This document shows, piece by piece, positions 1-32,636 of a stretch of 32,636 nucleotides of DNA. Where the stretch lies: the IMG/VR virus record IMGVR_UViG_3300020044_000781, positions 1-32,636 of that record. The stretch is one strand, 5' to 3'. The DNA is from a virus (Duplodnaviria; Caudoviricetes). The notes under the pieces were generated by a model that had not been told where the DNA came from, ran no database searches, and worked only from the letters and a program-made list of their open reading frames with translations. The translations under genes were made by a program, and so were the position numbers. How positions within the stretch are numbered: the first letter of the stretch is position 1; every line of letters starts with the position of its first letter.

Positions 1-121
1 AATAAGGAGCATCTAGATTGACCCTTTCACTCTTGTTGCACTGGCGTCTGGCGCTTTCAAACTCATTAAGCAGTCTTGCGAGATGCTCAATGAGGGTAGG
101 GCATTGGTCAAGGATGTTGTC
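1..121 (+). repeat. Terminal direct repeat, copy 1 (assembly circularisation overlap)
   Basis: Bases 1-121 are identical to 32516-32636. Confidence 0.95.
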
Positions 122-751
122 GGTCAAGTTGATGGCGCTATCAATAATGTGCAAGCCATCAAGAAAGACGTCACTGGAGTCTGGGGCAGAATACTGGGAT
201 TGTTTGGAAAAGCAAAACAACCAGCTCCAAGTCCAACTCCAAAAACTCAAAGTGCAAGCGTTGCAAAACCAGCCAAGAAGGTCAAGCAAAAGGCTCCAGA
301 ATTCGATGAAAATGCAATATTTGCAGAGGTCGGGCAGAACCTTACAGAGTTTTTCAACGCGGTCAACAAACTAGATTTGTGGATCAAAGAGGAAGAAGAA
401 AAGAGTCGCCATGTATTTACACCAGATGTTGACGCCAGTAAGAACGCAATCAATCGAGTCTTGGCGCAGTTACAGATGGAGAAGATGCAGTTGGAGTTGA
501 GAGAGTTGATGGTGTATCACGTACCGCCTGAGATGAAAGACCTTTATGGACGAATCAATAAGATGCTTGGACAAATTGCAGAAGAACAGGAACTTGCTAG
601 GATGGACGAACTCCAGAAAGAACGTGAAGCAGCATGGCGAAAACGACAAATGGCCGACCAAATCAAGGACAGAGCAATGTACGCTATCCTGACCCTAGTC
701 ATGGTGGTGTGGACGTGGGCAACGATAATGGTGATGACACGTGGTACATAA
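17..751 (+). CDS. Coiled-coil protein with C-terminal transmembrane helix, first gene of the lysis region; probable ATT start at 17 (first ATG at 83)
   Basis: Frame is open from 17 (IDPFTLVALASGAFKLIKQSCEM...), with TAG at 14-16; SD AAGGAG at 4-9; C-terminal hydrophobic AMYAILTLVMVVWTWATIMVM. Confidence 0.8.
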   Translation: MDPFTLVALASGAFKLIKQSCEMLNEGRALVKDVVGQVDGAINNVQAIKKDVTGVWGRILGLFGKAKQPAPSPTPKTQSASVAKPAKKVKQKAPEFDENAIFAEVGQNLTEFFNAVNKLDLWIKEEEEKSRHVFTPDVDASKNAINRVLAQLQMEKMQLELRELMVYHVPPEMKDLYGRINKMLGQIAEEQELARMDELQKEREAAWRKRQMADQIKDRAMYAILTLVMVVWTWATIMVMTRGT

Positions 752-876
752 TCATTATCATTGTTCTCTTTACACTCATACTATTGTTTTTACCAGTGTT
801 GGGTTGGATGTATGCAGATATACGAGAAACGCAAATCAAGGTGGATAAAGTAGTCAAAAAATTGGAGTCTAAGTGA
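634..876 (+). CDS. Small single-pass membrane protein (start uncertain, possibly a later GTG)
   Basis: Hydrophobic stretch WYIIIIIVLFTLILLFLPVLGWMY followed by a short coiled coil; stop overlaps the next start (GTGA). Confidence 0.65.
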   Translation: MAKTTNGRPNQGQSNVRYPDPSHGGVDVGNDNGDDTWYIIIIIVLFTLILLFLPVLGWMYADIRETQIKVDKVVKKLESK

Positions 877-1082
877 GATATTTAATTTTGTTTTTATTGC
901 TTTTGGCGGGATGCGAAGACCGATACAGATATTTTTGCCAAAATCCTAAAAACTTTCCAACTAAGCAATGCCAACGTCCTGATTGTTTATTTACTCAAGA
1001 TTGTCCTGATTATTTAGTCGCACCAGTATTGGAGAAACAAATTGTCCAACAAGTTCCAGCTACAACGCCTACTGACAAGTGA
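873..1082 (+). CDS. Small Cys-rich lipoprotein
   Basis: Signal peptide and lipobox MRYLILFLLLLAG-C; four further Cys in the mature part. Confidence 0.8.
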   Translation: MRYLILFLLLLAGCEDRYRYFCQNPKNFPTKQCQRPDCLFTQDCPDYLVAPVLEKQIVQQVPATTPTDK

Positions 1083-1542
1083 GGAAATCGAGACGCGAGT
1101 CTGGGCCACGGTCGTCATCATCGTGACCATTATTCTTGCGGGTATCGTTATCTTTATGCTTTATAGCCTGGCGTTTGTTGTGCAGCCAATTAAATCCATG
1201 GCGCCAATTGATATGGCCTTTTCCAAAATGCTCAATGACATTGTGTTATTGATTGTTGGCGGTATTGGTGGAGTGATGAGTCGCAAAGGCGTTCAGGCAG
1301 TAGCAGATAAATTGGCCACTCCAACACCAACAAGCCCGGCTCCAGCGTCTACAACTCCCATTGTCACTCCAACACCAACGCCATCAGGGATGCCAGACTT
1401 TAACTTCATGGGATTCAAGAATCCAGAGCTAGACGAGTCCTGGCGTGCGCCTCCTCCTCCAACAACTCCAGCCGATTACATTGACCCATCAAAAGAAGAC
1501 ATTGCAAATGAACGTGCTGTCGCTAAACTGGAGGTTCAATAA
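1042..1542 (+). CDS. Two-TM membrane protein with Pro/Thr-rich tail (holin candidate)
   Basis: Hydrophobic segments VWATVVIIVTIILAGIVIFMLYSLAFVV and IVLLIVGGIGGVM; lies directly upstream of spanin and endolysin. Confidence 0.6.
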   Translation: MSNKFQLQRLLTSEEIETRVWATVVIIVTIILAGIVIFMLYSLAFVVQPIKSMAPIDMAFSKMLNDIVLLIVGGIGGVMSRKGVQAVADKLATPTPTSPAPASTTPIVTPTPTPSGMPDFNFMGFKNPELDESWRAPPPPTTPADYIDPSKEDIANERAVAKLEVQ

Positions 1543-2033
1543 TGCCTAATCCATGGTTAATCATTGGCGCCATCTTGGTCGCTATCAGTGTTTACTTTTA
1601 TGGCCACAATAAGGGGTGGAATCAGAGAGACGCAGAGATGCAAGCAGAGATCGCCAAGAAGAATGAAGAATCTCGCGCAAAGGAGCAAGAACTTGGACAA
1701 AAACTTAACGAACAATCTAGCAAATTATTGGAGGCTAATAATGGAATCGCTGAAAAACAAACTGCACTGGATCGCGCCATTCGTTCTGGCAAGTTGCGCC
1801 TCAACGCCTCAAGTTGCGTACAAACCGCCACAAGTACCGCCACTCCCACTGGAGATCGGAACCAAGCGCCAAGCCAACCTGACAGACCGGCTGACACAGC
1901 TGCTGACACCGACAGAGAAACCCTCGCAGCCATTGCCCAAATCGTCGCCGACGGAGACAAAGCCGTCAACCAATTGAACGCGTGTATAGACGCGTATAAC
2001 CAAGTACGAGGCACTTTAAATGATAAACAGTGA
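1542..2033 (+). CDS. Rz: Rz-like inner-membrane spanin
   Basis: N-terminal TM helix, coiled coil, C-terminal QLNACIDAY motif; contains an out-of-frame lipoprotein gene. Confidence 0.85.
   Translation: MPNPWLIIGAILVAISVYFYGHNKGWNQRDAEMQAEIAKKNEESRAKEQELGQKLNEQSSKLLEANNGIAEKQTALDRAIRSGKLRLNASSCVQTATSTATPTGDRNQAPSQPDRPADTAADTDRETLAAIAQIVADGDKAVNQLNACIDAYNQVRGTLNDKQ
1741..1977 (+). CDS. Rz1: Rz1-like outer-membrane spanin fully embedded in Rz (+1 frame)
   Basis: ATG at 1741 with SD GGAGG at 1730-1734; lipobox MESLKNKLHWIAPFVLAS-C followed by Pro-rich YKPPQVPPLPLE; it is the 3' part of track ORF 1564..1977. Confidence 0.8.
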   Translation: MESLKNKLHWIAPFVLASCASTPQVAYKPPQVPPLPLEIGTKRQANLTDRLTQLLTPTEKPSQPLPKSSPTETKPSTN

Positions 2034-2616
2034 TCAACTTAAACAATTGGGCATTGGCGCCGAATGGGTTGACCCATTGAATGAGACATTTCAGAAGTTC
2101 AATATACTTACGCCAAAACAACAAGGCGCATTTATTGGGCAGTGTGGGCATGAGTGCGGTAACTTCAAGGTACTCGAAGAAAACTTAAACTATCGTGCAG
2201 CCACTCTAATGAAGTTGTGGCCAAAACGATTTCCAACTCAGGAGATAGCGAATTCTTATGAAAAAAATCCTAAAAAAATTGCAAACATGGTTTACAGCTC
2301 AAGGATGGGCAATAGAGATGAGGCGTCGGGCGACGGGTATAGGTTTCGTGGGCGTGGCTGTATTCAGCTCACTGGTCACAGTAATTATTATCATGCTGGC
2401 CAGGCTTGTGGGGTCGATTTTGTAATGAGTCCCGATTTGGTGGGAACGCCAAAGTACGCTGCAATCACGGCGGGTTGGTTCTGGTCTACGCACAATTGCA
2501 ATACATTTGCGGAAAATCAGGACTGGATTGCGCTAACAAAAAAGATCAATGGGGGTACAATAGGACTCAAGGAGAGAATTGAACATACCGAGAAAGCCAT
2601 ATCGGTTTTAAGTTGA
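2020..2616 (+). CDS. Endolysin, glycoside hydrolase family 19 (chitinase-like)
   Basis: Motifs HECGNF, EENLNY, GDGYRFRGRGCIQLTG..NY, AGWFW and TKKINGG. Confidence 0.93.
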   Translation: MINSDQLKQLGIGAEWVDPLNETFQKFNILTPKQQGAFIGQCGHECGNFKVLEENLNYRAATLMKLWPKRFPTQEIANSYEKNPKKIANMVYSSRMGNRDEASGDGYRFRGRGCIQLTGHSNYYHAGQACGVDFVMSPDLVGTPKYAAITAGWFWSTHNCNTFAENQDWIALTKKINGGTIGLKERIEHTEKAISVLS

Positions 2617-2646
2617 AGGTGAGGGGTTTTTTTGCAAAGCCATTTT

Positions 2647-2672
2647 AAGGAGTCTTCGGACTCCTTTTTTTT
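2647..2672 (+). terminator. Rho-independent terminator ending the late/lysis transcript
   Basis: AAGGAGTC-TTCG-GACTCCTT hairpin with a cUUCGg tetraloop, followed by a T run; lies between convergent genes. Confidence 0.9.
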
Positions 2673-2784
2673 AATCAGAATTGAGTTTTTCTAGCGCGAC
2701 CCATGCAATTATCGCAACCACAATGATGATCGCTGACCAGAAAAACAGCAAGACGATTGTCCAAAATACTGAGATGAAGTCCAT
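2671..2784 (-). CDS. 37-aa single-pass membrane protein (below ORF-track cutoff)
   Basis: Manual translation MDFISVFWTIVLLFFWSAIIIVVAIIAWVALEKLNSD*; fills the gap at the end of the leftward operon. Confidence 0.65.
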   Translation of the reverse strand: MDFISVFWTIVLLFFWSAIIIVVAIIAWVALEKLNSD

Positions 2785-2793
2785 GGCGCCAGG

Positions 2794-3054
2794 CTATTGC
2801 GTGATGAACATGATTTCTTTCTCCAATCGTTTGACCTCAGATTTGAGTCCATCGATCTCGGCCGACTGAGCGTCTAGAACGCGCTTTAGGCGTTCTTCGG
2901 TGAACTTGGCAGCGTGAGTATATCCAATGAGAGACGCCTTGTCTGACGCCGTTCTGATGTACCAGAGAATGTCAGATTTCGACATGATGCCCAGTTCGCC
3001 ATTTGGCGTCAGAGCATTGACCAATTCTTGAAGTTCAGATTTCATTGTGGCCAT
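2794..3054 (-). CDS. Hypothetical protein with C-terminal coiled coil
   Basis: 86-aa ORF tightly packed in the leftward operon; heptad pattern in AEIDGLKSEVKRLEKEI. Confidence 0.75.
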   Translation of the reverse strand: MATMKSELQELVNALTPNGELGIMSKSDILWYIRTASDKASLIGYTHAAKFTEERLKRVLDAQSAEIDGLKSEVKRLEKEIMFITQ

Positions 3055-3056
3055 GA

Positions 3057-3245
3057 TTAAACTCTAAAAAGAAATAAGTCTAGGACAATAACAATAACGC
3101 TCACCAAAGCGATAACGCGAATGACGCGATCAGCTGGTGTTAAATGTGGAACTTGTATCTCGATACAGGCTCCAGCCTCCATCGTATTGGGAAATGCCTC
3201 ATTGAGAGTTCGCGGTGTAGGTTTAGTATTGATGTCTGGGTACAT
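3057..3245 (-). CDS. Small hypothetical protein with C-terminal TM helix
   Basis: ATG at 3245 preceded by SD AAGGA; MYPDINTKPTPRTLNEAFP...VIALVSVIVIVLDLFLF. Confidence 0.7.
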   Translation of the reverse strand: MYPDINTKPTPRTLNEAFPNTMEAGACIEIQVPHLTPADRVIRVIALVSVIVIVLDLFLFRV

Positions 3246-3316
3246 GGATAAATCCTTAATATAGTTAATAAAAACGCCAACTTGATTTGAGTCAAAGTTG
3301 GCTTGTTGTTTACTGA

Positions 3317-3532
3317 TTAAACCCAAAGAGAATAAGGTTCTCCGCCAGACAAAGCTATATCGTAGGCAGAAACAATTTGAGAAGGACGTGATGTATAAGC
3401 ACCAGCTGCTTGATCGTAAAAATCTTCACGTAATGTTGATAAATTACCGCCGCCAACTTGCACTAAATTAAAATTGGCTTTAGTTGTTAAAACAATAATT
3501 GGCGCTTTACGAGTATAAGAGAATGTTTGCAT
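3317..3532 (-). CDS. Hypothetical early protein (71 aa)
   Basis: ATG at 3532 with SD AAGGA; first gene after the leftward promoter. Confidence 0.7.
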   Translation of the reverse strand: MQTFSYTRKAPIIVLTTKANFNLVQVGGGNLSTLREDFYDQAAGAYTSRPSQIVSAYDIALSGGEPYSLWV

Positions 3533-3566
3533 TTTGCTTTCCTTGTTTTGTTGAATTGAGGACTTA

Positions 3567-3594
3567 ATCATATCACAGTTGATTACCTTGTCAA
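3567..3594 (-). promoter_or_regulatory. Strong leftward sigma70-type promoter
   Basis: Minus strand reads TTGACA-16 nt-TATGAT with a TGn extension; AT-rich tract upstream (3596-3620). Confidence 0.8.
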
Positions 3595-3629
3595 CAAATA
3601 TTTTATTTTATTATTGATTTATTCGTCAA
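3579..3629. promoter_or_regulatory. Two putative operators TTGATT-N5-GTCAA (3579-3594 and 3614-3629)
   Basis: TTGATTACCTTGTCAA and TTGATTTATTCGTCAA share TTGA-N8-TCAA dyad symmetry; each overlaps a -35 box next to an HTH gene. Confidence 0.65.
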
Positions 3630-3643
3630 AACTAAGATAACAT
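3614..3643 (+). promoter_or_regulatory. Putative rightward promoter (leaderless transcript for the HTH gene)
   Basis: TTGATT (3614-3619)-18 nt-TAACAT (3638-3643); ATG lies 7 nt downstream with no SD. Confidence 0.45.
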
Positions 3644-3650
3644 ACTCAAC

Positions 3651-3881
3651 ATGATTACACCAACACAAGCAGTTTTGCTCAACATCAAGCTCCGCGCCGA
3701 GGCGATAGGGTTCAAAATGTCCGATTTGTGCCGAGAGGCAGAGATCGATCCATCTCAAGCATCAAGGTGGATTTCGGGTAAGACTATCCCTCTGATTACC
3801 TCAGTTCGTAAGCTCGAAGACGCTTTGGTCATTTTGACCTATGCAAGAAAGCAACATCTAGGGGTAAACACTGATGATTAA
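3651..3881 (+). CDS. Cro/CI-type (XRE) helix-turn-helix regulator
   Basis: HTH pattern MSDLCREAEIDPSQASRWISGKTIP; 76 aa, no peptidase domain. Confidence 0.85.
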   Translation: MITPTQAVLLNIKLRAEAIGFKMSDLCREAEIDPSQASRWISGKTIPLITSVRKLEDALVILTYARKQHLGVNTDD

Positions 3882-4377
3882 GATTGAACGGTTCATCGGC
3901 GTTGACCCTGGGAACTTTGGCGCCATCGCTTTATTCGAGGGGAATCAATTGATTTCTATCCACGATATGCCCATCGTGGCGTTGGAGCGCAATGGGAAAA
4001 TCAAGAACTCGATGAGTGCCCAGCAATTCGCTTTTATCCTCAAAGATTTGCGCATTGACCATGCGTTTGTGGAGCGCGTTGGATCGATGCCAGGTCAAGG
4101 TGTCAGCTCAGTCTTTGCGTTTGGACGCAGTGCCGGTGTCATTGAGGGCGTCTTGGCAGCGCTAGAGATACCGATCACTTATGTGACGCCAACAAAGTGG
4201 CAGCAGTCGATGGGTCGTGGAATTGGTAAGGATTCATCGCGCCATCGCGCCATGGAGTTGTATCCATCTTTTAGCGATTACTTTAAATTGAAGAAACACG
4301 ATGGCCGAGCTGAGGCGGTCTTGATTGGCGCCTATGGGATTAAGTTGCAGAAAGGAATTGTCAATGACGCAAGATGA
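3874..4377 (+). CDS. RuvC-like Holliday junction resolvase
   Basis: IGVDPG, FVERV, SVFAFG, P..WQ and HDGRAEAVLIG acidic motifs of the RNase H fold. Confidence 0.88.
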   Translation: MIKIERFIGVDPGNFGAIALFEGNQLISIHDMPIVALERNGKIKNSMSAQQFAFILKDLRIDHAFVERVGSMPGQGVSSVFAFGRSAGVIEGVLAALEIPITYVTPTKWQQSMGRGIGKDSSRHRAMELYPSFSDYFKLKKHDGRAEAVLIGAYGIKLQKGIVNDAR

Positions 4378-4576
4378 GATCGACATTATGCGAGAGCACA
4401 TGGTTTGGCTTGGCCGACAGTTAGAGAAAGAACGTGAGCAGTCACGCGCCAAGACTCATTTGCTCAGACGGTTTCTCAATCCTGAAGATTTGGGGTTTGC
4501 AGTTAGTGATGAGGTGAGAAAGATTGCATACCAAATTATGTCAAATGAAACAATGAAAGAGAGATTTAATGACTAA
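4364..4576 (+). CDS. Hypothetical protein
   Basis: ATG at 4364 with SD AAAGGA; overlaps neighbours in operon fashion. Confidence 0.7.
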   Translation: MTQDEIDIMREHMVWLGRQLEKEREQSRAKTHLLRRFLNPEDLGFAVSDEVRKIAYQIMSNETMKERFND

Positions 4577-4769
4577 AGAACGTGAAGTGGTAGCTAATTG
4601 GATTATGGGCAAAGGTTTTGCGACTGGCCATGGAGACTCTATAGTTGATATGCTCGATGAACTTGAGTGGCAAGTTGCAGAAAGAGAACGTGAGGCGTGT
4701 GCAAGACGATTGGAACGAGTTGGGTGCCATCATTGCGCAACAAACATCAGAGCAAGGGGAAAAGCATGA
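4569..4769 (+). CDS. Hypothetical phage protein
   Basis: Phage-typical ATGHGD and EREREACA...CA..IRARG segments; coupled start and stop. Confidence 0.75.
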   Translation: MTKEREVVANWIMGKGFATGHGDSIVDMLDELEWQVAEREREACARRLERVGCHHCATNIRARGKA

Positions 4770-4990
4770 TTAAAGACGAATCTGAAAAACAATATTATTT
4801 GGTCTATGTGGTGGATGGTGTAACGTACTTACCTCATTACAGAGATTCAAGTAAGTATGTAGCGCCAGGTTGGTCAAGGCATCCAAAGACATACGATCCA
4901 GCATTACTCTTTGCAATGGGCGCTAAGACTCGAATGGAGTATTTGTGGAAACGTACTAATTTAAACGAAAACAATACGAGGTTTATATGA
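4766..4990 (+). CDS. Hypothetical protein
   Basis: ATGA coupling with both the previous and the next gene. Confidence 0.7.
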   Translation: MIKDESEKQYYLVYVVDGVTYLPHYRDSSKYVAPGWSRHPKTYDPALLFAMGAKTRMEYLWKRTNLNENNTRFI

Positions 4991-5184
4991 GAGATTCATT
5001 TGTAGCAAATGTCGCTGGATGGCGCAAGAGACAGATCGAAGAAGTCAAAATCAAAACAGACGTTGAGTTTTATAACGAGTTGCGCAACGACGTCATTGAA
5101 GAAGTCGCCAAGGAGATCGAGAGCATCAAGTTCGGCGATACATCACAATCGTTCGCAACTTATATTCGAGGAATGAAAAAGTGA
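4987..5184 (+). CDS. Hypothetical protein
   Basis: 65-aa ORF with coupled start/stop; RNDVIEEVAKEIE...SFATYIRGMK. Confidence 0.7.
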   Translation: MRDSFVANVAGWRKRQIEEVKIKTDVEFYNELRNDVIEEVAKEIESIKFGDTSQSFATYIRGMKK

Positions 5185-5399
5185 ATTTTGAATTTTTTAG
5201 TAAACCTAGAACAATTCAGGACGCCATCAGTCATGGGATTACAAGAGACATGGTTTATAACAATGTCAAAAAAGGATTGCTGATAAATTTAAACAGCAAG
5301 GACGCATGGGGCAGATCAATCAAAGGTAATGGATTGTTTGTTGTGCCAAATGCAACGCCAACAGAAATATCAACAGAATTATTTAAGGTGTGGAAATGA
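5181..5399 (+). CDS. Hypothetical protein
   Basis: GTG start with SD GAGG; coupled to both neighbours. Confidence 0.6.
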   Translation: MNFEFFSKPRTIQDAISHGITRDMVYNNVKKGLLINLNSKDAWGRSIKGNGLFVVPNATPTEISTELFKVWK

Positions 5400-6484
5400 A
5401 AAAACAACTTGTACTTAGACCCAGTTCGGCGTCGCGTTGGATACAGTGTCCCGCGAGTGTGAAGCTATCCCTCGATGTCCCTTATCAGGAATCTGGTGAC
5501 GCAGCCAAGCTCGGTACTGCGATACATACTATTGCTGAGACGTGTTATCTCACTGGCGTCGATCCTGATGGGTTTGTGGGTTCTAAGGTCGAAGGCATGA
5601 TGATTGATCAGGATAATGCTGATTTCGCCAAGGCGCATTTAAGTGCAATCCGCGAGATCGAATCAAACCAAGGCCATGTACTAGTTGAGCAGTATTTAAC
5701 GGCCTATGAGGACGAAGACGTGCGTTGTGGTGGTACAGCTGATGTTGTGTCGTGGAGCGATAGAACAGGCACATTGATTGTGGCTGATCTGAAGACGGGT
5801 CGAGGATACGTTGACGCCAACAGTGACCAGATGAAGATTTACGCTATTGGCGCAATGAGACAATCTAAATTTTTATACGGAAAGATTCAGCTCAAAGTGA
5901 TTCAGCCACATCACGGCGCTGACAGGACACATGAGATGAGCTTACAAGAGCTTAGAGACTGGCACGCCAACACTTTGATGCCAAGCATTAAAAAAGCTAC
6001 TCAGGACGATGTAGAGCCAACGCCAAGTGAGTCAGCGTGCCAGTGGTGTCCAGCAAAGATCAAGTGTCCAGCGCAAAGGCAGAACATGAGTGAGTTTGCT
6101 GATATGGCCGAGAAAAAGGTTGAGTTGACGCATTGGAGTGACGACGAGATTGGTGAGTTGTTGGATAGTGCAAAGATGGTCGAGGATTACATCAAGGCTT
6201 TGCGCGATTACGCCGAGAAGAAGATCAAGGACAAGGGCGTGATCAAGGGTTGGCAGTTGGCGCCTAAAAGAGCGCAACGCAAATGGATTGATGAGCACGC
6301 AGCGTTTAGTCGCTTGGTCGCAATGGGGTTTGATAGCTCGAAGTTGATGGTGACCGAGTTGGTGTCGCCAAGCGTTGCAGAGAAATTGATCGGTAAAGAT
6401 AATAAAGAATTGTTGGATGAGTTGACCCGTAAAGAGTCGTCTGGTCTGACTTTGGCGAAGGACGCAAGTCTTTCATTGTTGTGA
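5390..6484 (+). CDS. Cas4-like PD-(D/E)XK nuclease (DUF2800-like); start may be ATG at 5396
   Basis: PSSASRWIQCP, GTAIH, GTAD, ADLKTG, QMKIYA and CQWCPAKIKCP (four-Cys Fe-S pattern). Confidence 0.85.
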   Translation: MEMKKQLVLRPSSASRWIQCPASVKLSLDVPYQESGDAAKLGTAIHTIAETCYLTGVDPDGFVGSKVEGMMIDQDNADFAKAHLSAIREIESNQGHVLVEQYLTAYEDEDVRCGGTADVVSWSDRTGTLIVADLKTGRGYVDANSDQMKIYAIGAMRQSKFLYGKIQLKVIQPHHGADRTHEMSLQELRDWHANTLMPSIKKATQDDVEPTPSESACQWCPAKIKCPAQRQNMSEFADMAEKKVELTHWSDDEIGELLDSAKMVEDYIKALRDYAEKKIKDKGVIKGWQLAPKRAQRKWIDEHAAFSRLVAMGFDSSKLMVTELVSPSVAEKLIGKDNKELLDELTRKESSGLTLAKDASLSLL

Positions 6485-6523
6485 CGTTTAGTCACTTTTT
6501 TAAATCAGAAAGCGAAAAGCAAA

Positions 6524-7144
6524 ATGTTAAATCTTAATTTGGGTGGTTCGGGTGGCAATATCAATTTCATTCGTTTTATGCCGAGCGTCAATGCTTGGCA
6601 AAACAAGGATAAAGTTGAGTTCACTATGAAGAAAGTTGTCTTTGACATTGAGAATGTCCAGACGGGTTGGTTGCTCTTAGAGACTGGGACAAGAGATTGG
6701 CAGCCAGATGTAGCATTGGGAAAAAAGGGTGCGCAGCCGACGCCAGAGCATAAACGTGGGTTCATCGTGAAGTTCTACAATCCTGAATTAGACGTTGTGG
6801 AATGGTCAGCCAATGGGACTGGGCCGAACATTGGACTCAATGAGCTGTATCAAATGTGTTCAGCAGAGCATGGTGACAATGCTGGTCTATTGCCTCTCAT
6901 TGAATATAAGGGCGCCAGAGCTGAGAAGATCGGAAAGGGAACGACTAGAATACCTCAGTTTAAAATTGTCGAATGGGTTAAAAGACCTAAAGCAATGAAC
7001 GCTGACGGGTCAAGTTCTACTGTCAGCGCCAAACCAGTGGTAATACAAGAAGACGACTTCGATCCGTTTCCCGCGCCTAAAGCAGCAGCTGTCTCTCCAA
7101 CGCCTAAGAAAGCGCCAGTTGACGACGCAGAGATGTTTGAGTAA
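6524..7144 (+). CDS. Putative single-stranded DNA-binding/annealing protein
   Basis: Lies between nuclease and primase-helicase; beta-rich core, flexible linker and acidic-aromatic tail (DDAEMFE); followed by a terminator. Confidence 0.55.
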   Translation: MLNLNLGGSGGNINFIRFMPSVNAWQNKDKVEFTMKKVVFDIENVQTGWLLLETGTRDWQPDVALGKKGAQPTPEHKRGFIVKFYNPELDVVEWSANGTGPNIGLNELYQMCSAEHGDNAGLLPLIEYKGARAEKIGKGTTRIPQFKIVEWVKRPKAMNADGSSSTVSAKPVVIQEDDFDPFPAPKAAAVSPTPKKAPVDDAEMFE

Positions 7145-7159
7145 TTGAGTTAGTTAGCG

Positions 7160-7191
7160 CCAGAGGCTGAGAGATGCCTCTGGTTTTTTTT
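7160..7191 (+). terminator. Rho-independent terminator
   Basis: CCAGAGGC-8 nt-GCCTCTGG followed by T8. Confidence 0.85.
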
Positions 7192-7212
7192 CCCCTAAAT
7201 TTTAGGATTGAG

Positions 7213-9288
7213 ATGAACGCTCAACAAATAGCGGAACAACTAGGGAACGCCAAGAAGGAGCCAAAGGGCTTTTTGTGCAGTTGCCCAGTTCCGAGCCATG
7301 GACGAGGCAATGGAGACAAGAATCCATCTCTGTCTGTGTGCGATACAGATTCAGACGCTAAGGTGCTATTCAAATGCTTTGGCGGGTGCAGTCAAGACAG
7401 TGTGTTTAATGCGATCAAGGATATGGGTTTGCTCCCAGAGTTACCGAAGATCGAGGATATATTCAAAGACGTGAAACCATTAGCATTGGTGAGGAATGAC
7501 GCTCCCACTACACCAACGGCGCCAGTTGTGGAGGCTGAGTGGTATTACGTGGATGAGATGGGCGAGAACTTGTTCGTTAAGCGTCGTTTGCGCGTCAACA
7601 CACCAAAGGGAAAAGATTACAGACTCTACAAGATAGAGAACGGCGCAGTGCAGCATACATTGGGGAACGCGCGGATAGTCCCGTACAACTTACCCGCGGT
7701 TCAGGACGCGATAGAGCGTGGACGCGCAATCTACATTGTCGAGGGTGAGAAGTGCGCAGAGAGTGTCCGCGGTCTGGGTTTGGTGAGTACGACGAGTCAT
7801 CGAGGCGCCTCAGGATGGCCGAAGGAGATCAACCAGTTCTTTGTGGGCGCCAATGTGATTGTGTTACCAGACAACGACAAGGCTGGGCAAGGTTACGCGA
7901 AGTGCGTTGTCGATGAATTGTTTGGCGTTGTGAAGTCGATCAGAGTTGTTCAGCTGCCTGGCCTTGAGGAACGCGAAGATGTATATGACTGGATTCTCAA
8001 GTATGGCCACTCAAAGGAGGAGTTGATCGAGTTGGCCAAGGACGCCAAGAAGATCACCGATCTAGGGGAATATTTGGGGAGTTCTGCGGAAAATTCGTTA
8101 AATGTTGATGATCTTGGACTTGATTCGTCGGTTAAGACAGATGAATCTAATTCAACACTTGCGCCAAAGAGATACAAACTCGAATCATGGGACGAGATCA
8201 AGGACGAGCCAGTTGAGTGGTTGATCGATGGCGTTTTACCGCGTCGGAGTTTTGCTGCACTCTTTGGTGCGCCAGGTTCGTACAAGAGTTTTGTCGCTCT
8301 GGACATTGCGGAGGCAGTGGCGACGGGTCGAGACTGGATGGGTAGACAAGTCCATCAGGACAGTGCTTTGGCGCCATCAGTTCTCTACATTGCCGGTGAG
8401 GGTCACGGAGGAATAGGAGCCAGGATCAAGGCGTGTAAAAAGCACAACAACACCAGAGATGGTGCGCAAATCTATGTGATCAGGTCGCAGATCAACATGA
8501 GGTCAAGTGTGGCCGATCTGGAGGCTTTGATTGGTAGTGTTGATGAGCTGGTCGCTGAACATAGAATTAAGCTCGAATTGATCATTGTGGATACGTTGGC
8601 GCGTTCAATGGGCGGTAACGCCAACGAGAACAGTTCTGAAGATATGGGCGCCATCATTAACAATCTAGGCGCAGTACAGGCACGATATGACAGCAGTTTG
8701 CTGGTTGTTCACCACTCTGGGAAGGACGCTGCAAAGGGTATGCGTGGCCATAGTTCGCTATTAGGTGCAGTGGATACAGAGCTTGAAATTACCAAAATAC
8801 TGGGTAAAGATCAGCGCCAAGGCACAATATTGATCAGGAAACAGAAAGATGGTGAGGACGGTTTGACGCTAGGATTTAAGTGTGTCGAGGTCAATTTAGG
8901 CGACAATTTAGACCTTTTAGAGACTTCGAGTCTGGCCATCCAGATGGACGATTCAGTGAATTCGATGACCGAGGAGAGCGCCAAGGGAAGAAAAAAGCCC
9001 AACAGATTGGGCAAAGGGCCGAACAATGAGCTGGGTTTTGAGGTGCTTTGTGTACTACTAAAGAACCACAAAAGTCGTGAAACAATTAACGGAAAAACTG
9101 TATATTGTGTCGATTTGAGCGCTTGGAAAAGGGATTTTGAGAAGCGCAAAGGCGGTTTTAGTGCGCCAAAATTACTCGATCAGGCGTTTGATAGGATATG
9201 TACGGCGCTACAAAATGCGCAAATGATTGAGATTTGGGGTGATAAAGTGTGGTCAAAATTGGTGGATTTAGACTCCAATGAGTTCTGA
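7213..9288 (+). CDS. Primase-helicase (Zn finger + TOPRIM + RepA/AAA_25-type helicase)
   Basis: CPVPSH...CFGGC; VEGEK and PDND; Walker A GAPGSYKS; Walker B IIVDT; HHSGK..RGHSSL. ATG 7213 (SD AGGA) is preferred because 7174 lies inside the terminator. Confidence 0.92.
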   Translation: MNAQQIAEQLGNAKKEPKGFLCSCPVPSHGRGNGDKNPSLSVCDTDSDAKVLFKCFGGCSQDSVFNAIKDMGLLPELPKIEDIFKDVKPLALVRNDAPTTPTAPVVEAEWYYVDEMGENLFVKRRLRVNTPKGKDYRLYKIENGAVQHTLGNARIVPYNLPAVQDAIERGRAIYIVEGEKCAESVRGLGLVSTTSHRGASGWPKEINQFFVGANVIVLPDNDKAGQGYAKCVVDELFGVVKSIRVVQLPGLEEREDVYDWILKYGHSKEELIELAKDAKKITDLGEYLGSSAENSLNVDDLGLDSSVKTDESNSTLAPKRYKLESWDEIKDEPVEWLIDGVLPRRSFAALFGAPGSYKSFVALDIAEAVATGRDWMGRQVHQDSALAPSVLYIAGEGHGGIGARIKACKKHNNTRDGAQIYVIRSQINMRSSVADLEALIGSVDELVAEHRIKLELIIVDTLARSMGGNANENSSEDMGAIINNLGAVQARYDSSLLVVHHSGKDAAKGMRGHSSLLGAVDTELEITKILGKDQRQGTILIRKQKDGEDGLTLGFKCVEVNLGDNLDLLETSSLAIQMDDSVNSMTEESAKGRKKPNRLGKGPNNELGFEVLCVLLKNHKSRETINGKTVYCVDLSAWKRDFEKRKGGFSAPKLLDQAFDRICTALQNAQMIEIWGDKVWSKLVDLDSNEF

Positions 9289-9307
9289 GTTTTTTGTGTT
9301 TAAGATG

Positions 9308-9457
9308 TCTTCGTATGGAAATTGTCTTCAAATGAAATCTTCAAATGAAATATCAAAAAAGGACAAAAACTTGTCTTCAGATGGAATCGTATATATATAT
9401 ACGATCCATGTGAAGATGAATGTTGAGGATTTTGAGGACGATTTGTCTTCACATGAC
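9308..9457. repeat. Iteron-like array (six TCTTCANATGRA-like units) around an AT palindrome; putative phage replication origin
   Basis: Units at 9308, 9325, 9338, 9374, 9446 (+) and 9404-9416 (-); perfect 20-bp palindrome ATCGTATATATATATACGAT at 9386-9405. Confidence 0.75.
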
Positions 9458-9517
9458 TTTTTTTAGTGTTAGGTGGTTGGTGCTTTTTTGTACCGCTTTT
9501 TTTAAAGGTTTTACGTT

Positions 9518-10165
9518 ATGACGATTTCAGTTAAAGGTTTGAGGAAATCTAAGTTCGAGGTTGAGCGTCCGAATTTTCCGATGACCGAGTTTGAGAGGTT
9601 TTGTAGTTCGATCTTGGTGGAGCTGACCAGTCGGATTTATGAGCATGAAAATCGTTGGGGTGTTTCACGACTTATAACCATGGTGGATGTAGGGTTTCGG
9701 GAGAAGTTCTGGATGCAGCAAGAACGGGTTTGGATTGCGCAGAATTCTGGAGATCAGGAGAAGTTGGAGAAATCGGTCAAGGGCATGATCAAGGCTTATG
9801 AGCTGATGGAGCAATGGGCGATTGATAATCAGATTGAACCTATGCCAAGTTTTAAGGTTTTGGAGCACGTCAAAGACAATGGGTTTCTCATGGCGGTTTG
9901 TGAGACTGAGAACGTTAAGGTGGATTATTTGCGGTTTAAGGGTTCCAAGCCTGGTCTAACGGTTTACACATTGCAAGAGATCGAGGCCATGATCGAGGGT
10001 TATCTGATCTTGAAAGAGCTTGAGTCTTATAAGGCCGAGTATCCAGATGCGACGGTGAAGGTCGTTGAACGTGCGCCCAGTATTTTTGATGACATGGAGG
10101 ACGATCTGGAGCCACTGAGTTCGGCAGCTGTTATGCCAAAGTTCAAGATTCCAAGGGGTAAGTGA
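9518..10165 (+). CDS. Hypothetical protein (215 aa)
   Basis: Long ORF with SD AAGG; segment ENRWGVSRL; no recognised family. Confidence 0.8.
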   Translation: MTISVKGLRKSKFEVERPNFPMTEFERFCSSILVELTSRIYEHENRWGVSRLITMVDVGFREKFWMQQERVWIAQNSGDQEKLEKSVKGMIKAYELMEQWAIDNQIEPMPSFKVLEHVKDNGFLMAVCETENVKVDYLRFKGSKPGLTVYTLQEIEAMIEGYLILKELESYKAEYPDATVKVVERAPSIFDDMEDDLEPLSSAAVMPKFKIPRGK

Positions 10166-10407
10166 TGCCAGGCAAGCCAATGATGAACACCAAGAACTTC
10201 TATCGAATTCTTAGCGATGCTGATCGAGCAGTGTTATTGGCAGCTGGAGGAGGAAACATTACCACTGGATTCCACGAAGTTCTGAGGGTTTATGCGGAAA
10301 TGCACAACTTGGGGTTTAAACGCGATACAAGCGTTTATGACTTTGTCTATGGTGAAGATATGACCGATGACTTAGAAACGATCCTAGACCGATCTGGTGA
10401 ACCCTAG
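10162..10407 (+). CDS. Hypothetical protein (possibly small DNA-binding)
   Basis: GTGA coupling with the upstream gene; LLAAGGGNITTG segment. Confidence 0.65.
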   Translation: MMPGKPMMNTKNFYRILSDADRAVLLAAGGGNITTGFHEVLRVYAEMHNLGFKRDTSVYDFVYGEDMTDDLETILDRSGEP

Positions 10408-10704
10408 AGGTATTTGCTTGGTGCAAATGGATCAATCCTTGAAACATCACAAAAACTAACATGGTTAATATTTGTTTTACAGATGAAACGATTGTTTCAA
10501 GGGTGAAACACGATAGTCAAGTCCTATCGAAAAGCACCATCCGATACATATATTCTATCGGATTTAGATTTGCTCTTGGTCGCGCCCACTTCCCCAGCTC
10601 CCAAAAGTTATCCACAGATTTCCTGAGAATCCGTCCACAATTTCTGTGTATAAGTCCAAAATGTACGATTCGCCTGTGAATATCTTGTTGATAAACACAA
10701 ATTA

Positions 10705-10732
10705 ACTTAACATAATGGACATTGTATCAAAT
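10705..10732 (-). other. dif-like XerC/XerD recombination site
   Basis: Minus strand ATTTGATACAA-TGTCCA-TTATGTTAAGT; the XerD arm is 10/11 identical to E. coli TTATGTTAAAT; 11-6-11 layout; the XerC arm is divergent. Confidence 0.75.
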
Positions 10733-10753
10733 GTAAATAAACAACACATTCGC

Positions 10754-10766
10754 TAAGTCGTTGATT
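10754..10766 (-). promoter_or_regulatory. IHF binding site
   Basis: Plus strand TAAGTCGTTGATT, reverse complement AATCAACGACTTA, is an exact match to WATCAANNNNTTR. Confidence 0.7.
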
Positions 10767-10949
10767 TATAAGGATATTTCTGTGAGCGTTTACTAACATG
10801 GCTGGAATGTGGAAAACCTGTGGATAACTTCGCATAGGGGGGAGGGGGTCGGCTTGGCTTGAGGTTATTTCAGGTACATCCTCCGCACATAAAAAGCAAA
10901 ATCGGCGATAATCCCCCAACACTTCCACTTTTTAGAAAGAAAAAAGGCA

Positions 10950-11399
10950 ATGGAAAACGAAAAAGAAGAACTGTTCACAGCACGACGCGCACGCGGTCGA
11001 CCAAAAGGCGCCGTGAAGATGACCATGGAGCGCTATGCTGCGAACCCTCCAACGCTCCTCCCCAAAACCGACCACGCGCGCCTCAAAGAGCTGAAGGACA
11101 TACTCATCAAGTCTGGCGGTAAACACGTCGTGGAGAAGGTGATCCAAATCGCCTTGAACGATAATCACCCAGGCCAAATGGCTGCACTCAAAATGTGTAT
11201 AGATAGAACGCTCCCCACATCGATGTTTGAAAAAGACAAGAATCAGCGCAGTGCCGTGACCATCAACATCACTGGCATTGGAGACAACAGTGCGACCCAA
11301 ATCATCGAGAACGAGCTGACCGTCAGCACCAAAACCTTGGCGTCACCAAAAGACAGCAAAGACGACGACATCGAGGACATAGACTTAAATAATGGCTGA
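10950..11399 (+). CDS. terS: Terminase small subunit (putative)
   Basis: N-terminal RGRPKG, helical core, directly upstream of and overlapping terL. Confidence 0.7.
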   Translation: MENEKEELFTARRARGRPKGAVKMTMERYAANPPTLLPKTDHARLKELKDILIKSGGKHVVEKVIQIALNDNHPGQMAALKMCIDRTLPTSMFEKDKNQRSAVTINITGIGDNSATQIIENELTVSTKTLASPKDSKDDDIEDIDLNNG

Positions 11400-12651
11400 T
11401 CTGAACTTTTCCCTCCTCCCGTGGCAACAAACCGTCTTCACGGACAAGACCAGATTCAAAGTTGTCGCAGCTGGTCGCCGTTGCGGTAAGAGTAGACTGG
11501 CAGCCACAACTCTCATCATCGAGGCGCTGAAATGCCCAGCTGGTTCAGCCGTCATGTATGTCGCGCCTACCAATGGACAGGCTCGGCAGATCATTTGGGA
11601 CGTCTTGATGGACATCGGCCGAGAGGTCATTGCGTCGTCTCACGTCAACCAGATGGACATCACCATGATCAATGGCGCAAAGATATATGTGCGTGGCGCC
11701 GACCGTCCTGACACTTTGCGCGGAGTCTCTTTGACTTACGCTGTTTTGGACGAGGTCGCCGACATCAAGCCCGAAGCCTGGGAGCAAGTCATTCGCGCCT
11801 CTCTGTCAGACAAAAAGGGTCGCGCCATCTTTATTGGCACTCCCAAAGGTCGCAATTGGTTCTATGATTTGTACAACTTGGGGCAGAATGAGACGGACGA
11901 CGACTGGAAGTCGTGGCACTTCACGACGAAAGACAACCCCATGATCGACGAGAAAGAGATTGAGTCGGCCAAGAAAACCTTGTCGAGCTTTGCGTTCAAG
12001 CAAGAATACTTGGCGTCGTTTGATAACGCGGGGAGCAATCTGTTCAAAGAAGAATGGATCAAGTACGGCGAAGAACCCGAACACGGGTCTTATTTCATCG
12101 CCGTTGACTTGGCGGGTTTCGAGGAAGTGGCTAAACAAGCAGCCAACGCGAAAAAGAGGTTAGACGAGTCGGCCATCACGATTGCCAAAGTCACCGACGA
12201 CGGTAAATGGTTCATCACTGAGATCGAGCATGGAAGATGGGATATTAGAGAGACGGCGTCGAAGATACTCACGAAGATCAGAAAGTACCGTCCTATTTCA
12301 GTCGGCATTGAGCGTGGCGCCTTAAAGAACGCTGTTTTACCGTATTTATCGGATTTGATGCGCAAGTCGAGCATCTATTGCCACATTGAGGATTTGACCC
12401 ACGGGAACCGCAAAAAGGCTGATCGAATCATCTGGGCATTGCAAGGACGCTTTGAACATGGGAGAATCATCCTTAATTCAAAGCACGACTGGACAGAGTT
12501 CATTGATCAGTTGTTGATGTTTCCAGCCAATGGCGTCCACGATGACTTGATCGACAGCGCGTCCTATATTGACCAGTTGGCCGTCACCTCTTACTTTATG
12601 GAAGGAGAGGACGAAGACTGGGAACCCGTAGATATTATTAGTGGAGTTTAG
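11392..12651 (+). CDS. terL: Terminase large subunit
   Basis: PWQ, Walker A AGRRCGKS, LRG, Walker B VLDEVA, coupling motif GTP, nuclease AVDLA and HDDLID. Confidence 0.96.
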   Translation: MADLNFSLLPWQQTVFTDKTRFKVVAAGRRCGKSRLAATTLIIEALKCPAGSAVMYVAPTNGQARQIIWDVLMDIGREVIASSHVNQMDITMINGAKIYVRGADRPDTLRGVSLTYAVLDEVADIKPEAWEQVIRASLSDKKGRAIFIGTPKGRNWFYDLYNLGQNETDDDWKSWHFTTKDNPMIDEKEIESAKKTLSSFAFKQEYLASFDNAGSNLFKEEWIKYGEEPEHGSYFIAVDLAGFEEVAKQAANAKKRLDESAITIAKVTDDGKWFITEIEHGRWDIRETASKILTKIRKYRPISVGIERGALKNAVLPYLSDLMRKSSIYCHIEDLTHGNRKKADRIIWALQGRFEHGRIILNSKHDWTEFIDQLLMFPANGVHDDLIDSASYIDQLAVTSYFMEGEDEDWEPVDIISGV

Positions 12652-12656
12652 GTACT

Positions 12657-13463
12657 ATGGCGGATAACTTACTGCAAAGCGGACTGGCCTGGCTCCAAGA
12701 CCCACGCCGTACTCAACAACTCCAACAAGTTGGAGGTTTGTTCTCTAGCGGTATCTCGAATTTGCAGAAATCCAAGGCTGAGTATGACGCCTTGCAAGCC
12801 ATGGCGTTTGCTGACCCAAGAAATCCGCTGAAGATCACGGATCAGAACGCATTCAATCGACTCGCAGAAATGGCTCAAGCTGGGCCTTTGAGCTTTGCGC
12901 CATTGGGTATGACTAAAAATTTTACAGAATTACCAAGCGAAATACCAGGTGTATTTGGGCAGAGAAACTCAACAACAAAAGATGAGCTTAGAAATTTAGC
13001 AGATTTATTTGCTGAAGAAATTAGAAAATTGGGTTTTAATGCAAAAGTTGAGCATTCTGGTAGCAAAGTTGGCGCATCAAGTTATATAAATGTTGCTGAT
13101 CCTGAAACTGGTAGATTTTTAGATAAACCATTAAGAATATCGGATCATTCAAAAGGGCCAAAAGAATCACAAGGCGTCATAAATATATCAGACCCGCAAT
13201 CTGATTTTGAAAAAATTAAATCAATTTTAGAAAATATGAGGATGCAAGGCCCATCATTGGTTATGAGGCAAGAAAAATACGCTCAAGAATTGATATCAAA
13301 TGGGGTAAAGCCATCAACCGCATATCAAAAAGCAAGAAATGAGGTAATAGACGTCCAAAAATCAAATTTTAGTCCTTTGCTACAAGATAAGGTAAACTCT
13401 ACGCCAACGAATCCATTTTACCAAGACCCCTTTGGCAATCCATTTGCTGAAACAATAAGGTAA
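12657..13463 (+). CDS. Hypothetical mosaic protein between terL and portal
   Basis: 268-aa ORF with SD GGAG; GC-rich 5' third, AT-rich central domain containing SSY...LRISDH. Confidence 0.8.
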   Translation: MADNLLQSGLAWLQDPRRTQQLQQVGGLFSSGISNLQKSKAEYDALQAMAFADPRNPLKITDQNAFNRLAEMAQAGPLSFAPLGMTKNFTELPSEIPGVFGQRNSTTKDELRNLADLFAEEIRKLGFNAKVEHSGSKVGASSYINVADPETGRFLDKPLRISDHSKGPKESQGVINISDPQSDFEKIKSILENMRMQGPSLVMRQEKYAQELISNGVKPSTAYQKARNEVIDVQKSNFSPLLQDKVNSTPTNPFYQDPFGNPFAETIR

Positions 13464-13469
13464 CCATTT

Positions 13470-15530
13470 ATGGCAACAGAACAAAGCAAACTCGAACCCG
13501 ATCAGTTCCAAGAAGAAACCGACTCCGACAAAGACTTGGTTAACTTTGTTGTAGATCATTGTGACCGTTGGAAAGAATACAGGGACGCCAATTATCTACC
13601 TGATTGGCTTGAATATGAGCGTATCTTTCGCGGTCAATGGGCTGAAGAAGACAAGACGCGCGACTCTGAGCGCTCAAGAATCATCACTCCAGCCACTCAG
13701 CAAGCAGTAGAAACCCGTCACGCCGAGATCATGGAGGCGGTATTTGGTCAGGGCGAGTTCTTTGACATTGAAGACAATATTCAAGACGTCGATGGCAATC
13801 CTTTTGATGTCTTGGCGCTAAAAGCTCAATTGATGGAGGATTTCAAGAAAGACAAGATCAGAAAGTCGATTGACGCCATCGGTCTGATGTCTGAAATCTA
13901 AGGCACTGGCATTGGCGAGATCATTGTCAAGTCTGAAAAAGAGTACACGCCAACGACAAAGCCGATCCCGAACCAGATGGGACAAGCAGCCATTGGCGTG
14001 ACCGAGACAGATCGCATTGCGGTCAAGATCAATCCCGTCAATCCTAAGAATTTTATCTTTGACCCCAATGGGACGTCGGTTGATGACTGCATGGGCGTGG
14101 CCATCGAGAAGTTCGTGTCGATTCACAAAGTTGTCGAGGGGATCGAAAAGGGTATCTATCGCAAGGTTGACGTCGGCACTGATCCAGATGACGAGTCTTT
14201 GGACGCAACGCAAGAAGTCACCCAGTTTTCAGACAATAAAGTCTTGGTGCTAACTTACTATGGTCTGGTTCCACGCGAGTATTTGGACAATCTGGAAGAA
14301 AACAAAGATGTTGTGAAGTTGTTCCCAGACTCGTCTTTGGCTGAAGATTACTCCGATATGGTCGAGGCCGTGATTGTCATTGCGAATGGTTCTAAGCTCT
14401 TAAAGGCCGAAGAAAACCCCTACATGATGAAGGATCGTCCAATTTTGAGCTATCAAAACGACACGGTTCCCAATCGTTTACTGGGTCGCGGTACAGTGGA
14501 GAAAGCCTACAATATGCAAAAGTCGATGGACGCGCAAGTGCGCAGCCATCTAGACTCTTTGGCGCTGACGACAAGTCCCATGATCGCCATGGATGCGACC
14601 CGCCTACCTCGTGGCGCCAAGTTCGAGGTCAAGCCTGGCAAAGCAATTCTGACCAATGGCGCACCGGCAGATATATTGTTCCCATTCAAGTTCGGTAATA
14701 CAGATGGATCAAATCTCCAGACATCAAAAGAGTTTGAGCGTATGCTCTTACAGGCAACGGGTACTCTGGACTCGAATGGTATGGTGTCTCAAGTCGCTAG
14801 AGACGGTGGCGCTGGTGGTATTTCAATGGCTGTCGCGTCAATCATCAAGAAATACAAGAGAACACTGATCAACTTTCAAGAAGATTTCTTGGTTCCGTTC
14901 ATCAAAAAGGCTGCGTTTAGGTATATGCAGTTTGACCCGAACAGATACCCAGCAGTTGATATGAACTTTATCCCGACTGCGACTTTGGGCATCATTGCGC
15001 GTGAATATGAACAGCAACAATTTATTGCTTTGCTGCAAACCTTGGGGCCAAATACGCCAGTCATGCCACTGATCTTGAAGGGCATTGTCAACAATTCATC
15101 TTTGAGCAACAAGGCTGAATTGATGCAATCCTTAACCCAAATGGCGCAACCCGATCCACAGCAAGCTCAATTGCAACAAGTTCAACAACAATTGGCCTTG
15201 CAAGCAACTCAGGCTCAGATTGCGGTTAACACCACTCTGGCTGAGAAGAATCGCGCTGATGCGACATTGACGGCGGTTGAGGCTCAAATGAAACCTCAAG
15301 AAGTCCAAGCCAAAGTCCAGTCAGCATTGACCAATAACTTACCCAACCAGGCTGATCAGGCGAGTGCAGAGTTCGATAAACGGGTCAAGATTGCTGAGTT
15401 GATGCTCAAAGAGGCTGACATCAAGAACAAATCAAAGATTGTTGAGTTGCAAATGTCCAATCAAAAAGAGAATCTATCTAAAGTAGAATCTGATTTCTTG
15501 GATCAATTGGCGGGGAGTCTTAAACAATGA
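13470..15530 (+). CDS. Portal protein, interrupted by one in-frame TAA at 13899-13901
   Basis: Track ORFs 13470..13901 and 13977..15530 share a frame and join as ...GLMSEI*GTGIGEIIVK...; position after terL; GRG motif; Gln-rich C-terminal helical barrel. Confidence 0.88.
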
Positions 15531-16801
15531 GCAACATTCCATTTTTAGATGATATGACGCCAGAGCAGAAATTACAGGCTCTGGAGTCAATTCACAATTC
15601 TTTGGAGCAATCCAAGGAAATCCATAAAAAGAAGATCACTGAGAATGTCGAGCTTGTTCTCCAAGCATTAAAGAAGATTGAGTCTGATATTCGGACTCGG
15701 TTTGACAATGTTGGCAGCGCCATTGAAAAGCGCGTCTCTACGATCAAAGATGGGCGTGACGGGATCAATGGCGTTGATGGCCGAGACGGTAAAGACGGTA
15801 AGCCTGGTCGTGATGGTCAAGTTGGCCCTAAAGGTCGTGACGGTCTAAACGGTCGTGATGGAATTGATGGCCAAGACGGTGTCTCAGTTACCAACGCTCA
15901 CCTAGACTTTGACGGTTCTTTGGTCATCACCTTGAGCAATGGCACTGAGATCGATGTCGGCGAAGTCATGCCAATGGACTTGGCTGAGAAGATCAAGATT
16001 GTCTCGAATGGAGGCGGTACTTCTCAGTATGTTGTCGATACTTTGGCGTCTTTGCAGTCTCAGATCACAGCTCTTGGCGGTGGCGGTAGTATGACTTACC
16101 CAGGCGCGGGTATCCCACTGTCAACGGGTACTGCATGGGGAACAAGTTATCCCACAACTGGCGCCACTTCAGTTGTTTTGAGAGATTCAAGCCAAAACGT
16201 CTCAGCAAATTCGTTTTTAAGCACTTTCACGAATGTTGCAGCAGCCGGTACAACAACCACTCTAACGGTCAGCTCATCGACTAGATATACAGTGACGGGT
16301 TCTGGTGGCCAGACATACCAATTGCCAAGTGGTACAACTTTGGCCAATGGCGCAGTCTTTTCGTTCAACAACAATCAAAGTTCTGGCGCAGTCACAGTCA
16401 CCAACAACTCAAGCACAACCATTGCAACGGTTCAGTCTGGTGGTTTTGTAGAAATTACTTTATTATCTAATGCAACAACGGCTGGCTCTTGGGACGTTCA
16501 CGTTCAAGCGCCATCGAGTGTATCTTGGTCAACCAATACATTCGATTACGCGGGTTCTATTACAAGTGCGACTTGGAATGGTGTTGCAGTGGCTGCAAAC
16601 CGTGGCGGTACGGGTCAATCAACTTATGCAACTGGTGATATTATTTACGCAAGTGCAACAAATACATTGAGCAAATTGACAGCTGGAACCAATGGGTATG
16701 TATTGACTCTAGCGTCTGGTGTACCCACTTGGGCAGCATCAAGTGGAGGAGGCGGGAGTTCATCGTCTGCACAAGCATTTGCTTGGTTCATTTCAAGATA
16801 A
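15527..16801 (+). CDS. Collagen-repeat-containing fibre-like structural protein
   Basis: N-terminal coiled coil, G-X-Y run (GRDGINGVDGRDGKDGKPGRDGQVGPKGRDGLNGRDGIDGQDG), then Ser/Thr/Gly-rich beta segments. Confidence 0.8.
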   Translation: MSNIPFLDDMTPEQKLQALESIHNSLEQSKEIHKKKITENVELVLQALKKIESDIRTRFDNVGSAIEKRVSTIKDGRDGINGVDGRDGKDGKPGRDGQVGPKGRDGLNGRDGIDGQDGVSVTNAHLDFDGSLVITLSNGTEIDVGEVMPMDLAEKIKIVSNGGGTSQYVVDTLASLQSQITALGGGGSMTYPGAGIPLSTGTAWGTSYPTTGATSVVLRDSSQNVSANSFLSTFTNVAAAGTTTTLTVSSSTRYTVTGSGGQTYQLPSGTTLANGAVFSFNNNQSSGAVTVTNNSSTTIATVQSGGFVEITLLSNATTAGSWDVHVQAPSSVSWSTNTFDYAGSITSATWNGVAVAANRGGTGQSTYATGDIIYASATNTLSKLTAGTNGYVLTLASGVPTWAASSGGGGSSSSAQAFAWFISR

Positions 16802-16810
16802 AGGGCAAAT

Positions 16811-17785
16811 ATGTTAGTTTTAGATTCAACACTTAAATCAATCACGGTAGCAATGTCTGGCGCTGCTGCTACAACCAATCCAGACTTTGTTGTGGCTTGG
16901 TCTGATGACACGGGATCAGCATTTACCGAGGGTTCTACAGATGGCGCCTTGAATGGCACGTCTCAAGTGACTTTGGTTGCTGCACCAGCTGCGTCCACCA
17001 GGCGATTGGTCAAAACGATCAATATCCAAAACAAAGATACGGCAGCGGTCACTCTGACCATTACCTATAACAACAATTCAACGCTCAGAAACATTGCCAA
17101 AGTGACGCTCCAAGTTGGAGACACTTATACAACTGACGGCACAACGGACACGAATGGTAATTTAAAAACAACCATCAATGGAGTAACCAGTTTTAGTGCT
17201 GGAACCACTGGCTTTACGCCATCTACGGCAACTCAAGGCATCGTGACATTGGCGGGCGTTCTTAATGCTGCAAACGGTGGAACTGGCGTGGCCAACTCAT
17301 CGACAATCACGCTTGGCGGTAATCTTACAACGTCTGGCGCCTATGCAACCACACTGACAGCAACAGGAACCACAACAATCACATTACCCACAACTGGTAC
17401 TTTAGCGACTCTGGCGGGTTCTGAGACATTTACGAATAAGACGCTGACCAATCCCACAGTTACTAACTATGTTGAGACACTTCAAGCAGTTGGAACAGTA
17501 GGCGCAACAAGCACATTGGCGTTAACAACTGGCACAGTATTGACGGCAACATTAACTGCATCAACACCTTGCACATTCACAATGCCAACTGCTACTGCGG
17601 GTAAATCATTTATTCTTAAACTAATACAAGCATCTAGTGGAATGACTACAGCAACATTTACTAGCGTTAAATGGCCTGGTGGAACTGCTCCAACAATAAC
17701 TGCTACAGCATCTGCGGTGGATATTCTTAGCTTTGTGTCTGACGGTACAAACTGGTACGGCACATTTGCACAGGCGTTTGCATAA
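16811..17785 (+). CDS. Thr-rich fibre-like structural protein
   Basis: AANGGTG, LPTTGTLATLAG.ETFTNKTLT and VKWPGGTAPTIT...VDILSF...GTNWYG fibre-type motifs. Confidence 0.75.
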   Translation: MLVLDSTLKSITVAMSGAAATTNPDFVVAWSDDTGSAFTEGSTDGALNGTSQVTLVAAPAASTRRLVKTINIQNKDTAAVTLTITYNNNSTLRNIAKVTLQVGDTYTTDGTTDTNGNLKTTINGVTSFSAGTTGFTPSTATQGIVTLAGVLNAANGGTGVANSSTITLGGNLTTSGAYATTLTATGTTTITLPTTGTLATLAGSETFTNKTLTNPTVTNYVETLQAVGTVGATSTLALTTGTVLTATLTASTPCTFTMPTATAGKSFILKLIQASSGMTTATFTSVKWPGGTAPTITATASAVDILSFVSDGTNWYGTFAQAFA

Positions 17786-19365
17786 TGTTTGGAGCACCTA
17801 ATTTCTTTTTTACTGGTAAGAAGGCAGTTACTTTTTACCGTGTAATCCAACAATTTAACTCTACAAGCAGTTGGAAAACTCCTACTGGAGTTACTAGCGT
17901 TGATTACTTGGTAGTAGCAGGTGGTGGTGGAGCTGGTGGAGATTTGTCTGGCGGTGGAGGTGCGGGCGGTTATTTAGCGGGCACATCATTATCCGTTACT
18001 GCGGGAACAACCTACACAGTTACTGTGGGTGCAGGCGGTGCTGGAAACACATCGAGTGGCGCTGGAACTAATGGTTCGGATTCTGTATTTAATGGAATTA
18101 CTTCGACTGGTGGCGGTGGTGGAGCAGGCGATGGGGTTGATGCAAGCGTAGGCGGTTCGGGAGGTGGTGGTTCATCACAAAAAGCCCCAGCAAACGGAAC
18201 ATCAGGACAAGGCAATGCTGGCGGTACTAGAGGTGGCACAGCAGGTTCTGGTACTGGTGGAGGTGGTGGTGCTGGAGCAGTTGGAAGTAATGGTTCATCT
18301 TCCGCTGGTAATGGCGGTAATGGTGGCGTTGGTCTTGCTTCATCTATAACAGGTTCTAGCGTTTACTATGCTGGCGGTGGTGGTGGTGGTGGTGATTCCC
18401 GTGTTGGCGGTTCTACTGCTGGAACTGGCGGTACAGGCGGTGGAGGAAATGGTGGAAATGGAACAAATGGTTCTGCCGCAACTGCTAATACGGGCGGTGG
18501 TGGTGGTGGTGGAGGTCAAAGCGGTGGTGATGGTGGAACTGGTGGTTCAGGAGTTGTCATTATTTCTTATTTAGTCCCAACACCTCCAGCTAAAAATATT
18601 ATATTTTTTGGAGCATCAGGTTCATGGACTGCACCTACAGGTGTGACAAGTGTCAATTACCTTGTTGTAGCAGGCGGTGGTGGAGGCGGTAGATATGGCG
18701 GTGGAGGAGGAGCTGGTGGATATTTAGCGGGTTCGTCTTTTTCTGTAACTCCTGGAAATACTTATTCAATTACCGTTGGTGCTGGAGGGGCTGGTGGAAC
18801 TGGCGGTGGTGGTGGTACTGGAATAGGACAAAATGGAACAAATTCTATATTTAGTTCCATAACATCAACAGGTGGTGGTGGTGGTGGAAGTGGAAACTCT
18901 TATGATGGATCATCAAGTGGAGTTGGCCAATCAGGTGGCTCAGGCGGTGGCGGTGGATATTCTTCATCGTATTACACAGGAGGTGCGGCATCTCCAAGCG
19001 GTCAAGGAAATGCTGGAGGAGGTGGTGAAAATGGGACTTCTTATGGACTCGGTGGCGGTGGAGGTGGTGCTGGAGCCGCAGGACAAAGTTGGTCTTCTGG
19101 AAATACTCTTCAAAATGGCGGTGTTGGTTTAGCTAATTCAATAACAGGAACATCAACTTACTATGCTGGAGGTGCTGGTGGAGGAGGAGGTGTATCTAAC
19201 TCAGTTGGTGGAACTGGTGGTCTAGGAGGTGGTGGTAATGGAGCAGGTTTTTCTGCTAATAATGGAACAGCAGGGACTACTAATACAGGTGGTGGAGGAG
19301 GTGGACAAACCACATTTGCAAATGGATATAACGGTGGTTCAGGAATTGTGATTTTGTCATGGTAA
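17785..19365 (+). CDS. Glycine-rich protein with two tandem homologous domains (putative adhesin/fibre tip)
   Basis: Each half begins W..PTGVTSV.YLVVAGGGG and ends NTGGGGGG...GGSG.VI.S. Confidence 0.85.
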   Translation: MFGAPNFFFTGKKAVTFYRVIQQFNSTSSWKTPTGVTSVDYLVVAGGGGAGGDLSGGGGAGGYLAGTSLSVTAGTTYTVTVGAGGAGNTSSGAGTNGSDSVFNGITSTGGGGGAGDGVDASVGGSGGGGSSQKAPANGTSGQGNAGGTRGGTAGSGTGGGGGAGAVGSNGSSSAGNGGNGGVGLASSITGSSVYYAGGGGGGGDSRVGGSTAGTGGTGGGGNGGNGTNGSAATANTGGGGGGGGQSGGDGGTGGSGVVIISYLVPTPPAKNIIFFGASGSWTAPTGVTSVNYLVVAGGGGGGRYGGGGGAGGYLAGSSFSVTPGNTYSITVGAGGAGGTGGGGGTGIGQNGTNSIFSSITSTGGGGGGSGNSYDGSSSGVGQSGGSGGGGGYSSSYYTGGAASPSGQGNAGGGGENGTSYGLGGGGGGAGAAGQSWSSGNTLQNGGVGLANSITGTSTYYAGGAGGGGGVSNSVGGTGGLGGGGNGAGFSANNGTAGTTNTGGGGGGQTTFANGYNGGSGIVILSW

Positions 19366-19583
19366 AAATACTCCAACTTTACGGCATTGACACAGCAATG
19401 CAATTGCTTAGACCAAACGCCAAATGGCAAATATCTAATCGTAATATTACTGAATGGGATGACCCTAGACCATGCCCAACGTGGGAAGAAATAGATGCGA
19501 CTATGGAAAAGATTAAAGCATTTGAAGAATCAATTGACACTATTTGGACAGACGAACAAATTAAAGAATTAGGGGGAAGATGA
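19359..19583 (+). CDS. Small hypothetical protein (fibre-associated, XkdW-like candidate)
   Basis: LRPNAKW...W.DPRPCPTWEEI; overlaps the end of the glycine-rich gene. Confidence 0.65.
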   Translation: MVKILQLYGIDTAMQLLRPNAKWQISNRNITEWDDPRPCPTWEEIDATMEKIKAFEESIDTIWTDEQIKELGGR

Positions 19584-19584
19584 T

Positions 19585-19947
19585 ATGGCTCATTTTTGTG
19601 AGATAGACTCAAACAATGTTGTTAAACAAGTCATTGTTGTTAGCAACGCAGACACTTCAACTGCTCAAGGTGAAGAAAAAGAATCTATTGGTATTGCCTT
19701 TTGTGAGCGTTTGCTTGGTGGCACTTGGGTAAAAACAAGTTATAACGGCAACATCAGAAAGAATTATGCGGGTATTGGTTATACCTACGACAAAGACCGT
19801 GATGCTTTTATTCCTCCCAAACCTTATGCGTCATGGGTATTGAATGAAACCACTTGCAGATGGGATGCACCAGTAGCAATGCCTACAGATGAAAAGAGAT
19901 ATACATGGAATGAAGAAACAACCAATTGGGTTGAGATCACACAGTAA
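19585..19947 (+). CDS. Conserved hypothetical protein (fibre assembly/chaperone candidate)
   Basis: MAHF..ID.NNVV.QVIV, WVKTSYN..IRKNYAGIGYTYD..RDAFIPPKPY.SW; follows the glycine-rich gene. Confidence 0.75.
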   Translation: MAHFCEIDSNNVVKQVIVVSNADTSTAQGEEKESIGIAFCERLLGGTWVKTSYNGNIRKNYAGIGYTYDKDRDAFIPPKPYASWVLNETTCRWDAPVAMPTDEKRYTWNEETTNWVEITQ

Positions 19948-20186
19948 TGGACAAGGAATTACAGCACTATTATGAGGAGAGGTTCAGCACCATGGCGACG
20001 CCAGGCTGGATCGACCTCATGGAGGACATTGACATTATGATCAATTCTCTCAATAATATTAGTGTGATTCCAGATGAGAAAGACTTACAATTTAAAAAAG
20101 GTGAACTTTCAATACTAACTTGGCTGAAAAACTTGAAAGAAGTCAGCGAAAGATCGTATGAGGAATTAAATGAGAAGAATGTTTGA
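19947..20186 (+). CDS. Hypothetical head-module protein
   Basis: 79-aa helical ORF with coupled start; lies upstream of the scaffold gene. Confidence 0.75.
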   Translation: MDKELQHYYEERFSTMATPGWIDLMEDIDIMINSLNNISVIPDEKDLQFKKGELSILTWLKNLKEVSERSYEELNEKNV

Positions 20187-20397
20187 ATTTGTCTGCGCAA
20201 GCGGACACCGTATGGACAAGCTGACCGATTATGAGTCGAAATCAGTCCCATGCGATTGCGGTGAGACAGCTCACCGCGTGTTAAGCACTCCAGCAATTAA
20301 GTTGGAAGGATGGTCTGGATCGTTCCCTGGCGCAGCCAATCGGTTCGAGAAAAGCCATTTAGACAAGTTAAAAGCGGAGCAAAAAGCGAATTCATAA
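20170..20397 (+). CDS. FmdB-like zinc-ribbon protein
   Basis: FEFVC..GH ... C.CG..AHRVLS pattern; SD GAGG. Confidence 0.75.
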   Translation: MRRMFEFVCASGHRMDKLTDYESKSVPCDCGETAHRVLSTPAIKLEGWSGSFPGAANRFEKSHLDKLKAEQKANS

Positions 20398-20458
20398 GCC
20401 ATTGTGCCGAATTCATGTGTTAGTCCAAGAACCAAGTTATTGGCTGGAAAGGTAAAGT

Positions 20459-21205
20459 ATGTTGATTGACAACGATGAGAATCAAAGTGAAGTAGACATC
20501 GAGGAAAGTAAGGCGCAAGCCAACAGTCAGAATACGATTCCCGACAAGTACAGGGATAAATCGTTGGACGACATCATTAAGATGCACCAAGAGGCTGAAA
20601 AGCTCATTGGTAAGCAAGCTCAAGAAGTTGGCGAAGTCAGAAAACTTGCAGATGAACTCATTAAGAATAATCTTGTTGGCGGGAAACAGCAGACTATAGA
20701 GGTTGAACCTGAAGTTGATTTCTTTGAAGACCCAAAGAGAGCAATGCAAAGGACTGTCGATAATCATCCTGATGTCTTGGCGGGCAGAAATGCTGCTATA
20801 GAGTTCAAGAAGATGCAGATTCAGAGTCAATTGAATCAAGATCATCCAGACTACAAACAAGTCGTTGGTGATCCTGAGTTCGTGAACTGGGTCAAATCTA
20901 GCAACGTGCGTCTTGGTCTTTACGCCAAGGCAGACGCTGAATTTGATTATGAAAGTGCCAATGAATTGATCTCTACGTTTAAACAGTTGCGTGGCGTCAA
21001 AATGAGGCAGACCGAGGAAGATGGAGAATCTACTCGCAAGCAGAATTTGAACAGTGCAATGGTTGATAGCGGGGGAACTGGCGAAAGCTCAAGGAAAGTT
21101 TACAGACGGGCTGACCTTATTCGATTGAAAATGAACGACCCAGCGCGTTATGAGGCATTGTCTGATGAGATAATTACAGCATACGCAGAGGGTCGAGTAA
21201 AATAA
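20459..21205 (+). CDS. Capsid scaffolding protein
   Basis: Acidic N-terminus, IPDKY..KS motif, coiled coils, C-terminal AYAEGRVK; directly upstream of the capsid gene. Confidence 0.8.
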   Translation: MLIDNDENQSEVDIEESKAQANSQNTIPDKYRDKSLDDIIKMHQEAEKLIGKQAQEVGEVRKLADELIKNNLVGGKQQTIEVEPEVDFFEDPKRAMQRTVDNHPDVLAGRNAAIEFKKMQIQSQLNQDHPDYKQVVGDPEFVNWVKSSNVRLGLYAKADAEFDYESANELISTFKQLRGVKMRQTEEDGESTRKQNLNSAMVDSGGTGESSRKVYRRADLIRLKMNDPARYEALSDEIITAYAEGRVK

Positions 21206-21229
21206 CTTAACTTTTTTGGAGTAAACATC

Positions 21230-22198
21230 ATGGGTTTAGGAACAAATCACGTAACGCGGACGACGGCCGCGACATTCATCCCAGCAATTTGGTCAGATGA
21301 AATTGCAGCCGCGTACAAAAAGAGCTTAGTTGTTGCCAACATTGTCAAGAAGATGAACTTCAAAGGCAAAAAAGGCGACACTATTCACATTCCAGTGCCT
21401 ACACGTGGCGCTGCATCACTAAAGGCTGCATCTACTCAAGTCACATTGCTTGCTGCAACTGAGACTGAGAAGACCGTGTCAATCACTAGACATTTCGAGT
21501 ATTCACGTTTGATCGAGGATATTGTCGAGGCTCAGGCATTGACATCTTTGCGCTCTTTCTACACTGACGACGCTGGTTATTCATTGGCTAAACAGATCGA
21601 CACTGATTTGATTCAGTTGGGTCGTGGCGCCAATGGTGGAACAGCTGCATCAGCACGTTATACCGCAGCCTACATTGGCTCTGACGGTACAACTGCTTAT
21701 GACTACAGTGCCAACACCAACACTGGTAATGCTGCTGCTTTGACAGACGCTGCAATCCGTAGAACGATTCAGCGCTTGGACGACAGCGACATTCCAATGG
21801 ACGGTCGTTTCTTCGTTATCCCCCCATCATCACGCAACACCTTAATGGGTCTGGCTCGTTATACAGAGCAAGCATTCGTTGGTGAAGGTGGTGGCGCCAA
21901 CACCATCCGCAATGGTGAAATTGGTAACTTGTATGGCATCCCAGTGTTTGTGTCTAGCAACGCCGACTCCACATCTGCAACAGCAGCGTTTGGAACTGAC
22001 AGTTCATCTGGCACAGCGACTGGTCGCGTATGCTTGATGGGTCACAGAGATGCGTTTGTTTTGGTTGAGCAAATGGGCGTACGTTCACAGACTCAGTACA
22101 AACAAGAGTACCTCGGTACATTGTTCACTGCTGACACACTTTATGGCGTGACAGAGTTGCGTGACTATGGCGCGATTGCTTTGGCTGTACCATCTTAA
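21230..22198 (+). CDS. Major capsid protein
   Basis: FIPAIWS, GDTIHIP, LAKQID, GEIGNLYGIPVFVS and DTLYG motifs of podovirus HK97-fold capsids; SD GGAG. Confidence 0.92.
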   Translation: MGLGTNHVTRTTAATFIPAIWSDEIAAAYKKSLVVANIVKKMNFKGKKGDTIHIPVPTRGAASLKAASTQVTLLAATETEKTVSITRHFEYSRLIEDIVEAQALTSLRSFYTDDAGYSLAKQIDTDLIQLGRGANGGTAASARYTAAYIGSDGTTAYDYSANTNTGNAAALTDAAIRRTIQRLDDSDIPMDGRFFVIPPSSRNTLMGLARYTEQAFVGEGGGANTIRNGEIGNLYGIPVFVSSNADSTSATAAFGTDSSSGTATGRVCLMGHRDAFVLVEQMGVRSQTQYKQEYLGTLFTADTLYGVTELRDYGAIALAVPS

Positions 22199-22222
22199 TT
22201 AACTACATAAGGAGTTAATAAT

Positions 22223-22546
22223 ATGGCAGCAGCAACAGCAGTAAATGTACGTCAAGGCAATGACGCGTTTCGTGGAGTGATCTCCGACACGTGGTCAGTG
22301 ACTGCGACGCTAGACGCTGGTTCTTTGGTTGACGGAGCTGGTGAGTCAGATACCGTTGCCGTCCCTGGCGTTGTTTTAGGTGACATGATCATTGCAGTAG
22401 CAGTTGCAGTGTCTTTGGTTGGCATGAGCGTCACAGCTTATGTATCAGCTGCGGACGTTGTGACTGTACGCATCCAAAACGAATCTGGTAGTACAGTTGA
22501 CTTGGCGTCAGCTACTATCAAAATTTTGATTGGTCGCTTGATCTGA
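22223..22546 (+). CDS. Putative capsid decoration/cement protein
   Basis: 107-aa beta-rich Ala/Val protein, strong SD TAAGGAG, lies between the capsid gene and a terminator. Confidence 0.6.
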   Translation: MAAATAVNVRQGNDAFRGVISDTWSVTATLDAGSLVDGAGESDTVAVPGVVLGDMIIAVAVAVSLVGMSVTAYVSAADVVTVRIQNESGSTVDLASATIKILIGRLI

Positions 22547-22552
22547 TAGAGC

Positions 22553-22579
22553 GGGAGGATTCGTCCTCCCCTCTTTTTT
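22553..22579 (+). terminator. Rho-independent terminator after the capsid genes
   Basis: GGGAGGA-TTCG-TCCTCCC followed by CTCTTTTTT. Confidence 0.85.
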
Positions 22580-22590
22580 AAGGGTTTCAA

Positions 22591-22803
22591 ATGGCAGTTT
22601 ATAGGTGTTTACAGTCTGGCAATACGGTTGAGTTCACTTTGGCGCATGACATTGCGTCCATGGTTGGACACCAAGGATATGTACGCATTGACGAACCCGA
22701 AGTCCTTAAAAAAGAGGAAGAAGTCAGATCAGACACCATGTTTATTCCGACAATGTCCAATATCAAGCCAGGCAGAAAAAAGGCGAGTTATGTCAGAAAT
22801 TGA
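22591..22803 (+). CDS. Hypothetical protein
   Basis: 70-aa ORF with SD AAGG. Confidence 0.7.
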   Translation: MAVYRCLQSGNTVEFTLAHDIASMVGHQGYVRIDEPEVLKKEEEVRSDTMFIPTMSNIKPGRKKASYVRN

Positions 22804-22993
22804 TGCTAGAGACTTTGGCCGACTTGAGGCGCAAGTTGAATTGCTCCAAAATGAAGTCACCGAACTGAGTAAAGACGTCAAGTCTTTGCTTGAGTTGGCC
22901 AATCAGTCTAAAGGCGGTTTTTGGATGGGTATGGCCATCGCGTCAACAATGGGCGGTTTAATCAGTTTTGTTGGAGGCAAGTTACTAAAATGA
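22790..22993 (+). CDS. Small coiled-coil plus C-terminal TM protein (XhlA/holin-like)
   Basis: ATG at 22790: MSEIDARDFGRLEAQVELLQNEV...KGGFWMGMAIASTMGGLISFV. Confidence 0.7.
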   Translation: MSEIDARDFGRLEAQVELLQNEVTELSKDVKSLLELANQSKGGFWMGMAIASTMGGLISFVGGKLLK

Positions 22994-23148
22994 AATCTGG
23001 ACTTTATGCCAATATTCACAAAAAACAAGAACGTATTCGAAAAGAAAAAGCCGAAGGTAAACCAGTGGAGCGCATGAGAAAGCCAGGCTCCAAGGGTGCG
23101 CCAACAGCTGCTGCATTTAAACAATCTGCAAAGACTGCAAAGAAATGA
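22990..23148 (+). CDS. Small basic hypothetical protein
   Basis: ATGA coupling; MKSGLYANIHKKQERI...MRKPGSKGAPTAAAFKQSAKTAKK. Confidence 0.75.
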   Translation: MKSGLYANIHKKQERIRKEKAEGKPVERMRKPGSKGAPTAAAFKQSAKTAKK

Positions 23149-23417
23149 AAAAAGAAAACAGGTCTATTGAGCACAAAACCACGGGTAAGGGTAAAACCTA
23201 TAATCCGACTGAAAAGGGTGCTGGAATGACTGCAAAGGGTCGCGCTGAATACAACGCTAAGAACGGAACTAATTTAAAACCTCCAGCGCCAAATCCTAAG
23301 ACTGAAAAAGACAAGGCTAGGAAAGCATCTTTTTGCGCAAGAATGGGTGGAGTTGTTGCGAATGCCAAAGGCCCAGCACTACGCGCCAAGGCATCACTAA
23401 AGAACTGGAATTGCTAA
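23145..23417 (+). CDS. Small basic hypothetical protein
   Basis: GMTAKGRA.YN...G.NLKPP...RKASFCARM...W.C; coupled start and stop. Confidence 0.8.
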   Translation: MKKENRSIEHKTTGKGKTYNPTEKGAGMTAKGRAEYNAKNGTNLKPPAPNPKTEKDKARKASFCARMGGVVANAKGPALRAKASLKNWNC

Positions 23418-23827
23418 TGAAAGACGGTCTTCTCTCTGGTAAGGTTTGTCCGATTTCAACGCAAGACATAGAGATCAACTTAAAAAACCGCAATCACGCA
23501 TTTGCGGAATACGGTTATGGCCCAGCCAATCCAGACGAACCCAATGAGGTGTTTTGGCTCAAGAAAGCCAAGATGTACAACGCGCCGACCGATGAAGTCA
23601 AGAGGATGCGCTGTGGGAATTGCTCTGCATTTATCCAGACGCCAAGCATGATGGAGTGCATCAAAAAGGGCATCGAGGGCGACTCGGAGGCCAATAACGA
23701 ATTGGCTTATGAAGATCGAGTCATTGCCGGTGCTGATTTAGGGTATTGCGAACTCTTTCACTTTAAATGCGCAGCTGGACGTACTTGCGACGCCTGGCTT
23801 ATCGGTGGCCCAATTACTAAGGAATGA
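23417..23827 (+). CDS. Cys-rich protein with a HiPIP-like cysteine pattern
   Basis: ATG at 23417 coupled to the upstream TAA; CGNC ... GYCELF ... CAAGRTCDAW. Confidence 0.7.
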   Translation: MKDGLLSGKVCPISTQDIEINLKNRNHAFAEYGYGPANPDEPNEVFWLKKAKMYNAPTDEVKRMRCGNCSAFIQTPSMMECIKKGIEGDSEANNELAYEDRVIAGADLGYCELFHFKCAAGRTCDAWLIGGPITKE

Positions 23828-23830
23828 ATT

Positions 23831-24202
23831 ATGACTAAGGCGGTTTCAGGTCAATTTGTCTCAATGCTATTCTTAGCGCGAGACATTGCTCACATTGTTC
23901 ACCTAAAGACTCGATCATTTGCCGAGCATAATACTTTGGCGGGTTTCTATGAAAATATCATCCCATTGGCCGATGATTATGCTCAACAGTACCAAGGACG
24001 CTTTAATGAGGCTTTGGAGATACCTTTGAGCACCAATGAAAGCAAGGGCACGATTGCTGATGTCCTAGAGATGCAAATGCAATGGATTGAAGACAATCGT
24101 CAAGCCATTGTGCCAAGGACTGAGACGGCGCTACACAACAAGATCGATGAAGTTGTGGCACTTTATCAGAACACTCTTTATCAACTCAGATTTTTAAAGT
24201 AA
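23831..24202 (+). CDS. Ferritin/Dps-like four-helix protein (DUF5856-like)
   Basis: AHIVHLKT.SFAEH..L..FYE.I...ADDYAQQYQG and C-terminal N.IDE.......TLYQL.FLK. Confidence 0.7.
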   Translation: MTKAVSGQFVSMLFLARDIAHIVHLKTRSFAEHNTLAGFYENIIPLADDYAQQYQGRFNEALEIPLSTNESKGTIADVLEMQMQWIEDNRQAIVPRTETALHNKIDEVVALYQNTLYQLRFLK

Positions 24203-24212
24203 GGACTTTATC

Positions 24213-24386
24213 ATGGCGACCAAGAAACAAACCGCAAAAATTGGCAAAGTAATGGGTGAGTACAAATCAGGCAAATTGCACTCTGGCTCGAAGAAAGGCC
24301 CAGAAGTGACATCAAGACGCCAGGCCGTTGCGATTGCAATGTCTGAAGCCAAGATGCCTAAGAAAAAGATGAAATCAGGCTACTAA
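24213..24386 (+). CDS. 57-aa basic protein (DUF6496-like; below ORF-track cutoff)
   Basis: Manual translation MATKKQTAKIGKVMGEYKSGKLHSGSKKGPEVTSRRQAVAIAMSEAKMPKKKMKSGY*; SD TAAGGA. Confidence 0.8.
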   Translation: MATKKQTAKIGKVMGEYKSGKLHSGSKKGPEVTSRRQAVAIAMSEAKMPKKKMKSGY

Positions 24387-24476
24387 TTCAATATAATTGG
24401 CAGCAAGTAAGGTTTCTTATTCAGTCGAATAAGGCAAAAACCTCAAATGATTCTGCAAAGATGAAATGAGGAAATA

Positions 24477-25139
24477 ATGGCTTTACCGACTTACCTATCA
24501 ATTGTCAACGACGTCATGGTTCGACTCAGAGAACCTACTGTTTCGTCTGTCTCTGAAAATACCTTATCGGCATTGGTGGGTAAATTTGTCAATGACACCA
24601 AGCGCCAAGTCGCAGATTCTTATGACTGGGATGCTTTCAATACGTCCATCACAGTGTCAACCACTGCTGGACAATATTCAGGGTATCAAATGGTTGGTTC
24701 TGGCGTCCGTTTTAAGACAATGGACGTCATCAATATATCGCGCCAATATCCTCTAGAACCGATCACGCATCAGCAATTGGATTTGTACTATTACTCTACA
24801 ACAAATCCACAGCAATCTAGTCCATTCAATTACACCTATGGCCCAATTGATAACAATGGCGACATGAAGGTCAACTTTTGGCCAGTCCCAGATGCTGTCT
24901 ATAACATCAGATTTAGTTTAGTTATTCCAGAGATTGATTTTAGCGCTGACACTGACACAACGACTTTGGCCAAAGAACCTATCATTCTTGGCGCTTACGC
25001 CAGAGCATTGATCGAGCGTGGCGAAGATGGAGGCATGAACAGTTCAGAGGCTTATGCTTTCTACAAGTCGTCATTGGCTGACTTGATCTCTTTAGAGTTG
25101 GCTAGATCACCAGAATCTGACGCATTTGAGGCTGTCTAA
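24477..25139 (+). CDS. Head-tail adaptor / tail tubular protein A
   Basis: 220 aa, TYLSIVNDV..RLRE start, WD and FWPVPD motifs; precedes the nozzle-sized gene. Confidence 0.75.
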   Translation: MALPTYLSIVNDVMVRLREPTVSSVSENTLSALVGKFVNDTKRQVADSYDWDAFNTSITVSTTAGQYSGYQMVGSGVRFKTMDVINISRQYPLEPITHQQLDLYYYSTTNPQQSSPFNYTYGPIDNNGDMKVNFWPVPDAVYNIRFSLVIPEIDFSADTDTTTLAKEPIILGAYARALIERGEDGGMNSSEAYAFYKSSLADLISLELARSPESDAFEAV

Positions 25140-26686
25140 TGGCTCAACAGATACAGACTTACTCAATCAGCGCACCAGGATTCTTTGGGTTAAACACTCA
25201 GGATTCTTCATTGGATTTGGCGTCTGGTTTTGCGCGAGTCGCTAACAATGTTGTCATTGACCAGTACGGTCGCATTGGCGCGAGAAAGGGTTGGACTAAG
25301 ATCAATTCAAGCTCGATCACCAATGACATCAAGTCCATTGGTGAGTTAATCAATGACGCGGGTACTGTATACACTATTTGCGCAGCGGGTAATAAACTGT
25401 ATTCTTTGAGTGGATCAACTTTGACAGAATTGACCTATGGTGGTGGAGGATCGGCGCCAACAATCAGTGATGACAACTGGCAAATGGCCATGCTTGGTGG
25501 AATATTGAGCTTGTACCAGACTGGCCATGACCCATTGGCGTTTGCACCAGCTGTATCAGCATCAACGTATAGGCGCGTTAGCGAACTTACTGGATACGCT
25601 GGTACAGTACAGCAATCAGATTGCGTTATAAGCGCCTATGGACGTATTTGGAACGCCAATACTGCAAGCGATAAGGTGACCGTTCAATGGTCAAATGTCA
25701 GCACGTCAGCGAACTTTAGTACGGGAACTGCTGGAACGCTAAACACGACAACAGTTTGGCCACGTGGAGCAGATACGATTGTTGCTCTTGGCGCACATAA
25801 TGGATTTTTATTCATATTTGGCAAAGAGAATATTCTTATCTACTCAGGCGCCACAACGCCATCAACAATGACTTTGTATGATGTTGTTACTGGTATTGGA
25901 TGTATTGCAAGAGATTCAGTCGCTTACACGGGTACAGACATTATTTTCTTGTCTCAGACTGGTGTTAGATCAGTATTGAGAACAATTCAAGAGAAGTCAT
26001 CGCCTTTGCGCGAGTTGTCTAAGAATGTGAGGAATGACTTACTTAGTGCGGTGAACAGTGAAACCCTATCAGGCATTAAAAGCGTTTATTCGCCACTTGA
26101 GGCGTTTTATTTGTTGACCTTACCATTGCTGAAGAAAGTCTATTGTTTCGACACCAAGGCTCAATTGCAAGATGGATCGGCTAGAGTGACCACTTGGACT
26201 TATATCCAGTCTGGCGACAAAGCGCCAACGGCATTGCTCAGTAAGCGCGATGGGACACTCCTGATGGGTAAGACTGGATACATTGCCACATACTCAAATT
26301 ACACAGACAATACTCAAAAGTACACGTTTTCGTACTACACAAACCATACTGATTTGGGAGTGCCTGGCGCAATATCAATTCTAAAAAAACTGTCAGTCGT
26401 CTTGATCGGTGGAAGTGATCAGTATGTCACAATGAAATGGGGTTATGACTTTGCTGAAAGTTATTACTCTCAGGCCGTCAAGATTCCAACGCAAGGCGTC
26501 TCCTACTATGGCATTGGTGAATATGGGATTGCCAAATATTCTGGCGGTATTGCTTTGCAAACGCTAAAGACTTATCCAACAGGATCAGGAAAAGTAGTTC
26601 AGACTGGTTATGAGTCAGATATTAACGGCTACTCTTTGAGTATCCAAAAGATTGAGATACAAGCTAAACAAGGAAAGATCGTATGA
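25139..26686 (+). CDS. Tail nozzle / tail tubular protein B (P22 gp10-like position)
   Basis: 515-aa beta-rich protein with GLNT, GCIA.DSV and IIFLS..GVRS; podovirus synteny. Confidence 0.75.
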   Translation: MAQQIQTYSISAPGFFGLNTQDSSLDLASGFARVANNVVIDQYGRIGARKGWTKINSSSITNDIKSIGELINDAGTVYTICAAGNKLYSLSGSTLTELTYGGGGSAPTISDDNWQMAMLGGILSLYQTGHDPLAFAPAVSASTYRRVSELTGYAGTVQQSDCVISAYGRIWNANTASDKVTVQWSNVSTSANFSTGTAGTLNTTTVWPRGADTIVALGAHNGFLFIFGKENILIYSGATTPSTMTLYDVVTGIGCIARDSVAYTGTDIIFLSQTGVRSVLRTIQEKSSPLRELSKNVRNDLLSAVNSETLSGIKSVYSPLEAFYLLTLPLLKKVYCFDTKAQLQDGSARVTTWTYIQSGDKAPTALLSKRDGTLLMGKTGYIATYSNYTDNTQKYTFSYYTNHTDLGVPGAISILKKLSVVLIGGSDQYVTMKWGYDFAESYYSQAVKIPTQGVSYYGIGEYGIAKYSGGIALQTLKTYPTGSGKVVQTGYESDINGYSLSIQKIEIQAKQGKIV

Positions 26687-27843
26687 GTAATTACACCAAA
26701 ACCACAAACTTTGCAGCCAAAGACGCTTTGTCGTCTGGCGACTCCGCAAAGATCGTCAAGGGTACTGAGATCGATACAGAGTTCACGGCGATTGCGACAG
26801 CGATTGCGACCAAGCAAGACACTGGTGGATCGGTCAGTCTGACGTCTGGCGTCACGGGTACTTTGCCCATTGCCAATGGAGGAACTGGCGCCACAACATT
26901 TACCACTGGATCGGTCTTGGTGGGTAATGGAACTGCGATTTATCAACAGATCGCGCCAAGCACATCAGGCAATGTATTGACATCAAATGGCACGACTTGG
27001 TACTCAGCTGCGCCAAGTGGAGGCAGTGGATCATCTGGCGTTTCTAGTTTTACAGTATCCAATTCAGTATCTGGTATGACGGTCAGCGCCAGTGCATCGA
27101 CTGGTGCAGTTACATTGACCACTGCAATATCTAGCGGATCAACATTCAGATCAGGCATTGGAGCTGCTGCATCTGGCGCCAATACAGACATTACATCAAT
27201 CACTGGATTGACCACTCAATTAGCCGTGGCTTATGGCGGTACGGGTTCAAGTTCATTGTCTGGTGCTGGTATTGTGACCACGACTGGAACGCAAACGATC
27301 AGCGGAGACAAGACATTCACTGGAACAAATGTTTATGGTTCACTTACCTCTACATCTGGTTTGGCGGGTGACACTTATGGATTTTATCTAGGCTCATCAT
27401 CTGGCGGTTTGAACACAAATGCTGGAAATATTGCAGTCGGATTTAGAAGTGGAACGGGTTGGTTGATCACGTCTACATACATTGAGTCGTCGGTCGCCGA
27501 CGTTAGAAAGCCAAGCGGTGGATCGTTCAATACGACATCAGACGAAAGACTCAAGACAATCCAAGGTACTTATACATTGGGACTCGATGCAATCAAGCAA
27601 TTGAACCCTATTAAGTTCAAGTACAACGATCACGAAAGAAACGCCAAAATACCGGCAGCAATCAAAGACAACACTTACATTGGACTGATTGCGCAAGCAG
27701 TTGAGCAAACATCTTTGTCTGGCATGGTGTCAACTGATCCAGACGGATATAAAAGCATCAACAATTCAGAATTGGTTTATGCTCTGGTCAACGCAGTGAA
27801 AGAGCTTACAGCAAGAATTGAAACACTCGAAGGGAGAGCATAA
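26683..27843 (+). CDS. Tail fibre with C-terminal intramolecular chaperone (peptidase S74)
   Basis: N-terminal IDTEFTAI..AI anchor, GTLPIANGGTG, cleavage motif SDERLK, then GLIAQ and a terminal coiled coil. Confidence 0.88.
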   Translation: MSNYTKTTNFAAKDALSSGDSAKIVKGTEIDTEFTAIATAIATKQDTGGSVSLTSGVTGTLPIANGGTGATTFTTGSVLVGNGTAIYQQIAPSTSGNVLTSNGTTWYSAAPSGGSGSSGVSSFTVSNSVSGMTVSASASTGAVTLTTAISSGSTFRSGIGAAASGANTDITSITGLTTQLAVAYGGTGSSSLSGAGIVTTTGTQTISGDKTFTGTNVYGSLTSTSGLAGDTYGFYLGSSSGGLNTNAGNIAVGFRSGTGWLITSTYIESSVADVRKPSGGSFNTTSDERLKTIQGTYTLGLDAIKQLNPIKFKYNDHERNAKIPAAIKDNTYIGLIAQAVEQTSLSGMVSTDPDGYKSINNSELVYALVNAVKELTARIETLEGRA

Positions 27844-28976
27844 TGGGCTTACTTAGCACAATAGGCACAATTGGCGGTAATTTATTTGGTGGCCCAATTG
27901 GAGGCGCTATAGGCGGTTCTATAGGTGGTGCGCTAGAGGGCGGCTCATCACAGCAACAAGGCTCTGGAATTGGCTCTGCAATTCAAACCGCTGGTGGCTT
28001 GATGTCGGCCGAGCAAGCTAGAGCAGCCAATCAGAACTACGCGAATCAATTTGGACAGGCAGCCAATGTTGCTGGTTTAGCAGGTTCATTCAGACCCGTT
28101 GGAGTCACGACAAGGTTTGGAAGTTCAAACTTTACGTTCAATCCGCAAACAGGTCAGATGGAAAGCGCTGGATATACTCCGACTGGTGACATCACGTCTG
28201 CGCAAGATAGATTCACACAATTGGCGGGTCAAGGTATTGGCCAAGCTCAACAAGCTCAAGCACAATATCAACCATTGATCGGTGGTGCTCAAGGCTTGAT
28301 GAATTTGGGAAATCAATACATTGCGCAAAACCCGAATGATGTTGCAGCCAGATATATCCAAAACCAACAGAATCTATTGCAACCATCAAGAGACGTGGCC
28401 AACGCAAACCTACAGAACCAGTTGCAAAACACGGGTCGGACTGGTTTAGCAGTAGCGCAAGGCGGTAATCTTGGACAAGCCAATCCAGAAGCGCAAGCAC
28501 TGGCAAATGCGCAAGCAATGCAAGACTTGCAGTTGGCTGCGCAAGGTCAACAGATGGGTCAACAAAACACTCTCTTTGGCGCCAATTTATTGGGTCAAGG
28601 CGCTGGTGCTTTGGGCAATTACTATGCGGGTCAATCGGCTGCATATCAACCTTACCAGTCAGCATTTGGCGCAATCACAGGATTAGAGAACTTGGCGCAA
28701 CAACCATTGTCTTTAAGTTCTAGTTTAGGACAACAAGCTGCAACAGCTGGTGCAAATGCTGGACGCAATTACTTAACTGGTTTGGGTCTTGGCGCTGGAT
28801 ATGGAACTTCTAACGCTGCAACTGTAAGCCCAGGCGGGACATTCTTGAGTGGACTTGGCCCATCAATTGGACAAGGTCTTGGTAATTGGTTGGGTAGTGG
28901 AGTAAATAGCGGTGTACAAGGATTTGGTCAAACAAATCCTATATCTGGCGAATTTATGGGTTCACTTGAATTTTAA
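27843..28976 (+). CDS. Putative internal virion / DNA-ejection protein 1
   Basis: Gly/Gln/Ala-rich with amphipathic Gly-rich ends; first of three large genes after the tail fibre. Confidence 0.65.
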   Translation: MGLLSTIGTIGGNLFGGPIGGAIGGSIGGALEGGSSQQQGSGIGSAIQTAGGLMSAEQARAANQNYANQFGQAANVAGLAGSFRPVGVTTRFGSSNFTFNPQTGQMESAGYTPTGDITSAQDRFTQLAGQGIGQAQQAQAQYQPLIGGAQGLMNLGNQYIAQNPNDVAARYIQNQQNLLQPSRDVANANLQNQLQNTGRTGLAVAQGGNLGQANPEAQALANAQAMQDLQLAAQGQQMGQQNTLFGANLLGQGAGALGNYYAGQSAAYQPYQSAFGAITGLENLAQQPLSLSSSLGQQAATAGANAGRNYLTGLGLGAGYGTSNAATVSPGGTFLSGLGPSIGQGLGNWLGSGVNSGVQGFGQTNPISGEFMGSLEF

Positions 28977-28986
28977 GGATTAAATC

Positions 28987-30546
28987 ATGGCAGCACCAGA
29001 CAATCAATCAATGATCGCGGGTTTATTCACAACTCCGCAAGAGTATCAGCAACAACAACAAGCTCAGAACTTGGCGCTTGGCGCTCAAATGGCTCAGTTG
29101 TCGCCATCACAGCAAGGCATTGCAAACATCTACGCTGGAGGCCGAGGCTTGGGACAAGCAGTTGGCGGTGCTTTAGGTGCGCCAGATGAGCAGTTGCAGA
29201 TGATTACTCAGCAACAACAATTGCTTAAAGGACTTGATCTAAATGATCCACAATCTTTAGTCAATGGAGCTAGACAAGCCACTCAGATGGGCAACATCAA
29301 CTTGGCGAATTCTTTACTGCAAAGAGCAGATCAGGCTCAACAAAGATTGGTTACTCAACAAAGCGCTTTGAGGCAACAGCAAGCCAGAGAATTAACTGGT
29401 AAAGCGTTGCAATATCAACCAGCAACAATCAATGGCGTATCTGCCGAGACAGTCCCTCAAGTTGATGAAAATAATCAACCATTGCGCGAAGCATTGCCAG
29501 GCTATCAACCAGCAAAAGCAACATTTAATTATGAGCAATACAAGCCGTTTTATATGTCTACACCAGAAGGTCGTACAGAATACGGCGCATTGGTGGCTCA
29601 AGATGAGGCAAAAGCCAAACTGGATGAGGCAACTGCAAAAGCAATCAAAACTCAACAAGAAGCTAAATTTGCACCATTGGCGCAAGAAGCCGAGACTCGC
29701 AAAAAGATTGCTGATGCAAGTAAAGCAGTTACTGAGGCTGAATTTGCGCCATCAATTGCAAAGATTGGCTTAGATAAATCAAACTGGGATATTAAGAATC
29801 TTCAAAGTCAGATCGGTGAGCGTGGCGCTAAATTGGGTCTAGATACTCAATTGACTCAAGCAAGGGTCATGGAAATTATGTCTACGATACAAAAGAATAT
29901 CAATGACATACCAGCGGAGACTAGAAAAGAAATCAATACCAGTGCGGTAACGGCAGCAACAGCAAAGCAAACGGCAGATCAATTTAATGCTTTGGCAAAT
30001 AGAATTGAATCGTCTGGAATGGGATATGGAGCGTTTGCCGATTTATCTGAATTCTTGAAAAAAGGCGCTGGAATACAAGGCGGTGTCACAGAATTGCGTA
30101 CAGAGTATGTAAGACTAAGAAATCAGTCGGTCATTAAATCATTGCCTCCAGGCGCAGCGTCCGACAAAGATATTCAAATTGCATTGTCTGGATTTCCTCC
30201 AGATAGCGCAGATGCTGCATATATTTCTAAGTTCTTGCGTGGATTTGCTAAATTGCAAGACATTGAATCGGCAGTTGCTGGTGCAAAAACTGATTGGTTG
30301 GCGCAAAACAATGGTGTTTTGACTAGAGCAAAAAGAGGTTTTATTGCGGGAGATTTCACAAGCAAGCCAGGTGAATCATTTAATGATTTGGCGTCTAGGA
30401 TTGCTCAGGAAGTTAGTTCTAGATATACCAATAAACCAAGTAGTGCAGCCGATCTAATACCAACTCCAATGAATCCAAACCCACAGGCAACAAGTGGGAT
30501 GGATATAAGAGCGCAAGCAGATGCTATTCTTAGTGGGAGAAGATAA
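28987..30546 (+). CDS. Putative internal virion / DNA-ejection protein 2
   Basis: 519-aa Gln/Ala-rich helical protein containing PGAASDKD; synteny with podovirus ejectosome genes. Confidence 0.65.
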   Translation: MAAPDNQSMIAGLFTTPQEYQQQQQAQNLALGAQMAQLSPSQQGIANIYAGGRGLGQAVGGALGAPDEQLQMITQQQQLLKGLDLNDPQSLVNGARQATQMGNINLANSLLQRADQAQQRLVTQQSALRQQQARELTGKALQYQPATINGVSAETVPQVDENNQPLREALPGYQPAKATFNYEQYKPFYMSTPEGRTEYGALVAQDEAKAKLDEATAKAIKTQQEAKFAPLAQEAETRKKIADASKAVTEAEFAPSIAKIGLDKSNWDIKNLQSQIGERGAKLGLDTQLTQARVMEIMSTIQKNINDIPAETRKEINTSAVTAATAKQTADQFNALANRIESSGMGYGAFADLSEFLKKGAGIQGGVTELRTEYVRLRNQSVIKSLPPGAASDKDIQIALSGFPPDSADAAYISKFLRGFAKLQDIESAVAGAKTDWLAQNNGVLTRAKRGFIAGDFTSKPGESFNDLASRIAQEVSSRYTNKPSSAADLIPTPMNPNPQATSGMDIRAQADAILSGRR

Positions 30547-32520
30547 ATGGCAACCTCAGAAGAATACGCAAAATGGATCGTTCAGAACCAAGATAAAAGC
30601 GGTACTCCAGAATTTGAGACAGTTGCTCAAGCATATCAAGTATCCAAAAGAGAAGAAAATGCTATAAAGACAACTGAAAAGATTACGCCAAAACAAGCAA
30701 CTCCAAGCGCATTGGAGCAATTGGTTGGTGCTGGAGAGACTGGTTTGGCGCTTGGTACTGGTGCTATTACTGGTGGAGTTGGTATGCTTGGAGGCGGTAT
30801 AGAAGGCTTAATGAAAGCAATTTCATCTGGTCAATACGGAACTCAAGAAGGCGTCAATACAGTTCAACAGCAAGCATTAAAACGTGCACAACAAATGACT
30901 TATGCGCCAAGGACTCAAGCGTCCCAAGAGCAATTACAAGCCATTGCGCCATTGCTTGAAGCTATCCCTCCAATATTGCCAGTGATCGGTGAGCCTGGTA
31001 TGTTGTCTCAAGGAATTAGACAAAATATGCCATTGGCGCAAGCAACATTGCAACGTGGTGGCATTGCTGCGCAAGAGGCTTTGAGTCAAATGGCCAAGCC
31101 ATTGCAAAGAGGATCAACCATTGTCAAAGAGGCTTTGGGCTTTGAAACTCAACCAAGTCAAGGTTTGTTTGGCGGTAGGGCTAGTGGTGGAGCAGCTGCG
31201 ACTCCAATGGATTTACAAAGAAGAACAACGGCTGAAGGTTTGCCAGTAAAAATGGACTTAACTCTTGGCGCTGAAACTAGAAATCCAGAACAATTAGCAT
31301 TTGAAAAAGAACAAATGAAAGGTCAATTTGGCGAACCATTGCGCCAAAGGACTGAACAAAATAACTTGCAAGCATTGCAGAATTTTGATGCCGTCATTGA
31401 TATGACTGGCGCACAACAAAATCAATTGACTCCAATTGCAACAGGCAATAAATTGATTGATGCGTTGACTAAAGGATGGCAAGGCGCAAAACAAAGAACG
31501 TCTGAGGCTTACAAACTGGCAGATTCATCGCCAGAGGCATTGGCGCCAGTTGATTTAACAAAACCAGTATCCATTGGCGTTGACAATAATCAAATGACCA
31601 CAAATTTGATTGATTATTTAAACAGTAGACCAAATGGTTTGGCGTCAACAAGTATTCCAGATATTGCTAAAAAATACGCGGTAAATCTTGGAATTGCTAA
31701 ATTAGATCAAAATGGTAATTTGGTGGCCAATCCTACCAATGTAAAAAACGTAGAGATTTTGCGCAAAGAGATCAACATGGCGACTGGATTTGAACCAGTT
31801 GACATTAGAGAATCCACAATTTTAAAGAAAATTATTGACGAGTCTGCAAAAGACGCTGGTGGTGAACTGTATGCGCAAGCCAGAACATTGAGAGAACAAC
31901 AGGCTCGAAAGTACGAGAATAGAGCAATTGTGGCTCGATTGATTACCGATAAAAAGGGTACAGAAGACCCTAAAGTTGTCGCTGAAAAAGTATTTAATAC
32001 AACGGTTATCAATGGTTCAGCTGAAGAATTGCAGTTCTTAAAACGTGTTTTATTAACTAGCGGTAAAGACACTGGAGAAAGACGCAATGGAGTTGAGGCA
32101 TGGAAGCAAGTTCAGGGAGCAACAGTCAAATATCTTCAAAATGAATCAACCAAAGGAGTTGGCACTGATTCCGTTGGAAGACCGTTGATTTCTCCATCAA
32201 AATTGCATGATGCAGTTACAAATTTAGATGCTAATGACAGACTTGATATTATTTTGGGTAAAAAGAATGCTCAGATAGTACGCGATTTGAATGAAGTCGT
32301 TAAGTATGTGCAGACGGTTCCTCCAGGTACTTTGATCAACTCTAGCGGAACCGCTGGTATGTTGTTGGGCGCAATGGGAGAGGCTGCAATGGCGGGTACT
32401 TTGACTGGATTGCCATTACCAGCAATATCTTTGATACGTGGTATAAATCAGCATATTAAAAACACCAAGGTAAAAATGAGAATCAAAGAGGCTTTGAATA
32501 AAGCCGAAGTTAGTAAATAA
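30547..32520 (+). CDS. Putative internal virion / DNA-ejection protein 3
   Basis: 657-aa helical protein with Gly-rich hydrophobic segments; last gene before the lysis block. Confidence 0.65.
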   Translation: MATSEEYAKWIVQNQDKSGTPEFETVAQAYQVSKREENAIKTTEKITPKQATPSALEQLVGAGETGLALGTGAITGGVGMLGGGIEGLMKAISSGQYGTQEGVNTVQQQALKRAQQMTYAPRTQASQEQLQAIAPLLEAIPPILPVIGEPGMLSQGIRQNMPLAQATLQRGGIAAQEALSQMAKPLQRGSTIVKEALGFETQPSQGLFGGRASGGAAATPMDLQRRTTAEGLPVKMDLTLGAETRNPEQLAFEKEQMKGQFGEPLRQRTEQNNLQALQNFDAVIDMTGAQQNQLTPIATGNKLIDALTKGWQGAKQRTSEAYKLADSSPEALAPVDLTKPVSIGVDNNQMTTNLIDYLNSRPNGLASTSIPDIAKKYAVNLGIAKLDQNGNLVANPTNVKNVEILRKEINMATGFEPVDIRESTILKKIIDESAKDAGGELYAQARTLREQQARKYENRAIVARLITDKKGTEDPKVVAEKVFNTTVINGSAEELQFLKRVLLTSGKDTGERRNGVEAWKQVQGATVKYLQNESTKGVGTDSVGRPLISPSKLHDAVTNLDANDRLDIILGKKNAQIVRDLNEVVKYVQTVPPGTLINSSGTAGMLLGAMGEAAMAGTLTGLPLPAISLIRGINQHIKNTKVKMRIKEALNKAEVSK

Positions 32521-32636
32521 GGAGCATCTAGATTGACCCTTTCACTCTTGTTGCACTGGCGTCTGGCGCTTTCAAACTCATTAAGCAGTCTTGCGAGATG
32601 CTCAATGAGGGTAGGGCATTGGTCAAGGATGTTGTC
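32516..32636 (+). repeat. Terminal direct repeat, copy 2 (assembly circularisation overlap)
   Basis: Identical to bases 1-121. Confidence 0.95.

Follow-up and report, generated by a model that had tools for sequence, protein, structure and literature searches.

A host-type dif site phased with DnaA and IHF motifs beside the packaging genes of tailed phages

Why would a tailed phage carry, next to its terminase genes, a compact array of motifs for the initiation and resolution factors of its host's chromosome? The question is raised by a block in the virus record analysed here (the window, 32,636 nucleotides), a complete record assembled as a circle whose ends overlap by about 121 nt. Its gene set includes lysis genes, a Holliday-junction resolvase, an exonuclease, TerL, an SU10-like portal, and capsid and tail proteins. 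No cultured phage matches the window at the DNA level, the closest TerL and portal matches from cultured phages are below 60% identity, and an Rfam search gave no match. An earlier note on this DNA had described the phage as integrase-less, and indeed no tyrosine integrase was found in the window. We propose, at a rough probability of 0.45, that the block would be a self-specific Xer site, gated by DnaA and IHF, that serves host-dependent replication.

Layout of the block and its chromosomal counterpart

The block was scanned with consensus motifs for DnaA, IHF, KOPS, Fur and LexA. Every motif claimed in the earlier note was recovered in its place (Table 1). The DnaA box at 10732, which that note had listed as near-consensus, is present as a one-mismatch match, but it overlaps the XerC arm and has no counterpart in relatives, and is therefore probably due to chance. 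Four of the five strict DnaA boxes in the genome lie within 220 nt, an arrangement that none of 200,000 random placements reproduced. The exact IHF consensus has seven matches in the genome; taken by itself the one in the block would be weak, and only its conserved distance to dif, described below, speaks for it. Upstream of the block, at 10472–10510, are an imperfect 18-nt direct repeat and a 17-nt inverted repeat that could be a site for a phage protein. Contig depth is raised over about 10530–10870 in runs X1, X2, X3 and X7 (assembled contigs only). Loose ends and summed strain depths explain this rise as strains collapsing on a conserved stretch. In X4, the depth of a contig spanning 9987–11420 is no greater than that of neighbouring contigs.

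Table 1. Features of the block and the neighbouring genes in the window.
Feature	Position	Strand	Remarks
Primase-helicase (Zn-TOPRIM primase / RepA-type (AAA_25) helicase), 704 aa	7174..9288	+	Marks the replication module found together with the DnaA-dif block
Small conserved gene, family unknown	10162..10407	+	Directly upstream of block; common to relatives of all three replication types
DnaA box, perfect	10608..10616	+	Offset +88; outermost inverted box, XerD side; family peak +88 to +90
DnaA-like box, degenerate, 3 mismatches	10631..10639	+	Offset +65; family peak +65/66
DnaA box, perfect	10645..10653	-	Offset +51 from XerD arm; box there in 25/53 divergent sites
DnaA box, one mismatch	10675..10683	-	Offset +21, one helical turn past +10 box; 6/53 divergent sites
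DnaA box, one mismatch	10686..10694	-	Begins 10 nt after XerD arm; best-conserved accessory position
Sigma-70-like -35/-10, 10/12 match	10688..10716	+	Overlaps +10 box and XerD arm
dif-like site, 11-6-11 layout	10705..10732	-	
XerD arm	10705..10715	-	Same as Comamonadaceae chromosomal arm
Central spacer TGTCCA, 6 bp	10716..10721	-	XerD-proximal half differs from host TGTATA
XerC arm	10722..10732	-	One base off host variant in 6/120 GTDB matches listed
IHF consensus, exact	10754..10766	-	First base of WATCAA 34 nt from XerC arm; orientation opposite to most relatives
DnaA boxes, two perfect, tandem (10808, 10819)	10808..10827	-	XerC side beyond IHF; relatives vary more in this position
G-run (10837-10849) with downstream AT core, C-rich tract, A-run	10837..10900	+	Holds KOPS-like GGGGAGGG at 10839
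Probable terS (terminase small subunit)	10950..11399	+	By position; no family match
TerL (terminase large subunit)	11392..12651	+	

The dif-like site has the layout of a dif-type site, with arms that match host XerC and XerD sites. It differs at 4 of 28 positions from the Rhodoferax dif given in the table of PMC2731167, and at 3 of 28 from a host variant present in 6 of the 120 GTDB matches listed. These matches were obtained with a dif pattern derived from the phage sites, which hit at least 120 GTDB stretches; by title, nearly all those listed are Rhodoferax, Limnohabitans, Polaromonas or other Burkholderiales. The XerD arm is single-copy in four of five host genomes, the fifth having a second copy on a phage-like contig, and on three complete chromosomes it lies at 0.50, 0.52 and 0.55 of the chromosome length from dnaA. 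The phage site is thus a copy of a Comamonadaceae-type dif, whose host counterpart is single-copy and opposite the origin; the dif-like 28-mer had been correctly recognised. Because its arms match this chromosomal dif, the host would most likely be a Comamonadaceae bacterium. For a phage subgroup with a different XerD arm, a matching chromosomal-type site was found in 11 of 301 family genomes. The arms appear to predict hosts, as phage variants follow Burkholderiales dif variants, and the match would assign to Comamonadaceae a large group of uncultured phages, estimated for one pattern at about 380 IMG/VR stretches. Homologues of the phage primase occur in 1 of 127 and 13 of 159 host genomes, at 35–40% identity. 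One bacterial genome (G271) has two dif-like sites with different non-canonical spacers on two contigs (L516:8829-8851 and L517:9442-9464), with no genes of the window's phage family nearby.

Spacing to the Xer arms and divergence of the spacer

The dif pattern matched at least 119 stretches in IMG/VR. In 160 loci fetched by TerS or TerL (915 kb), all 50 exact matches to the XerD arm fall within 450 nt before the conserved G-run. The block occurs with three terminase lineages: in that of the window the order is block, G-run, terS, terL, and in two further lineages the block is flanked by an Sf6-type terS and by a terL whose product has no BLAST match to TerL of the window's lineage. Four GenBank phages with a lineage-C-like TerL had no DnaA-dif block in the parts examined; they have G-rich motifs, clear in three of the four.

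We counted offsets from the end of the XerD arm and allowed DnaA-like boxes up to one mismatch. Among 124 distinct phage sites, boxes are found at +10 in 104, at +51 in 92 and, inverted, at +66 in 93, and no such peaks appear at 114 bacterial dif sites. When 219 phage sites were thinned to 53 divergent ones (<75% identity), boxes remained at +10 in 32, at +51 in 25, at +66 in 25 and at +88 to +90 in 35; 110 bacterial sites show no peak at +10, +51 or +66. On the XerC side, 20 of the 53 divergent sites have an IHF motif whose WATCAA starts 34–36 nt (11 sites) or 44–46 nt (9 sites) from the arm; at bacterial dif sites, IHF motifs at these two distances were found in 0 and 2 of 110. The two distance classes are one helical turn apart and the motif occurs in either orientation. 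In the window it is flipped yet stands at the same 34 nt, which presumably fits if the centre of the bend, as we place it from the IHF-H' structure, is what is conserved. A compact form of the block with two boxes also exists. The fixed distances to both arms, together with whole-turn variation of the IHF motif, suggest that the protein bound at dif is probably part of one structure with DnaA and IHF.

The check for conserved order and spacing proposed in the earlier note, run on phage pre-terminase regions, thus found both conserved across divergent phages. Its comparison with accessory factors also holds at the level of spacing, in that the DnaA and IHF motifs keep the phase to both Xer arms that accessory sites should have; accessory sites at fixed spacing to the core are a feature of cer- and psi-type sites, here made of DnaA and IHF motifs and not of ArgR or ArcA motifs. 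We consider the cis-module to be real and conserved, and it appears to be undescribed. The literature searched, outside which most subscription papers lie, yielded no paper on dif sites of tailed phages phased with DnaA and IHF, in line with the earlier note's statement that it knew of no described system with this layout; PMC5964084, in its available part, mentions neither DnaA nor Xer. Side by side with this family, unrelated-looking phage groups (L409, L419, L404, L445, L450; L414, L447, L443) have an E. coli-type XerD arm followed 9–11 nt later by one to three DnaA boxes. The first five of these loci belong to records G404-G406; in records of 136–162 kb, this arm occurs four to five times, co-oriented.

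Relative to terL, the block is found in both orientations (72 XerD-left, 55 XerC-left). This bears on the idea that it is a late promoter kept silent by DnaA and XerD while phage copies are too few to titrate them away. The sigma-70-like match would suit such a switch, as the +10 box contains its -35 and the XerD arm its -10, but with both orientations in use the promoter would often fire away from the late genes, and four such matches were found where 1.9 are expected. We regard a late promoter as highly improbable.

The 6-bp spacer differs from that of the host. TGTATA was found at 0 of 219 phage sites versus 92 of 114 bacterial sites, and the XerD-proximal triplet ATA at 0 of 219 versus 106 of 114. 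Homology to host dif is therefore absent on the XerD side, and on the XerC side TGT is kept at 49 of 219 sites (21 of the 53 divergent ones), the window included. The retained TGT raises the question whether the block is an attP of the IMEX type, integrating at host dif by XerC-first exchange as VGJphi or gokushoviruses do; the earlier note had suggested integration at dif. In the available parts of the papers, VGJphi integrates despite XerD-side mismatches (PMC5357621) and gokushovirus dif motifs integrate with variable spacers (PMC7062461), and the phage, like these elements, encodes no integrase of its own. On the other hand, 170 of 219 sites lack the XerC-side homology, and an integrated state with hybrid sites at host dif was not found: no TGTCCA or TGTTCA hybrid was among the 120 bacterial matches listed. 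Only 1 of these 120 loci matched any of 14 window proteins (compared over flanks of 1.5 kb for 80 loci and 0.3 kb for 40), and that locus is a 3.9-kb phage-like contig. None of 401 family genomes, many of them MAGs, which can miss prophages, gave a TerL match above 35% identity. The search for prophage junctions that the earlier note had recommended thus gave, among the matches listed and the genomes covered, neither an integrated relative nor a hybrid site. Since the spacer is never that of the host and no prophage was found, integration is unlikely, and we hold an IMEX-type attP to be improbable. Secondary-chromosome dif sites are likewise divergent in the spacer, which, in the available part of PMC2533119, is proposed to prevent fusions. 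Mosaic junctions between phages are not in excess at dif (8 pairs, compared with 12 and 165 in control windows).

The earlier note had also included a KOPS-like motif in the module. KOPS are polarised toward the XerD side of dif, and arrival of FtsK on that side is permissive. Among 127 sites, the geometry is permissive in 28, non-permissive in 30 and both in 12, and the other 57 have no KOPS. Given this inconsistency, and because the motif is part of a family-wide G-run present whatever the cassette, we dropped a KOPS role and judge the 8-mer incidental. The KOPS matches at 94 and 32609 are a single site, because the window ends overlap.

Replication modules and the exchangeable slot

The presence of the block follows the genes upstream. 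A quick TerL tree of 76 rows, from which five atypical loci were omitted, requires 15 changes of the label dif+DnaA, at least 8 of them forced by strong branches. The cassette tracks the upstream early region and not terS/terL: pairs with different cassettes share up to 93% identity downstream and no alignable DNA upstream. Between the window (7174–12651) and records G409-G413, three different replication modules are exchanged upstream of terminase genes that are nearly identical, and the point of exchange is at or close to the G-run. Five complete block-less relatives encode an O-like or primosomal initiator with an Erf or Sak annealase (three) or a PolA-type polymerase with another primase (two), and have no DnaA cluster or dif elsewhere in the genome.

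We analysed the linkage in 54 loci with at least 2.6 kb of upstream sequence, typed by marker genes, after seven atypical loci had been excluded. DnaA boxes and a full dif are present in 21 of 21 loci with the window-type primase. Boxes occur in 0 of 19 and 0 of 5 loci with the two other modules and in 1 of 9 without an assigned type, and a full dif in only 1 of the 24 loci of other types; relatives with Erf or Sak annealases are without it. Erf of P22 acts in circularisation. No annealase was recognised in the window, in which the proteins at 6524 and 9518 are without assignment; these two conserved proteins of the replication module (6524–7144 and 9518–10165) have no family, structure or atlas match. 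When loci spanning to terL were fetched by the primase, independently of the motifs, at least three boxes within 300 nt were found in 41 of 45 (control, 1 of 42) and the XerD arm in 40 of 45, the other five showing degenerate arms on inspection. Hitch-hiking could account for some of the link to the primase, given that block and upstream early region move together, but the small gene beside the cassette is common to all replication types, which argues against hitch-hiking alone. The block is absent from both of two more distant phages checked that have RepA-type primase-helicases, indicating that this class of enzyme does not need it in general.

The window-type module consists of a primase-helicase with neither a polymerase nor an O-like initiator, and DnaA boxes occur only with this module. 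The array could then be mainly a host-licensed origin for the phage primase-helicase, with dif as an ordinary neighbour working independently. A DnaA-box cluster, an IHF site and AT-rich DNA coincide at the block, as in oriC, the 60 nt over dif being among the most AT-rich 0.23% of the genome, and an inverted box pair 6 bp apart is also found in an oriC-like cluster of a host (L463). However, no DnaA-trio-like repeats were seen next to the boxes when the window was inspected by eye, GC skew shows no inversion at the block, and an origin would leave the independent fixed distances to both Xer arms unexplained. The enzyme may also recognise an origin of its own: its C-terminal domain has a confident predicted fold (pLDDT 77), for which a fold search gave no match at E<=0.001 and the best, weak structural matches are winged-helix domains of MCM, ORC and CRP, so that it is predicted to be winged-helix-like. 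We therefore consider an origin with an independent dif unlikely. The same domain leaves uncertain the earlier note's statement that the phage has no initiator. The rest of that statement stood, as neither a polymerase nor ParA/B or another partition protein was found among 43 ORFs scanned, 20 of them scanned additionally. Its suggestion that only host proteins are used goes too far, since the phage encodes the primase-helicase. The stable episome that it also suggested would have to persist without partition genes of its own, none having been found.

Downstream, the slot that holds the block is bounded by the G-run, which stands before terS in 122 of 155 loci; the remaining 33 are mostly truncated by contig ends or have insertions or variants. 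The G-run often forms an inverted repeat with a C-run 25–30 nt downstream, and an A within it is kept in 78 of 80 cases, the search pattern having demanded A or T there. Judged by position and analogy only, it is probably a packaging (pac/terminase) signal. What the earlier reading missed is that in relatives the same slot, adjoining this probable signal, holds other host-type motifs. In 87 pre-G-run regions we counted Fur-like motifs in 22, LexA-like motifs in 16 and a 12-bp palindrome in 28, compared with 0–1, 0–1 and 0–4 in flanking and shuffled control windows, a contrast inflated by picking the motifs after inspecting the same regions. These cassettes fill the slot in the two other replication types. 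In relatives with O-like initiators (L004, L006, L007, L011, L012, L096-L152), the 300 nt before the G-run contain arrays of all three, a possible decoy or host-state sensing cassette; the palindrome is not clearly enriched in five host genomes. Short GC-rich tandem repeats with units of 6–13 nt occupy the slot in L018, L020, L055, L058, L067 and L080, one of which encodes a polymerase. In L028, L031 and L032, the G-run and terS are separated by an inserted ORF that looks HNH-like by eye. In L005/L126, terS is immediately preceded by a portal-like sequence in reverse, which probably reflects chimeric assembly. Single or tandem copies of the XerD arm that lack a XerC arm lie before the G-run in either orientation (L103, L112, L115, L129, L151; L048, L059, L079, L107); such arms occur in the absence of DnaA boxes.

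That the slot gathers host-type binding motifs in general is the main support for the leading rival explanation, possible if doubtful: the block binds DnaA, IHF and XerD/C beside the packaging signal without being used catalytically. Such a site could titrate the host's factors for initiation and resolution, act on the packaging region by shielding or bending it, serve to unload SMC, or hold the DNA as a tether, and its non-host spacer would merely avoid accidental fusion. The lone XerD arms, found in 4 of 19, 1 of 5 and 2 of 9 loci of other or no assigned types, point to binding without recombination. There are also precedents, in the available parts of the sources: XerD acts as a non-catalytic SMC unloader at dif-like XDS sites (PMC11840125, citing Karaboja 2021), DnaA-box clusters lie in the terminal repeat of T5-like phages (10.1101/866236), and phi29 carries host parS and Spo0A sites (PMC2731898). 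Binding alone, however, would not account for the retention of a XerC arm and of the 6-bp spacing in every locus of one replication type (21 of 21), or for the lack of DnaA boxes in all loci of the other two (24 of 24), and a decoy has no need for a fixed phase to both Xer arms. That both arms and the 6-bp spacing are kept in one replication type, with a full dif in only 1 of 24 loci elsewhere, favours catalysis.

A proposed mechanism and its known parallels

Based on these observations, we suggest how an accessory-controlled Xer site could operate. XerC and XerD would bind the dif-type core cooperatively and DnaA the array on the XerD side, while IHF would bend the XerC side and fold the distal DnaA boxes back over dif, a folding modelled on the way PepA/ArgR-type accessory factors organise plasmid Xer sites. 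The resulting DnaA-IHF-XerCD complex would recombine copies of the phage DNA with one another, in time with host-dependent replication, and the likely outcome would be to close or resolve circles. Candidate reactions are circularisation of a terminally redundant genome, resolution of dimers, and the making of multimers for packaging. With its altered spacer, the site would be barred from the usual exchange with the host chromosome yet still be able to recombine self by self, as at secondary-chromosome dif. The same complex may help to open the AT-rich stretch for the phage primase-helicase. As judged from sequence, the block would thus likely let phages without a polymerase run their own DNA circle on host machinery without fusion to the host chromosome.

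A bolder version is more doubtful: these abundant tailed phages of freshwater might be host-operated mini-chromosomes, in which DnaA and IHF, through a 230-bp element, serve host XerCD as accessory factors and the state of the host's DnaA gates the start of replication together with circularisation or multimer control. If true, this would be DnaA-controlled site-specific recombination, of a kind on which no paper was found. DnaA is known as an initiator and transcription factor, and accessory factors of Xer recombination are known from a few plasmids. If divergent phages do maintain a Xer site phased with DnaA and IHF, initiation control and site-specific recombination would be connected, and tailed phages would be seen to apply XerCD to their own DNA instead of for integration. 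The element is small and acts only in cis, which makes it open to direct tests with reporters and purified proteins.

The closest likeness is to cer of ColE1 and psi of pSC101, which, in the available part of PMC5357621, also combine a host XerC/XerD core, a non-chromosomal spacer and host DNA-shaping sites at fixed positions. Their accessory factors are PepA with ArgR or ArcA in place of DnaA and IHF, whereas the block, known from its sequence alone, has accessory motifs on both sides of the core and is found in tailed phages beside packaging genes. PepA has no simple motif. Host-type arms around a divergent centre are shared with secondary-chromosome dif sites such as dif2 of Vibrio cholerae and the dif of Burkholderia chromosome 2, whose divergence is proposed to prevent fusion with the main chromosome, in the parts available of PMC2533119 and PMC2731167. 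Secondary-chromosome dif sites are driven by FtsK and KOPS and lack conserved accessory motifs; the block has phased DnaA and IHF motifs and an inconsistent KOPS geometry. IMEX (CTXphi, VGJphi, TLCphi, GGI and the enterogokushoviruses) are likewise integrase-less mobile elements with a dif-like site, but they are found integrated at dif, and the TLC, GGI and gokushovirus sites diverge in the XerD arm, the best-kept part of the phage block.

Sites for host chromosome proteins in the non-coding DNA of lytic phages are also known from the injection-stop DnaA boxes of T5 (10.1101/866236) and from parS and Spo0A of phi29 (PMC2731898). As far as the available parts of these sources go, the regions concerned have no dif, unlike the block. 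In 30.6 kb of a T5-like genome, DnaA clusters have no XerD arm within one mismatch beside them, and in the end regions of phiEco32 no XerD arm lies beside DnaA boxes. Phage P1 has loxP near pac, a site able to close or resolve the phage circle, with the recombinase, Cre, encoded by the phage. The block resembles loxP as a tyrosine-recombinase site near the start of packaging, with the difference that its recombinase would be host XerCD. Without claiming membership of IMEX, oriC or cer/psi for it, we suggest that the module would work most like an accessory-controlled Xer site.
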